A stretch of DNA of 64,000 bases from Nitrospiria bacterium (GTDB lineage: Bacteria; Nitrospirota; UBA9217), in contig CAKKPG010000132.1 in assembly GCA_919901555.1 (NCBI GenBank), forward strand, positions 13,957 through 77,956. Direction: 5' to 3'. Made by a program: the position numbers and the translations under genes. Of this stretch, positions 1 through 64,000 are shown piece by piece. The first letter of the stretch is position 1. Each line of letters opens with the position of its first letter. Below the pieces are notes generated by a model. The model had not been told where the DNA came from, did not search any database, and was given only the letters and a program-made list of their open reading frames with translations.

Positions 1-2148
1 CGGTTCTTTCACCACGATCACCTTGAACACGCCGGAATCCGCGAGCATGCCCTGGTTCATTGCCTTGAGGACCACGGACGCGGATACTGCGTACGGTTTT
101 GCGGCCTTGGCAACGACGGATTGGAGTGAGCCCTCGCCGGGTTTCCCTGCCTTCACCTTCCTTGCCGCAGCGGTGATGTCCTTGGCTTTCAACGCCTTTG
201 TCTTATTGACTGCCGCGGAAATATCGGAAGCGATCTCAACACCGTCCCTGGCCTCGCCGGCAGCGCTCTGCGCCTGGCCAAAGGCCTTGACCATGCCGTA
301 GGTATTCACAATGGTCCCCTGCTTTTCATACAGCGCGGCCATCGGAAGCACGAGGTCGGCCTTTTGTGCAAGGGGCGTCAGGTGGCTCGTCTGGACAATG
401 ATGAAATCCGACTTGAAATCCGAATCAGGCACATTCCCCGCGATGTAGAGCGCCTTCATGCCGGACTTCATATCGACATAGCCTTTGCCGGCCTTTTTGA
501 CCTTGGCATGTCCCGGCTCCCTGTCGGAAACGCAGCCCATCTGGATCGCGCCGAGGCTGTTCGCTTCGAGCATGAGCGGCAGAACGCCGGCGCTCCTGAG
601 CATCGCGAGGTTCAGCGCCTGGAGCGAGGCCTCCTCGTTCGCGGAAATACCCGTTCCGATGACGACCACGGGCTGCTTGGCGGCGGCGTACGCCTTGGCC
701 GCATTCGCGATCTGCTCGGCGGTAACGCCGGAACCGGATGCGGCTTGATCAACGGTCACCAGGGACTTTTTCAGCGCATCAAGCCCCTTCGCGGCCGCCG
801 CGGCGCCCTCTGCGATCGCAGCGCTCATAAGCCCTGCAAGGAGGACCGTATCGGTCCCTTCCTTGAGTTGGAGGTGGATGGCGTTCTGATGAGAAGCGAT
901 GTCCGTCTTCTCGGGATTCACCACGATCACTTTGGCCCCTGCCTGTGCCCTTCTCCGGATCATGACATCCACTTCCTGCAGGGACTGCTTCTTCTGGGAC
1001 GCATCCGAGCCGATCACCACAACGCAGTCCGCTGACTTGAGCTCGGCCTGGGAGGCGATAGTGACGCCTGCATCGCCGTAGACCGTGTGGAGGGCTGAAA
1101 TGAGGCCGCCCGCATAGGCCGATGCCGGGGTGTCGATGTTTGCGCTTCCGACCACATCACGGGCAAGGGACTGGAGGGCGAAGGCCTCTTCGTTCGTAAG
1201 CGAGCCGGAAGCAATGAAGCCCGCGTTCGCGCCGGCCTTCCTGAGGGCGTCACCCGCGATCTTTGCCGCATCGTCCCAGGTGGTCGGCACGAGCTTGCCG
1301 CCCTGCTTCTTCATGGGCGCGGTGACGCGGTTTGCGGATTTTAAGGAATCGAAGCCGAACCGGCCGATGGCGCAGATATAGCCGTTGTCTTCTTTTGCAT
1401 TCACCTTCACGATGCGGCCGTCCTTCTTGCTCACGACAACGCTGCAGCCCGATGCGCAGGCGGTACAGACCGACTCATGCTTCTCCAGGTCCCATTCCCG
1501 GCCGTGCTGCCAGCGGTCGCGCTCCATGATGGTGTTCACCGGGCAGGCATCGATGCAGGACCCGCAGAAAGTGCAGCCGGACTCGTGGAGCGGCTTGTCG
1601 AGCGCCGTCGAGACCTTGGTCGTGATGCCGCGGCCCATAAAGTCGAGCACGTTCGTACCCTGCTCCTTGCAGACCCGCACGCACCGGCCGCAGAGGATGC
1701 AGTAGTTGTTGTCGATGGTGATGAAGGGGCTCTTATCGTTCAGCTCATAATTGAAGCTCTTCCTGCCGAAGGACGATTCCTGTATCTTTAAGTCCGCGGC
1801 GTATCGCTGGAGGTCGCAAGCGCCGGCCTTGGGGCAGGTCATGCAGTCCAGGGGATGGAAGGAGAGGACCAGATCGGTCACGAATTTCCGGATCTCCTCC
1901 ACCTTCGGCGTTCTGGTCTGGACCTTCATCCCTTCCTTTGTCCGGGTGGTGCAGCCGGTGACGGGCGTCTTCATGCCCTCCACCTCCACCATGCACATGC
2001 GGCAGGCGCCCACGCCGCGCAGTTCCTTGATGTGGCAAAGGTTCGGGATGTGGACCCCCACGGCGGCGCCCGCATCCACGAGGGTCATGCCCTCGGGAAC
2101 GGACACGGCCTTCCCGTCAAATTCCATGTTCACCATCTTGGTCGTCAT
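1..2148 (-). CDS. NuoG/FdhA-like Fe-S molybdopterin-oxidoreductase-family subunit (75-kDa-subunit-like), partial; runs off the window start (C-terminus missing)
   Basis: Manual reverse translation from the ATG at 2146-2148: MTTKMVNMEFDGKAVSVPEGMTLVDAGA..CHIKELRGVGACRMCMVEV (2Fe-2S), HPLDCMTCPKAGAC (His-ligated 4Fe-4S), CILCGRCVRVC and CTFCGSCIDACP (2x 4Fe-4S), then CTACASGC..DNGYICAIGRFG (MopB N-terminal 4Fe-4S). No [FeFe]-hydrogenase H-cluster motifs seen. Not in the ORF track because it has no stop inside the window. Confidence 0.8.
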   Translation of the reverse strand, partial: MTTKMVNMEFDGKAVSVPEGMTLVDAGAAVGVHIPNLCHIKELRGVGACRMCMVEVEGMKTPVTGCTTRTKEGMKVQTRTPKVEEIRKFVTDLVLSFHPLDCMTCPKAGACDLQRYAADLKIQESSFGRKSFNYELNDKSPFITIDNNYCILCGRCVRVCKEQGTNVLDFMGRGITTKVSTALDKPLHESGCTFCGSCIDACPVNTIMERDRWQHGREWDLEKHESVCTACASGCSVVVSKKDGRIVKVNAKEDNGYICAIGRFGFDSLKSANRVTAPMKKQGGKLVPTTWDDAAKIAGDALRKAGANAGFIASGSLTNEEAFALQSLARDVVGSANIDTPASAYAGGLISALHTVYGDAGVTIASQAELKSADCVVVIGSDASQKKQSLQEVDVMIRRRAQAGAKVIVVNPEKTDIASHQNAIHLQLKEGTDTVLLAGLMSAAIAEGAAAAAKGLDALKKSLVTVDQAASGSGVTAEQIANAAKAYAAAKQPVVVIGTGISANEEASLQALNLAMLRSAGVLPLMLEANSLGAIQMGCVSDREPGHAKVKKAGKGYVDMKSGMKALYIAGNVPDSDFKSDFIIVQTSHLTPLAQKADLVLPMAALYEKQGTIVNTYGMVKAFGQAQSAAGEARDGVEIASDISAAVNKTKALKAKDITAAARKVKAGKPGEGSLQSVVAKAAKPYAVSASVVLKAMNQGMLADSGVFKVIVVKEP

Positions 2149-2158
2149 AGCAGCCTCC

Positions 2159-2245
2159 GAAAATTCTCGTACGGAATTGGAAATTTCAAATCGGAAATTG
2201 TAAATTTAAAATTTGATATTTACAATTTGCAATTTACAATGAAGT
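2159..2245. repeat. ~85% A+T tract made of repeated AAATTT / CAATTT(G/A) units, immediately upstream of the NuoG-like start codon inside a GC-rich operon
   Basis: Sequence reads ggaaatttcaaatcggaaattgtaaatttaaaatttgatatttacaatttgcaatttacaatg; flanking DNA is >60% GC. Confidence 0.6.
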
Positions 2246-2248
2246 CTT

Positions 2249-2815
2249 TTATTTGCCCGCCCCCACTACCGCCTGCTCTTCCACGATGAACACCGCGCCT
2301 ACGGGGCAGACCTTGACGCATTCGCCGCAGTGGGTGCAGCGGCGCTGCCGGATGCGGTAGGGCGTAAAGCCGGTCTTATAGGGCTCTTTCTTCTGGCCCT
2401 CGATGGCGAAGTCCTTGCACGCTTCGCGGCACTTGTCGCACATGGTGCAGAGCGTCGGGTTGATCTCGTACCTCACCAGATAGGCGCACTCGCGGCTCGT
2501 GCAGACGCCCTTGATGTGCCGTTCGAGGTCCGCTGCGTGGTCCTTCAGAAACGCCGCGAGGATGTCGGCGTGGTCCTTGCCCTTCTTGCACATGCCGCCG
2601 TCCTTCACGTCCTCGGCGATGCGCCTGAGGAGCGCAATGTGCTTCTCCTCGCCCCTGCCCGCCTGGATCGCCTCGAAGATCTTGACGGCATCGTAGATGC
2701 CGAGCTTGCAGGGGTGGCACTTGGAGCACATGCCGTTCTTGGAATCGTCGTTGTAGAAGAACTCCAGCCTGGCCTTCGTGATGCTGACCGGGCACTTACT
2801 TTCTTGCTGCGACAT
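2249..2815 (-). CDS. Small ferredoxin-like Fe-S protein (Cys-rich N-terminus plus C-terminal CxxCxxCxxxCP 4Fe-4S motif)
   Basis: 188-aa ORF with CTHCGECVKVCPVGAV plus CDKCREAC and CPVS..CSKCHPC; overlaps the NuoF-like stop by ~20 nt, so it is co-transcribed with the flanking oxidoreductase genes. Confidence 0.6.
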   Translation of the reverse strand: MSQQESKCPVSITKARLEFFYNDDSKNGMCSKCHPCKLGIYDAVKIFEAIQAGRGEEKHIALLRRIAEDVKDGGMCKKGKDHADILAAFLKDHAADLERHIKGVCTSRECAYLVRYEINPTLCTMCDKCREACKDFAIEGQKKEPYKTGFTPYRIRQRRCTHCGECVKVCPVGAVFIVEEQAVVGAGK

Positions 2816-4694
2816 GGGCCCCTCCTTTTTCGATCACGACGGCCTCCGTGGGGCAGACGCTGTAGCACGCCTTGCACTTGGTGCAGTAGTCCTGGTCGAT
2901 ATAGAACCGGTCCCTGAGCTCCACCACGGCGTCGAAGGCGCAGGCCTGCTTGCACAGGCCGCAGAGAATGCAGTGCTCGGGCAATATCCTGTACGACCCC
3001 AGCCCCTGGCAGCGCTTGGCGCGGCAGTACTTGTCGTTCACGTGCTCCTCGTATTCCTCACGGAAGTACCGGATGGTCGAGAGCACGGGGTTCGGCGCGC
3101 TGTTGCCCAGACCGCAGAGCGAGCCGGCCACGACGGCCTTGCCCAGCTTTTCGAGCCGCTCGATATCGCCTTCTTCTCCCCCGCCCGAAGTGATCTTTTC
3201 GAGCAGTTCATACATCTGCCACGTGCCGATGCGGCAGGGCGGACACTTTCCGCAGGACTCGCTCTTGGTGAAGGACAGGAAGAACTTGGCCACGTCCACC
3301 ATGCAGTCGTCCTCATCGAGGACCACCAAGCCGCCGGAGCCCATCATCGACCCTACGCCGGCAAGCGTGTCGAAGTCAACCTTCATATCGAGGAACTGGG
3401 CAGGGATACAGCCGCCCGAAGGGCCGCCGGTCTGGACCGCCTTGAACTGCCTTTCGGGGTTCAGCATGCCGCCGCCGATGTCGAAGATGATCTCCCGGAG
3501 CGTGATGCCCATGGGCACCTCGATGAGCCCCGTGTTCTTGATTTTTCCCGTAAGGGCGAAGACCTTGGTACCCTTTGATTTTTCCGTCCCGATCTTCGTA
3601 TAGTAGTCCAGGCCCTTCGTGATGATCGTCGGAACGTTTGCAAAGGTCTCGACGTTGTTGAGGTTCGTCGGCATGTTCCAGAGGCCGCCCGCCGCTTCGG
3701 AGAGACGCGGAGGACGGGGACGCGGCATGCCGCGCTCGCCCTCGAGGGAGGCCACGAGCGCCGTGGACTCGCCGCACACGAAGGCGCCGGCGCCTTCCTT
3801 GATCTCCACGGTGAAATCGAGGCCGCTGCCCAGGATGTTCCTGCCCAGGAGCCCCATGGCCTCGGCCTGCTTGATGGCGACGCCGAGGTTCTTCACGGCA
3901 AGGGGATACTCATGCCGCACGTAGATATAGCCGTATTGCGCGCCGATGGCATAGGCATTGATGAGCATGCCCTCGAGCACGGAGTGGGGGTCGCCTTCCA
4001 TGACCGAGCGGTCCATGAACGCGCCCGGATCGCCCTCGTCGCCGTTGCAGACGACGGCCTTGATTTTGGCGCCCGATTTTTTGGTGTGCTCCCACTTGAG
4101 CCCGGCAGGGAAGCCCGCGCCGCCGCGGCCGCGGAGGCCCGACTTCTTGACGAGCTCGATGACCTCGTCGGGCTTCATGTCGGTAATGACCTTGGCGAGG
4201 CCGGCATAGCCGTCCTCGCGGATCGCGTCGTAGATATTGCAGGGATCGACAACCCCGTTCCGGTGGAGCGCCACGCGCCGCTGCTTTTTATAGAAGGGAA
4301 TGTCCTTCATCGCGACATTCGGGTCGGACATCGGAAACTCGCGGTAGAGCTGCTTGCGGTAGGGTATGCCGCGGATCACGGAATCGGAGAACAGGCCGGA
4401 CACATCGTGCACCTTCACCTTCTGGTAAAAGATCTCCTGCGGGTCCTGGATCACGAGGGGACCGCGCTGGCAGAACCCCTGACAGCCGGTCTTCACGATC
4501 TCGAGCTTGACCTGCTTCTGCGCCGCCTCTTCCTCGAACTTCCGGATCAGCTTGTGTGAGCCCGAGGCCTGGCAGGCGGTGCCGCAGCAGACGCGGACGC
4601 GATAGGCATCGCTCTCCTTATGCTCCTTCTGGAGCTTCCGCCTCAGGGCATCCAGGTCTTTTACATTCTCCAGCCGCTTAAACGTGAGTTCCAT
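2796..4694 (-). CDS. NuoF-like NAD(H)-binding flavoprotein subunit (HndC/HydB/FdhB-type) with N-terminal thioredoxin-like 2Fe-2S domain and C-terminal 2x[4Fe-4S] ferredoxin domain
   Basis: 632 aa; GRGGAGFPAGLKW (NADH/FMN site), ESCGKCPPCRIG (4Fe-4S), C-terminal CILCGLCKQAC / CTKCKACYSVCP, N-terminal VCCGTAC..C.GFC. Confidence 0.85.
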   Translation of the reverse strand: MELTFKRLENVKDLDALRRKLQKEHKESDAYRVRVCCGTACQASGSHKLIRKFEEEAAQKQVKLEIVKTGCQGFCQRGPLVIQDPQEIFYQKVKVHDVSGLFSDSVIRGIPYRKQLYREFPMSDPNVAMKDIPFYKKQRRVALHRNGVVDPCNIYDAIREDGYAGLAKVITDMKPDEVIELVKKSGLRGRGGAGFPAGLKWEHTKKSGAKIKAVVCNGDEGDPGAFMDRSVMEGDPHSVLEGMLINAYAIGAQYGYIYVRHEYPLAVKNLGVAIKQAEAMGLLGRNILGSGLDFTVEIKEGAGAFVCGESTALVASLEGERGMPRPRPPRLSEAAGGLWNMPTNLNNVETFANVPTIITKGLDYYTKIGTEKSKGTKVFALTGKIKNTGLIEVPMGITLREIIFDIGGGMLNPERQFKAVQTGGPSGGCIPAQFLDMKVDFDTLAGVGSMMGSGGLVVLDEDDCMVDVAKFFLSFTKSESCGKCPPCRIGTWQMYELLEKITSGGGEEGDIERLEKLGKAVVAGSLCGLGNSAPNPVLSTIRYFREEYEEHVNDKYCRAKRCQGLGSYRILPEHCILCGLCKQACAFDAVVELRDRFYIDQDYCTKCKACYSVCPTEAVVIEKGGAHVAARK

Positions 4695-5166
4695 GTTCGC
4701 TCCTCACCGTGAGAATGATATCGTCCACCATTTTCGGCGTCAGCTCGCCGAAGAGCTCCTGGTCGTTCACGGTGACCACCGGCGCCAGGGCGCAGCACCC
4801 GACGCACCCCACGGTCTCAAGGGTGACGGACAGATCGGGCGTGGTCTCGCCTTCTTTGATACCCAGCTTTTGCTCCATCTCCGTGAGCACTGCCCTGGCG
4901 CCGCGCACGTGGCACGCAGTGCCCATGCAGACCTTGACGATGTTTTTGCCCCGGGGCTTGAAATGGAAGTGCTTGTAGAACGACGCCACGCCGTACACCT
5001 GCGAGAGGGAGAGCGACAGCCGGTCGGCGATCATGCCCATGGCGTCCTCGGGGAGGTAGCCGACCTTTTCCTGGACCCGCTGGAGCACGGTAATAAGGAC
5101 TCCCCGCTTACCCTCGGCATCGTCCAGAACGGTATCAATCTTTTTGACCTCTTCTTGTTGAAGCAC
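4678..5166 (-). CDS. NuoE-like 24-kDa 2Fe-2S subunit (HndA-type); start reassigned to a GTG 8 nt after a GAGGAGG Shine-Dalgarno sequence
   Basis: C-terminal part of the 262-aa ORF carries CMGTACHVRGA..CVGCCALAPV. The N-terminal 100 aa of the ORF are low-complexity and probably not translated; a GAGGAGG-N8-GTG (VLQQEEVKKIDTV) start fits. Overlaps the NuoF-like start. Confidence 0.7.
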   Translation of the reverse strand: MLQQEEVKKIDTVLDDAEGKRGVLITVLQRVQEKVGYLPEDAMGMIADRLSLSLSQVYGVASFYKHFHFKPRGKNIVKVCMGTACHVRGARAVLTEMEQKLGIKEGETTPDLSVTLETVGCVGCCALAPVVTVNDQELFGELTPKMVDDIILTVRSEHGTHV

Positions 5167-5693
5167 CGGCAACCTCCTCGATCTCGCTCCCCGGAAAAAA
5201 ACGGGATCCCGACCCCCCGGGGAATAAACAGTGTTTTTAAAGTGATGGAATGGACTTGACCGGACCAGAAAGGCTGTCAGAGCCGCAATCCCGAGCATCC
5301 GCTGCTGCCGTACGAGGCAGTCAGCAGCGTTACCGATCCACCAAAAAGCGCGCTGCCAAAATACACGGCAGGTCCGGAAATGCACTTGATTATGAAAGCG
5401 ATTGCGATTGAATATTAACCAGTAAAGATTAAAAATGCAAGCCAAAAAGTTATTAAAAATTTTCATGTAAAAATTACTATTATCTATTTCGGTAACGCCT
5501 GTTTACCGGGCCAATACATCTGCTTCTCGCCGGAATGCCCGCCATACCGCCCCGGTTCACTCATCACTTCGCCGTATCATCGCCCTTCTTCCCCTTTTTG
5601 CCCGACCGACCGCCCTCGCCCGGTCGCGGACCTTCGGGACTGACCGGCATTTTTCGCAGGGAATACCCCGGCTCGGGGCGCGGACTCGCAAAT

Positions 5694-5722
5694 TTGACAG
5701 CCTGATGCATGCCTGCTATTAT
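5694..5722 (+). promoter_or_regulatory. Sigma70-like promoter candidate for glgC (TTGACA-17 nt-TATTAT)
   Basis: ttgacagcctgatgcatgcctgctattat about 50 nt upstream of the glgC ATG; seen in sequence only. Confidence 0.4.
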
Positions 5723-5769
5723 TATATTATTCGACCACTGAAAAACCCACAACGCAGCAAGGAGACAGC

Positions 5770-7020
5770 ATGGGCATCCTGGCAATGATACTTGCGGGCG
5801 GCAAGGGAGAACGCCTCCATCCCCTCACGCTCCATCGGGCAAAGCCCGCCGTCCCCTTCGGCGGCATCTACCGGATCATCGACTTTACCCTGTCCAACTG
5901 CATCAACTCCGGCATCCGCAAGATCGCGGTCCTCACCCAGTACAAGTCCATGTCCCTGGACAAGCACCTCCGCCTCGGGTGGAACTTCTTCTCCGGCGAG
6001 TTGAACGAGTACATCATCTCCGTCCCGCCCCAGCAGCGCGTCGGGGACAAATGGTACCAGGGCACGGCCGATGCCATCTACCAGAACATCTACATGATAG
6101 AAAAGGACGCGCCGGACCATCTCATGATCCTCGCCGGCGACCACGTCTACAAGATGGACTACGCGGAGATGTTCAGGTTCCACCGCGAGCAGCGGGCCGA
6201 CGCCACCGTGGCCGCCATCGAAGTGCCCGTCGCGCAGGCCTCTGCCTTCGGGATCATCGAGGTAGAGGAGGACTGCCGGATCATCGGCTTCGAGGAAAAG
6301 CCAAAAAAGCCGAAGTCCATCCCGGGCAGGCCGGACATGGCGTTCGCGTCCATGGGCATCTACCTCTTCAACACCCGGAAGATACTGGAACACCTCCGGT
6401 TCGACGCCCTCAGGGACACGTCCCATGACTTCGGCAGGAACATCATCCCCGAGATGATGAAGACCGCCCGTGTCTGCGCCTACAACTTCATCGACGAGAA
6501 CAGGAAGGCGGCAAAGTACTGGCGGGACGTGGGGACCATCGACGCCTACTGGGAGGCGAACCGGGACCTGGTGAGCGTGGACCCGCTCCTGAACCTCTAC
6601 GACCGGGCCTGGCCGATCCGCACCTACCAGGCGCAGAACCCGCCGGCCAAGTTCGTCTTCGCCCAGGAGAAGAAGGGCGGCAGGCTCGGCATCGCGTTGG
6701 ACTCCATCGTGGCCCCCGGCTGCATCGTGAGCGGCGGCCGGGTGCAGAACTCGGTGCTCTCGCCCAACGTGCGCGTCAACAGCTACAGCGAGGTATATGA
6801 TTCCATCCTGATGGAGAACGTGGACATCGGCAGGCACTGCCGGATCAAGCGGGCGATCATCGACAAGGACGTCACGATCCCGCCGGGGACCGAGATCGGC
6901 TACGACCTCGACGAAGACCGTACGCGGTTCCATGTCACTCCATCGGGGATCGTGGTGATCGGGAAAGGGACCGAGCTGTGCGAGAGCGAGATGGAGCTGA
7001 CCGACGAACCCGCGGCGTGA
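5770..7020 (+). CDS. glgC: Glucose-1-phosphate adenylyltransferase
   Basis: 416 aa, MILAGGKGERLHPLT... N-terminus (E. coli GlgC LAGGRGTRLKDLT-like), left-handed beta-helix C-terminus; overall length and motif fit. Confidence 0.9.
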   Translation: MGILAMILAGGKGERLHPLTLHRAKPAVPFGGIYRIIDFTLSNCINSGIRKIAVLTQYKSMSLDKHLRLGWNFFSGELNEYIISVPPQQRVGDKWYQGTADAIYQNIYMIEKDAPDHLMILAGDHVYKMDYAEMFRFHREQRADATVAAIEVPVAQASAFGIIEVEEDCRIIGFEEKPKKPKSIPGRPDMAFASMGIYLFNTRKILEHLRFDALRDTSHDFGRNIIPEMMKTARVCAYNFIDENRKAAKYWRDVGTIDAYWEANRDLVSVDPLLNLYDRAWPIRTYQAQNPPAKFVFAQEKKGGRLGIALDSIVAPGCIVSGGRVQNSVLSPNVRVNSYSEVYDSILMENVDIGRHCRIKRAIIDKDVTIPPGTEIGYDLDEDRTRFHVTPSGIVVIGKGTELCESEMELTDEPAA

Positions 7021-7092
7021 ACAAAAATTCATGATATACCGCCGAGGACGCCGAGTTGATAAAATCAAATGAAACAGGTTTTCTCTGCGGGT

Positions 7093-7388
7093 AACATTGA
7101 TGGTCTCGTAAAAAGTCGTCATACCCGCGAAAGCGGGTATCCAGAGTCCAGTCAACCATCTGAAAAAACTGGATTCCCGTTTTCACGGGAATGACGAAAA
7201 AGGGCGGTTACGGACTTTTTACGAGACCACCAACATTGATTCATTCGTAAAAAGTTCTAAAAGCCGTCTTTGCGAGCGAAGCGAAGCAATCTCGCAGTTC
7301 ATAACCGCCTGAAAAATCGAGATTGCCGCGTCGCTCCGCTCCTCGCAATGACGGCATAAGGGGCTTTTTACGAGACCATCACATTCAA
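7093..7388. repeat. Two adjacent MITE-like palindromic elements (7093-7241 and 7242-7388) with terminal inverted repeats TGGTCTCGTAAAAAGTC / GACTTTTTACGAGACC and internal hairpins
   Basis: Left and right ends are reverse complements. Internal hairpins acccgcgaaagcgggt and ttcccgttttcacgggaa. The same TIR recurs at 50926-51058. The element abuts the nitroreductase stop codon. Confidence 0.75.
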
Positions 7389-8011
7389 CCGATCACCCTC
7401 ACGATCTCTTCCAGCGGTTTTCTGCTCCTCGCCGGCGGGTCCTCATCGGGCGCCCCCACGGGCAGGAGCGCGGCGATGTACTTTTCCTTGCCGTAGCCCA
7501 ATAACTTCTCAAAGGCCTCCTGCGCCACCAGCGGCCCCGTCATCCAGCAGGACCCGTAGCCGAGGGCGTGGATCGCCAGAAGCATGTTCTGGATCGCCGC
7601 TGAAACGCTCTGCAAACCCGGATGAGGACGGAGACGCACGGCTTCTTCCTCGCTATATCCCATCCTCATCAGTAGGCCAGTTGACACGTATGATTCCATA
7701 ACAACGGCGATCACGACCGGAGCGTTCTCGAAGAAAACATAATAATTACTCTTATATGCCGTCAGCCGCTGGGCCTGTTTCTCGCTCTCGGCATAGGGGA
7801 CCATCCGGTCCACCATCTCCCGGACAGCCTCGGCCATCTTCTTGAGAAGCGCACGGTCTTTGATGACAATAAAACTCCACGGCTGGGCATTGTTTGCGCT
7901 CGGCGCAAGCCTCCCGGCATCTAGGATTTTCCTGATGTCCTCGTCAGGAACCGGCGTCTGCTTGAACCGGCGAATACTTTTTCTGCCCTTGATAGCGTCA
8001 AAGAGGTCCAT
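7385..8011 (-). CDS. Nitroreductase-family (NAD(P)H-flavin oxidoreductase) protein
   Basis: 208 aa; MDLFDAIKGRKSIRRFKQTPVPDEDIRKILDAGRLAPSANNAQPWSFIVI is a classic nitroreductase N-terminus. Confidence 0.85.
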   Translation of the reverse strand: MDLFDAIKGRKSIRRFKQTPVPDEDIRKILDAGRLAPSANNAQPWSFIVIKDRALLKKMAEAVREMVDRMVPYAESEKQAQRLTAYKSNYYVFFENAPVVIAVVMESYVSTGLLMRMGYSEEEAVRLRPHPGLQSVSAAIQNMLLAIHALGYGSCWMTGPLVAQEAFEKLLGYGKEKYIAALLPVGAPDEDPPARSRKPLEEIVRVIG

Positions 8012-8293
8012 AGTTTATCTCACCTTCCCGATCGGGAACCCCATGCCGCTGATCGATATTGTAGGATATTGCGCCCTTTTAAAGACCTTCTCCGCAAGCG
8101 CCGGCACTTCATTATCCACGAAAAGAATATCTCACACAATCCCTAACCCGGACAAGCCGGAATTGAAAATTGAAAATTGCAAAATTGCGGTAAAAATCAA
8201 GACATTAAAGAAATATTCTTTCCATTTTTTGAGAAGAATTTGATTTTTTAGTAACTAACTCATTCCATTTTCTCCCATTATCCAGGGCCTACG

Positions 8294-8632
8294 CTAAAAC
8301 AGGCTCATTATCACGCTTATAACAACGGAGATGATAATCAACGCGATCACGATCATGGCTATCATCATCATCCAGTGCGGACCGAATCTCACACCCTGAG
8401 GCTCTGCGGGCTCAGGCGAGATCGCCTTGTCGATTCGGGCGAAAAATTCGGACTTGGACGCGAGCAGTCGTATCAGCGCGAAGGCAGGGAGCACGCTGAA
8501 TAAAAGACCGAAAGCCGCGAAGAGCCATGCGCCGCTGGATTGCTGCGCGTTGACCGCAAGAGAGACCAGGTAAAAGCAGAACGCGGCTATTGCCGCGGAT
8601 AGCCCGGCGAACATCAGATAGAAAAACGACAT
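8294..8632 (-). CDS. Small hypothetical membrane protein (3-4 TM); start moved to MSFFYLMFAGL
   Basis: Hydrophobic segments; the upstream part of the 196-aa ORF overlaps the 340-aa gene and is unlikely to be translated. Confidence 0.45.
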   Translation of the reverse strand: MSFFYLMFAGLSAAIAAFCFYLVSLAVNAQQSSGAWLFAAFGLLFSVLPAFALIRLLASKSEFFARIDKAISPEPAEPQGVRFGPHWMMMIAMIVIALIIISVVISVIMSLF

Positions 8633-8687
8633 CTTCTTCACGAGAGCCTCCTTCCAGGATGAACGACAACCGTTTGCATGGAGCTTC

Positions 8688-9710
8688 TTATCGGCGGAAC
8701 TGGGAATTGAACACCGCCTCGATATGCGCGTAACGCTCCCGCAGCCGGGCCTCTTCCTTCCCGAGCCCCAGCGACCCGGCCAGTCCGATGGCCCTGGACA
8801 GATGGCCGAGCGCATCATCCCTGTCGTCCTTGGGATAGCTCGATTCGTACATCCTGTCGTATGCCTGCTCGGCCCGTTCAGCATGCTGTCGCAGTTCGCC
8901 CACCAGGGCCAGGTCGTGATGCTCCCCGATCAGGTCGCTCTCCCGGGCGCTTCGCGGCGTGCTGATGCAGTCATGGACAAACGGTTTGTTCCCGCCGGAA
9001 GCCGCCGGGCTGATAATGGCAAAATCGTAGTTATGTTCATGCCCAGCCTCCCGGATCACACCGGCAAGCTGATGGAGAGACACCGGGATCTCGAGCCTGA
9101 GTCCATCGTCGGACAGGTCGGCAATTACCGCGTCCAGGTCAATGCCGAGCGTACCGATGAGTACCGGATACACCTCGGTCAGCCCAAGCAGGAACGCCCT
9201 GAAAAGGGGCAGATCGCTCTCCTGGTTCAGAGGTTTGTCCCTGCGCCAGCTCACGCCCTGAATCGTGGACAAGTCAAAGGCGAAACTGATCAGCACCAGT
9301 TCCCCGGACGACAATTCGTGCAGGAAGAGCCTTGCGTCTCTCTTTCCTGCCAAATCCAGCCGGAGATCCAACGACAGAGCCCGGTACGTTTTGTTAGGAT
9401 AAACAGGATCGGGTATCCCCTCTTCGTAATCGTCTATCTGATGCTGGAATTCCCTGTCCGGCGCAGCTATTTCCACTCCAGAGGGAATGTTCAGCAGCTC
9501 CCTGAGGAAACTCTGGATAAAATAGCTGCGGTTGGGGGGGCCTGGCAGAACCCGTGGCGCGGCGATTTCCGATGCTGAAGGACTGCTACGCAATGCGCTG
9601 AGGAGCTGCTCGTTCAATTCTCCTTCGTAAGAACTGCTCGACAGGAGGATGCTCGCCATATAGCAGGTTTTGTACTGGGAGGCAGGCGCCCTGTCTTCTT
9701 GTTCTTGCAT
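8688..9710 (-). CDS. Hypothetical protein (340 aa), ~110 nt downstream of the WD40-caspase gene, same strand
   Basis: Long ORF in GC-rich DNA with no recognisable motif; operon context only. Confidence 0.5.
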   Translation of the reverse strand: MQEQEDRAPASQYKTCYMASILLSSSSYEGELNEQLLSALRSSPSASEIAAPRVLPGPPNRSYFIQSFLRELLNIPSGVEIAAPDREFQHQIDDYEEGIPDPVYPNKTYRALSLDLRLDLAGKRDARLFLHELSSGELVLISFAFDLSTIQGVSWRRDKPLNQESDLPLFRAFLLGLTEVYPVLIGTLGIDLDAVIADLSDDGLRLEIPVSLHQLAGVIREAGHEHNYDFAIISPAASGGNKPFVHDCISTPRSARESDLIGEHHDLALVGELRQHAERAEQAYDRMYESSYPKDDRDDALGHLSRAIGLAGSLGLGKEEARLRERYAHIEAVFNSQFRR

Positions 9711-9819
9711 GGTTATTGTGAGCTCCCCCGATGATCCCGGATCACGATTGCAGCGAGCCCTGCTTGTTTCGCGGCAGCGTATAGTCGCTGATCTTTTTCA
9801 ATGGAGGCATCCTCCTGCG

Positions 9820-12800
9820 TTATTGCACCTTCCCGATCGGGAAGTTCGCGCCGGTCTGGATCGTCGGCGTCTGCTGACGCTTGAAGACCTCTTCGGACAG
9901 CTTCGTCACCTGCTCTTCCACGTAGTCCGCGAGGCCCAGCACGGTGATGAACCCGTCCTTCTTGATGTCCGCCTTGCCCCGGAGCCCTTCCATCAACACA
10001 TAGGTGAAGAGACCATGCCCCTTGTACCCTTCGAGCGCCTGCTGGGTGTCGGATGATGCGGAAAAGACCGCGGAGCCGATGGCCCGCTGGAGAAGCTTCA
10101 CTGCTGTTGATTCCGTGAGCCCCCTCGTCTGCTGCAAGAGCGCGATCTGGAGTTCCTTGCCGCCCTTGCCTGCATTGCAGGTGTCGAGGATCACGACCTT
10201 CTTCTGGGCGGGAATGTTCCCGATGAGCTTGGCAAGATCCTTCTGCCCCATGGCGTCTTCGCCGATGTGCCGGGAGGACAGAAGAAGGACATTGCTCGTG
10301 AGCAGGAAATACTGTTCTTCGTTGTTCACCACGTCCACCACTCCGTGGGAGGCGTCGTAGAATACAAAGAGGTCGTTGGGCTTGATCTTCAGGCGAAGCT
10401 CTTCAAAGGCCTTGGTGATGGCCTCTTTGGTCGTCGCATCTGGCGTCGTGAGTATCCGAATATCGGTTTTCTCAAACAAAGGCGCCGCGGTCTTCTTCAA
10501 GGTCTCTGCAAATGCCGCAGCATCAGGCACGGCATAGGTCAGCGATATGGACTTATTCTTGTATTCGTTGATGCCTATGACAAGGGCGTAGAGGTCCGGC
10601 TTCCGGAGAAGCGCTTTGGAGATGACGGAAATCTTCGCCGGGTTCGACTCCATGGAATTCTCTTTGTTGAAAGCGACAGCCCTGATCTCGTTCTGCCCTT
10701 CTATGAGAGGAATGGTAAAGGAGAGGAGCTTCTCATTTGCCGTTTCCCTGCCTTTTACAATCACCCCTCTCGTCTCATTCGCCACCTGGGCGCCGTTGAG
10801 ATAGATATTCACATTTCCGATCCCGCCGCCGTTATCGATGATCTTCAAGGAAACGGTGATGCTGTCCTTGTCAATAATTTCTCCTGCAACGGGTGATACG
10901 ATCCAGACCGCGGGGGCCGGCTTTTTGACCAGGATATCGCCGAAGGTCTCGCCTTTAGGAACTTCCTTGCCGGCCAGGGCCAGTTGAACAAGCTCGGGGC
11001 GGTAGAACCTGGCATAGAACTGGTCTATGCTGTAGACATTATTGCCGATCCTTACGTTAAGGTTTTTTGCGCCGTTGGGAGAGGCATTGAAGTAGCCTTC
11101 CGGGGTAATGACGATCCATTCTCCATCGTCAAATGTAATCATCCGACAAAGTTCACTGCCCGTTGCCGCGTTCCAGATGATGCTTGCCCCTCCCCCGCCC
11201 GTAAGCGCATATCTGCCGTCAGGGCCGTAGGCTACTGAGAGGACGAAATCCGCACTCCCCTTGACCTTAAGTGTCCTGATCACCTTTCCCGTTGAGATGT
11301 CCCAAATCCTGGCAGTACCATCAAAACTCCCGGAAAACACATGCCTGCCGTCAGGGCTGAAAGATACGGATCGCACGATTCCGGCATGCCCCTTGAACGT
11401 CCGCACCTCTTTGCCCGAAGACACGTCCCAGAGCTTAAGGGTATTGTCGCCGCTTCCCGACAGCACAAAGCGGCCATCGGGGCTGAAGGCCGCGGAGTAA
11501 ACACCATCTGAATGACCCTGAAACGTCCTTATCTCCCTGCCCGTGGACACGTCCCAAAGCTTAAGGGTTTTATCATGACTTCCGGACAGTGCAAAGCGGC
11601 CATCGGGGCTGAAGACCGCAGATGAGATATGATTTGAGTGCCCCTTGAGTGTTTTCACCTCATTCCCGGTGGAAACATCCCAAAGCTTCAGAGTAGGATC
11701 ATCAAGCCGACCACCGGTCAGCACATATTTACCGTCAGGGCTGAAGGCGACTGCTTCGACATAGCTTTTAAGCCCAAGAAAAATCCGTGTCTCCTCGCCG
11801 GTAGAGATGTCCCAAATCTTGGGAGCTAAACTGCTTGCAGACAGCGCGTACCTGCCGTCGGGGCTGAAGTATGCAGAGAGCATCGCCTCATATCTGTGCC
11901 CAGTAATTGAATACTTATATCCTTTAAGCTTTCGCACTTCTTTGCCGGCTACTATGTCCCAAAGCACTATCTTGCTTGCATAGGTTGCGGACAGTACGTT
12001 TCTGCCGTCAGGGCTGAAGGAAACCGATGAAACGCCGCTTGCCTGTCCCCGGAACGTCCGCAGTTCCTCTCCTGTCGACAGGTCCCACAGTTTAATGGTA
12101 TGATCGAAACTCCCGGAGAGCGCATATCTGCCGTCAGGGCTGAAAGAAACTGATGAAATCCCGTTCTCATGCCCCTTCCCCTTGAACGACTGCATCTCAT
12201 TTCCGGTAGAAACATTCCAAAGCTTCAGTAGTGGTGTATAATCATCATTCCGACCACCGATCAGCGCATATTTACCGTCGGGGCTGAAAACGACTGCGTT
12301 GACGCCGCCATGCCCAAGAAACCTCCGTGTCTCCACGCCGGCTGCAACGTCCCACAACCTGGCGGTTTTATCCTTACTCCCGGAAAGCGCAAATCTGCCG
12401 TCGGGGCTGAAAGAAACTGCCTTGACCTCATCTGAATGCCCCGAAAACGTCTTAATAGATGTTCCTGTACGCACGTCCCACAGCTTGATGGTTTTATCAC
12501 TGCTTCCCGTCAGCGCGAATTTACCGTCGGGGCTGAACGTTACGGCTGTAACATCATTTATATGCCCTTTCAGTGTTCTTACCAGCATCCCCGTTGAAAC
12601 ATTCCACAGCCTGACGGTAGTGTCCCAGCTTCCCGACAGCGCGAATTTGCCGTCGGGGCTGAAGGATACGGATATGACCGAGTCGACATGTCCGCCGAGT
12701 GTCCGCACGGCTCTGCCGTTTGACACGTCCCACAGTATGAGCGTTTTATCTGAACTCCCGGAGAGCGCATATCTCCCATCGGGACTGAAGGTTGCAGAAT

Positions 12801-13110
12801 TTACCCAATCTGAGTGCCCGTGTAACGTCCGAATCTCCCTGCCCGTAGACACGTCCCAAAGCTTCAGCGTTTTGTCCCAACTCCCGGACAAGGCATACCT
12901 GCCGTCCGGACTGAAGGCTACGGAGCTGACAAATCCTGAATGCCCCATCTGCACAAAGACTTCCGGCCCCTGATTTATGCGCTCCGGGGCGGGCTTTTCA
13001 CCGGCATACGCCGTGTTTCCGGGCAGGGAAATGCAGGCCATCATTATGGCCAAGGACCATATGATAATTGCTCTCTTTTGGAATAATCGCATCGAGCGAA
13101 ACATGATCAT
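9820..13110 (-). CDS. Secreted WD40-repeat protein (~14 blades, two predicted 7-bladed propellers) with C-terminal caspase-like peptidase C14 domain
   Basis: 1096 aa; N-terminal signal peptide ([31 protein letters not shown]); ~14 repeats of FSPDGR(Y/F)[23 protein letters not shown]; C-terminal 300 aa [13 protein letters not shown]...YDASHG...[10 protein letters not shown] (caspase His/Cys dyad context). Nucleotide-level tandem repeats show up as the shadow ORF 12299..12973. Confidence 0.85.
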
Positions 13111-13974
13111 CTCCCGGTTTTCACAACCACCTTGTCCTCAAAGAACTCCGAGGCTGCTGCGGAGGCGTTCTTGCTGTCCGTCTTTTCCGCCAGCTTGATC
13201 CCTCTCGTCTTCATCCCAATGTCGCGCGTCTGTGTCTTCACCTGATATACCCCGCCCTGGGCTTCGGTGCTGATCTCTCCAAGAGGCGATGAGCTCGCAT
13301 ACACGATGACGTTTTCTTCACCAAAGGGCGGGCTTACTTCCAGATCGAACTTGTCGTTCCCTGCAGGGATCTCGTAGACCGACCCGCCGTTGAAATAATT
13401 CTCCGCGCGATACGGATTGGGCAAAAGCTGGAGCGTCTCACCGCTCGCATCCTTATACAGAACACGGGCATAAAAGGGCTTGTTTCCCCTGATGTAGACC
13501 TTGATCTTCTCTCCGGTCTTATATTCCTTCTTGTCCGTCCAGGCCTTGACCTTTAAGGGGGCTGACGGGTCGTCGCTGAACCGGGTGTCCCTTGACAGGG
13601 TCTCCATTGCCTTTACATCGGGGATGATCTCCGCCTTGATCTTTATCTTGCAGCAATCGCCTGATGAGGGGTCCTTGTACCAGGACTTATCCAGCTCCTG
13701 GATGATCTTCACCTCTGCGTTTGCATATGCTGAAAGAAGGTCCTTCTCAAGCTCGAAGTTCTTGACGTGCGTTTCGCTTTTGATGTAGGTCGACGCGAAC
13801 TCGACGGCCCTTTTCTTGGCGTCGGCAAGGGCCGCCTGCTCGGTCTGCTTCCTGGACTTGTCATCCCCCATGCATGCATTACCGTCGGCTTCGGTGATGG
13901 TGGATTGCGCGGCATAGGCTGGCGTAAAGAGAACCAGAAACATGAGCACGATCAACGGAATAGGGGATTTCATA
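13107..13974 (-). CDS. Secreted/lipoprotein with DUF4384-like C-terminal domain (a domain family usually fused to or adjacent to bacterial caspases); 4-nt ATGA overlap with the WD40-caspase gene
   Basis: Signal peptide [21 protein letters not shown] preceded by GGAGG; C-terminal [42 protein letters not shown] resembles DUF4384. Start chosen at the internal ATG with SD rather than the ORF-track start at 14042. Confidence 0.6.
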
Positions 13975-14325
13975 CAGGACCTCCTCAAGAGTATGGCCGT
14001 ATTGTCAAGAATTAACCACAGAGCACACAGAGAAATCATCAAAACTCAAAATGTTGAAGGCTCTTTACCGGCCTCCCCCTCTGTGTCCTCTTACTACAGC
14101 ATTTATTTCGTTTTCTGCATTCTTCACATTTCCAAAAAAGGTCTTATTATCATGTCGGTTGAGAACACTGAGCACACCTCCGTGCTCTCTGTGGTTTCAT
14201 GCTGTGCCTCTCTTTTTTCATGAAACTTTTGACACTACCAGTATGGTGCTCATGGTGTTCTCGTAGAGCGCGCGAGCTGTAGTGAGACAAGTATTACAGA
14301 AGGGTCTGTTGGACGTCAAGGGAAG

Positions 14326-14540
14326 ATTCGCTGGGGGCGCATGGGGCATGGAGCATAGGGCATGGGGCATGGGGCATAGAGTAGATTCTCTTCCCTCTTC
14401 ACTCTTCACTCTTCCCTCTTCCCTCTTCCCTCTTACCTCTTCCCTCTGCTCTCTTCCCTCTGCTCTCTTCCCTCTGCGCTCTGCGCTCTTCCCTCTTCCC
14501 TCTTCCCTCTTCCCTCTTCCCTCTTCCCTCTGCGCTTTTC
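14326..14540. repeat. Compound simple-sequence repeat: (GCATGGGG/GCATAGGG)x~5 followed by (CTCTTCC)n with CTCTGCG/CTCTGCT variants, ~30 units
   Basis: gcatggggcatggagcatagggcatggggcatggggcatagag ... ctcttccctcttccctcttccctcttacctcttccctctgctc... read directly. Lies between the aroG 3' end and the promoter region of the DUF4384/WD40-caspase operon. Confidence 0.85.
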
Positions 14541-15568
14541 TAAACCATCCCCGCCAAATCCCGAATAAGCTTCTCCGAGTCCTTCCACCCCAGGCAGGGG
14601 TCGGTGATGGACTTGCCGTATACGTTCTCCGTCACCTTCTGCGCCCCTTCCTCGATAAAGCTCTCGATCATGAATCCCCTGATCATGTCCTTGAGCAGGG
14701 CGGAATGCCGGCGGCTCTGCATCACTTCCATGGCGATACGGGGCTGTTCGGCGAACTTCTTGTCGGAGTTGGCGTGGTTCGTGTCAACGATGATGGTGGG
14801 GTTGGCCAGACACCGCTTCTTGTATGCCTCGGCAAACCAGATGAGATCTTCATAATGATAGTTCGGGACCGTCACGCCGTGCGGATCAACGGCGCCCCGC
14901 AGCACCGCGTGGGTGAGGGGGTTGCCGGCGGTCTTCACTTCCCACCGGTTGTAGCTGAAGGTATGGGGCGCCTGGGAGGCCTGGATGGAATTGAGCGTCA
15001 CTTCCCTGTCGCCCGAGGTCGGATTTTTCATGCCCACGGGAATGTCCAGTCCGCTGCACGTGAGGCGATGGGCCTGGTTCTCCACGGAGCGGGCGCCCAC
15101 GGCCACGTAGCTCAGCACGTCCTCGAGATAGGGATAGTTCCCGGGGTAGAGCATCTCGTCGGCCGCGGGAAGGTATGATTCCTTGAGCGCGCGGATGTGC
15201 ATTTTCCTGATGGCCTTGAGGCCCTCGACGATGTTCGGCTCTTCCTGGGGATTGGGCTGATGGGCCATGCCCTTGTACCCGATGCCCGTGGTGCGCGGCT
15301 TGTTGGTGTAGATGCGCGGGATGATGATGATCGTGTCCTTTACCTCCGCCTGGACCTTCGCCAGCCGGGAAATATAGTCGCACACGGCGTCTTCGTCATG
15401 GGCCGAGCAGGGCCCGATGACGAGCAGGAACTTTCCGCTCTCGCGGGTAAACACGCCCTTGATGTCAAGATCGCGCTTTTTCTTGATCTCGACCAGGTCC
15501 TGGGAAAGCGGCATGGCCCCAAGGATTTCCTTGGGTTTCGGGATCTCCCGGATATATTCAAAGCTCAT
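14540..15568 (-). CDS. aroG: 3-deoxy-7-phosphoheptulonate (DAHP) synthase, class I-alpha
   Basis: 342 aa; VIGPCSAHDEDA, PRTTGIGYKGM, GARSVENQAHRL, TNHANSDK align motif-for-motif with E. coli AroG. Confidence 0.9.
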   Translation of the reverse strand: MSFEYIREIPKPKEILGAMPLSQDLVEIKKKRDLDIKGVFTRESGKFLLVIGPCSAHDEDAVCDYISRLAKVQAEVKDTIIIIPRIYTNKPRTTGIGYKGMAHQPNPQEEPNIVEGLKAIRKMHIRALKESYLPAADEMLYPGNYPYLEDVLSYVAVGARSVENQAHRLTCSGLDIPVGMKNPTSGDREVTLNSIQASQAPHTFSYNRWEVKTAGNPLTHAVLRGAVDPHGVTVPNYHYEDLIWFAEAYKKRCLANPTIIVDTNHANSDKKFAEQPRIAMEVMQSRRHSALLKDMIRGFMIESFIEEGAQKVTENVYGKSITDPCLGWKDSEKLIRDLAGMV

Positions 15569-15829
15569 AGGTTTTTGAAGCCTCCTTCACGCTGCATGGT
15601 TGTGCTCGAGAGTGGTATGCAGTATAAAATCCAAGGGAGCGCAAGTCAAGCCCAAAAGCGGGAGCGGGAGAAGTGAAAGCGCTGTCGGACACCAAGGGCT
15701 CTTCCCCTTGCGGGGCAAATCTCGGCACGCCCTGCGCAACGGTGAACAGGATGCCTGTCGGCATATCGGCGGATTTCCGCCAAAAAATCACTGGTTTTTT
15801 TTCCGGTAATATTGTATAAAGGTCGTGCC

Positions 15830-16729
15830 ATGGCCAAAAGAAAATCAAAGAAGGGCAGCCGGTATGACCAATGGATCGCCGCGGGGATCGTCATAACCCT
15901 GGCGGCCATCGTGCTCTATCTGTGGGGGCCGCTGCACACCTTCAAGGGGGCCAGGGAGGAAAAACGTCAGCCGGAGATAAAGAAGCTGGTGCCGCCTCCG
16001 AAACGCAGGCTTGCCCAGGAGCGGAAAGAGGCTGAGAAGCACAAACCCGCGGGCGCGGAAAAGGCCGCCGTCATCGCCGTGGTGATCGACGACCTGGGCC
16101 AGGATCTGATGCCTGCCCGCGAACTCCTCGCGCTGCCCTACAAGATCACCCTTGCCGTCATGCCCGGACTGCCCCAGTCGAAAAAGATCGCCGAGCTGGC
16201 AAAGCAGAGCGATCGCGAGGTCCTGCTCCACCTGCCCATGGAGCCGAAAAACCGGAACGGTAAGCGCGAGGCCTTCGGCACGCTGCGCTCGGACATGACG
16301 CCCATGGAATTCATGGCCGCCATCAGCGCGGACATTGATGCCGTGCCCGGCGCCGCGGGGGTGAACAACCACGAAGGCTCGGCATTGACCGAAAACAGCG
16401 AGGCCATGAAGTTCCTCATGGCGGAGCTGAAGGCACGCGGCCTCTTCTTCCTCGACAGCCTCACCAATCCCCGGAGCATTGCCTATTCCACGGCAAAGGA
16501 CTTCGGGCTGAAAGCCGCAAAGCGGGATGTCTTCATCGACAATGAGAGCAACAGTCCCGCCGCCATAGGGGCCCAGCTCGACGAGCTCGCGCGCATTGCC
16601 AGGAAACGCGGCTCAGCCATCGGGATAGGGCACCCTCACCCGGCCACCATGAGCGAGCTGAAGAAATGGCTCGCAACGCTCGACGAACAGGGGATCGAGA
16701 TCGTCCCGGTGTCACGGCTGGTGAAATAA
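15830..16729 (+). CDS. Divergent polysaccharide deacetylase family protein (YibQ-like) with N-terminal TM anchor
   Basis: MAKRKSKK..TM..; HLPMEP...NNHEGS...GIGHPHP motif pattern of divergent polysaccharide deacetylases; first ATG at 15830 (ORF track starts at a TTG 18 nt earlier). Confidence 0.7.
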   Translation: MAKRKSKKGSRYDQWIAAGIVITLAAIVLYLWGPLHTFKGAREEKRQPEIKKLVPPPKRRLAQERKEAEKHKPAGAEKAAVIAVVIDDLGQDLMPARELLALPYKITLAVMPGLPQSKKIAELAKQSDREVLLHLPMEPKNRNGKREAFGTLRSDMTPMEFMAAISADIDAVPGAAGVNNHEGSALTENSEAMKFLMAELKARGLFFLDSLTNPRSIAYSTAKDFGLKAAKRDVFIDNESNSPAAIGAQLDELARIARKRGSAIGIGHPHPATMSELKKWLATLDEQGIEIVPVSRLVK

Positions 16730-16832
16730 GACCGGGAGGAGTAAGGGGTTAGGCGTAAGGGGAAAATCGAGGTCCCACGCTCTTCGTTGTCCACGCCCCT
16801 CACGATTCACTCCTCCCGCCTCTCGAAAAAAA

Positions 16833-17837
<1,005 letters not shown>

Positions 17838-18040
17838 TTCCGGGCCGTGTCCGATCGGAGAGTGAGCCTGCTAAGTCACGCCTTCAGATAATTGAAGCAA
17901 TCATGAATTACTCGTTGAAACAGGTGAACGCGCGGGTGAGAGGCGCGGGGTTTTGAGCGCCCCTCGACCCGCTGGGCAGGATCATTGTGTCGGGATTTGC
18001 CTTGCTCTGCCCGGCCTGCAAAACCGATTCAGCCCGACGG

Positions 18041-18427
18041 CTATCGCCGGTTCTGAGCGGCATCGACGCTCCAAATCCCGCCGCCCTGCGTGGAGATAAA
18101 CAGAAAAACGAAGCAGTAAAGCGCCGCAAGCTCTCCGCCGTTCTGGAACGGCAGCAGCGCCTTCGGCCCGTGCGCCATCCAATACGCGGCGGCCATCAGA
18201 CCGCTTGCGAGGAAGGCCGACCAGCGCGTGAATAACCCTATCATGACCAGCGTGCCTCCGATCAGCTCGATCGGACCGGCGATGTAGATAATGAACGCGG
18301 GGACCTCTCCGGGCATGGGGCTCGGAATGCCGAACAGCTTCTGGGCGCCGTGCCAAAGAAAAAGAAATCCAACGACGATCCGCATCAGTGCGTAACCCTG
18401 GGAACTGTAGCTCGACAATGGCTTCAT
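18041..18427 (-). CDS. DoxX-family membrane protein
   Basis: 128 aa, four hydrophobic segments, GYALMRIVVGFLFLWHGAQKLFG DoxX signature. Confidence 0.7.
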   Translation of the reverse strand: MKPLSSYSSQGYALMRIVVGFLFLWHGAQKLFGIPSPMPGEVPAFIIYIAGPIELIGGTLVMIGLFTRWSAFLASGLMAAAYWMAHGPKALLPFQNGGELAALYCFVFLFISTQGGGIWSVDAAQNRR

Positions 18428-18530
18428 GGCAACACCTCCTGTTGGATTGTGGCGGTTAAGACGTTCAACCGCTCTTTAAAAAGAGAAATGGCCAATGCAA
18501 GTCAGCCATTGTAATGGAAGCGAACCGGTT

Positions 18531-18782
18531 TCATCCGAGCGCCGCATGGCCGCGGGCGAATACATCCTCGGCATCACGCAACTCCACCGACCCCTCATCC
18601 ACCTCGCGACAGCGCTTGCGCACTTCCTCTCGCCAGGCGGAAGACAGAGTAACTTCCGGTTCTGAATCGAGGCTTTCGATGAGTTTTTCCGCCACGAAAG
18701 CACGCGCTTGCGGCGAAAGAGAAAGGACTTCTGCTATGATCGTGTCTATGGTTGTTTTCATGACAATATTATATACCGGCAA
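18531..18782 (-). CDS. Putative addiction-module antitoxin component (TIGR02574-like), apparently orphan
   Basis: 83 aa; TIDTIIAEVLSLSPQARAFVAEKLIESLDSE...LSSAWREEVRKR pattern typical of that antitoxin family; no RelE/ParE-like ORF adjacent. Confidence 0.5.
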   Translation of the reverse strand: MPVYNIVMKTTIDTIIAEVLSLSPQARAFVAEKLIESLDSEPEVTLSSAWREEVRKRCREVDEGSVELRDAEDVFARGHAALG

Positions 18783-18866
18783 TACACAGACGTCAATATG
18801 TTGAATTGAATCGCGGTGCTGAGGCGGGCGTTCTTTGCCCGGCCCTCTCGAACAACTGGCTGCGCA

Positions 18867-19712
18867 TTACTCCATCTTGCCGCCATGAAGAATTGCTCGC
18901 GCGTATTCAATGAAGCTATGTTTTCGACTTCCAACTCTTCCTTTTGTACCGATATGCGGATCGTCATAAAAATAGCCGCTGCCAATTAGCCAAAAGACCT
19001 TGTCTGCGTTGTATGCGCTTTCATTGGCATGACCGGCAAGGCGGATAATAGCTTTAAACAATTGGTAGTCGTCTGCCTTATCTTGACATAGGTTAAGAGA
19101 TAAAAAAATATCACGAAGGTGGACATCTGGTTTTGAAAAGTTGACATAACCCATTTCCTTGAGAAAATCGCATGATAATGCGAAGCCGAATCCTTCAATT
19201 TCTCGACTCAGAAGCATTGGCAGACTCGCGCGCGCTCGATCGTCTCGGTCGAAAAAGTCTACCCAACTAAAAAAATCATTGGCTGATGCAAATTGCTCAA
19301 CAAAATTGGCTGCTGATAATATCGTCTGGCAATAGTGCGGCCAAATGCTCCGTGGAGTTCTGCGAAGTTCGCCTCGTGGATGAAGTTGTTCCACAATATC
19401 GTCAAGAACTACTTCCCAATCATCGCCGTATTTGTTCAAGACACTTTTCGGTGTGAAGTTGTCTAAGACAATGGACAGTTTTCCCACACCACCTATGGCT
19501 TTACCGATAACACCGGCCTTCATGTTTGCATTTTGTGCAGATTCAAGAAACCTTTGATAGATGCCTTGCTTTGTAGTCGGCTTGGGATTAATTGTTAAGG
19601 GGTTCAAATATTTTTCGATGAGATTTGGTGTTACCCCATTTATACCAAGGCTCGGCAAATAGCTTTTTGCCAGTAGATAGGCTTGCTTATCAATTTTTGC
19701 AGTATCAGTCAT
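18867..19712 (-). CDS. Hypothetical protein in R-M islet; possible helix-hairpin-helix (HhH-GPD-like) fold
   Basis: 281 aa, ~45-50% GC; segment EIEGFGFALSCDFLKEMGYVNFSKPDVHLRDIFLSL resembles the HhH-loop plus xDxHVxR element of HhH-GPD glycosylases, but this is a weak, by-eye similarity. Confidence 0.4.
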   Translation of the reverse strand: MTDTAKIDKQAYLLAKSYLPSLGINGVTPNLIEKYLNPLTINPKPTTKQGIYQRFLESAQNANMKAGVIGKAIGGVGKLSIVLDNFTPKSVLNKYGDDWEVVLDDIVEQLHPRGELRRTPRSIWPHYCQTILSAANFVEQFASANDFFSWVDFFDRDDRARASLPMLLSREIEGFGFALSCDFLKEMGYVNFSKPDVHLRDIFLSLNLCQDKADDYQLFKAIIRLAGHANESAYNADKVFWLIGSGYFYDDPHIGTKGRVGSRKHSFIEYARAILHGGKME

Positions 19713-19736
19713 TTTTTATTATGCACCATCGATAAG

Positions 19737-21305
19737 CTAAGGGGCGTGGCGTTTTTGCCGTGCCCCTCTTGGGCGCTTGGTTAAATACTGCGCTTGTTTC
19801 TCAAAGACGAGCAGACCTTGCTGGCTCTCAAACATCGCGGCATCTCTGAAGTATGAACGTGCTTCTCTTTCCAAGCCGAGCCTTTCTGCCACTCGTTTCA
19901 AATCAATACGGTTAAGCACGTCGATGGTAACCGGTCTCTTTGCATCAAAGAACGCGAGAGAATGAAGGAACCGCTGGGAGATGTCGGAATTGAGCAGAAG
20001 GCTCGCGAAATTTGCTTCCTCTTCGGAACCACAAGGAATGGAGTAACAGGTATCGTCTAAAACCACGGGTTTGTTCTTGTACTTTCCGACGACCACGAAC
20101 CGGCAATTTTTGTAGAGGCCGGAGATTGCGACTTTCCACGGAGAAAACGTGTAGTTTCCGACACCGAATACCGAAAATCGTGGTCGCTTCTGATAGATTA
20201 TGCTCTGACGCCGGTCCAGGACATCCGCGTGACGCAGCAGGTAAGCCCACGTCTTTGGAGCAGTTCTCACAATAGACTCCGTATCATCACCGGGCTTGCG
20301 CTGAGTAACAAGAACAAAGCGTTGCGGTATAAGCCTGTCATTGGCGAGATCGGAAGACTTCAATAATGGAAAGAGGTAGGTCGGTTCAACCTTAATGTGT
20401 TCATCGAACCCGTTGACCAGAGTGTCGCCGGACTTACGAAACTCCATGACGGAAGCTGCATCGTGTTTCACGCCTGAGCGCCATGTATAATAGCCGACCC
20501 CGTCGAGATCACGCAACCGGTGATATCCGTCAACGTCCGCAACCAGGTCTCTGCCTACGAGACCGAATGTCGTCAGTTTATGGTCGAAAGAAAGGTCCGC
20601 GTACACCCCTGCCGTGGACAGCAGGTCCGGAACGCCGGTGTGAACAACAAGCAAACAGGCATCAACCGAAACGCCGAAGTGCATCGCAGCGTCTATCAAG
20701 TGAAGGCTTGCCCTGCCGATATTAAACCGATTGAGCCAGCCGTGCCGGAGCACTTTCCGCGCGGTTGATGTCTTACAGAGCATGGCCAGACTACCGCGCC
20801 GGCCATCGAGGGCTTCGAGGAGTTTGATCAACATCCATTCTGAAATATCGAAGTTGGCCTTGCCCGTCTTGGCGGCAAAGCCAACGTGATTTTGGAAGTT
20901 TGTTTTCTTAGGAAGATTGTCGCTTCCCAGGGCCCCAAGTGCGGCGTTGGTAACCCAGGGAGGGTTTCCCAGAACAAGAATTTCATCGCGCAATGATGAG
21001 AAGAACTCTTTCCAATTATAGGTGAAGAAATCCTGTCGGGTCACATGCCAATGAGCGCTGTTTGTATCACGGATTTTTTTACGCAAAGCTGAGATATAGG
21101 CATCATTAATGTCGAAAGCAAATATCTGACGCGTTTTGGGAAAAACATCTTGTGCCGCGAGCGCAAAACTTCCATGGCCGCAGGTTGGTTCTACGATAGC
21201 GGAAGGCAGAATACCCGCGTCGCGGAGGAATGCCGTAACAGCGTCGGCCAAATCGCGGGGAGTCTGAAAATCTCCAAATTCTATTTTAGTCTTTTTGATC
21301 GTCAT
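19737..21305 (-). CDS. Gamma-class N6-adenine DNA methyltransferase (R-M system modification subunit, possible type IIG-like with C-terminal target-recognition domain)
   Basis: 522 aa; FQTPRDLADAV (motif X), EPTCGHGSF (motif I, AdoMet), LVLGNPPW (motif IV NPPW) in X-I-IV order; low GC versus flanks. Confidence 0.8.
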   Translation of the reverse strand: MTIKKTKIEFGDFQTPRDLADAVTAFLRDAGILPSAIVEPTCGHGSFALAAQDVFPKTRQIFAFDINDAYISALRKKIRDTNSAHWHVTRQDFFTYNWKEFFSSLRDEILVLGNPPWVTNAALGALGSDNLPKKTNFQNHVGFAAKTGKANFDISEWMLIKLLEALDGRRGSLAMLCKTSTARKVLRHGWLNRFNIGRASLHLIDAAMHFGVSVDACLLVVHTGVPDLLSTAGVYADLSFDHKLTTFGLVGRDLVADVDGYHRLRDLDGVGYYTWRSGVKHDAASVMEFRKSGDTLVNGFDEHIKVEPTYLFPLLKSSDLANDRLIPQRFVLVTQRKPGDDTESIVRTAPKTWAYLLRHADVLDRRQSIIYQKRPRFSVFGVGNYTFSPWKVAISGLYKNCRFVVVGKYKNKPVVLDDTCYSIPCGSEEEANFASLLLNSDISQRFLHSLAFFDAKRPVTIDVLNRIDLKRVAERLGLEREARSYFRDAAMFESQQGLLVFEKQAQYLTKRPRGARQKRHAP

Positions 21306-21952
21306 GCGATACGCTGTACACCGGTGACCTTGCCGGCCTGCTCAATGACCCGGGCATACTGAAGCCGCCACTGAAGTGCGTTTGAAATGGTCAGATAGCC
21401 CACTTTTGGTCTGGTTTTAAGGATTTCTTTCGCCAATTCCTCAGCCTGAATATCGTCCAATGGTAAAAAGCGCTCCATCATGAAAGCGATAAGATCATCA
21501 TTGTTGCCATTATTGTCCAATATTTTAAGGATTCCTGTCGTAGTCTGAAAGTCCCCGGTCTGACCGCTTTCGATGAAAATTACGTGTTTGATATCCAAGG
21601 TGGCTGTGCGTGTTTTCCGTTCGTCCTTCTTGTCATAAACGAAAACCAAGAGAGAATAACCAAGTCCGTATATTTTCTGCCGGGCGGATTTAAAGGGGCA
21701 GGAGGATTGAGGTTGCCGGATACTGGTCACCTTTATGTCTATATCCAGTTCGGGGAAGTCTATTCCTTTCGCCGAGGAACCTCGCGCGTACTCGTATTTC
21801 TTCTGTAGCGCTGCCTGGAACTTGTGTTCCAGATAAGTCCCGACGGCCTTGCCGTCCGTCACACCGAAAAGTGATTTCTCCTTGTGTCCTGATTCCCGAT
21901 CGGCAAAGACTTTTGCTTCGGTTTTCAGAAGTTGGGTTGTAAGTTTTTGCAT
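21302..21952 (-). CDS. Putative restriction endonuclease or other PD-(D/E)xK-like partner of the methyltransferase (4-nt overlap with the MTase start)
   Basis: 216 aa; GIDFPELDIDIKVTS could be a PD..(D/E)xK core; translational coupling to the MTase. Assignment tentative. Confidence 0.4.
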   Translation of the reverse strand: MQKLTTQLLKTEAKVFADRESGHKEKSLFGVTDGKAVGTYLEHKFQAALQKKYEYARGSSAKGIDFPELDIDIKVTSIRQPQSSCPFKSARQKIYGLGYSLLVFVYDKKDERKTRTATLDIKHVIFIESGQTGDFQTTTGILKILDNNGNNDDLIAFMMERFLPLDDIQAEELAKEILKTRPKVGYLTISNALQWRLQYARVIEQAGKVTGVQRIA

Positions 21953-22218
21953 ATCTTTCTCCCGGTTTTAATGGCTCAATTCGTAGCTCGATCTTGGAGC
22001 CATACGGTTTTATTGAGCCACATATTGAGAAGTTTTCTCGACTTTATCGTAATTTTCATGCGAAGTCAAACAAAGAAAGATATCAAACCAACATAACCAT
22101 CGGATTTCTTTATAAAAAGGCCAATAGGGGGTCAACTCCGGGATATCAACAGACTACCCTCTATCCGAATCACAAGCCCCCGTTGTCCCGCCCTGTAATA
22201 ACCATGGGGTTCGTCGAG

Positions 22219-23235
22219 CTACTCTTTTGCCGCGGCGCGGGCGCGCTTTACGCGCTCTGCTGTGACCGGATGGGACGAGACGTAGGCAAAGGCGCGCTCC
22301 TCTTGCTCGTGTTGTTTTGCGAGCCTTTCCATGAGCGAAGCAAATGCCGCCGGTGAGTGGCCTTTCTGTTTGAGCAGTCTGAAAGCAAAAGCATCGGCCG
22401 CGGCTTCGAACTCACGGGAGTATTTCGTCTGCGCCACCAGGACCGGAAGGCCGGCGACGGCGACGCTGAGCGATGCGGCATCAGCGGTGACGGTGGCGAC
22501 GACGACGGCGGTAACGGAGTTCTGGAGCACGCTCCTCAGGGTATGACGAAGCTCCACATGCCCGATCTCGTGGGCCAGCACTGCCTGCACTTCATCCGGA
22601 GACTCCGCTGCCTTCACCATATCGTCCGTGATGACGATGGTCCCTCCGGGAAGAGCAAAAGCGTTCGCACCGATGGCCCCGGCGGCGCGAAACTCCAGCT
22701 GATAGTGGTTTTTCAGCGGCAGCTCGCTGCGAAGCCTGTCAAAACCGTCCTGGATGCCTTTCTGCGTGTTCTTATCAAGGTTCGTCGGCGTGAACCATCC
22801 TTGCTCATCCAGCCAGGCCAGGGCCTGCTTGCCAAGCGTTTGCTCTGTTTCTATAGGTATACGGGCGGCAATGCGCTCGGCCGCGGCCGGCAGGCCGAAG
22901 AAGTAGCCTGCAAGCAGCATGCATGCGACGATCGCGACACCCGCCAGCGCAACGCCCCACCGCTCCTCCAGCCACGCCACAGGCCCTTCGGACGGGCTTG
23001 CCTGGGGCAGCGACTCCAGAAAAGCATGGTCAGCGCATTGAAATTGTCCGCCGCTAGGAAGGGCGATGAAACGGTCTGTCTTGCCGATACGCGGCGATAC
23101 TTTCAGCGTATCAACGGCATACCGCCCGGAAGTCAGGTTGGCAGTCAGTAACGCATCCTGGCCTGTGAATTCCATGGTGGCCGGCACGGCAATCGGCCAT
23201 CGGCCGTCGTAGTAGTGCCCCTCAATGGTGATCAT
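22219..23235 (-). CDS. M48-family zinc metallopeptidase (HtpX/Ste24-like), membrane-anchored
   Basis: 338 aa; LAHEIGHVELRH HExxH motif, N-terminal TM helix; 4-nt overlap with the upstream DUF898 gene. Confidence 0.8.
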   Translation of the reverse strand: MITIEGHYYDGRWPIAVPATMEFTGQDALLTANLTSGRYAVDTLKVSPRIGKTDRFIALPSGGQFQCADHAFLESLPQASPSEGPVAWLEERWGVALAGVAIVACMLLAGYFFGLPAAAERIAARIPIETEQTLGKQALAWLDEQGWFTPTNLDKNTQKGIQDGFDRLRSELPLKNHYQLEFRAAGAIGANAFALPGGTIVITDDMVKAAESPDEVQAVLAHEIGHVELRHTLRSVLQNSVTAVVVATVTADAASLSVAVAGLPVLVAQTKYSREFEAAADAFAFRLLKQKGHSPAAFASLMERLAKQHEQEERAFAYVSSHPVTAERVKRARAAAKE

Positions 23236-24638
23236 AGTGAAAGGTCCACGTCAAAAAAGTCCACGGTCTCGGCCCCGATCGCCTCCACCGCGAGCAGGTC
23301 GCTTCCCTGGAATTCGGCGAGTTCCCCTTCCTGCAGGACCCGCAGATTGTCGGCCCGGTACTTCAGGGTCCGCATCACCGCCCAGGGGATCAGAAGCCCC
23401 AGTGAGGCGATAATGGAGAGCGCGTTGGTCACGTAGAGTTTTGCCATGCCTCTGCCGAGCAGGGTGGATTGAAAGCGGAGCGGTCCGAGCCGTGTATGGT
23501 TCCAGACAACGTTGCTGCTGTGCGCCTGAACGTATGCGAATGCCAGCACGTATCCGGCGTAAATCGGAACGAGGGCGAGCAAAGCAATAAGCTGTGACTT
23601 CTTTGTGAACGCCAACAGCATGGCCGCGAGCAGGCCGGTGCTGATCAGGAAAGCCGCCATGATCAGGCCTGATATAAAATAGACCTTAAAGAACTGCCCG
23701 CCGGTGGCGGAAAAGGCCCCATTCCTTCCGCCATAGGAGGTATGGCCGATGAGAAAGTTCTTGAGCCGCTTTATCCACCAGGGGAATGCGAAGCTGAAAA
23801 CAATGACCAGAACGGCCGCGACAGCGTATTTCCCCCACCAATTGAACATCGTTCCGAGGACGAAGAAGGGAATGAGCCCCCACACGTAAATCTCTTTCAG
23901 GGCATCGGCATATCCCCCGTCGAAATGAAAGGTCATGTTGCGGAAGGCGGAGTAGCGGGCGTTGAATGCTGCCGAGCGGACGATCACCCATGGCGCGAGT
24001 ACCGCTCCGGCCCCAAATACATAGGGCAGCAGGGAGGTAAAAAAGTGATTCGATGCGTAATAAACCAGGAACGCCGCCGCCGCGATCACGCGGCCTTTGA
24101 GGATCGGGACCGGCTGGCCCAGATACTGGAACGGCGTGCCGTCCAGCGTGGTGTGGGAGTAGAAATAGCGTTTCTTGCGCACCTTCGCCCATGCGGAAAA
24201 GATGCCCAGGGTAAGGAGCGTCAGGCAGAGATTCACGATCCAGATCCGGAAATATTCGCTCGCTGAACCCCGGAACTTGAGCGCCAACTCGCGCTGTTGC
24301 CCCGGCATTTCTTTGTTTCGCAATAAAAATGTTTCGATAGGTCCGGGCGATTCCTTCGCCTCCTGCGGATCGACCTTGAACGGCCTGCTTGCGTCGTAGC
24401 CGCATGAGCATACGGCCATGTCCTCATGATTACTTGAACCACATTGTGGACATTCCCAGCCCATAACCTTATCCGGCTTTCGTAAAGGTTCAAAAAGAGG
24501 CGCTGTGTCGGACAAAGGGCTGCCGCAGTCGGAGCAGAAGGCTGCTCCTTTCAAGAACTCCGCTGGTTCCCCCAAACGTTTTCTATGGTCGCAATCGGGA
24601 TTTGGGCAGAAAGGCATGAGTTCCTCTGTCAATAACAA
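23232..24638 (-). CDS. DUF898 (YjgN-like) multi-pass membrane protein with two N-terminal zinc-ribbon modules
   Basis: 468 aa; CPNPDCDH...CSDCG and CPQCGSS...CSCG ribbons, then two copies of the DUF898 unit (F.GSASEYFRIWIVNLCLTLLTLGIFSAWAKVRKKRYF...). Confidence 0.7.
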   Translation of the reverse strand: MLLTEELMPFCPNPDCDHRKRLGEPAEFLKGAAFCSDCGSPLSDTAPLFEPLRKPDKVMGWECPQCGSSNHEDMAVCSCGYDASRPFKVDPQEAKESPGPIETFLLRNKEMPGQQRELALKFRGSASEYFRIWIVNLCLTLLTLGIFSAWAKVRKKRYFYSHTTLDGTPFQYLGQPVPILKGRVIAAAAFLVYYASNHFFTSLLPYVFGAGAVLAPWVIVRSAAFNARYSAFRNMTFHFDGGYADALKEIYVWGLIPFFVLGTMFNWWGKYAVAAVLVIVFSFAFPWWIKRLKNFLIGHTSYGGRNGAFSATGGQFFKVYFISGLIMAAFLISTGLLAAMLLAFTKKSQLIALLALVPIYAGYVLAFAYVQAHSSNVVWNHTRLGPLRFQSTLLGRGMAKLYVTNALSIIASLGLLIPWAVMRTLKYRADNLRVLQEGELAEFQGSDLLAVEAIGAETVDFFDVDLSL

Positions 24639-24861
24639 AGATTATGCGAAAAACTATTTATCCACTCTCTTGTGGTGATAATAAATCAGCAAATACTGTT
24701 CCTCAATAGCTAATTCGGGCTGAAGCATGCACGTTGCAATAAAAATGCAACTGCCGAAAAGTACAGGAAGAAGTCTATTTTTTTCTAAATTCGTTGTCAA
24801 TGGAAAGAAACGGCGCGAGAAGGAAAGGACGAAAAATAAGAAGTGATAAAGATGACGGTGC

Positions 24862-25155
24862 TTACACGGCCATTTTTGCGCTTGACGATCTCGGTTGATG
24901 ATTAATGCCGAGCAGGCCGTCAATTGACAAATCCTCATCTATGAGCGGCCAATGGATGCCATAACCTGATGGCGATATTTCGTAGGCTGCTCTCTCGGCT
25001 GGCGAAGCTTTGGCAAGTCTTTGCGAAATGTCCGTGAGGGCAAAAGAATATTCCTTACCGTCCACCATTATAATTACGGTGTCATCTTTGAAGAGAACCT
25101 TTTCGATTTCATGGTATCTGGTCAATTTTGCCTCTCCCGTTGGAACTTGTTCCAT
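24862..25155 (-). CDS. DUF2442-family small protein
   Basis: 97 aa; LFKDDTVIIMVDGKEYSFALTDI..L..ASPAERAAYEISPSGYGIHWPLIDEDLSIDGLL resembles DUF2442; sits in an AT-rich islet. Confidence 0.55.
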   Translation of the reverse strand: MEQVPTGEAKLTRYHEIEKVLFKDDTVIIMVDGKEYSFALTDISQRLAKASPAERAAYEISPSGYGIHWPLIDEDLSIDGLLGINHQPRSSSAKMAV

Positions 25156-25379
25156 TCGGTCTCAATAAAGTCAAAATACTCGAAAATGATCTTTTTGACC
25201 TCTCGCTTATTGCTGCTATTCATATTATAGCTATGTGCCTCTTCAACGTCAAAGTTCAGACTGTCGAGCCAGAACTTGCACTCCATCTCGCCTTTTTTAC
25301 AATGAACATGTATTGGCTCATTACCTTCGTTAGAATAAAAGAAAAATCTCCACCCCATAACGAATAGTATCGTTGGCAT
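25122..25379 (-). CDS. DUF4160-family small protein (usual partner of DUF2442)
   Basis: 85 aa; MPTI..GWRFFFYSNEGNEPIHVHC.KGE.E.KFWL matches the DUF4160 N-terminal signature; overlaps the DUF2442 gene start. Confidence 0.55.
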   Translation of the reverse strand: MPTILFVMGWRFFFYSNEGNEPIHVHCKKGEMECKFWLDSLNFDVEEAHSYNMNSSNKREVKKIIFEYFDFIETEWNKFQRERQN

Positions 25380-25542
25380 GATGAATAATATTATACACCT
25401 ATAGACAGAAAAATAAAGTCCTAAAGCTTTCTAGATGTAATCTTCATATTTCCAAAATATGCAACTGTCGCGTAGGAGGAAGTATGAAGCACTCTGATGG
25501 CTGAGTCGAATCCTGCTTGAGAGCGCGCCGGAGCATCCAGCC

Positions 25543-28500
25543 TCATGATTTTATCTCCTGCTTCGCCTCCCGGTACCCCTTCGCCTGGTGCATGAAGGCT
25601 TCGAGGCGGGTGAGGGTCTGGGAGTCCTTCTGGCCTTCGTAGGCGATCGAGAGCAGCGGGATATTATCGAAGTCCTCTCTCACGCGCTTCAGCAGCGCGC
25701 CGGCAATGGTGCCGGGCATGCAGGTAAAGGGCATCACGTTCACAATGCCTGATACGCCCCGCTTGATGTAGTCGATGGCCTTGCCCACGGACAGCACGGT
25801 CTCGCCCTCGAAGGAATGATGGACATAGGGCGCCGCGGCGCGGAGGGTCTCGCTGATCCTCGGCTCGTGAAGGCTCCGGAGGCTTCCATTGAAGCTGCTG
25901 ACCATTTTATGCTCTTCCCGCTCCTGCACCCAGCCGGCAACGTGCGATTTGAACAGGTCGCCCCATGCGCGGTTCATGCGGGCGGCGCCCTTTGCCGTCA
26001 CGTTCAGGTAGGCCAACCATTCGGAGATGGGCGCCACCCAGGCCTCGCCGCCGAGCTTCTCGATCTGGCGCACGATGTTCTCGTTCCCATAGCGGTTGGC
26101 GCGGATGTAGATTTCGCCGACAACGCCGATCACGGGCCGGTCGCGTTCGTTGCACTCGATGGCGTTGAATTCCCGGTAGGCCTCCTGCAGAACGGGCAGC
26201 GGTTCCTGCCGTTGCTCAATGGCGTCCGTGAGCTTGCGCAGGGCCTCGCCGTACACGCGGTCCGCTTCTCCTGTTCTCTTTTCATGGGGCCGGTGCTCCC
26301 AGAGCGCCTTCTGGAGCATGTCCACGCCGAGCGTTCCCTTCCAGCAGAGAAGGGAAAAGTCCTTTCCCAGCACGCCCACGTCGCGGTACAGGGTCTCGTC
26401 CTGCGAGGGCGAGAGGATGGGCACCTGTTCCAGGCCGAGCTGGTCCAGCACGAGCCGGTGGTAGCGGTTGTACTGGCCGAACCGGCAGGGCCCTTTGCCC
26501 GAGGGCATGAAGAAGGCGCTCCGTTCGGGGTCGAAGCCGGGCCTGCGCGTTGCCTTGATCATGTCGCCCGTGGTCAGCGCCAGGGGATAGCACTCCCTGC
26601 CGGAACTGTGCTCCTTGCCGATGCGCAGCGTCTCGTCGTCCGACTCGGGCAGCACTTCCGCCTCGACCCCGCAGGCCTTGAAGGCGGCGCTGATCGCGTA
26701 GGCATGATCGGTCATGGGCGGAAGATGGACCTTCTTCCGGTACGGCGACCCGTTCGTCCGGACCTCGAAGGTGCGCACCAGCGAGACGGCAGGAGCATGC
26801 TTCAGGCTGTCGAGGAAGGCCTCGATGCGGGTGACGGCGCCCGCGTCGGCGCTGTGCTCATCGATCTCGAGCTGCAGGAACGGTTTGTCGCCTGCTTCAT
26901 CCTTGAAAAAATGGGTGATGAAAGAATCGGGCCCGCACCCGAAGTTGGTGATATACACGGGATAGAGGTTCGGGTGCTCGCGCATGAACCGGCCGGCCGC
27001 AAGGATGCGCTGGCCCGACCGCCAGTACATGTCCTCCAGGCCGTCCATCGCCACGTCGTGCAGCGGCAGGAAGTCCATGGGGATGGCCTGGATGCCGAGG
27101 TCCCGGATCTTGGCCGGGAGGTTCATGTTCAGGCCCGTGTCGCTGGTGTTGTAGTTCCTGCCGATCAGCACCAGCGCCTTCTCGTCTTCCCGGAGCGAAC
27201 CGAGCACCTCGTTGCCCCGCGCCTCGGCGGATCGGGCGAACTCTTTCTGGGCCCGCTCCGCGCGGTGCATCGCCCGCAGCACAATCCTGCCGCGCTTCCC
27301 GAGGGCCTTGCCGAGGTCCCGCATGCTCTTGATGAAATGCCGGCGGTCCTGGAGCTGGAGCACGGGCTCGAGGGTCCTGGTATTCCCGAAACTGAGGGAC
27401 GCCCGGGCAAGGTAGGGAAAGGCCTGGACATAGGGGCAGGCCTGGGTGCCGGTCAGCTTTTGGTAGGCCACGGGAAAGCGGATGTAGCTCGGCAGGAACA
27501 GGAGGTCAACGCCCTTGTCCAGGAGGTCCTGCAGATGGCCGAGGGCGACCTTGGCCGGAAAACAGGTCTCGGCAGACGTGGCCTCGAGCCCCTTGTTGAC
27601 CAGCGTCCGGTTCGTACGGTCCGACAGCACCACCCGGTATCCCAGCTCGGCAAAGAAGGTCTTCCAGAAGGGCAGATAGTCGCTCACATAGAGCATGCGC
27701 GGAATGCCGATGGTCTTTCCGCCCTTTTCGGGGACCGGAGTATCGAGCAGCATCCGCTCCCGTTCGGCAAAGAGGTCGGGCAGGACCTGGCGGTCTGATG
27801 CTTTTTTCCTGACATCATACTTCTCGCACCTGCTGCCGTAGAAGAGCGGCTCTTCGCCTTCGAAGCTCACCTTGCGCACCGTGCACCGGTTGGCGCACTC
27901 GGCGCACTCGAAGGCCTTGACGGTATAGGCCCGTTTGCTCAGGTCGAAGCCCTTGAACGTGCTCGGCCGACCGTTCTGCTCGCGCATGGCGATGATGGCC
28001 GCGCCGATGGCGCCCGTCACTTCATGGTGCGGCGGCACGGTGATCGCCTTGCCCGTGACCTGTTCAAAGGCCGATACCACGGCCTTGTTCGCCGCCACGC
28101 CTCCCTGGAAGAAGATCCGGCTGCCCACGCGCTTGCCGGCGACGACCTTCTGAAGATAATTATGCACGATGGAATAGGCGAGTCCGGCGGTCAGTTCCTC
28201 CACGCCGGCGCCCTTGTTCATGAAGTGCACAAGGTCCGACTCCATGAACACCGTGCACCGCTCGCCGAGCCTGCAGGGCGATGCGGCCTTGAGCGCCTTT
28301 TCCTCGAACTCCTGCTTGATCCGGATGCCGAGCCGCTCGGCCTGTTCCTCGAGAAAAGACCCGGTGCCCGCGGCGCAGGCCTTGTTCATCTCGAAGTCCA
28401 CCACCGCTCCATTATCGAGGCTGATGAACTTTGAGTCCTGGCCGCCGATCTCGAAGATGGTGTCCACCGCCGGGTCGATCTCCGCGGCCGCCGTTGCTTG

Positions 28501-29709
28501 GGCCGTGATCTCGTTCCTGACCGCGTCTGCGCCGATCATGTCTCCCGTCAGGTACCTGCCGGAACCGGTGGTGCAGGCGCCCATGATCCTCACCCTGTCG
28601 CCGACCTCGGCGCCCACTTCGGCCAGCCCCTGCTTCACCGCCTCGATGGGCCTGCCCGCCGTCGGCAGATAGCGCTTTGACAGGACCCGCATCTGCCGGT
28701 CGATCACCACCACGTTCGTGGACACGGACCCCACGTCCACGCCGAGATAGGCCTCGATCAGGCCGTCCGCGCCCGGCGCCGCGTCCTGCTCGGGATTCGG
28801 CATGACGTTCGCAGGCATGCTGAGGGGGCTTGCTCCGGAGGGCGCCCTGCTGTCCGTCCCCGCTTCTTTGAGCCCCGCGAGGCCGCGATAGCGCAGGGCG
28901 CTCTCAGGAGCGTTGAGCGCCGAAAGCGCCGCGCCTATGGCGCCGGAGGTGTGAAAATGGTCCGGCACGGTCATCTCGCCGTCGGAAAGGCCCAGCACGT
29001 CGCTGAAAGCCCGGCGCATCCCCAGGTTCGCGGCCACGCCGCCGAGGAACAAGACGGGCGCGAGGAACTTCTTGCCCCTGCCGATCGTTGCCTTGAAGTT
29101 CCGCGCCATGGCATAGCACAGCCCGGCCACGATGTCGTGATCGGGCGTGGCGATCTGCTGGAGGTGGATCATGTCGCTCTTGGCGAAGACGCTGCAGCGG
29201 CCCGCCACGCGGGGCGGGTTCTCGGAGCGGAGGGCGATGCTGCTGAACTCCTCGATGGTCAGGTGGAGGCGGTTCGCCTGCTGGTCCAGGAAGGACCCTG
29301 TGCCCGCGGCGCAGGCGGCGTTCATGGAAAAATCCTCGATCCTGGCCTCGCCGCCGCTTTCCCGGCCGAGCACGATGAGCTTCGCGTCCTCGCCGCCCAT
29401 CTCGATGACGGTCCTCGCGGCGGGGTGAAAGCGGCCGACAAAACCCGACTGGGCCAGGATCTCGTTCATGAACCGGGCGCCGATCGCGTCGGCCACCTGC
29501 TTGCCGCCGCTGCCCGTGATGCCGGCGGCACGGATGCCGTCCTCCGGGTAGTGCGACGAGAGCTGGGCGAGTTCCTGCGTGAGAGACGATGCGGGGTCGC
29601 CTTTGATGCGGGTGTAGCGCTCCCAGTGCACCCGCGCGCGGGCGTCGAGGAGCACGACCTTGACGGTCACGGAGCCGATGTCAATACCCAGATAGAAGTT
29701 CCTGCCCAT
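25543..29709 (-). CDS. Giant fused 'CoA-substrate-specific enzyme activase' protein: two BadF/BadG/BcrA/BcrD (ASKHA) ATPase domains plus 2-hydroxyglutaryl-CoA-dehydratase-D-like (DUF2229/HgdB-like) domains
   Basis: ~1388 aa from the ATG after a GAGGGA SD; LGIDIGSVTVKVVLLD and a second LGVDVGSVSTNVVVID ATPase start, TGSG/ACAAGTGSFL repeated motifs, Cys-rich dehydratase-like middle and C-terminal regions. Confidence 0.75.
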   Translation of the reverse strand: MGRNFYLGIDIGSVTVKVVLLDARARVHWERYTRIKGDPASSLTQELAQLSSHYPEDGIRAAGITGSGGKQVADAIGARFMNEILAQSGFVGRFHPAARTVIEMGGEDAKLIVLGRESGGEARIEDFSMNAACAAGTGSFLDQQANRLHLTIEEFSSIALRSENPPRVAGRCSVFAKSDMIHLQQIATPDHDIVAGLCYAMARNFKATIGRGKKFLAPVLFLGGVAANLGMRRAFSDVLGLSDGEMTVPDHFHTSGAIGAALSALNAPESALRYRGLAGLKEAGTDSRAPSGASPLSMPANVMPNPEQDAAPGADGLIEAYLGVDVGSVSTNVVVIDRQMRVLSKRYLPTAGRPIEAVKQGLAEVGAEVGDRVRIMGACTTGSGRYLTGDMIGADAVRNEITAQATAAAEIDPAVDTIFEIGGQDSKFISLDNGAVVDFEMNKACAAGTGSFLEEQAERLGIRIKQEFEEKALKAASPCRLGERCTVFMESDLVHFMNKGAGVEELTAGLAYSIVHNYLQKVVAGKRVGSRIFFQGGVAANKAVVSAFEQVTGKAITVPPHHEVTGAIGAAIIAMREQNGRPSTFKGFDLSKRAYTVKAFECAECANRCTVRKVSFEGEEPLFYGSRCEKYDVRKKASDRQVLPDLFAERERMLLDTPVPEKGGKTIGIPRMLYVSDYLPFWKTFFAELGYRVVLSDRTNRTLVNKGLEATSAETCFPAKVALGHLQDLLDKGVDLLFLPSYIRFPVAYQKLTGTQACPYVQAFPYLARASLSFGNTRTLEPVLQLQDRRHFIKSMRDLGKALGKRGRIVLRAMHRAERAQKEFARSAEARGNEVLGSLREDEKALVLIGRNYNTSDTGLNMNLPAKIRDLGIQAIPMDFLPLHDVAMDGLEDMYWRSGQRILAAGRFMREHPNLYPVYITNFGCGPDSFITHFFKDEAGDKPFLQLEIDEHSADAGAVTRIEAFLDSLKHAPAVSLVRTFEVRTNGSPYRKKVHLPPMTDHAYAISAAFKACGVEAEVLPESDDETLRIGKEHSSGRECYPLALTTGDMIKATRRPGFDPERSAFFMPSGKGPCRFGQYNRYHRLVLDQLGLEQVPILSPSQDETLYRDVGVLGKDFSLLCWKGTLGVDMLQKALWEHRPHEKRTGEADRVYGEALRKLTDAIEQRQEPLPVLQEAYREFNAIECNERDRPVIGVVGEIYIRANRYGNENIVRQIEKLGGEAWVAPISEWLAYLNVTAKGAARMNRAWGDLFKSHVAGWVQEREEHKMVSSFNGSLRSLHEPRISETLRAAAPYVHHSFEGETVLSVGKAIDYIKRGVSGIVNVMPFTCMPGTIAGALLKRVREDFDNIPLLSIAYEGQKDSQTLTRLEAFMHQAKGYREAKQEIKS

Positions 29710-29948
29710 AAACCATTTCCCTCTCATGGAATGGATTGAACTGAACCAGCGCACTCCCTCTTTACGATCTCTCCGGCAACGAGGGAATGCAGCAGTGGAA
29801 CAGCGGAATTGGAGCGTACCGTCGCAATGGTATGGCTATTATAGTGATAATCCGCAGGAGAGTCAATACAGGTCGGCGGGAGAGTGAAGAATAAATAAAC
29901 CCCGGGGCCGAATAGGAACCCCGGGGGCGAAACATCGTTGGCGCCGGA

Positions 29949-30182
29949 CTACAGGGAGGGCACGTCCAGCTCTTTCTTTTTCTGGGATGGCGTCTTTTTC
30001 GATGACTTTGTGTCTGTTGACGTTGCTGTTTTTTTCGTCGTCGAGGACTTCTTAGAGGATGATGCTTTTTTCTTCTGGCCGGCCTTCGGCACCGGCTTCA
30101 GCTCTTCCTGCTTTTTACAGCCGGCAACGGTCATTCCGACGGCAGTGAAGACCGCCAGAACGAAAATGAAAAATCTTTTCAT
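29949..30182 (-). CDS. Small Lys/Ser/Thr-rich lipoprotein
   Basis: Lipobox MKRFFIFVLAVFTAVGMTVAGC then KKQEELKPVPKAGQKKKASSSKKSSTTKK...; followed by two CCCCGGGG palindromic hairpins (29891-29930), likely a terminator. Confidence 0.5.
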   Translation of the reverse strand: MKRFFIFVLAVFTAVGMTVAGCKKQEELKPVPKAGQKKKASSSKKSSTTKKTATSTDTKSSKKTPSQKKKELDVPSL

Positions 30183-30416
30183 ACTCCCCTCCTTTGGGAA
30201 AACCAAATTTGAAACAAAAAATTCTGTTAAACCTTATCATAAAATACCGGGGCTGTCAACCGTGATAAGCCCTCTGAAGGAGAGGCGTTAGCCGGGAAAC
30301 CACGGCGAGCAGGCGGCCCCTTGGCGTTCGGTACGCTTGACGGAACCTTTCAGACGCCGCAGGCCGCGGGGAAAAATGCTATACTATGCTTTATGTAAAA
30401 AGGAGGCGTTCAAAAC

Positions 30417-31967
30417 ATGATCGCGCCGGCAGGCGAAATACTCGGCATGACGGTCCCCCATTTCCTGCGGGGACTGCGCACAGCGAAAAAAACAGGCACC
30501 GTCGTCTTCGAACGGAACGGCGATGTCAAGAAGGTCTATCTCAAGGAAGGCGAGGTCATCTTCGCCTCCTCGAACCGGGATGAAGACCAGCTCGGTGAAT
30601 ACCTGCTCCGCGCGGGAACAATCACCAAGGCGCAGTACGATGCTGCCTCGGAAATAATCAAAAGGACGAACAAAAAGCTGGGCGCCATCCTCGTGGAGCT
30701 GGGGTTCCTCTCTCCCCACGACCTCGTGTCGGGAGTGAAGCTTCAGGTCAGGGACATCATCGTGAGCCTCTTTGCGTGGCGTGACGGCAATTACCGGTTT
30801 GACGAGGGCCCCCTTCCTCCCGACGACATCATCCCTCTCCACATGAGCACCGGGAACCTGGTTCTCGAAGGCGCGCGCGCCCTGGACTGGCAGGTGGTCC
30901 GAAAAATACTTCCGCCCCTCAACACGGTGCTGCGCCCGGCGCCCGATCCTTTCACGCTCTTTCAGAGCGCGGACCTCTCCCACGATCAGAGAACGGTCCT
31001 TTCGCTCATCGACGGCAGGCGAACGATGGAAGAGATCTGCTCGCTCGCCGGTTCAGGAGACTATAACACCCTGAAGGCCCTCTATCTGTTCCTTGCACTC
31101 CAGGTGGCCGTGGTCGGCGAGATCAAGACCGAGGAGGAAATGACCTCGGTCCGTGAAGCCCTGAGCCATGCCGCGGCCCCCGGAGCAGAGAAGGCCGAAG
31201 AGACGGCATCGCCGGAACAGCAGGCCGCGAGGATGATGATCCGGAAAGCCGCCGAAGAGCTGGAGGGCCGGGACCACTACCAGGCGCTCGGCGTGACCGA
31301 CGGCGCCTCCGGCGCCGAGATCAAAAAGGCGTACTTCAAGCTCGCCAAGCGCTATCATCCCGACCGGCATTTCGATCCCGAGTTGAACGACATGAAAAGT
31401 ACGCTCGAGTCGCTGTTTACGAGGATCACCGAAGCGTATAACGCGCTCAACGACGAGGCAAAGCGCAAAGCATACGACTTCTCCCGCATCAAGACGCCCA
31501 GGAAGGTCGAGTTCGAGGAAGACCACACGGACCGGACCGGGACCGCCGCCAACCAGTTCAACAAGGGCCTGAAGGAATATAAGGCAGGGAACTTCTGGGG
31601 CGCTCTCGAGGCCTTCGGCTGGGCCTGCCGCCTCGATCCGATAAACGCGAAATACTTTCATTACCTCGGGCTCGCTCTCCTTGAGATGCCCCGGAGACGC
31701 CACGATGCGGAAGAGAGCTTTAAAAAGGCCCTGGAAATGGAGCCATCGAGAGTGGACTCTCGTCTTGCGCTGGCGGACCTTTACCGCAGAGGCGGGCTCA
31801 AATCCCGGGCGCTCGCCATGCTCCGCGAAGCCTTACAGTGGGACCCCGACTCCGCGCAGATCAAGGAAGCAATGCTTGCCGTCGAATCCGGAGGGGCGGG
31901 CGGGGAACAAGGAGGGGAAAAAGAAAGCAGCGGCTTCCTGGGAAAACTCTTCGGGAATAAAAAGTGA
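30417..31967 (+). CDS. DUF4388 domain - DnaJ (J) domain - TPR repeat fusion protein
   Basis: 516 aa; N-terminal L..LRTAKKTGTVVFERNGDVKKVYLKEGEVIFASSN (DUF4388-like), central DHYQALGV...KKAYFKLAKRYHPDR (J domain HPD motif), C-terminal TPR-like repeats. Confidence 0.75.
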   Translation: MIAPAGEILGMTVPHFLRGLRTAKKTGTVVFERNGDVKKVYLKEGEVIFASSNRDEDQLGEYLLRAGTITKAQYDAASEIIKRTNKKLGAILVELGFLSPHDLVSGVKLQVRDIIVSLFAWRDGNYRFDEGPLPPDDIIPLHMSTGNLVLEGARALDWQVVRKILPPLNTVLRPAPDPFTLFQSADLSHDQRTVLSLIDGRRTMEEICSLAGSGDYNTLKALYLFLALQVAVVGEIKTEEEMTSVREALSHAAAPGAEKAEETASPEQQAARMMIRKAAEELEGRDHYQALGVTDGASGAEIKKAYFKLAKRYHPDRHFDPELNDMKSTLESLFTRITEAYNALNDEAKRKAYDFSRIKTPRKVEFEEDHTDRTGTAANQFNKGLKEYKAGNFWGALEAFGWACRLDPINAKYFHYLGLALLEMPRRRHDAEESFKKALEMEPSRVDSRLALADLYRRGGLKSRALAMLREALQWDPDSAQIKEAMLAVESGGAGGEQGGEKESSGFLGKLFGNKK

Positions 31968-32097
31968 CCGGTTCATAAAAAAACGATTTCACGACAGCGT
32001 CACGGAGGGCACGGAGTTTTTAGGCGCTTACGCCTATTACATCGACAAAAGATTGTCGATCTTTGAATCGAATTTAAAACAAAAAGACGAGTAATTT

Positions 32098-32200
32098 TCT
32101 CGCAAAGACGCCAAGCTCGCAAAGAAAGGCCAAGTCATTGGTATTTAAACCAAGATAAAGGATTTCCTTTGCGTTCTTTGCGGCTTTGCGTGAGACGCCT
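32098..32200. repeat. Imperfect palindrome of CGCAAAG / CTTTGCG repeats between convergent genes (candidate bidirectional terminator or small palindromic element)
   Basis: tctcgcaaagacgccaagctcgcaaagaaagg...cctttgcgttctttgcggctttgcgtgagacgcc. Confidence 0.5.
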
Positions 32201-32329
32201 TTTGGCTCTGTTTTTTTGTTCCGGTTTATCCGGGTTAGGAAGATGTGAGGGTGCGCGGAAGGCGGGTTGGAAAGGTTTTTGCGGTTTCTGTACGCGAAAC
32301 CGTTGTGTCGTTTGCCCGTTCAAAAATCC

Positions 32330-32968
32330 CTACTTCGGCTTCAGCCCTGCGATCTCCCAGATGCGGTGTTCCGCCTCCTGGGTTTTTCCCTGCTTCAGAA
32401 GCTCCATAACGTCCGAATCCACGATGGCCTGAAGCGCCCCTTTTCGAACGTCCTCATCCTTGACCTCTTCCAGAAGCCGTTTCCTGACCGCGGCCATCCT
32501 GTGGAGGAACAGCTCGTACTCCGGCCCGTATTTCTCCTCCAGCTCCCGCCGTATCCTGTGCGACAGGGCCGGGCTTACCCCCCCCGTTGATACGGCAATC
32601 AGAAGGTCTCCTTGCTCAACCACCGAGGGGAGGATGAAGCAGCCCTCTTCCGGGGGCGCGGCAACGTTCACGAGAATGTGCTGTTTCCTGCAGAGCCTGC
32701 CCGCCGCGCTGTTCACCTCCAGAGAATCGGTGGCCGCAATAACGAGGAACGCGCCGGCTAGGTCTTTTTCTTCGAGGGCTTTCTGCAGGTGAAGGACCTT
32801 TCCCGATGCGGCAAGCTCGCGCAGTTTGGGTGTCAGCGAGGGGCTTATGACCGTCACGTCGGCCCCGGCCCCGAGAAGAGACAGGGCCTTTCGTTCGGCC
32901 ACCCGGCCTCCGCCGATGACCACACAGGGCCGTTCGCGCAGGTCCAGGTAAATGGGATAGTATTTCAT
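32330..32968 (-). CDS. sirC: Precorrin-2 dehydrogenase / sirohydrochlorin ferrochelatase (siroheme synthase N-terminal-type)
   Basis: 212 aa; VVIGGGRVAERKALSLLGAGADVTVISP Rossmann N-terminus typical of CysG-N/Met8/SirC. Confidence 0.75.
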   Translation of the reverse strand: MKYYPIYLDLRERPCVVIGGGRVAERKALSLLGAGADVTVISPSLTPKLRELAASGKVLHLQKALEEKDLAGAFLVIAATDSLEVNSAAGRLCRKQHILVNVAAPPEEGCFILPSVVEQGDLLIAVSTGGVSPALSHRIRRELEEKYGPEYELFLHRMAAVRKRLLEEVKDEDVRKGALQAIVDSDVMELLKQGKTQEAEHRIWEIAGLKPK

Positions 32969-33693
32969 CGGGTCCGCAGTTTACTGATGAGAGACCCGGC
33001 GGTCTCGCTCATGGAGGGGTATTTCCGCGCCAGCGTTTCGAGCGCATCGAGCGCCCTGGCGCGCTCGCCTATTTCCCGGTACGCGAGGCCCATGTAGTAG
33101 AGCGTGTCTTTCTCAGACAGCGATGAAGGGTAATTCTTTACTATCCCTTCCAGGCGCCCCAGGGCCGACTTGTACGAGCCTTTTTTATAATAAAAGCGCG
33201 CAACGTAGAGTTCGTACTCCGCAAGGCGGTCCCGGCAGATGGCGGCGTACTTTTTCGCCTGCTCCACGTAAGGGGCCTTCGGATATTTCGAGGGCAGCTT
33301 CTCAAACTCCTTGAGCGCCGCACGGGTGAGCTCCGGGTCCCGGTCTATGGTCGACATCTGCTTGAAGCTGCACAGGGCGATCTGGAACTGGGCGTAGGGA
33401 GCGTCGCGGTGCACGGGGTGAAAGTTCAGGAAGGCCTGGTATTCCACCTGGGCCTCGTCGTACTTCTCCTCGCCGTAATAGGTGTCGGCGACCCTGAGCA
33501 TGATGTCCGCATCGTAGCTCCGGTCGGGCGACTTTTCCTGGAGCTCCTGGTAGGCCTTGCGCGCCTTCTCAAAAGATTCCTTGTGCATGTACGTCTCGGC
33601 CTCTTTGAACTTTGCGACCGGATCAAAGGTGACCTCTTTTGCCGCGCAGGCCGCGATGACGATGAGCGGAAGTATGATGAGAATTTTTTTCAT
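32965..33693 (-). CDS. bamD: Outer membrane protein assembly factor BamD (TPR lipoprotein)
   Basis: 242 aa; lipobox LIVIAAC, TPR repeats, phrases typical of BamD/YfiO (YELYVARFYYKKGSYKSA, NYPSS). 4-nt overlap with sirC. Confidence 0.8.
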   Translation of the reverse strand: MKKILIILPLIVIAACAAKEVTFDPVAKFKEAETYMHKESFEKARKAYQELQEKSPDRSYDADIMLRVADTYYGEEKYDEAQVEYQAFLNFHPVHRDAPYAQFQIALCSFKQMSTIDRDPELTRAALKEFEKLPSKYPKAPYVEQAKKYAAICRDRLAEYELYVARFYYKKGSYKSALGRLEGIVKNYPSSLSEKDTLYYMGLAYREIGERARALDALETLARKYPSMSETAGSLISKLRTR

Positions 33694-33980
33694 GGGAAGG
33701 ACTTTTTATCCACGGATCGCAGAGGTCTTGCAGATGAACAGCCTGCTTTCACCGGTGCCGAGCTGCGCCGTATGCGGACAGCGTGCGTTAAAGTACTTTA
33801 CAGACCGACATCTTGAATTTTGAGTCAAGTTTTTACCACGGAAAATGCCACGGAGTCTCACTGAAATGATGAGAAACATATTATAAAGATTGTTTTTTGC
33901 TCTTTCCGTGCGCCTCCTCCGTGCGCCTCCGTGGTAAAGTTTCTTTTATGGTCTGAGGTTCACCTCGTTAAGCTTTGAAT

Positions 33981-34067
33981 TGGTGCCGAAGGGGGGACTC
34001 GAACCCCCACGGGAATACTCCCACTGCGCCCTGAACGCAGCGCGTCTACCAGTTCCACCACTCCGGC
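33981..34067 (-). tRNA. tRNA-Leu (anticodon CAG), 87 nt with long variable arm, CCA encoded
   Basis: Reverse complement gccggagtggtggaactggtagacgcgctgcgttcagggcgcagtgggagtattcccgtgggggttcgagtcccccttcggcacca: 7-bp acceptor stem, D-arm, anticodon stem ctgcg/cgcag with loop ttCAGgg, long extra arm, T-arm GGTTCGAGTCC. Confidence 0.85.
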
Positions 34068-34153
34068 ACGGGCATAATATTAAAGCGAACGCAGAGGATT
34101 GTCAAGGGTTGTTTTGGCGGCTTCTCTTGCCTTTCCTCATGCGAAGCCGGACG

Positions 34154-35470
34154 TTATACCTTCTTCACCCACTTCCTGCTCTTTCCCAGTGCCGCCGCGA
34201 CCATTGACTGCACAAAGCGGGATTTTACCTGTTTGCTGAGCAGGGTCTTTTTCACCGGAGGCAGATTGAGGAAGACGCCGAGAAAACGGTTCAGGACCGT
34301 ATGGGTAAGGCTTTCGGGATCGCTGAAAAGGATGTGCTGGAGCTTTCCCCGCTCGAGCGCCATGTTCACGACCCGCTCCACCGTTGTCTCGGGCGTGAGC
34401 ACGCGCTCCGGCCGCGGATCCATGCCCATCGCCCTCTGATTACAGGCGGCCGCGCACACCCCGCAGCCCAGGCACAACGACTCGTCCACCCGCGCAGAGA
34501 GGGGGTATTTTTTTCTCTTGGCAAAGGGGACCGGAAGCAGGGAAACGGCGCCGATGGGACAGGCCCGCGCGCACCGGCCGCACCCGACGCAGGAAGCCGC
34601 ATCAACGTGGGCGATGAAGTTGCTCGTCTTGACGGCGTGGGGGATGCCGTGAAGGTTGATGCCCTGGAGCATGTTGCAGCAGCACCCGCAGCAGTTGCAG
34701 ATGAACGAAGGCTTCTGTTTGACGTTGTCGCAGATCTGGACGAGCCCCATGGCGCGGGACCTGGCGAGGAGATCCAGCAGTTCTTCTTTCGACGCCCTCC
34801 GCGCGAGGTCATGGCGGATGAGGTGCTCCGCGGCGTTGAACAGGCTGATGCACGTCTCAACGGGCTTATCGCACGCCGTGCCGAGGTGCCCGGCCTTGTG
34901 GCGGCAGTAGCAGAGCGTGACGCTCCCGCCCTTTGACTGCTCTATCAGCGCCGTGGCCCGCTCATAGTCCAGGATGTAGGAGACGTCTCCCTCGTTGACG
35001 GCGTTCTCATTTACCAGCGTACGGCCGTGGACCGTGTCTCCGCCGAAAAACATCTTTGCGAAGGCATGGTCTTCTTCCATGTAGCGATGATAGTGGCGCG
35101 CGAGCTCTTTCTGGTTGATATCCGTTCGCACGCGCATCAGCGAAAACTCGAAAAACCCGACGACCGGCGGCGCGAGCAGGTAAAAGGCCTTGCCGCTCCG
35201 GGGATGCACGGCATCGAGCACCAGCCCCTTGTCGGCCATGCGGTCGAGCTTCGCTTTGAGGGTTTCTTTGTTTTCCTTGAATCGCGCGGCGAGAATATCG
35301 ATGCTTGTGGGAACAATGGGAAGCCGGGCGGCCAGGGCCGCCTCTTCTTCGGAGAAGAGGATCTTCAAGATATCATACACTGCCGGCCCTTCGGGGAGGC
35401 CCGAGGGGGTCGTGTCGATACGCTTTCTGAGGTCCCGGTAGACCCGCTTTATTTCATGGAGATGGCCCAT
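34154..35470 (-). CDS. Fe-S cluster-binding protein with multiple 4Fe-4S ferredoxin-type motifs (function unknown)
   Basis: 438 aa; CNCCGCCCNMLQG, CVGCGRCARACP, CLGCGVCAAACN motifs; N-terminal region without a recognised domain. Confidence 0.6.
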   Translation of the reverse strand: MGHLHEIKRVYRDLRKRIDTTPSGLPEGPAVYDILKILFSEEEAALAARLPIVPTSIDILAARFKENKETLKAKLDRMADKGLVLDAVHPRSGKAFYLLAPPVVGFFEFSLMRVRTDINQKELARHYHRYMEEDHAFAKMFFGGDTVHGRTLVNENAVNEGDVSYILDYERATALIEQSKGGSVTLCYCRHKAGHLGTACDKPVETCISLFNAAEHLIRHDLARRASKEELLDLLARSRAMGLVQICDNVKQKPSFICNCCGCCCNMLQGINLHGIPHAVKTSNFIAHVDAASCVGCGRCARACPIGAVSLLPVPFAKRKKYPLSARVDESLCLGCGVCAAACNQRAMGMDPRPERVLTPETTVERVVNMALERGKLQHILFSDPESLTHTVLNRFLGVFLNLPPVKKTLLSKQVKSRFVQSMVAAALGKSRKWVKKV

Positions 35471-35494
35471 GGGTTGTCTTTAACCTTCTTGACG

Positions 35495-35555
35495 TGTAAC
35501 TCTCAGGTCTGCCGCTGAGCACAGGGGCAAAAAAGCGCGCGCGCAGCGAAAAGCT
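35495..35555. repeat. Partial copy (left end) of MITE family 2 (AACT(A)CTCAGGTCTGCCGCTGAGCACAGG...)
   Basis: gtaactctcaggtctgccgctgagcacaggggcaaaaaagcgcgcgcgcagcgaaaagctc nearly identical to the left ~60 nt of the full element at 36271-36455. Confidence 0.7.
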
Positions 35556-36131
35556 CTACTTCAAACCCCGGCTCCCCGGCTTCACCGGCGCGCTTCCCGC
35601 CTTGCACAGGGGACAGGCTTCGGGGGTATAGGTAGGAACGTTGAGCGTGACCAGGGATTTATAGGGCACCCCGAGTTCGGCCTTGCCGCCCGAGCGGTCG
35701 ACGAGCGAGCCGGCGGCCACGACCACGCCGCCCGCTTTTTTCACGACCTCGATGGTCTCCTTCGTGGACTTGCCCGTGGTGATCACGTCTTCCACCACGA
35801 GCACCCGCTCTCCCGGTTTTATCATGAACCCCCGGCGAAGCGTAAGCTCGCCGTTCACCCGTTCCGCGAACAGGGCGCGAACGCCCAGGGCACGCGCCGT
35901 CTCGTGGGAGACGAACACGCCGCCCAGCGCGGGTGCGATGACGGCCGCGATTTTTTCATCCTTGAAATGCCCGGCCAGCCCGGCGCAGAGCTTCGTTGCG
36001 ATGTCCGGCAGCTGAAGCACGAGCGCCGACTGCAGGTACTGCTCGCTATGCAGGCCGGACGACAGCAGGAAGTGGCCGGTGAGCAGTGCCCCGGTTCTTT
36101 TGTAGATGCCCAGTACTTCGTCTTGTGTCAT
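35556..36131 (-). CDS. pyrE: Orotate phosphoribosyltransferase
   Basis: 191 aa; PRPP-binding VLVVEDVITTGKS, LLTGHFLLSSGLHS N-terminal region. Confidence 0.85.
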   Translation of the reverse strand: MTQDEVLGIYKRTGALLTGHFLLSSGLHSEQYLQSALVLQLPDIATKLCAGLAGHFKDEKIAAVIAPALGGVFVSHETARALGVRALFAERVNGELTLRRGFMIKPGERVLVVEDVITTGKSTKETIEVVKKAGGVVVAAGSLVDRSGGKAELGVPYKSLVTLNVPTYTPEACPLCKAGSAPVKPGSRGLK

Positions 36132-36270
36132 AAAACGTTACCCCTTAAAATTTTTGCCACAGAGTTCACAGAGACCACCGAGTAAACATTCAAATTCAAA
36201 TATCAAAGCCTACCCTTGGAACTTATCTGTTTTGACATTCATTTGAAATTTGGATTTTGTCATTATCTGT

Positions 36271-36455
36271 AACTACTCAGGTCTGCCGCTGAGCACAGGC
36301 GCAAAAAAGCGCGCCGTGACCGTCATGGCAACGCCACCTCAGCCAAAACAGCGCGTGCGCAGCGAAAGCGCTGCGGGTACGGGTACCGACAGCGTGAAGG
36401 GCAATAGCACGCTGGCGCGCCTTGCGCCGAAGCGAAGTGGCTGACCTGAGTAGTT
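36271..36455. repeat. MITE family 2 full element (~185 bp) with terminal inverted repeats AACTACTCAGGTCTGCC / GGCTGACCTGAGTAGTT
   Basis: Ends are reverse complements. Left-half copy at 35495-35555, right-half copy at 39169-39241. Intergenic between pyrE and pyrF. Confidence 0.75.
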
Positions 36456-36501
36456 GCCATTGTCTTACCGCTGTGACCTCTGAGTGCTCTGTGGCTCAAA
36501 C

Positions 36502-37233
36502 TTATTGACCTATCTCTTCCAAAATCTTCTCCACCGCCGCCCTCCGGTCTTCCGCCTTGAGCACCGGCCTGCCGATCACGAGGTAATCGGCTCCGGCGGC
36601 GACCGCTTCGGCGGGTGTCATGGTCCTCTTCTGGTCATCCTTTCCCGCCCACGCGGGCCGCACGCCCGGCGTCAGGACGACGAACGCGCCCCGGACCGAC
36701 CGGCGAAGCATTTTTATCTCCTGCGGCGACGCCACCACGCCGTCCAGGCCGGCACGCTGGGCGAGCTTCGCCAGATGGCACACCTCGCGCCGGAGCGGCC
36801 GCGTGATTTTTAATTCCCGTTGCAGGCCCCGCTGGTCCATGCTCGTCAGGACCGTCACGGCAAGCACAACAGGCCGCGGCAGACCGTATTTTTCCGCCGT
36901 CTCTTTCGCCGAATCCGCCGCGGCCTTCATCATATCGAGACCGCCGAGAGCGTGGACATTGAAGATGCTCACGCCGAGCTTCACGGCCTCCGCCGACGCC
37001 TTTGCCACGGTATTCGGGATATCGTGATACTTGAGGTCCAGGAAAACACGGCCTCCCGAAGCCGTGATCCTGCGCACGATGTCGGGGCCATAGGCCGTGA
37101 AGAGCTGGTGCCCCACCTTGAACAGGCCCACCGCGTCCTTCAATTCGGCAACAAGCCCGAGCGCTTCCCGGTCATCGTCCACATCCAGGGCGAGGATAAG
37201 GCGATCAGTAGCCTTCAATTTTGCACTCCGCAT
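36502..37233 (-). CDS. pyrF: Orotidine 5'-phosphate decarboxylase
   Basis: 243 aa; LILALDV, FLDLKYHDIPNTV, conserved K..D.P catalytic motif region. Confidence 0.9.
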   Translation of the reverse strand: MRSAKLKATDRLILALDVDDDREALGLVAELKDAVGLFKVGHQLFTAYGPDIVRRITASGGRVFLDLKYHDIPNTVAKASAEAVKLGVSIFNVHALGGLDMMKAAADSAKETAEKYGLPRPVVLAVTVLTSMDQRGLQRELKITRPLRREVCHLAKLAQRAGLDGVVASPQEIKMLRRSVRGAFVVLTPGVRPAWAGKDDQKRTMTPAEAVAAGADYLVIGRPVLKAEDRRAAVEKILEEIGQ

Positions 37234-37248
37234 TCCGCAATCGCGTTA

Positions 37249-37818
37249 TCAGTATATCCTCAGGAGGCTGAGTATCCTGTCCTTGAATATCTCGCCGAGG
37301 GTCTGCAGGTTCGGCACGCTCAGAAAGTCGTCGGCGTTGTTCGAGAACAGGACCCACGCCTCGGCCGGAAAATCCTGGGTCTCCTGGGCCAGTTCCACAT
37401 GGAGGGACACCTTCGGCAGGGCGCGCACGGTGATCGCCATATCGCTGCTGATAATGCTCTCCGCCCGCTCGGCGTCAAAGAGGGGCAGGAGCGAAGCGGC
37501 CCGCGCGACGATATCCGCCGCATACTGCGCGATGGGCAATTCGACCTTTTTCCGGAAATCCGGCAGGGGAGCGCCTTTAAAATCGCCGACGGCGCGCCAC
37601 GGCCTGGCGATCAGCGCGGTCCCGGACGAAAACAGGTAATCAAGGATTACCGATACGTGGCCGTCCGGGGCCTTTTGCCCGTGGAGAAAGATCCCTTCGC
37701 GCCGTATCACGTACTCCTGGCCGAGCATGCCCAGGAGCAGGGCGTCTTCCTCTCCGTTGTAGAGGGCGCTGATCCGTTCGCCTATGTCCGGGAAAGAAGC
37801 GTGCTCCAGGGCTTTCAC
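37249..37818 (-). CDS. Hypothetical protein (possibly DUF3786-like)
   Basis: 189-aa ORF immediately upstream of pyrF on the same strand; no catalytic motif recognised. Confidence 0.4.
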   Translation of the reverse strand: MKALEHASFPDIGERISALYNGEEDALLLGMLGQEYVIRREGIFLHGQKAPDGHVSVILDYLFSSGTALIARPWRAVGDFKGAPLPDFRKKVELPIAQYAADIVARAASLLPLFDAERAESIISSDMAITVRALPKVSLHVELAQETQDFPAEAWVLFSNNADDFLSVPNLQTLGEIFKDRILSLLRIY

Positions 37819-37950
37819 TGCGGCCTCCGTTTCAGTTTACCTGGGGGCAATTATACCTATAACCTGCGGGAAGGACAACAGGAAAATACGAATACGCGGT
37901 GAACTGCGGGAAGGTGCCGGAGGAGAAAAAACGAAGGCGGCCGGAGGCCG

Positions 37951-38436
37951 TCAGGCTTCCTGCCGGATCCGCTGGATGATCTCCGTGATCAATTCCTGCA
38001 TATTGATCTGCAGCTGGATGATGTCGGTGGGGAAGGTCTCTTCGATGCGGTACGTCGCGTTTTCCAGCAGAAAAAGACTGTAGATGATCTCCTTGACCTG
38101 GGTCTTCAGGCCCGCGAACAGGTCTTTCGGAGTGACGAACCCCTTTTCGACGAGGAGCGCGCCCAGTTTCTTGAACCCGGCGGTCTTTTTCAGGAGCACG
38201 AGCGCTGTTTCCAGATGCTCCCTCGTAAGTTTGCCCGCCTTGATGAGGATTTCACCGAGGCGGTCGTTGCTGTCCGTGGACGTGGCAAAAACGATCTGGC
38301 CTTCCTTGAGGTGGACCGCCTTTTCCGAATCATCGCTGCGAACAACGATGGTCCCGGTGAACTTCCGGGTCCCCAGTTCCTCAAATAGAGCGGGGAGCGG
38401 GGCGTCCTGGATATTTCCAGACGATGATAGCGGCAT
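37951..38436 (-). CDS. DUF4388 domain protein (stand-alone)
   Basis: 161 aa; LPALFEELGTRKFTGTIVVRSDDSEKAVHLKEGQIVFATS parallels the N-terminal domain of the 30417..31967 protein. Confidence 0.6.
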   Translation of the reverse strand: MPLSSSGNIQDAPLPALFEELGTRKFTGTIVVRSDDSEKAVHLKEGQIVFATSTDSNDRLGEILIKAGKLTREHLETALVLLKKTAGFKKLGALLVEKGFVTPKDLFAGLKTQVKEIIYSLFLLENATYRIEETFPTDIIQLQINMQELITEIIQRIRQEA

Positions 38437-38443
38437 ACCCGGC

Positions 38444-39085
38444 TTAGTACTCGAACCGGATCCCGGCGCCGCCGAGGATGATGTCTCCGGCCTTGATTTC
38501 CGCGACGATCATGAACTTCTGGCTGATCTTCCATTCCATGCCGCCGAACACGTATACGTTCGTTTCATTGCTCGCCAGATACAGGGAAGAGCCATAGGTG
38601 GACGACATCTCGATCCCGGCGTAGGGCGTAAACTTGTATCCCCGCTCGGTGAGCGGGAAGCCCTTACTGAAAATGGTCGCGAACGTAAGTTCGCTCAGGT
38701 TGCCGCCGTTGATGATGTGCGTATCAAACCCCAGGTCCACCGCCATGTCGATCGGGATGCCTTCGGTCTCCTTGACGAGCTGGTATTTCATGTCGACACC
38801 CACAAGCGTCGCGAGCTTGTCTTCTGGTCCTACATCCACCGTGGTGACGCCGAACTTGACGCCTACTTCGAAAAACGCGCCGAGCCCGTATCGGAAGGCG
38901 GGGTAGTAGCTCCGATAATTGTCACCCAGGGTGAAGTGAATGCCGGTCTGGGTCATGCCGGGGTCGATGCTCTCGGCAGTGGTGAATTCGTTCTGGGTAA
39001 GGATGCCTTTGAACGGATCGGCATCGGCCCTGACTGCGGACATCGCCAGAACGGAGAATGAAAGTACGATGATAATTTTCTTCAT
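38444..39085 (-). CDS. Outer-membrane beta-barrel protein (OmpW/porin-like), signal peptide, C-terminal aromatic residue
   Basis: 213 aa; MKKIIIVLSFSVLAMSAVRA signal, alternating hydrophobic beta-strand pattern, ends ...GIRFEY. Confidence 0.6.
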   Translation of the reverse strand: MKKIIIVLSFSVLAMSAVRADADPFKGILTQNEFTTAESIDPGMTQTGIHFTLGDNYRSYYPAFRYGLGAFFEVGVKFGVTTVDVGPEDKLATLVGVDMKYQLVKETEGIPIDMAVDLGFDTHIINGGNLSELTFATIFSKGFPLTERGYKFTPYAGIEMSSTYGSSLYLASNETNVYVFGGMEWKISQKFMIVAEIKAGDIILGGAGIRFEY

Positions 39086-39168
39086 GAGCGGGCCTCCCTG
39101 TCATGCTGCATGGTCATTCTGCGGTAGGAACTATAACATCAAATCGCTTGATTGACAAGAAAAAAATC

Positions 39169-39241
39169 GGCGCCGCGCCTTGCGCCGACCTGCTTGCGCG
39201 TACACGCAGGCAAGAGCGAAGCGGCTGACCTGAGCAGTTAC
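39169..39241. repeat. Partial copy (right end) of MITE family 2
   Basis: ggcgccgcgccttgcgccga...gcgaagcggctgacctgagcagttac matches the right ~70 nt of 36271-36455. Confidence 0.65.
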
Positions 39242-39333
39242 TCTGAAACAAAAAACAGGATGCGGTCATGCAAGGCCTTGCAACCGCACCCTGTTCGGGG
39301 CATTCGGCGCCGCGTCGAGCGGCCGTTCCTGCA

Positions 39334-39870
39334 TCAGCCGTCCTTGTTCAGTTCGATGTTCCAGTACAGGTAGTCGCGCCAGCTGAGCGGGGCGCTCTTG
39401 ATTCCGAACGTGAGTGTCACCACCGGCATCCACGGGGGCTTTACGGGCTTTCTGATCAGCCTCATTCTCGCTTCGCGCGGGGTCCTGCCGCCTTTTTTGT
39501 TATTGCACGTCAGGCATGCCGTGACGATGTTTTCCCAGGTGGTATCGCCGCCCTGCACGAGCGGTATCACGTGGTCGAAGGTGAGCTCCTCGGCGTTGTA
39601 TCCGGCGCCGCAGTACTGGCACGTATGTTTATCGCGTTGATAAATGTTGGCCCGCGAGAACCGCACTTCACGGCCGGCGCGCTTGACCTTGACGAGCTTG
39701 AGAAGACGAAGGATGGAGGGGAGCTTGAACGAAATGGTCACACCGCGGATCTCGCGGTCATAGAAGTCGATCACCTCCACCTTGCCCTGGGTAAGGAGGG
39801 TGATCGCCCGCTGCCAGGAAATGATCTTGAGAGGCTCGAACGTCGCGTTTAGAAGAAGTGTCCGTTCCAT
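39334..39870 (-). CDS. HNH endonuclease family protein
   Basis: 178 aa; CQYCG...DHVIPLVQGG...WENIVTACLTCNNKKG HNH/Zn-finger core. Confidence 0.8.
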   Translation of the reverse strand: MERTLLLNATFEPLKIISWQRAITLLTQGKVEVIDFYDREIRGVTISFKLPSILRLLKLVKVKRAGREVRFSRANIYQRDKHTCQYCGAGYNAEELTFDHVIPLVQGGDTTWENIVTACLTCNNKKGGRTPREARMRLIRKPVKPPWMPVVTLTFGIKSAPLSWRDYLYWNIELNKDG

Positions 39871-39994
39871 GACCGTCTTCTCTCCGTACTCCTCTACGGG
39901 GATTCAGCGGTTCCCGGGGCCCGTCCCGCGAGAGGCAGGAATGAACCGGGATTATCGCATGATTAAGCTCTCAAAATACAGAAAACTTTAGGCT

Positions 39995-40909
39995 TTGTCA
40001 ATAGTTTTCAAAAACCGTATAATAGCAGCTATGTCCGGTACGGTGGATCAAAGGGCGGAAATGGCGGCTTCCGCAGGCAAAGAGGACCTTGGCCGGTTCG
40101 TCCATGACCCTTCGCCCAGGGTAATCAAGGCGCTCCTGACAAACAGGAACTTGTCCGAGCAGGAGGTCCTGATCATCGCAAGCAGGAAAAACCTGCCCGG
40201 CGACCTCCTGGAATCGATCGCCAAGGACAGGCGGTGGGCCGAGAGCTATCTTTTGCGCCTCGCCCTGGCGAAGAATCCGAAAACCCCGATGTTTGCGGCG
40301 CTCTCCATGGCGCGCTACCTGAGGCTCTTCGACCTTGCGGACATAGCCCGGAGCCATTTCCTTCCCCTCGTTTACCGGCACAAGCTCGAGGCGATTATCA
40401 TTGAAAAAATCCCCACCATGGCCCTGGGGCTCAAGAAGTCCCTGGCGAAAACGGTCGTGGGCAACGTGCTGCTCACCATGCTGCGGGACCAGGACCCTGA
40501 AGTCGTGCAGGCCTGCCTCAATAATCCCCATCTCCTGGAAAGCCACCTCTTTAAGGTCATCACCCGCCATGACACCGTGCCCGGCACGATCCGGATGATC
40601 GCCGAACACGCCGCGTGGTCAAACCGATATACTGTCCGGCTGGCGCTCGCGCGGAACAGCCATACTCCGCTTGCGCGGTGCGTCAGGTTTTTTGAGGACA
40701 TGAAAATCCGCGATCTTCGCGACCTCTACGAAGACCCCACGGCGCCCACGGGCATGAAGCCCTACATCCACCGGGAAATCATAGAGCGGGGGGAGGAAGT
40801 GGAGCGGGACGCAGAAGAGAAGAAGGAAGTTTATGAGATCGTCGAGGAAGATGGCGCTGCGGAACCGGAGCCGGACGATACAGAAGAAGGCGGGCAGGAT
40901 GAAGAATAA
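39995..40909 (+). CDS. Hypothetical repeat protein (HEAT/LRV-like L..N..TP repeats) with acidic C-terminal tail
   Basis: 304 aa; recurring LTNRNLSEQEV / LAKNPKTPMF / LNNPHLLESHLF / LARNSHTPLARCV units; C-terminal EEDGAAEPEPDDTEEGGQDEE. Confidence 0.5.
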   Translation: MSIVFKNRIIAAMSGTVDQRAEMAASAGKEDLGRFVHDPSPRVIKALLTNRNLSEQEVLIIASRKNLPGDLLESIAKDRRWAESYLLRLALAKNPKTPMFAALSMARYLRLFDLADIARSHFLPLVYRHKLEAIIIEKIPTMALGLKKSLAKTVVGNVLLTMLRDQDPEVVQACLNNPHLLESHLFKVITRHDTVPGTIRMIAEHAAWSNRYTVRLALARNSHTPLARCVRFFEDMKIRDLRDLYEDPTAPTGMKPYIHREIIERGEEVERDAEEKKEVYEIVEEDGAAEPEPDDTEEGGQDEE

Positions 40910-41071
40910 CGTACCTAAACAGAAGCGCTCCGCTTGCTGTCATACATAGCCCGCAACTGGCTTGGGCAGGAAGGCCCTCTCTCCCCGCCTCTCACGTGAT
41001 CCCTCCTCAGTGACGGGGATAACTGAGCAGAGCGAAAGGGCTGCTGCCCCCGTAACTGAAGGATTACCCTC

Positions 41072-41845
41072 TCACGCCTTCTGCAAAATTTCAACCATCT
41101 GATGATGAATCCTGCCATTGCTGGCAAGGATCTCCCTATCGGAGATGCTGAACCGCGTACCGGAGAAGTCCGTGACCGTGCCGCCCGCCTCCCTGACGAT
41201 CAGGCTGCCGGCGGCGACGTCCCAGGGGTTGAGCTTGAGTTCCCAGTAGCCGTCAAGCCGCCCGGCCGCCACGGAGCAGAGGTCCAGCGCGGCTGACCCG
41301 CTCCGCCGCACTTCCTGCGACGCCATGAGGAGGGCGGAGAAATAGTTCAGGTTGTTCTTTTCGCTCGTCATGCGGTCATAGGGAAAACCCGTGGCCAGAA
41401 GGCTCCGGATGAGCGTCTCCGCTTTCGAAACAGTGATGCCCTTCCCGTTGAGGTATGCTCCCCGCCCTTTCTCCCCGGTAAAAACTTCATTTCTCATGGC
41501 GTCATAGACCACGCCGAGGATGACCTCGCCCGATTTTTCGAGCGCGATGGACACGGAGAAATTGGGGTAGCCGTGGGCGTAGTTCGTGGTTCCGTCCAGC
41601 GGATCGATGATCCAGCGGAACTCCGACCCCTTGTCAATGTCCGTTTCCTCCTCCGCCACAATACCGTGGCCGGGAAAGGCTGCATGGAGGACCGCCACTA
41701 TGGTCCGCTCCGAGAGCCGGTCCATCTCGGTGACAAGGTTGATCTTGCCTTTATAGGAGATCTCGCGGGCGCCGTTGATATTGTCCCGCAGTATTTCGCC
41801 CGCCTTGAGCGCCGCTTCCTTTGCCACGGTCATGAAATCCTTCAT
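41072..41845 (-). CDS. suhB: Inositol monophosphatase family protein (SuhB-like)
   Basis: 257 aa; WIIDPLDGTTNYAHGYPNFSVSIAL and EE.D metal-site motifs. Confidence 0.85.
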   Translation of the reverse strand: MKDFMTVAKEAALKAGEILRDNINGAREISYKGKINLVTEMDRLSERTIVAVLHAAFPGHGIVAEEETDIDKGSEFRWIIDPLDGTTNYAHGYPNFSVSIALEKSGEVILGVVYDAMRNEVFTGEKGRGAYLNGKGITVSKAETLIRSLLATGFPYDRMTSEKNNLNYFSALLMASQEVRRSGSAALDLCSVAAGRLDGYWELKLNPWDVAAGSLIVREAGGTVTDFSGTRFSISDREILASNGRIHHQMVEILQKA

Positions 41846-42053
41846 TCGCCCTCCCTGGCGTTACAGACACATGATCCTTTATCGGGATACGCAAGGGAGG
41901 CATTCTACCACATCTTTTCCGAACCTCAATAATAAAATCTGCGGTCGGTGCGGCCACGCTGTTCCAGGCACACATAAAAAAGGGTAAGGCCCATATGCCT
42001 TACCCTGCGCGCAGATACTGTTATGAATACATGTTTGGCGGAGATCAGAGGGA

Positions 42054-42260
42054 CTACTGCACGATCCGCTCCATCTCCACACCGAGGTAGTCCGCCAGAA
42101 GTTTTACCGTGCGCGGCTTCATGGTCACGCCCTTTAAGGTCCTCGATACCGTGACCTTATGGAGCCCCAGCTTATCAGCGATCTCCGTGTAGCTCAGTCC
42201 TTTTTCCAAGCGTTTTTTCTCAAGGATTTCAATTTTATACATGGCTTTTTCCTCGCTCAT
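42054..42260 (-). CDS. XRE-family helix-turn-helix transcriptional regulator
   Basis: 68 aa; LSYTEIADKLGLHKVTVSRTLKG HTH. Confidence 0.7.
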   Translation of the reverse strand: MSEEKAMYKIEILEKKRLEKGLSYTEIADKLGLHKVTVSRTLKGVTMKPRTVKLLADYLGVEMERIVQ

Positions 42261-42391
42261 ATAGGACTCCCTCTTCGGCTTTTGAAACCACGAATAAAAC
42301 TCTTATAAAATTATAATTATGAATTTCGTATTATTATAGCACAGATTTGTGCAGTTTACATCGTATGCGAGGAACATTGTGCAACTTTATG

Positions 42392-42420
42392 TTGACATTC
42401 TTGTTGAAGCAGGGTATATA
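42392..42420 (+). promoter_or_regulatory. Near-consensus sigma70 promoter (TTGACA-17-TATATA) ~10 nt upstream of the XRE gene ATG, which suggests a leaderless or very short-leader mRNA
   Basis: ttgacattcttgttgaagcagggtatata in the AT-rich divergent region between two XRE genes. Confidence 0.45.
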
Positions 42421-42430
42421 TTATCTTATT

Positions 42431-42685
42431 ATGAATCTTTCTGGAAAACTGAGAAACTTTCGCCTTAAGAGCAAATTGTCGATGAGCCAGGTTGCGCGGC
42501 TGTCGGGGACCTCGTCTGATCCGCGCGGCAGGATTACCCAGGGTTACATTTCACGCTTGGAATCGGGCAAAGAAACCAATCCGAGCCTGCTCAAATTGGT
42601 GACGCTCTGCCGGATCTATAAAATCAGGCCGAGAGACCTCTTTCCTGAACCCTCCCGGCAACAGCGCTCAAAGTCCTCCCGTTAG
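42431..42685 (+). CDS. XRE-family helix-turn-helix transcriptional regulator (divergent from 42054..42260)
   Basis: LSMSQVARLSGTSSDPRGRITQGYISRLESGKETNPSLLKLVTLCRIYKIRPRDL HTH; start taken at the ATG at 42431 rather than the ORF-track start at 42347. Confidence 0.6.
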   Translation: MNLSGKLRNFRLKSKLSMSQVARLSGTSSDPRGRITQGYISRLESGKETNPSLLKLVTLCRIYKIRPRDLFPEPSRQQRSKSSR

Positions 42686-42732
42686 ATCCGAGCCGGCGCC
42701 TACCATGCTTCCCGATAAACAGTGATCCATCG

Positions 42733-43569
42733 TCACCGGGTCGTCCAGCGGTGAGGAATGTGGCATCCTATGCAGTGTTTGCCCGGCCGATGAACGGGTT
42801 TGCGCGCCAGGACCTCGCGCGTATGGCACCGGAGGCAATCATCATCAACAGGCTTGATGCAGGTATGGGGCTTGTGGCACTCGTAGCAGTTGAGCCTCGC
42901 CATGGGCGTTTTTTCCGGGAATCCCTCCTTCGATGATTTTTTATGGCATGACAGGCAGCGCGCGCGGTTCGGGATGAACGCCTCCTGCGCCTTCGATGAA
43001 AAGGGATGGCACGCCATGCAAGAAACCTCCCCCATTCCCACTCCGTGGATCTTCCAGTCCTCATGGCAGCGGAGGCATGCGCTCTCGTCCGGCCGGAAGG
43101 CGTGAATCTTCCTGCTGTGGCAGTCCTTGCATACCATCCGTTCCGCAAAAACATGCCTGGCATGGCCCGTTGACCTGTTTACGCTGATGGAGCCCTGCGC
43201 GGCCTCGTCCCAGTGGCACTCGGTGCACATCTTCCACGGCGTCTCGACCCCATGCGCCTCCGGCGTCTTCCGGTCGGTGGTAAAGACGAACTTTATGAGC
43301 AGCCGGTTCTGCTCGAGCAGGCCGAGCTGATGGCAGTCCTGGCATACGATGCTGTGGTGTCCCGAGAGTTTCCACGCGATATACGCCTCTTCCATGAGGT
43401 GACAGCTGCTGCAGAATTCCGGGCTCTTCTGGATGTAGTTGTAGTACCGGACGGCGAGCACGATCCCGAGAACGGAGATCACAAGCATGATCGAGATGAG
43501 GATCGTTTTGTCCCGGGGACTTAAGCCCCGCTCGAGGCGGTCGAATATTTTGGCGAGAAGGTTGTACAT
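42733..43569 (-). CDS. Membrane-anchored decaheme c-type cytochrome (NapC/NirT-like N-terminal anchor, 10 CxxCH motifs)
   Basis: CSSCH, CQDCH, CTECH, CKDCH, CLRCH, CMACH, CLSCH, CYECH, CLRCH, CIGCH; N-terminal TM helix ILISIMLVISVLGIVLAV. Start uncertain (the ATG at 43569 or the upstream GTG at 43599). Confidence 0.8.
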   Translation of the reverse strand: MYNLLAKIFDRLERGLSPRDKTILISIMLVISVLGIVLAVRYYNYIQKSPEFCSSCHLMEEAYIAWKLSGHHSIVCQDCHQLGLLEQNRLLIKFVFTTDRKTPEAHGVETPWKMCTECHWDEAAQGSISVNRSTGHARHVFAERMVCKDCHSRKIHAFRPDESACLRCHEDWKIHGVGMGEVSCMACHPFSSKAQEAFIPNRARCLSCHKKSSKEGFPEKTPMARLNCYECHKPHTCIKPVDDDCLRCHTREVLARKPVHRPGKHCIGCHIPHRWTTR

Positions 43570-43613
43570 GGGAAGAGTTCGGTATACGGCAGGCAGCACG
43601 CAGTAACAGGAAG

Positions 43614-44681
<1,068 letters not shown>

Positions 44682-44706
44682 TATCTGGAAAACCCTGACC
44701 TCTTTC

Positions 44707-45819
44707 TTATTTCTCGACCACGATCCGCAGCATGCGCCGGAGCGGCTCTGCCGCGCCCCAGAGGAGCTGGTCGCCGCAGGTGAATGCGTTCAGGAACGTC
44801 GGCCCCATGTTCATCTTGCGCAAGCGTCCGATCGGGACGGTAAGCGTTCCGGTGATTGCAGCAGGCGTCAGTTCCTTGATCGTGACCTCGCGCACGTTCG
44901 GTACGACCTTCACCCACTTGTTATGTTTCGAGATCATGTCCGTGATCTCGTTCAGAGGCACGTCTTTGGTCATTTTGATCGTGAGTGCATGGCTGTGGCA
45001 GCGCATGGCGCCGACGCGAACGCAGGTGCCGTCGATGGGGACCGGGTTCGACTCGCGGCCGAGGATCTTGTTCGTCTCGGCCTGGCCCTTCCATTCTTCC
45101 TTGCTCTGGCCGTTCTCGAGCTGCTTGTCGATCCAGGGGATAACGGAGCCCGCCAGCGGCACACCGAAGAACTCCTTGGGATAGGCATCGGAGCGGATAT
45201 GGTCCGCCACCTTTTTATCTATATCCAGGATAGCTCCTGCAGGGTCGTCCAGCAACGGCTTGACTGTACCGTGGATAGAGCCCATCTGCTTCAGCAGCTC
45301 ACGCATATTGTTTGCGCCGGCCCCTGAGGCCGCCTGATAGGTCATGGCGCTCATCCACTCGACGAGCCCTTTTTCGTACAGCCCGCCCAGGGCCATGAGC
45401 ATGAGCGACACGGTGCAATTGCCGCCGATATAGTTCTTGATGCCCTTGGCAAGACCGTCCTTGATCACCTTCATGTTCACGGGATCAAGGATGATGATGG
45501 CGTCCTTTTCCATTCGGAGAGTTGACGCTGCATCTATCCAGTATCCTTTCCAGCCCGAAGCGCGAAGCTTGGGGTATATCTCGCTCGTGTAATCGCCGCC
45601 CTGGCAGGAGATAACGGTGTCCAGCTTCTTGAGTTCATCAATATTCTTCGCGTCCTTGAGCGTCGGGACGTCCTTGCCGACATTCGGCCCCTTCCCGCCC
45701 ACGTTCGATGTCGTGAAGAACACCGGATCGACAAGGTCGAAATCCTTCTCTTCCTTCATACGGCCCATGAGCACCGAGCCCACCATGCCGCGCCAACCGA
45801 TAAAGCCTACTCGCATCAT
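44707..45819 (-). CDS. asd: Aspartate-semialdehyde dehydrogenase, long E. coli-like type (second asd paralog)
   Basis: 370 aa; near-collinear with E. coli Asd ([77 protein letters not shown]). Confidence 0.9.
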
Positions 45820-45925
45820 TGTTCTACTCCTGTCAAGAAATATCTGTTTCAGTAAAGCCTTATTTATCTGCCTTACCCACTTCGGTGGTCAAGCGGCCCC
45901 GCTGCCTGGCGATGCCGAAACCCGC

Positions 45926-46135
45926 TCAAGCCGCCTTCAATTTCTCAATTTTCTGCTCAACGGTCTTGATAATCGTTTGAATATCATCTACCTCATGCTC
46001 ATCAAAATATTTCTCGCCGCATTGAGTACAGACGTATGCCTGAACCTCGCGGATATAAAGGTGATACCCTTTCCTATCCACGGAGTAAGGAACGTTTTTC
46101 TTTTCCATCTCGCCATTGCACATCATGCATTTCAT
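45926..46135 (-). CDS. YgiT-type zinc-finger protein (MqsA-N-terminal-like; antitoxin-like partner)
   Basis: CMMCNGEM...CTQCGEKYFDEHEV paired CxxC motifs (TIGR03831-like); directly downstream of the DUF4258 gene. Confidence 0.55.
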   Translation of the reverse strand: MKCMMCNGEMEKKNVPYSVDRKGYHLYIREVQAYVCTQCGEKYFDEHEVDDIQTIIKTVEQKIEKLKAA

Positions 46136-46455
46136 GGCTTTTTCCTCCTCACCTTGAAACCAGGCTCCCATTTGTCCGGAGTAGGAGCATATACCGTTAT
46201 AACTGCCAAATACTCATCCTTCGGCGCGCAGACCACATGTACTGGCCTGTTGTTCTTAGTAACATTCATCAATAAACAGCTATGTCCCCTCTTATCTTCA
46301 GGATAGTCCTCAATAATCTCGCCGTTATAAACAACCTCTCTTACTTCATCCTTGGTAATAAGTTCCGTCTCAGCATTCATTTCATCAAGCGCGTGAATGC
46401 TATACAGTATCCTTTTGTCAGCAGCAATCCTTATACTATTGTGAATATCTTCCAT
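46132..46455 (-). CDS. DUF4258-family protein (toxin-like partner of the YgiT zinc-finger proteins)
   Basis: 107 aa, AT-rich gene; the DUF4258 + YgiT zinc-finger gene pair is a recurrent TA-like arrangement. Confidence 0.5.
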   Translation of the reverse strand: MEDIHNSIRIAADKRILYSIHALDEMNAETELITKDEVREVVYNGEIIEDYPEDKRGHSCLLMNVTKNNRPVHVVCAPKDEYLAVITVYAPTPDKWEPGFKVRRKKP

Positions 46456-46510
46456 TGGACCTAAGCTTTGCCCGGCTTACTGTTTTTGATTTTCATTCCG
46501 CATTCCGCAT

Positions 46511-47587
46511 TCATATCATCCCCGCTACCATGTCCCCCACTTCCGTCGTGGACATGCCCATCTTCCCGGCGGCCTGGCTCTTCATCTTCTTCATTACCGC
46601 TATCATGGCCGCTTCGATCGACTGCGAGGACTTTGCTTCCCCGAGCGCATCCAGCATCATCATGGCCGCGCCGATGGCCGCCATGGGGTTGATGACGTTC
46701 TGACCTGCATACTTCGGCGCGCTTCCGCCCATGGGCTCGAACATGGAAACTCCTTCAGGATTGATGTTCCCGCCGGAAGCAACGCCGAGCCCGCCCTGGA
46801 TCATGGCGCCGAGATCGGTGATGATGTCGCCGAAAAGGTTTTCCGTCACGGCCACGTCGAACCATTCGGGGTTCTTCACGAACCACATGTTCGCGGCATC
46901 GACGTGGTTGTAGTCGCGCTTGAGCTCGGGGTACTGCTTCGAGCCCATCTCTTCAAAAGCGCGGTACCAGAGGTCGCCGCAGTGGGTGAGTACATTCCGT
47001 TTGTGGATAAGCGTGATCGGTTTTTCCGCGTATTTCTTGTCCTTCGCGTTGCGCTTCCTCTTCAGCTCGAAGGCATACTTGAGGCAGCGGTCTACAGTGC
47101 GGCGGTCGTACACCATCAACTGCGTGGCGATCTCCTCGCTCGTGCCCACGCGCGTTGCGCCGCCGTGGCCCGTGTAAATGCCGCCGGTGTTCTCGCGGAT
47201 GACGATGAAATCGATGTGCTCGGGGCCCTTGTCCTTGAGCGGGGTCTCCACGTTCGGATAGAGCTTCACCGGCCGGAGATTGATGTACTGGTCCAGGGCA
47301 AAGCGTATCTTGAGCAGGATGCCGGTCTCGAGGATGCCCGGTTTTACGTCGGGATGGCCGATAGCGCCCAGAAACATGGAGTCGAACTTTTTGAATTCGT
47401 TGATCGCGCTGTCAGGAAGCGTCTCGCCGGTCTTCAGATACCGCGCGCCGCCGAAGTCGAACTCGGTGAACTCAAGCATGAACCCGCCCTTTGCGGCGGC
47501 GGCTTTCAGGACCTTTATAGCCTCCCGAACCACTTCCGGCCCGGTCCCGTCACCGGGGATCGTTGCGATCTTATAGGTTTTGGCCAT
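46511..47587 (-). CDS. leuB: 3-isopropylmalate dehydrogenase
   Basis: 358 aa; [47 protein letters not shown] motifs of isopropylmalate/isocitrate DH; context with leuCD. Confidence 0.85.
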
Positions 47588-47599
47588 TATTCTGAAATC

Positions 47600-48035
47600 C
47601 TCCTGTAACTACAACTAACTACAACGCACCCTGAAGGGTGCGGCTACAAAACAAATTTTGTTCGATTTGGTAGCCGCAGGCTTCAACCTGCGTTCTTCCT
47701 CGTACTGCAATTGTCCGTGCGCATCTCGGTGCAACTGTCATCGCCGGGAAGGAAGCCCAGGCCGCAACGGTGATCCGATGGCGTCAGAAGCACCGTATAC
47801 TGTGCGGTGTCCAGATTTTGGCTGAAATACACACAGGGCTGACAAAAGGATTGGTCTCTAAAACGGGAACCGCTCTGAAGCGCGCGCAACTTTAAAGCAT
47901 CCCGCCACAAAAGTCCCGCCTTCATTTTTTTCATGTTTTTAAAAAGTAGCGTCGGGGTTTATCCCCGACGACATTACGTTGCCCGTAAAGGACAACGCTA
48001 CAACCTCGCCCTCAATAAATGAGGGCGCTACCGAT
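47600..48035. repeat. Cluster of four hairpins each flanked by GCTAC/GTAGC (plus one CTACAAC on two of them) in the unusually long (448 bp) leuD-leuB intergenic region
   Basis: ctacaacGCACCCtgaaGGGTGCggctac (47619-47647), gtagccGCAGGcttcaaCCTGCg (47680-47702), gtagCGTCGGGGtttaTCCCCGACG (47945-47969), ctacaaccTCGCCCTCAataaaTGAGGGCGctac (47995-48030). Confidence 0.6.
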
Positions 48036-48536
48036 TTAACTCAAACCCGTCTTCTTCTTTGTGTATGCCATGAGCCCGCCGGCCGCGATCAGTTCCTGCA
48101 TGAACGGTGGCACCGGCGCGATCTTGAATTCCCTGCCTGACGAGAGGACACTGATTACTCCTGCGTCTGCGTCCACCTCGATCTCGTCGCCTTCCTTGAT
48201 GTTGTCCACGGCTTCGGGACTCTCGAAGATGGGAAGCCCCATGTTAAAGGAGTTCCGGTAGAAGATACGGGCAAAGCTCCTGGCCACCACGCAGTAAACG
48301 CCGGCGGTCTTGATCGCAATGGGCGCATGCTCGCGTGAGGACCCGCAGCCGAAGTTCTTCTCGGCAACGATAATGTCGCCGGGTTTCATCTTCTTCATGA
48401 ACTCCGGGTTCGACGAGTCCTCCATGCAATGGGAGGCGAGCTCCTTTGGGTCCGAGGTGTTGAGGTACCGCGCCGGGATGATCGCATCCGTGTCGACATC
48501 TGCCCCGAACTTCCATGCTTTGCCTTTGAATTTCAT
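48036..48536 (-). CDS. leuD: 3-isopropylmalate dehydratase small subunit
   Basis: 166 aa from [25 protein letters not shown]...; the ORF-track N-terminal extension (to 48875) is a GC-rich run-on through the palindromic element. Confidence 0.85.
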
Positions 48537-48642
48537 TCTGACTCCTTTTGCCACAAATAGACACGAAATGACACGAACTTTATTTTTGAATTTTAAGTTT
48601 ATTTTCGTGCCCGTTCGTGAAATTTCGTGGCAAATAAAATCC
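48537..48642. repeat. Palindromic element between leuC and leuD: TTGCCACAAATAGACACGAAATGACACGAAC ... GTTCGTGAAATTTCGTGGCAA flanking an AT-rich core
   Basis: Arms are reverse complements. A related GCCAC-(7-mer)n element occurs at 61022-61113 between psd and ilvC. Confidence 0.7.
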
Positions 48643-49905
48643 TTACCGCAGCTCTTCCGGTCTCCCGATCCTGCCGAGCACCGCCGATGCCGACGCAATG
48701 GCCGGGTTGGAAAGGTACACCTCGCTCTTGGGATGTCCCATCCTGCCCACGAAGTTCCTGTTCGTCGTGCTGATGGCCCGCTCGCCCGAGGCGAGGATGC
48801 CCATATGCCCGCCGAGGCAGGGGCCGCAGGTCGGCGTGCTGAAGGCCGCGCCCGCGTCGATGAAGATGTCCACAAGACCTTCTTTAATACACTGTTTGTA
48901 GATCGCCTGGGTCGCGGGGATCACGATCATGCGCACATAGGGATGGACCTTGTGTCCCTTGATGACCTTGGCTGCTTCGCGCATGTCCTCGATCCTCCCG
49001 TTGGTGCAGGAGCCTACCACGGACTGGTCGATATTGACGGCCGCGAGCTGGCTCACGGGCTTTACGTTCTCCGGAAGGTGCGGGCAGGCGATCTGGGGCT
49101 CCATGTTGGTGAGATCATACTCCCGTACTTCCGCATAGTTGGCCTTTTTGTCGCTCTTGTAGAATTTATATTTGCGGCGCGCCCGTTTCGATACGTATTT
49201 CTCAGTGATCTCGTCGGGCTCGATGATGCCGTTCTTGCCGCCTGCCTCGATGGCCATGTTGCAGATGGTGAGCCGCCCTGACATGGGCAGCTTCTTGATC
49301 ACCTCGCCCGTGAACTCCATGGCCCGGTAGAGAGCGCCGTCCACGCCGATGTCGCCGATGGTCCGGAGGATGATGTCCTTGCCGCCGACCCACTTGCCGA
49401 GCTTTCCTTTATAGATGAACTTCATACTCTCGGGCACCTTGAACCAGGCCTCGCCCGTGATCATGGCCGCGGCAACGTCGGTGCTGCCCACTCCCGTCGA
49501 GAACGCGCCCAGGCCGCCGTAGGTGCAGGTGTGGCTGTCCGCGCCGATCACCGCGTCACCGGGAACAACCAGCCCCTGCTCCGGCAGGAGCGCGTGCTCG
49601 ATGCCCATCCTGCCGACCTCGAAGTAGAGAGAGAGATTGTGCTCCCGCGAGAACTGACGAAGCAGATTGCACTGCTCGGCCGAGGGGATGTCCTTGTTCG
49701 GCGCGAAGTGGTCGGGAATGAGCGCGATCCGATCCGGATCGAACACCTTCTTCGCGCCCGCGGCGCGGAACTCCTTTATCGCAATAGGCGCGGTGATGTC
49801 GTTCGCAAGCACGAGATCGAGCTTCGCGTTTATCAACTCGCCGGGCTTGACTTCTTTTTTGCCGCAGTGCGCGGCCAGAATCTTTTCCGTGATTGTCATC
49901 GGCAT
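48643..49905 (-). CDS. leuC: 3-isopropylmalate dehydratase large subunit (short ~420-aa type)
   Basis: 420 aa; aconitase-family motifs [30 protein letters not shown]. Confidence 0.9.
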
Positions 49906-50540
49906 AGTGTGTGAATATACAATATCTAAACTCTCGTTGCAACTGTTTTTTCGTTGTTTTTCCAGCAGAAAAGGGGGAAAAGTACGGCAGGATAAGGCTT
50001 TTTCAGCTCACGGCCGGAGGGAACCGGCGGCGGTCGCCCAGATGATGATGCGACAATCGGTGGGGACCGTACAGGGTGAGACCGTACCTCGTCATGGAAA
50101 AGAAAACCGAGAAACAATGCCCCTGCATTTCTCACGGTAGACGAACCAGCCTTGTACGTATCCTGTTGATAACACCTGCAAGTCTGCACTTCTTATGGGT
50201 CGAAAGAGTTACCGATTACTGAATAAGGTATACGGAATGCGGCGCTGATCCGTCCGAATGTCCAAGCTCACCGGCGGCATTGTACCGTAGCGAAAGCGCC
50301 GCCGGGCAGCACCTTGTTAGGCGCAATGTTGAAATGTGACCGACCCGTTCTGGGTGCGGCGCGAAACGTCGGTGCCGAACTTTACCGCACTCGTGAACAG
50401 ACAAAGTTCATTAGCACGCTGCCCATAGTATCGGGTTTTATCTTGTTGCCTTTAGACCTCCAATCGGGCTCATATTTTAGTGAGTATGAAGAGTAAGAAA
50501 GGCCTTTCTGTCAATCATAAGCGGCTTTGCCGGCCACCCC

Positions 50541-50741
50541 TCAAACCCTATTGTCATTCTCATCATAAGTTCTGGTTTTTTGAGTGTAATAGACGAGACC
50601 ATCGGCATCTTTGCGAATGCTGTCCACATCTATAAGGGTCTCGTGTCCGGTATCTACCCAGTTTTCAGCGTGTGCCGCTGAGACAATCCAAAAGAGACAA
50701 ATACCTGCCGCTAATGTTGTTGCTATCTTGCCCGTTTTCAT
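50541..50741 (-). CDS. Small secreted hypothetical protein (66 aa with signal peptide)
   Basis: MKTGKIATTLAAGICLFWIVSAAHA signal; start moved to the internal ATG. Confidence 0.4.
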   Translation of the reverse strand: MKTGKIATTLAAGICLFWIVSAAHAENWVDTGHETLIDVDSIRKDADGLVYYTQKTRTYDENDNRV

Positions 50742-50925
50742 TTGTTTTCCCTTCGTTTGGTTTGTTCTGCACGCTGTTCCGTTAGATGGACGGAACCCGC
50801 CCCAATAATTCCGAAAATCCGATATTAGTCCGGCAAAAGAATGTCCCGGCGATTCAATCCAACGCATTCATTGGCATAATTTGTCACGACTATATGCCCC
50901 TTTTGCATTCAAGTCAATAATGATG

Positions 50926-51058
50926 GTCTCGTAAAAAGTCATTTTTTTAACCGCGGAGACGCAGAGGCACGGAGAAAAGCTCCTAAATTTCAATACGTTC
51001 TTCTCAGCGTCTCAGCGCCTCAGCGGTGAATTTTAGTTTTTACGACTACATCAATAAT
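50926..51058. repeat. MITE family 1 copy (TIR AATAATGATGGTCTCGTAAAAAGTC / TTAGTTTTTACGACTACATCAATAAT)
   Basis: Same TIR core (TCGTAAAAAG) as the 7093-7388 elements; internal gcagaggcacggagaaaag resembles ccgtgcgcctcc repeats at 33897-33940. Confidence 0.7.
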
Positions 51059-51185
51059 ATCGAATGGATATTTTGATCGTAGATGTTAATGGTAGACGTT
51101 AACGAATTCAGATTGATATTTTACGTGTTTCCAAGAATGGCAACCACAACAGCTTCAGGAAGAACTAAAAACGACCTATTATAGG

Positions 51186-51395
51186 TCACTTGTTTTGTTC
51201 CCGTTCTTTCAACCGCCTTTCATACTCGCCGTGGCTCATCCCGGACCTTCTGGAACACTCGTCCCGATCAGCTCCCTGGAGTTTTTCGCAGTCCATTTCC
51301 TGGCGGAAGCGGAGCCCGTCATAGAGGTTCCTGGGCCCGCAGCCGTAGCCCATCAGGATAAAAAGCATGGTCGAGACAAAGGCAATGACTTTCAT
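51186..51395 (-). CDS. Small Cys-containing secreted/lipoprotein-like hypothetical protein
   Basis: 69 aa; MKVIAFVSTMLFILMGYGC lipobox-like start. Confidence 0.35.
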   Translation of the reverse strand: MKVIAFVSTMLFILMGYGCGPRNLYDGLRFRQEMDCEKLQGADRDECSRRSGMSHGEYERRLKEREQNK

Positions 51396-51561
51396 TTCCG
51401 CCCCTTTTCGTTTGCGCCGGCTCTCGTAGTTATAAACGGTCTCATAATAGGAACGACATCATTTTCAAAAATCCCTCCTGTCCTCCCTTTGCCAAAGGGA
51501 GGAATTCGCCCTCTTTGGAAAAGAGGGGATAGGGGAGATTTAAAGAAAACATATTCATACA

Positions 51562-51744
51562 TCATGTGCGAGCTTTTTTTCGGCCTTTGTTGTTTTTCTT
51601 GGGAGGTTTGCAGGACTCGCAATAGATCCCCTTGTCGTCGACGCCGCCGGGATGCCAGAGGATCGCGCCGGAGGCCGTCTTCTCGCTCAGCCTCTTGCCG
51701 CAAATGCTGCAATGGGACTTTCTTGTCGTTGTATTTTGTTTCAC
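51562..51744 (-). CDS. Small zinc-ribbon protein, Lys-rich C-terminus (hypothetical)
   Basis: 60 aa; CSICGKR...CESCKPPKKNNKGRKK. Confidence 0.3.
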   Translation of the reverse strand: MKQNTTTRKSHCSICGKRLSEKTASGAILWHPGGVDDKGIYCESCKPPKKNNKGRKKART

Positions 51745-51847
51745 GCAGGCACCTCCTGTTCACCATCTCTGTTTCTTTAGTTCAGGGAACTTTTGACACC
51801 GCCTTATTGCGCGCTGATTCTCCGGCAGCGGACCGGCTGAAGGCGTA

Positions 51848-52408
51848 TCAAGGCGTGAATACCTGCTTCTTGATCTGGTCGATGTCAGCGTCCTTGATGA
51901 ACGCGGGGATGTTGCCGTACATCGAATGGTACCCGTATCCTCCGTTCTTCAGCTCGTCGACCGCCTCTTCTTTCGACCAGTTCTGAAAAACGATCCGGTA
52001 CATGGCGCTGATCAACCCGGTCCGATCGGACCCGTGCCAGCAATGGATCAGGATGGGACCCTCGGATTCCCTGATGATCCTGAGCGCAGTGACGACGTCC
52101 CGGACCTTGATGTCCCCGGCCTCCATCTTCACCCGGTAAAGCTTCATTCCCAGCCCCTTCGCCTCGTCGTTGTCGGAATGGTAATCCCGCAGGTTCAGGA
52201 TGTTCCGGATGCCGAGTTGCTGAAGAGACCGGCACCCCTTCCGGCCCGGCTGGGCTGAACGATAGACCTTTGCATCGAGCTGATAGAAATTCTCCAGGTT
52301 CCCGGCGTTCAGCGGCTTTGCCCAGTTCTCCGGCCGGGTCTTGACCTCCCCGGCATGGAGGAGGGTGGAAACAAAAAGAAGAACGACAAAGACAACGGTC
52401 CTTTTCAT
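51848..52408 (-). CDS. Secreted dual-specificity / tyrosine protein phosphatase family protein
   Basis: 186 aa; signal peptide; CX5R P-loop HCWHGSDRTG. Confidence 0.75.
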   Translation of the reverse strand: MKRTVVFVVLLFVSTLLHAGEVKTRPENWAKPLNAGNLENFYQLDAKVYRSAQPGRKGCRSLQQLGIRNILNLRDYHSDNDEAKGLGMKLYRVKMEAGDIKVRDVVTALRIIRESEGPILIHCWHGSDRTGLISAMYRIVFQNWSKEEAVDELKNGGYGYHSMYGNIPAFIKDADIDQIKKQVFTP

Positions 52409-52450
52409 GATCGGCTGCCTCCTGACAAAGGGATTACCTGCCTGCGCACA

Positions 52451-52963
52451 TTACTTCTCTTGACAGTAACCGGTTGGATGGCGCTTCCGGTAATCTTCCC
52501 GTTTTTCGGCCGCCTGACGCTGCTCTTCCGGCGTCAGCGGCCGGTATCCCCTGCCGTACTTCCATCCGTATCCCCAGCGATACCAGGTAGGGAACGCCGG
52601 ATGTCCTCCGGCACGGACGCCCTGATACATCAGGTCCGCAAGGGCCTTGTCCCCCGTCCGCTCCCTCACGCAGGCCTGCAGCGCCTTATCGGCCAGTTTC
52701 CGTTCCTCTGCAGTGCCTCCGCGCCAATAGGCGAGGTCATGCGCAAAGCAGCATTCGCACCACAGCGTCCGGTCCTTGATGCTGCCGTCCGGAAAAAGAC
52801 TGCACCCGTCACTCGTGAAATCATGCAGGTCAGACGCGCCTGCGCAGCCGCAGGCCTGCAGCGCGAGACTCAGCGCCAGAATCCGAAGAAGGAATCGCAC
52901 GGACCTTCCCCTGTCCACCGGGCCGCCATGCAGCAGTGCATTCCACATGAAGTAAGCCCCCAA
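52451..52963 (-). CDS. Secreted hypothetical protein with a prokaryotic phospholipase-A2-like CCxxHDxxY motif
   Basis: 170 aa; LWCECCFAHDLAYWRGG resembles the catalytic His-Asp segment of bacterial secreted PLA2s (e.g. Streptomyces ACARHDFGYRNY); tentative. Confidence 0.4.
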   Translation of the reverse strand: MGAYFMWNALLHGGPVDRGRSVRFLLRILALSLALQACGCAGASDLHDFTSDGCSLFPDGSIKDRTLWCECCFAHDLAYWRGGTAEERKLADKALQACVRERTGDKALADLMYQGVRAGGHPAFPTWYRWGYGWKYGRGYRPLTPEEQRQAAEKREDYRKRHPTGYCQEK

Positions 52964-53044
52964 GGCCAGTTCTCGAAGCCTATTGCGTTTTTCTCGCGCG
53001 CGGAATCATTTACTTCTTGATCGTGGAGATCGCCGCGCCTTTGG

Positions 53045-53299
53045 TCATTTCAGCAGTTTATCATACTCCGCATGCGTTCCTATCCAGAACCACAGCAGCC
53101 CTTCATCCACTTCCACGGCAAGTGCGCGATATTTCATGCCGACTCGCACTGACCAGTACTTTCCCGTTTTCTTAATGTGGAGGGATGGATGGTGGGGATT
53201 TTCCTTCAGCAATTCAAAATTCTTGTCAGCCAGCTCTTTTATTTGATCAGGAAGTTTATTGTAGCACTCCCGGAAAGACGGGCTGGCAAGATGTCTCAT
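53045..53299 (-). CDS. ParE/RelE-superfamily type II toxin
   Basis: 84 aa, downstream of and 4-nt overlapping a 66-aa antitoxin-like gene; KYWSVRVGMKYRALAVEVDEGLLWFWIGTHAEYDKLL matches ParE/RelE family C-termini. Confidence 0.65.
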   Translation of the reverse strand: MRHLASPSFRECYNKLPDQIKELADKNFELLKENPHHPSLHIKKTGKYWSVRVGMKYRALAVEVDEGLLWFWIGTHAEYDKLLK

Positions 53300-53496
53300 A
53301 GCGGTTTAAATTTCCCTTTTTCGTAATCTTTGACTGCTCTTTCTGCAACCCTGTCGAGCCTGCCGGACTTTACGTCTTCTTCAAATTGCTTATCCCAGAA
53401 TACGGCGTCAAATTCCTCAAACCACGTCCGGAATTCTGCGAGTTCTTCCGGCGGCAAGATGGAGACCGCCTTTTCGAGTTCTTTCACCGTAATCAT
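53296..53496 (-). CDS. Type II antitoxin (small acidic protein preceding the ParE-like toxin)
   Basis: 66 aa, MITVKELEKAVSILPPEELAEFRTWFEEFD...; gene order and overlap are typical of TA pairs. Confidence 0.6.
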   Translation of the reverse strand: MITVKELEKAVSILPPEELAEFRTWFEEFDAVFWDKQFEEDVKSGRLDRVAERAVKDYEKGKFKPL

Positions 53497-53864
53497 ACTC
53501 TCACCTCGTTTCCTGATGCTTCAGATCAGGCGCTTTGTTGTTCGTGCTTTTTTGAATATAAAACGGATGCATTGCTTTGTCAAGGCATCTTTCGGCTCAG
53601 GACAGGCGGCCAGGAAGTCTCCGATGATTGATCAAAATACAAATGGCCCCTCTGCGGGGGCCATTTGATTAGGGTAATATTATTCGGGGAGTTTACCCTG
53701 AGCATCGCGTGAGATTCTTCGGGGCTCCGCCCCTCAGAATGACGGGCAAGGGATTGGAATGACACAGGAGGCTGGATTGCCACGTCACTACGCGCTTCGC
53801 AATGACAGCGTAACGGAGCTTTTTGCATTTGCCTTCATTCGTGAAAATTCATGTCAATTCTTCG

Positions 53865-54075
53865 TAAAAGATCAGCTCTTCCCTTTCCCCTTCTTCCAGG
53901 ACTCCAGCTTGTTCAGCGCGTTCACATAGGCCTTGGCACTCGCCACGATGATGTCCGTGTCGGCGCCGTGGCCGCCTACCTTTTTGCCCGCCTCCTCGAC
54001 CCTCGCAGTCACTTCGCCGAACGCGTCGGCGCCGCCGGTGATGGCTTTCACGAGATATGCGTCAAGCCTGCTGCG
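53865..54075 (-). pseudogene. Duplicated 3' fragment of leuA (encodes ~70 aa matching the LeuA C-terminus) followed by a copy of the leuA terminator at ~53645-53675
   Basis: Reverse translation gives ...[54 protein letters not shown], versus the LeuA C-terminus ...[54 protein letters not shown]. Nucleotide identity ~80% over >300 bp to 57845-58180. Confidence 0.8.
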
Positions 54076-54401
54076 GAAATAGAGAATAATGAACTCTTAA
54101 TGACAATATTCCATATTTTCATACTTATGTATTATTGACAAAGTGATGATTGTTTGATAAAAGGTAACCCAACCTTCCAACTGCCTATACATAAATGCAT
54201 TAGTGTGATTCCCCCTGAATCAGTTTGTACGCATGCTGCGTCGAAGAGTGCAACATGAACTCAGCCCATTATTGACTCGGTCAGCTATCGTACAGCCATA
54301 TATTCATAATAGCAAATGTTTTCTGTCTATTAAGCAAGAAGTCCGCAATGTCGGCGCGGCATAGTTTGATGTAAACAACTCACGGAGAAAAGGAGGCAAT
54401 C

Positions 54402-57400
54402 ATGCAAAGAATGAAAGTGCTGGTTAAAAAAGCTGGTTTCGGTTTGATTGGATTGATGGTATTCCTGATTGTTGCAAGCATGGCCATCGCAGAGGAAAGG
54501 ACGCTCGATGGACCGATCCGGGAGGTGGTAAACAGCGCAAAAGCCCGGACACTGGATGCAGCAGGCGGGGGAGCGATCGTACAGTCCGCCGTCGTCGACA
54601 GACTGAATCGCGGCGAGGAGACTGTCGACGTCATCGTTCTCCTGAAAGGATACAAAGAGTATGTCGGAAAGATCAAGGCGGACAAATCGGCGGAAATGAA
54701 GAAGTTTCAGGCGGAGATTCGTCCCAGGCAGGATGCTGTCCTGAAGCGGCTCAGCCGGTCCCAGTTCACGCCGAAGCATCGCTTCGACAATATTCTCGGC
54801 TTTGCCGGAACGGTCAGCAGGGACGGCCTTGAGGCGCTCGCGGCAATGCAGGAGGTCGAGTCCATTGAGGAAGACCAGAAAGTCGAGGCCCATCTGGCCC
54901 AGGGCATTCCCCTGATGAACGGATCTCATGTGCGGTCGTCCTATGACGGCGCCGGAGTATCAATTGCAATTACGGATACCGGCATCGATTACACGCACCC
55001 GATGCTCGGCGGCGCGGCCTTTCCCAATGCCAAGGTGATCGGCGGATATGACTTCGGCGACAGCGACGCCGACCCCATGGACTGCCAGGGACACGGCACC
55101 TCGGTGGCCGGGATTGCGGCCGGGACAGCCGCAGCCGGACCGGGCGACTACATCGGCGGTGTGGCCCCTAACGCGAGGCTGTACGCCCTGAAGATCGTCG
55201 CCGGCTGCAGTGGTTCGTCTGCCTTTTCGACCATCGCGGCTGCCTGGGACTGGGCGGTATCGCACAAAAATGACGACCCTGCCAACCCGATCCTGGCGAT
55301 CAACACGAGTTTCGGCGGCGGATACTACACCGCGGCCTGCGATGCCTCCATACCGACGATTGCTGCCGCTGCCAATAACGCGGCCGCGAACGGAATCACG
55401 CTCTTTTCGTCATCAGGAAATGACGGCTTTTCCGACGGCATGGGCGCGCCTGCCTGTGTATCGAATTCCCTTTCCGTGGGCGCCGTATACGATGCGAACA
55501 TCGGTTCCCGATACTGGTCCCCCTGCACCGACCTGATGACGGCGCCTGACCAGGTTACGTGTTATTCCAACAGCGCCAATTTTCTGAATATCCTGGCGCC
55601 GAGCAACGACGCCTACACCACGGCGGTCGGCGGCGGATACCGGACGAATTTTGGCGGCACGTCGGCAGCATCCCCCTATTCAGCCGGGGCCGGGGCTGTT
55701 TTGCAGAGCTACGCCAAAAAAACGGCAGGACATTACTACAGCGCGGCAGAGTTGAGGGCGCGCCTGATCAGCACCGGAGACCCGGTCATTGATCCGAAGA
55801 ACGGGATCACGAAACCGCGCGTGAACATCGGCGTTGCCGCAGTCCAGCTTGAACAGACACCGTGGAAGACGAACGAGAACGGCACGGTCGCGACCGATGT
55901 CGCCTGGAATTACACCATGGGATATCATTTTACTCCTGTCAAAGACGGCCATATCCGCTGGCTGGGCGGATACTTTAACGGGACCAAGACCGTCTCTCTC
56001 TGGAACAAGGCGACGGGAGCGCTGCTCGCATCGGCCGTGGTGACATCCTCCAACGGATGGGGCTATACGGCTATCAAGGCAGTGCCCGTCACCGCGGGAA
56101 CCACCTATACCGTGGCCGTGTATCTCGGCGGGAGCGGCGGGAGCTATCGATACAACATTGCTCCCCTCCCCGACACCTACGGCGACGTCACGATAAACGG
56201 CTCAACGTATATTGCCGGAAATGCGCGGCCGACGAACACCTACACCACCTATATGTTCGGCCAGGCGGACTTCGGCTATGTGCCGGCTTCCGTGCAGACG
56301 CCGTGGCTCACGAACGAGAACGGCACGCTCGTGACCGATATCGCATGGGATTACACCATGGGATACAACTTTACCCCTCGTAAAGACGGACAGATCACGA
56401 GGCTCAGCGGGTATTTCAACGGCGCCAAAACCGTCTCGCTCTGGAATAAGGCGACCGGTGAACTGCTGGCACAGCAGAACGTAACGTCGAGCAACAACTG
56501 GAGCTCTGTTGATATCGACCCCGTGCTCTTAAACGCCGGCGTCACCTATACCGTGGCCGTCTACCTGGGAGGGAGCGGCGGAAGCTATCGGTCCGGCATT
56601 GCCGCATTTCCGCAGACCTACGGGGACATCACAATCGAAGGCTCTGCGTGGCTTTTCGGCAACGGCCGGCCGACCAATAATTATGCATCCATAATGTACG
56701 GCCAGGTCGACGTCGGTTTCTCCGCCTTCTCCGGCCAGACGCCCTGGAAGCGAAATGAGAACGGCACACTCGTAACGGATATTGCCTGGGATTACACCAT
56801 GGGATACCACTTTACGCCCAAGCGAAGCGGCACCATCACGTGGCTCGGCGGATATTTCAACGGGACCAAAACGGTTTATCTCTGGAACAAATCCACAGGC
56901 GCCCTGCTCGCACAGGCAACGGTGTCGTCAGCCAACGGTTGGGGGTATGCCAATATCGATCCCGTGCGCGTAACGGCCGGGACGACCTATACCGTGGCCG
57001 TCTATCTGGCCGGAAGCGGCGGAAGCTATCGATACAGCATCACCGCATTGCCGCAGACCTATGGAGACATCACCATTGAAGGCACGACATGGCTCGTCGG
57101 GAACGGAAGACCTACCATCGACTATGCTTACAACATGTACGGCCAGATGGACATCGGGTTTGTCCCCGACAGCAGTCAGACGCCGTGGATGAACAACGAG
57201 AACGGCACGCTGGTAACGGATATCGCCTGGGATTATACGATGGGATATCATTTCATACCGGCGAGAAATGGGACCATTTCGAGACTAGGCGGGTATTTCA
57301 ACGGCGCGAAGACCGTCTCTCTCTGGGACACCGCCACGGGAACGCTGCTCGCCCAGGCGCCGGTGACCTCCTCCAACGCCTGGAGCTATGTGGGAATATC

Positions 57401-57611
57401 TCCGGTCTCCGTGACGGCCGGGACGACTTACACGGTGGCCGTCTATCTGGGGGGGGGCGGCGGGAGCTATCGGTACGGAATTTCGACGTTCCCCCAGACG
57501 TACGAAGACGTCACAATCACCGGTTCAACGTGGCTGTCCGGCAACGGGCGGCCCACGAATACGATAACGACGTACATGTACGGCCAGGTCGACGTGGAGT
57601 TTGAGCCGTAG
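54402..57611 (+). CDS. Secreted subtilisin-like serine peptidase (S8) with propeptide and four C-terminal ~147-aa tandem repeat domains
   Basis: 1069 aa; signal peptide; catalytic triad contexts AITDTGID (Asp), HGTSVAG (His), GGTSAASP (Ser); four repeats starting QTPW(K/L/M).NENGT.VTDIAW.YTMGY.FTP..G.I..L.GYFNG.KTVSLWN..TG.LLA...V.S.N.W...I.PV.V.AG.TYTVAVYLGGSGGSYR..I...P.TYGD.TI.GS.W..GNGRPT (nucleotide period ~441 bp; 55854-57608). Confidence 0.85.
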   Translation: MQRMKVLVKKAGFGLIGLMVFLIVASMAIAEERTLDGPIREVVNSAKARTLDAAGGGAIVQSAVVDRLNRGEETVDVIVLLKGYKEYVGKIKADKSAEMKKFQAEIRPRQDAVLKRLSRSQFTPKHRFDNILGFAGTVSRDGLEALAAMQEVESIEEDQKVEAHLAQGIPLMNGSHVRSSYDGAGVSIAITDTGIDYTHPMLGGAAFPNAKVIGGYDFGDSDADPMDCQGHGTSVAGIAAGTAAAGPGDYIGGVAPNARLYALKIVAGCSGSSAFSTIAAAWDWAVSHKNDDPANPILAINTSFGGGYYTAACDASIPTIAAAANNAAANGITLFSSSGNDGFSDGMGAPACVSNSLSVGAVYDANIGSRYWSPCTDLMTAPDQVTCYSNSANFLNILAPSNDAYTTAVGGGYRTNFGGTSAASPYSAGAGAVLQSYAKKTAGHYYSAAELRARLISTGDPVIDPKNGITKPRVNIGVAAVQLEQTPWKTNENGTVATDVAWNYTMGYHFTPVKDGHIRWLGGYFNGTKTVSLWNKATGALLASAVVTSSNGWGYTAIKAVPVTAGTTYTVAVYLGGSGGSYRYNIAPLPDTYGDVTINGSTYIAGNARPTNTYTTYMFGQADFGYVPASVQTPWLTNENGTLVTDIAWDYTMGYNFTPRKDGQITRLSGYFNGAKTVSLWNKATGELLAQQNVTSSNNWSSVDIDPVLLNAGVTYTVAVYLGGSGGSYRSGIAAFPQTYGDITIEGSAWLFGNGRPTNNYASIMYGQVDVGFSAFSGQTPWKRNENGTLVTDIAWDYTMGYHFTPKRSGTITWLGGYFNGTKTVYLWNKSTGALLAQATVSSANGWGYANIDPVRVTAGTTYTVAVYLAGSGGSYRYSITALPQTYGDITIEGTTWLVGNGRPTIDYAYNMYGQMDIGFVPDSSQTPWMNNENGTLVTDIAWDYTMGYHFIPARNGTISRLGGYFNGAKTVSLWDTATGTLLAQAPVTSSNAWSYVGISPVSVTAGTTYTVAVYLGGGGGSYRYGISTFPQTYEDVTITGSTWLSGNGRPTNTITTYMYGQVDVEFEP

Positions 57612-57850
57612 GACGTTGAAGTGAGGGGTCGGAAAGGGCTCAAACTGACTCTTGAGAACGGGAGACGCTGAATCTCCTGTCGGTAGAAAAAATCGAAAGC
57701 AGGCATGACCTGCCCCTCCTGTGGTTCACGCCGCAGGAGAGGCAGGGATTTTTTACGCAGGAACACAGAGTCACCTATTAATCTATCAGCGTCATTGCCG
57801 CTGCCGATCCTGAAGTTATTCTCCGGGATTACCGTTCTCTGATCGTTTCT

Positions 57851-57880
57851 TAAAAAAATGGCCCCGCAAGGGGGGCCATG
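57851..57880 (-). terminator. Rho-independent terminator of leuA (GGCCCCCCTTGCGGGGCC hairpin followed by a T-run on the minus strand)
   Basis: Plus strand aaaaaaatggccccgcaaggggggccat; reads as hairpin + TTTTTTT on the coding strand of leuA. Confidence 0.65.
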
Positions 57881-57971
57881 TGATTAGTGGGTCAGATGCG
57901 GGATTCTTCGCTTCGCTCAGAATGACAACATGACTACGCTTTGTTCATTCGCGTCAATTCGCGGCGGAAAA

Positions 57972-59498
57972 TCAGCTTTTCCCCTTCCCCTTCTTCCAGT
58001 ACTCCAGCTTGTTCAAGGCATTCACGTACGCCTTGGCGCTGGCGACAATAATGTCCGTGTCCGCGCCGTGGCCGGTGGCCTTCTTGCCGCCTTCCTCGAG
58101 CTTCACTGTCACCTCACCGAGAGCGTCCGTGCCGCCGGTGATGCCCTTGACGAGATAGGCGTCAAGCTTGCTCTTTGTATTGGTGATGGCGGCGATCGTC
58201 TTGTACACCGCATCCACCTGACCGTCGCCGTGGCCCGTCTGCTTGTCGGATTTGCCGTTAATCTCCATCTCCACCGTGGCCGTGGGTGTAACGCCCGTGC
58301 CGCTTTCGGCCCGGAGGCTTTTCAGGATATAGACTTCCTTAATATGCTGCACTTCGTCCGAGATGATTGCTTCAAGGTCTTCATCGAAGACCTCTTTCTT
58401 CTGGTCCGCAAGCCGCTTGAACCGCTCGAAGGCCCTGTTCAGGTCCTCGTCCGAAAGCTCGTACCCGATCTCCTTGAGCCGGTCGCGGAAGGCGTGCCTG
58501 CCTGAGTGCTTGCCCAGAACAAGATTCGTTTTCACCAGACCGATGGACTCCGGCCGCATGATCTCATAGGTAGTCCGTTCCTTCAAGAGCCCGTCCTGGT
58601 GGATTCCGGATTCATGCGCGAACGCATTCGCGCCCACGATCGCCTTGTTCGGCTGCACCTGAATGCCCGTGATCTTCGTCACGAGCCTGCTCGAGCGGAT
58701 GATCTCCTCGCTGTGGATTCCGGTATCGGCGTTAAAGAAATCCTTCCTCGTACGCAGCGCCATCACCACCTCTTCCAAAGAGCAGTTGCCTGCCCGCTCG
58801 CCGATGCCGTTGATGGTGCACTCCACCTGTGTCGCGCCGTTCCGGATGGCAGAGAGCACATTCGCGACAGCCAAGCCAAGGTCATTGTGGCAGTGAACGG
58901 AGATCGTAGCCTTATCGATATTTTTGACCCTGGTCTTGATCTCTTTAATGAGCGCGCCGAACTCCTCGGGCATGGCATAGCCCACCGTATCGGGAATGTT
59001 CACGGTCGAAGCGCCTGCCGCGATCACGGCTTCCACCACCTCAAGGAGGTATGTCACATCGGTCCGCGTGGCATCCATGGGCGAGAACTCCACGTCCTCC
59101 ACGTAGGACCGGGCATGCGTGACCATGTCCACGGAACGCTTGAGCGCTTCCTCGCGCGAAATCCGGTACTGATGCTTCAAATGGATATCGGACGTCGAGT
59201 GGAAGGTGTGGATACGTTTCTTCGGCGCGTCCTTGAGCGCTTCCCAGGCGCGGTCGATGTCTTCCTTTTTCGCCCGTGCGAGACTGCAGATCACCGGCCC
59301 TTCCACTTCGGCGCCGATCCGTTTGATGGCCTCGAAGTCGCCGGGCGAGCTGATGGCGAACCCGGCCTCGATGATGTCCACCCCCAGCCGGGCGAGCTGC
59401 TTTGCGAGGGTGATCTTCTCCTCGACGTTCATGCTCGCGCCCGGGGACTGCTCACCGTCGCGGAGCGTGGTATCGAATATTTTGATGGTCCTGCTCAT
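57972..59498 (-). CDS. leuA: 2-isopropylmalate synthase
   Basis: 508 aa; IFDTTLRDGEQSPGASM, HCHNDLGLAVAN, C-terminal LeuA regulatory domain. Confidence 0.9.
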   Translation of the reverse strand: MSRTIKIFDTTLRDGEQSPGASMNVEEKITLAKQLARLGVDIIEAGFAISSPGDFEAIKRIGAEVEGPVICSLARAKKEDIDRAWEALKDAPKKRIHTFHSTSDIHLKHQYRISREEALKRSVDMVTHARSYVEDVEFSPMDATRTDVTYLLEVVEAVIAAGASTVNIPDTVGYAMPEEFGALIKEIKTRVKNIDKATISVHCHNDLGLAVANVLSAIRNGATQVECTINGIGERAGNCSLEEVVMALRTRKDFFNADTGIHSEEIIRSSRLVTKITGIQVQPNKAIVGANAFAHESGIHQDGLLKERTTYEIMRPESIGLVKTNLVLGKHSGRHAFRDRLKEIGYELSDEDLNRAFERFKRLADQKKEVFDEDLEAIISDEVQHIKEVYILKSLRAESGTGVTPTATVEMEINGKSDKQTGHGDGQVDAVYKTIAAITNTKSKLDAYLVKGITGGTDALGEVTVKLEEGGKKATGHGADTDIIVASAKAYVNALNKLEYWKKGKGKS

Positions 59499-59612
59499 AG
59501 TGTCCTCCGCATCCTAACACATGAAGGGTGAAAATAGATATTGAGATATTAAGACATTTAGGGAATCGAAGGCTGACTGCTTAATATCTTAATCCCTCAA
59601 TCGCTGAATATC

Positions 59613-60362
59613 TTACGAAGCGGTGGCCTTCCGTCTTCTCAGAAGTCCGAAGAGCGCCTCGCCGATGCCCGCGAGGACATAGGAGAGGATGATGAGGAAC
59701 AGCACGAGGGCGGGATGGTAGGCCACGACCGCGAGAAGCGCCGCAATGACAACAAGGAGACCGAAAGGCCGGCGCTCCTTCAGGTTGGCCTCCTTCAGGC
59801 TGTGATAGGTAATATTGCTCACCATGAGGCCGGCCAGAGTGAACGTGAGCGCCAGGATCCAGTAATCCGCGCTGACCGCATCGGCCAGCCAGGGGAGCTG
59901 GAGGTTCCGCAGGATCTCGAGGAGCTCATCATAGGCCAGCACGGTCGTGGCGATCATCAGGGCAGCCGCCGGCGTGGGCATGCCCGTAAAGTGTTTTTTC
60001 TCCGTACTGCCCATCTGGACGTTGAAGCGGGCGAGCCGGAGCGCGGCGCAGGCCACGAGGAAGAACGCCCCCGTCCACCCGATGCGGCCGAAGGACCGCA
60101 GCGCCCAGCTGTACACCAGGATGCCGGGCGCCACGCCGAAGGAGATCACGTCCGCAAGGGAGTCGATCTCGATCCCGAAGCGCGTCGCGGTATGCGTGAT
60201 CCTCGCCACCCACCCGTCGAGCACGTCGAAGACGGAGGCGGCCAGGATGGCCCATGCCGCGGTGGTATATTCCGAATTGAACGAGGCCGCAATGGAGTAG
60301 AACCCGAAGAACATGCTCGTGAGCGTCATCAGATTCGGGAGGATGTAGATGCCCTTTCTCAT
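59613..60362 (-). CDS. pssA: CDP-diacylglycerol--serine O-phosphatidyltransferase (CDP-alcohol phosphatidyltransferase family)
   Basis: 249 aa from MRKGIYILPNLMT...; DVLDGWVARITHTATRFGIEIDSLADVISFG matches D-x2-DG-x2-AR...G-x3-D-x3-D. ORF-track N-terminal extension rejected. Confidence 0.85.
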   Translation of the reverse strand: MRKGIYILPNLMTLTSMFFGFYSIAASFNSEYTTAAWAILAASVFDVLDGWVARITHTATRFGIEIDSLADVISFGVAPGILVYSWALRSFGRIGWTGAFFLVACAALRLARFNVQMGSTEKKHFTGMPTPAAALMIATTVLAYDELLEILRNLQLPWLADAVSADYWILALTFTLAGLMVSNITYHSLKEANLKERRPFGLLVVIAALLAVVAYHPALVLFLIILSYVLAGIGEALFGLLRRRKATAS

Positions 60363-61003
60363 TTGAGCACCCCGATGACGTCCCGCGCGCCTTTGATCCG
60401 GTCGCCCACCTTGACCCTGAGCTCGGCGCTTTTCGGCAGGAACAGGTCGACCCGCGAGCCGAAGCGGATGAGGCCGTAGCGTTCTCCCGTCTTGAGCGTG
60501 TCCCCCGGCTTTGCATAGCACACGATGCGCCTGGCGATGAGCCCGGCGATCTGCTTCACCAGGATCTTGTCCTTGCCGTTCGCGATCACCACGGCCGTCT
60601 GCTCGTTATCGAGCGAGGCCTTGTCCGCCGAGGCAACGTGGAATTTGCCGGGGTTATATTTCACGGCCTCGACGGAGCCCCCGAAGGGCGCACGGTTCAC
60701 GTGTACGTTGAACACGGACAGGAAGATGCTGATCTGCTTCACGTCCTGCTTGAGGTAGGTGGGCTCGTACACGTCCTTGATCACGATCACCCTGCCGTCG
60801 GCGGGAGAGACCACGATCCCCTTGCCCTGGGGTATGGTGCGCTCGGGGTCGCGAAAAAAGAACAGGACGAAGAGCGTGAGCACGAGCGAGACAGCGCCGG
60901 CATTCTTCCAGCCCTGCACAAAGAGAAGCGCCGTCAGCAGGGTCAGCGGAATAATGAACGGCCAACCTTCCGAGGCAACGGGTATTCCGTAGTTTTTCAT
61001 CAT
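60359..61003 (-). CDS. psd: Phosphatidylserine decarboxylase proenzyme (short archaeal/Psd-related type)
   Basis: ~214 aa; GERYGLIRFGSRVDLFLP (self-cleavage G-S region), N-terminal TM; 4-nt overlap with pssA. Confidence 0.8.
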   Translation of the reverse strand: MMKNYGIPVASEGWPFIIPLTLLTALLFVQGWKNAGAVSLVLTLFVLFFFRDPERTIPQGKGIVVSPADGRVIVIKDVYEPTYLKQDVKQISIFLSVFNVHVNRAPFGGSVEAVKYNPGKFHVASADKASLDNEQTAVVIANGKDKILVKQIAGLIARRIVCYAKPGDTLKTGERYGLIRFGSRVDLFLPKSAELRVKVGDRIKGARDVIGVLK

Positions 61004-61021
61004 AATCAATAAAAACCTTAC

Positions 61022-61113
61022 CCGCCACAAAGGCACTAAGGCACTAAGAAATTCAAACTTTTAAATTCTTTCCCCTGGATTTATACTTCGTGTCTTCGTG
61101 ACTTCGTGGCAAA
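61022..61113. repeat. Palindromic GCCAC-(heptamer)n element between psd and ilvC (GCCACAAAGGCACTAAGGCACTAAG ... CTTCGTGTCTTCGTGACTTCGTGGC)
   Basis: Arms approximately reverse-complementary with a 7-nt internal periodicity; same architecture as the 48537-48642 element. Confidence 0.65.
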
Positions 61114-61125
61114 TCTTCTTTGAGA

Positions 61126-62917
<1,792 letters not shown>

Positions 62918-62918
<1 letters not shown>

Positions 62919-63391
62919 TACTCGCGGGTGATCGCCACTTTGCCGGTACGGACGATCTCCTTGATGCCGATGGGGCGCAGCAGCTCGATGAACGCCTCGA
63001 TCTTTTTCTCATCGCCCGTAACCTGAAAGGTATAGGTCTTGATCGTCGAGTCCACCACGCGGGCGCGGAAGATATCGGCGATCCGGAGCGCCTCGCCCCG
63101 GTGCTCGGCAGGCGCATTGACCTTGATGAGGCACATCTCCCGCTCCACGAACTCCTTCTCGGCAAAGTCCGTGACCTTGATGACGTCAATGAGCTTGTTG
63201 AGCTGCTTGATGATCTGTTCGAGGATGCGTTCGTCGCCCGTGGTCACGATGGTCATCTGGGAAATCGAAGGGTCGAGCGTGGGGCCGATGGAGATCGTCT
63301 CAATATTGAATCCCCTGCCGCTGAACAGCCCCGATACCCGCGACAGCACGCCGAATTTGTTTTCCACCAGCACTGATATGATATGTTTCAT
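62918..63391 (-). CDS. ilvN: Acetolactate synthase small (regulatory) subunit
   Basis: 157 aa; [41 protein letters not shown] domain start typical of IlvH/IlvN. Confidence 0.9.
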
Positions 63392-63504
63392 CTACTCACC
63401 TTTTGGATCGAGGCAACCGCCTGCGCCCAGCGTTTATGAGTGCAAAGCGCGAATGCAGGGTGTGTTGCCGTACTTGACGCCGACACGGTCGGCTTGGTCC
63501 ACAT

Positions 63505-64000
63505 TTACTTCACCGCCTTGAGCCTCTTTTCCTCTTTCTTCTTTTCCTCGCCGAAGATCATCTCATTGATGGACGCGCCCGCAGGCACCATGGGGAAGAC
63601 CTTTTCATACCGGTCGATGACGAAGTCCATGAACACGGGCTTCTTGACCTTGAGCGCCTCCTTGAGCACCGCGGCGACTTCGGAAGGCTTCTCCGCGCGC
63701 AGCCCCACCGCCCCGTAGGCCTCGGCAAGCTTGACGAAGTCCGGCGTGCTCCCCAGGTCGGTGGATGAATACCGCTCGCCGTAGAACAGCTCCTGCCACT
63801 GCCGCACCATGCCGAGGTACCGGTTGTTCAGGATCGCCACCTTCACGGGGATGTTGTTCTCCACGGCCGTGCCCAGTTCCTGGATGTTCATCTGGATGCT
63901 GCCGTCTCCGGAGATGCTGAACACGGTCTTTTCGGGGTGCGCCACCTTGGCGCCGATGGCCGCCGGGAACCCGTACCCCATGGTGCCGAGGCCGCCGGAG
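63505..64000 (-). CDS. ilvB: Acetolactate synthase large subunit, C-terminal part (gene continues beyond the window end)
   Basis: TPP-binding [14 protein letters not shown].. and C-terminal region; the first Met in the ORF track is internal, since the ORF is open to the window edge. Confidence 0.8.

Follow-up and report, generated by a model that had tools for sequence, protein, structure and literature searches.

Gene, export signal and catalytic domain

The stretch of DNA that we analysed (the window, 64,000 nucleotides) comes from a groundwater Nitrospirota bacterium and encodes a subtilisin-type protease, predicted to be secreted, with a tail of four DUF4082 copies (Table 1). Two other assemblies encode a protein identical to that of the window (P0001). 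ORFs that overlap the array in antisense or out of frame (for example 56529–56810 and 56928–57251 on the reverse strand, and 57089–57604 on the forward strand) were rejected as genes, because the repetition of frames within the array produces them as artefacts.

Table 1. Features of the protease gene (positions are those of the window; aa, amino acids of the encoded protein).
Feature	Positions	Strand	Basis
Shine-Dalgarno sequence AAGGAGG	54390..54396	+	5 nt 5' of ATG; read off sequence
Whole gene: pre-pro-subtilase, four DUF4082 units at the C-terminus	54402..57611	+	ORF list; 1069 aa + stop
Predicted Sec signal peptide, aa 1-30	54402..54491	+	AIA/EE cleavage motif, no lipobox Cys; by inspection
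Inhibitor_I9 propeptide, aa 102-164	54705..54893	+	Pfam PF05922, 29.0 bits vs cut-off 21.2
Peptidase_S8 catalytic domain, aa 183-459	54948..55778	+	Pfam PF00082, 109.3 bits vs cut-off 21.8
R1, DUF4082-like, aa 485-631, 147 aa	55854..56294	+	65-70% aa identity to R2-R4
R2, DUF4082, aa 632-778, 147 aa	56295..56735	+	PF13313 39.6 bits
R3, DUF4082, aa 779-925, 147 aa	56736..57176	+	PF13313 44.1 bits; AlphaFold2 all-beta model
R4, DUF4082, aa 926-1069, 144 aa	57177..57608	+	PF13313 38.6 bits

The N-terminus (MQRMKVLVKKAGFGLIGLMVFLIVASMAIA/EE) was judged by eye to be a Sec signal peptide. Together with the Pfam match to the S8 domain, this predicted signal agrees with the first-pass annotation, which had called the protein a secreted S8 subtilase. 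A Pfam scan and inspection of the sequence found no lipobox, PEP-CTERM, LPXTG or T9SS tail at either end of the protein. The catalytic triad is intact and in the order Asp-His-Ser, judged by motif positions: D192 (DTGID), H231 (HGTSV) and S421 (GTSAA). The oxyanion Asn is N340 (SSGNDG). As far as its sequence tells, the protein is a member of Peptidase S8, given the PF00082 score above threshold, the triad and the oxyanion Asn.

The closest relatives of the catalytic domain (57–74% identity) end in CARDB, dockerin, PPC, CBM9-like, RCC1 or FG-GAP tails. Hence, the tail is an exchangeable part. When the catalytic domain was run locally through phmmer to find S8-DUF4082 fusions, only P0214 came up besides the close homologues.

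An old array of four units

The tail is an array of four head-to-tail units (147, 147, 147 and 144 aa; nt 55854–57608), each of which begins with QTPW. The units abut without a linker and nothing follows R4, which closes the protein with VDVEFEP and no sorting tail. Tandem Repeats Finder places a single array at 55854–57518 (period 441, 3.8 copies, 72% matches, score 1119). Together with the ORF list, this bears out the first-pass description of four tandem units of about 147 aa at the C-terminus, with exact coordinates. The DNA identity of about 80% given for the repeats was too high: we measured 70–73% between pairs of units at the nucleotide level, with 65–72% at the amino acid level and 47–58% at third codon positions. 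Trp, Tyr and Phe make up 14.4% of the units versus 8.5% of the catalytic domain, and Cys is absent from the composition of all units.

A repeat array could have been collapsed or expanded during assembly, a concern that the annotation had raised. The identical protein, four units included, is encoded on an ENA contig (coverage 37) and on a Logan contig, which rules this out; two synonymous SNPs (54687 and 56225) separate these contigs from the window. Moreover, with a difference of about 28% in DNA, the units would not collapse during assembly.

Synonymous sites are saturated between units (dS 0.95–1.6), and dN/dS lies between 0.13 and 0.28. Every unit is under purifying selection. The longest exact run that units have in common is 16–21 nt. 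Homologues carry 4, 4, 3 and 3 units, and across them units group by position and not within one protein; for R1, R2 and R3 this positional orthology extends over three homologues. Since units cluster by position and there is no concerted evolution, the array predates the homologue lineages. The identity level, the saturated dS, the dN/dS, the short exact runs and the positional grouping together indicate that the array is old and held by selection, not prone to recombination.

These results bear on the proposal that the similarity of the repeats sets up recombinational copy-number variation. The part about copy number stands, in that homologues carry three or four units; the part about recombination does not, because the units are too diverged. 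One could go further and argue that the repeats exist mainly as the substrate of frequent copy-number change, a contingency locus. The difference of one unit among homologues speaks for this, yet we give the idea next to no credence: with 70–73% DNA identity, exact matches of at most 16–21 nt and saturated dS the array is a poor fit, the units are positionally orthologous between proteins, and three assemblies of the population have the same four units.

DUF4082 membership and spread of the family

When the units are scanned singly against PF13313 (DUF4082; model length 143 positions), R2, R3 and R4 all exceed the gathering score of 28.4 bits (Table 1), matching profile positions 14–138 of 143 in R2 and R4 and 14–104 in R3. 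The suggestion that the repeat is possibly DUF4082-like was therefore correct for these three units. R1 scanned alone has no Pfam DUF4082 match. We assign it to DUF4082 because of its identity to R2–R4 and because it has the identical predicted fold in a four-unit model. It also scores 246 bits against our own profile, although R1 is itself part of the alignment (A1) behind that profile.

Scans of the whole protein with Pfam and NCBIfam miss DUF4082, which emerges only when units are scanned one by one. Just 61 of 102 sampled relatives have a PF13313 match. The Pfam model overlooks many members, and overlooks the window's protein when it is scanned whole; hence, automated annotation under-reports DUF4082. 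As the first-pass annotation said, the domain has no assigned function: the 2025 copy of Pfam continues to list PF13313 as a DUF. In the literature that we searched, DUF4082 is mentioned by two papers only, in passing, PF13313 and IPR025141 are cited by no paper, and there is no binding measurement for any DUF4082 protein.

The subfamily to which the units belong comprises at least 1207 representative clusters (50% identity; E≤1e-3) in uncultured bacteria of many phyla. A search of genome contigs with a single peptide pattern returned 12 loci, all from MAGs, and the window's genome is not among them. Proteins of the family carry 1 to 15 copies of DUF4082, often with Ig spacers between copies, and many proteins with several copies end with one. 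The partner domains in 102 sampled members are PKD, He_PIG, Big_9, cadherin-like, CARDB, a T9SS sorting domain and peptidases (by Pfam counts, S8 in nine members, C25 in six and C1 in one). DUF4082 is a mobile extracellular module of secreted and surface proteins.

Carbohydrate-active domains occur in about 9 of the 102 members, mostly with weak E-values (GH2_C, GH72 and PL8 in a few). Ig, PKD and cadherin modules and peptidases dominate among the partners, which speaks more for a module of general adhesion or targeting than for a classical carbohydrate-binding module (CBM).

Predicted fold and structural neighbours

The AlphaFold2 model of R3 is all-beta and confident (pLDDT 96.0, pTM 0.91), in line with the beta-sandwich that had been suggested from the invariant motifs. 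In the model of all four units, R1 takes the same predicted fold as the other units (pTM of the array 0.63). The best match of the fold among solved structures is the PHR domain of BTBD2 (3no8_A; TMq 0.61, E 5e-5, rmsd 5.9 Å, 15% identity). Foldseek also lists, as neighbours of the unit, the central fibre of mycobacteriophage Douge and a minor capsid protein of PBCV-1, and phage minor-tail, tail-fibre and collagen-repeat proteins match the fold with TMq 0.5–0.69. Neither the four units nor the family profile found anything significant when the PDB was searched by sequence (the best hit, a glutamate receptor at E 0.1, is a chance match), and Foldseek with the four-unit model gave no informative match there (TMq ≤0.18). 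By sequence and fold searches, then, the PDB holds no close solved structure for the DUF4082 units. A PHROGs scan found no significant match either.

In the NCBIfam model TIGR03721, the C-terminal domain of BclB-related exosporium glycoproteins, R2–R4 find weak matches that are in register with the units (E 3.6e-5 to 6e-3). The scores of 39.7 bits for the whole protein and 16.6–23.9 bits per unit are far below the cut-off of 93.15. Collagen-like GXX repeats are absent from the protein sequence. Among the residues that are invariant or nearly so across the family, Gly, Pro and core hydrophobics prevail, joined by a single Asp, D139, and there is no obvious ligand-site signature among them.

Given that the neighbours include collagen-repeat proteins and the trimeric heads at the distal end of phage fibres, that there are sub-threshold BclB matches and that the units adjoin without linkers, the units could oligomerise like TNF/C1q-like fibre heads, or form a rigid stalk, and so build a protease-decorated surface layer or multimer. 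We consider such self-association very improbable. The protein has no anchor of the kinds listed above, its last unit ends the chain, and a copy number of 1–15 across the family, often with Ig spacers, makes a fixed oligomeric unit unlikely. A pseudo-trimer formed by three of the units is unsupported for the same reason of variable copy number and spacers.

Could DUF4082 instead be a CBM family that has so far escaped recognition and that fastens the protease to a polysaccharide such as cell wall, EPS or capsule? The predicted beta-sandwich and the high aromatic content would suit a CBM, CBM6, CBM35 and esterase CBM structures do appear in the Foldseek list, and GH2_C, GH72 or PL8 accompany DUF4082 in a few members. 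There is also a weak resemblance of the units to the GTA head-spike fibre domain and to the heads of phage fibres, structures that often bind surface glycans. However, the CBM6 and CBM35 fold matches are poor (TMq 0.26–0.34, E around 1e-2, ranging from ~7e-3 to 4e-2), no CBM family is matched by sequence in Pfam with the whole protein or single units (E≤10), and the partner domains point elsewhere. A classical CBM is therefore unlikely in our view.

The role of the tail

We favour, by a modest preponderance of the evidence, a non-catalytic, multivalent targeting or adhesion tail that would hold the protease to an insoluble substrate or to a cell or particle surface, binding itself being what we infer. 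The domain architecture, the selection that keeps each unit, the aromatic-rich, Cys-free units and their fold neighbours, which are interaction domains and fibre heads, the mobility of the module and the exchange of tails among relatives of the catalytic domain count for such a tail. Against it count the lack of an obvious ligand-site signature, a best fold match of only TMq 0.61 with no sequence relative among solved structures, the C-terminal domains of some subtilases that do not bind substrate or are lost on maturation, and the outer membrane that the protein would have to pass in a diderm Nitrospirota cell. The first-pass suggestion that the repeats bind carbohydrate or a surface is plausible on these grounds. 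The enzyme would be exported by Sec, and the I9 propeptide would act as chaperone and inhibitor before S8 catalysis sets in. The tail, which presumably stays on the mature enzyme, would then hold the protease locally, so that its local concentration is higher and groundwater does not wash it out. Avidity would come from having four binding units in series that are alike but not identical.

There are precedents for such tails among secreted proteases. In halolysin SptA, an S8 protease, the C-terminal extension binds insoluble protein substrate and adds stability (PMC3158780). The PKD of deseasin MCP-01, the TSS beta-jelly-roll and PPC domains are C-terminal extensions that bind insoluble substrate and/or stabilise the enzyme; the beta-jelly-roll domain of myroicolsin shows no substrate binding, and the PPC domain of TSS is cleaved off on maturation (PMC11294657).

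Hence, one could also argue that the repeats stabilise the catalytic domain or aid maturation or secretion, and are perhaps clipped after export. Domains that give stability, help propeptide cleavage or are removed are indeed known (PMC11294657, PMC3158780). We nevertheless regard this as quite improbable. The fold overlap with the Tk-SP C-domain (3afg/9ues) is weak (TMq 0.35–0.38 over ~92–136 columns), and four independently conserved copies exceed what stabilisation needs. DUF4082 also occurs in many adhesin-like proteins that are not proteases, one of them with 15 copies, and the array modelled by itself has a pTM that points to domains on a string and not to a cap.

A bolder possibility, which we think less likely than not, is that DUF4082 units are unrecognised surface- or glycan-recognition modules that have a common ancestor with BclB-type spore-coat proteins and the receptor-binding heads of phage fibres, and that their tandem use gives multivalent attachment. 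If this is true, many phyla string such modules in tandem, and secreted proteases and giant adhesins attach specifically to cells or particles. The Nitrospirota protease would then be aimed at a defined biological surface.

The protein as a whole is a routine modular secreted protease. What makes it useful is the four-unit array: its domain boundaries are clean and its model is confident, so that it lends itself to screens of expression and binding. Should a ligand come to light, it would reveal which particulate or cell-surface material is attacked by groundwater bacteria of this kind through tethered proteases.

Comparison with known systems

The units share with PF13313 their size (~145 aa), their occurrence in secreted multidomain bacterial proteins and, in R2 and R4, a near-full-length match to the model. 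They differ in that they form a distinct subfamily, which the Pfam model detects poorly. The family offers neither a function nor a solved structure to inherit.

The PHR domains of BTBD2 (3no8) and MYCBP2 (3hwj) are beta-sandwiches of similar size. They are eukaryotic and intracellular and have no match to the units at the sequence level; the likeness appears to be one of fold only. The likeness to phage fibre heads and TIGR03721 consists, in fold, of matches to the central fibre of Douge and to many phage tail or collagen-repeat proteins and, in sequence, of the weak TIGR03721 matches. In contrast to these, the units of the window stand in tandem on an enzyme, have no collagen or fibre shaft and are not the tip of a trimeric fibre.

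S8 subtilases with a beta-rich C-terminal extension have the same order of parts: signal peptide, propeptide, S8 domain and non-catalytic tail. The Pfam scan of the window's protein gave no match to PKD, PPC or P-domain. Compared to MCP-01, TSS, Tk-SP and SptA, the tail described here belongs to another family and consists of four tandem copies instead of one or two.

The repeat array and its divergence

The protease is encoded by a single long open reading frame (54402–57611, + strand, 1069 aa). The subtilase motifs holding D192, H231, N340 and S421 are all intact. By inspection, the N-terminus reads as a predicted Sec signal peptide ending between AIA and EE, and the C-terminus carries no anchor signal. 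Tandem Repeats Finder reports one array (55854–57518; period 441, 3.8 copies, score 1119). At the protein level these are four units, R1–R4, each starting with QTPW; they adjoin without linkers and the chain terminates with R4. The first-pass annotation had the coordinates, the unit length and the number of copies exactly right.

Features of the protease gene and its surroundings
Feature	Position	Strand	Remarks
Shine-Dalgarno AAGGAGG	5 nt 5' of start	+	preceded by AT-rich spacer
Inhibitor_I9	aa 102–164		Pfam
Peptidase_S8	aa 183–459		Pfam, 109 bits
R1	55854–56294	+	147 aa
R2	56295–56735	+	147 aa
R3	56736–57176	+	147 aa
R4	57177–57608	+	144 aa
leuA relic	53775–54072	-	last 67 codons and downstream spacer
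Intact leuA 3' end	57947–58172	-
Terminator-like hairpin 1	57858–57879
Terminator-like hairpin 2	57696–57716	-

An assembly artefact is ruled out, because the same protein is encoded, with two synonymous SNPs relative to the window, on an ENA contig (coverage 37) and on a Logan contig.

The units are more diverged than the roughly 80% DNA identity first estimated. Pairwise identity is 70–73% for DNA and 65–72% for protein, and only 47–58% at third codon positions; dS is saturated (0.95–1.6), with dN/dS of 0.13–0.28. The longest exact nucleotide runs shared by two units measure 16–21 nt. The minimum length usually quoted for efficient RecA-mediated recombination is roughly 20–30 bp, so these runs lie at or below it.

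The whole architecture is common to only three other proteins among 5.8 billion: P0002 (four units, 69% identity), P0003 and P0004 (three units each). Neighbour-joining places R1, R2 and R3 each beside the unit that holds the corresponding position in P0003 and P0004, and R4 is nearest to the fourth and second units of P0002, the former also being its closest non-self unit by identity (71%). From this position-wise grouping, together with the divergence, the array is old. Each position is conserved separately, without concerted evolution, and unit number has changed rarely among the homologues (three versus four). The tandem units of the first-pass annotation are confirmed and its interpretation holds in part: an array prone to recombination finds no support, given saturated dS, short exact runs and position-wise conservation. 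That the units serve as a contingency repeat is very improbable.

The unit is a DUF4082 domain

Another part of that interpretation, a tentative assignment to DUF4082, turned out to be right: scanned singly, R2, R3 and R4 score 39.6, 44.1 and 38.6 bits against PF13313 (gathering score 28.4). R1 scanned singly gave no PF13313 match, and an hmmscan of the whole protein against Pfam gave no DUF4082 match, though three units pass alone. Real domain matches can be lost in repetitive proteins. Precomputed annotation of the identical protein P0001 and of P0003 also lacks PF13313. Since only 61 of 102 sampled relatives match PF13313, the Pfam model is weak here, in this subfamily.

An exhaustive profile search across 1.84 billion cluster representatives found 1207 proteins at E≤1e-3 (249 at E≤1e-30). 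Among the best ~160 of these 1207, the domain occurs once in 105, twice in 31, three times in 14, four times in seven and fifteen times in one. The fifteen copies belong to P0152, a giant protein (7104 aa) with a repeating super-unit pattern. In many multi-copy proteins the last copy is the chain end, and in many ~100-aa spacers separate the copies. Matches in genomes were MAGs throughout, from Acidobacteriota, Planctomycetota, Omnitrophota, Myxococcota, Bdellovibrionota, Methylomonas and Verrucomicrobiota.

Pfam partner domains in the 102 proteins include PKD/PKD_4, He_PIG, Big_9, cadherin-like, CARDB, fn3 and the T9SS sorting domain. Peptidase partners are S8 (nine proteins), C25 (six) and C1 (one); P0123 also contains an HExxH metalloprotease fragment. 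The fusion of S8 protease and DUF4082 tail is a known one, present in at least nine other representative clusters. Proteins nearest in the catalytic domain (57–74% identity) carry quite different tails (CARDB, dockerin, PPC, CBM9-like, RCC1 or FG-GAP); the tail is thus the module that is exchanged.

Predicted fold

An AlphaFold2 model of R3 (23-sequence alignment) is all-beta (pLDDT 96, pTM 0.91). No sequence relatives of the unit were found among solved structures. The best PDB match by Foldseek is the PHR domain of BTBD2 (TMq, the fold-match score, 0.61; rmsd 5.9 Å; 15% identity), and other best matches are a PBCV-1 minor capsid protein and the central fibre of mycobacteriophage Douge. Far weaker in the PDB are CBM6, CBM35 and the C-domain of Tk-SP (TMq 0.26–0.38). 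Among predicted viral structures, phage minor-tail, tail-fibre and collagen-repeat proteins match (TMq 0.5–0.69). R2–R4 also show a sub-threshold likeness to TIGR03721 (the BclB-related exosporium glycoprotein C-terminal domain); these matches are weak and far below cut-off, share one register across the three units, and accord with the fold likeness to phage fibre and collagen-repeat proteins.

One could argue that the units are true carbohydrate-binding modules. The fold matches to CBM6 and CBM35 are poor, and carbohydrate-active partners are few and mostly weak among the 102 proteins (GH2_C in five, GH72 in three, PL8 in one). We regard this reading as unlikely.

A model of all four units gives the same topology in each, including R1 (pLDDT 90, pTM 0.63), which points to domains strung together, with mutual orientations that are defined only in part. 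That such a string serves for oligomerisation or as a spacer is improbable.

An accessory gene in the ilv/leu cluster

The protease gene sits in an insertion within the ilv/leu cluster, flanked by two copies of the leuA 3' end. Over 298 nt the relic shares 85% identity with the leuA 3' end and spacer of a Nitrospirota relative (GCA_040960975.1); the intact end reaches only ~80% with either. An insertion of ~3.9 kb that carried its own leuA 3' end seems to have taken place. The relative (10001–13753, against window 51848–59498; LeuA 90% identical) lacks the protease gene at this site: directly after leuA come a toxin-antitoxin pair and the genes for a 165-aa protein and a phosphatase. The toxin-antitoxin pairs differ, being DUF2281/PemK there and a ParE-like gene (53045–53299, - strand) with a 66-aa partner in the window. 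P0002–P0004 share a neighbourhood unlike the window's, with Rieske, cytochrome b, multihaem cytochrome and CstA genes upstream and an MscS or radical-SAM/SPASM protein downstream. GC content of the gene matches that of the genome. Taken together, relic, protease-free relative, differing neighbourhoods and matching GC mark this as an accessory gene that moved to its present place, probably from a related organism.

Between the protease and leuA stops runs a convergent spacer of 360 nt, which holds both hairpins; 57852–57887 (36 nt), overlapping hairpin 1, is 92% identical to the spacer 3' of the relative's leuA. The sole Rfam match in the window is a tRNA gene (33984–34067, - strand). A protein from 'MAG: Nitrospirota bacterium' matches the neighbouring LeuA at 100% identity, and the matching contig is from a sample with the label Hain_H41_01um, which we take to be Hainich groundwater.

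What the tail may do

The function of DUF4082 is the only part of this case that is of real interest. We lean somewhat towards R1–R4 being a multivalent tail that would target or attach the protease, presumably binding a ligand while retained on the mature enzyme; of the readings considered, this one explains the case best. It draws on the purifying selection that each unit is under, a composition rich in aromatics and free of Cys, the kinship in fold to interaction and fibre-head domains, the domain's partners and the missing C-terminal anchor signal. Residues invariant across the family are mainly glycine, proline and core residues, plus D139. That the tail is instead a stabiliser or maturation aid we consider rather unlikely.

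The layout, which also points towards a targeting tail, is that of many secreted S8 proteases with C-terminal beta-sandwich domains. In the halolysin SptA such a domain binds insoluble substrate and/or stabilises the enzyme (PMC3158780). MCP-01's PKD domain, the beta-jelly-roll of TSS and PPC domains likewise bind insoluble substrate and/or stabilise their S8 proteases (PMC11294657).
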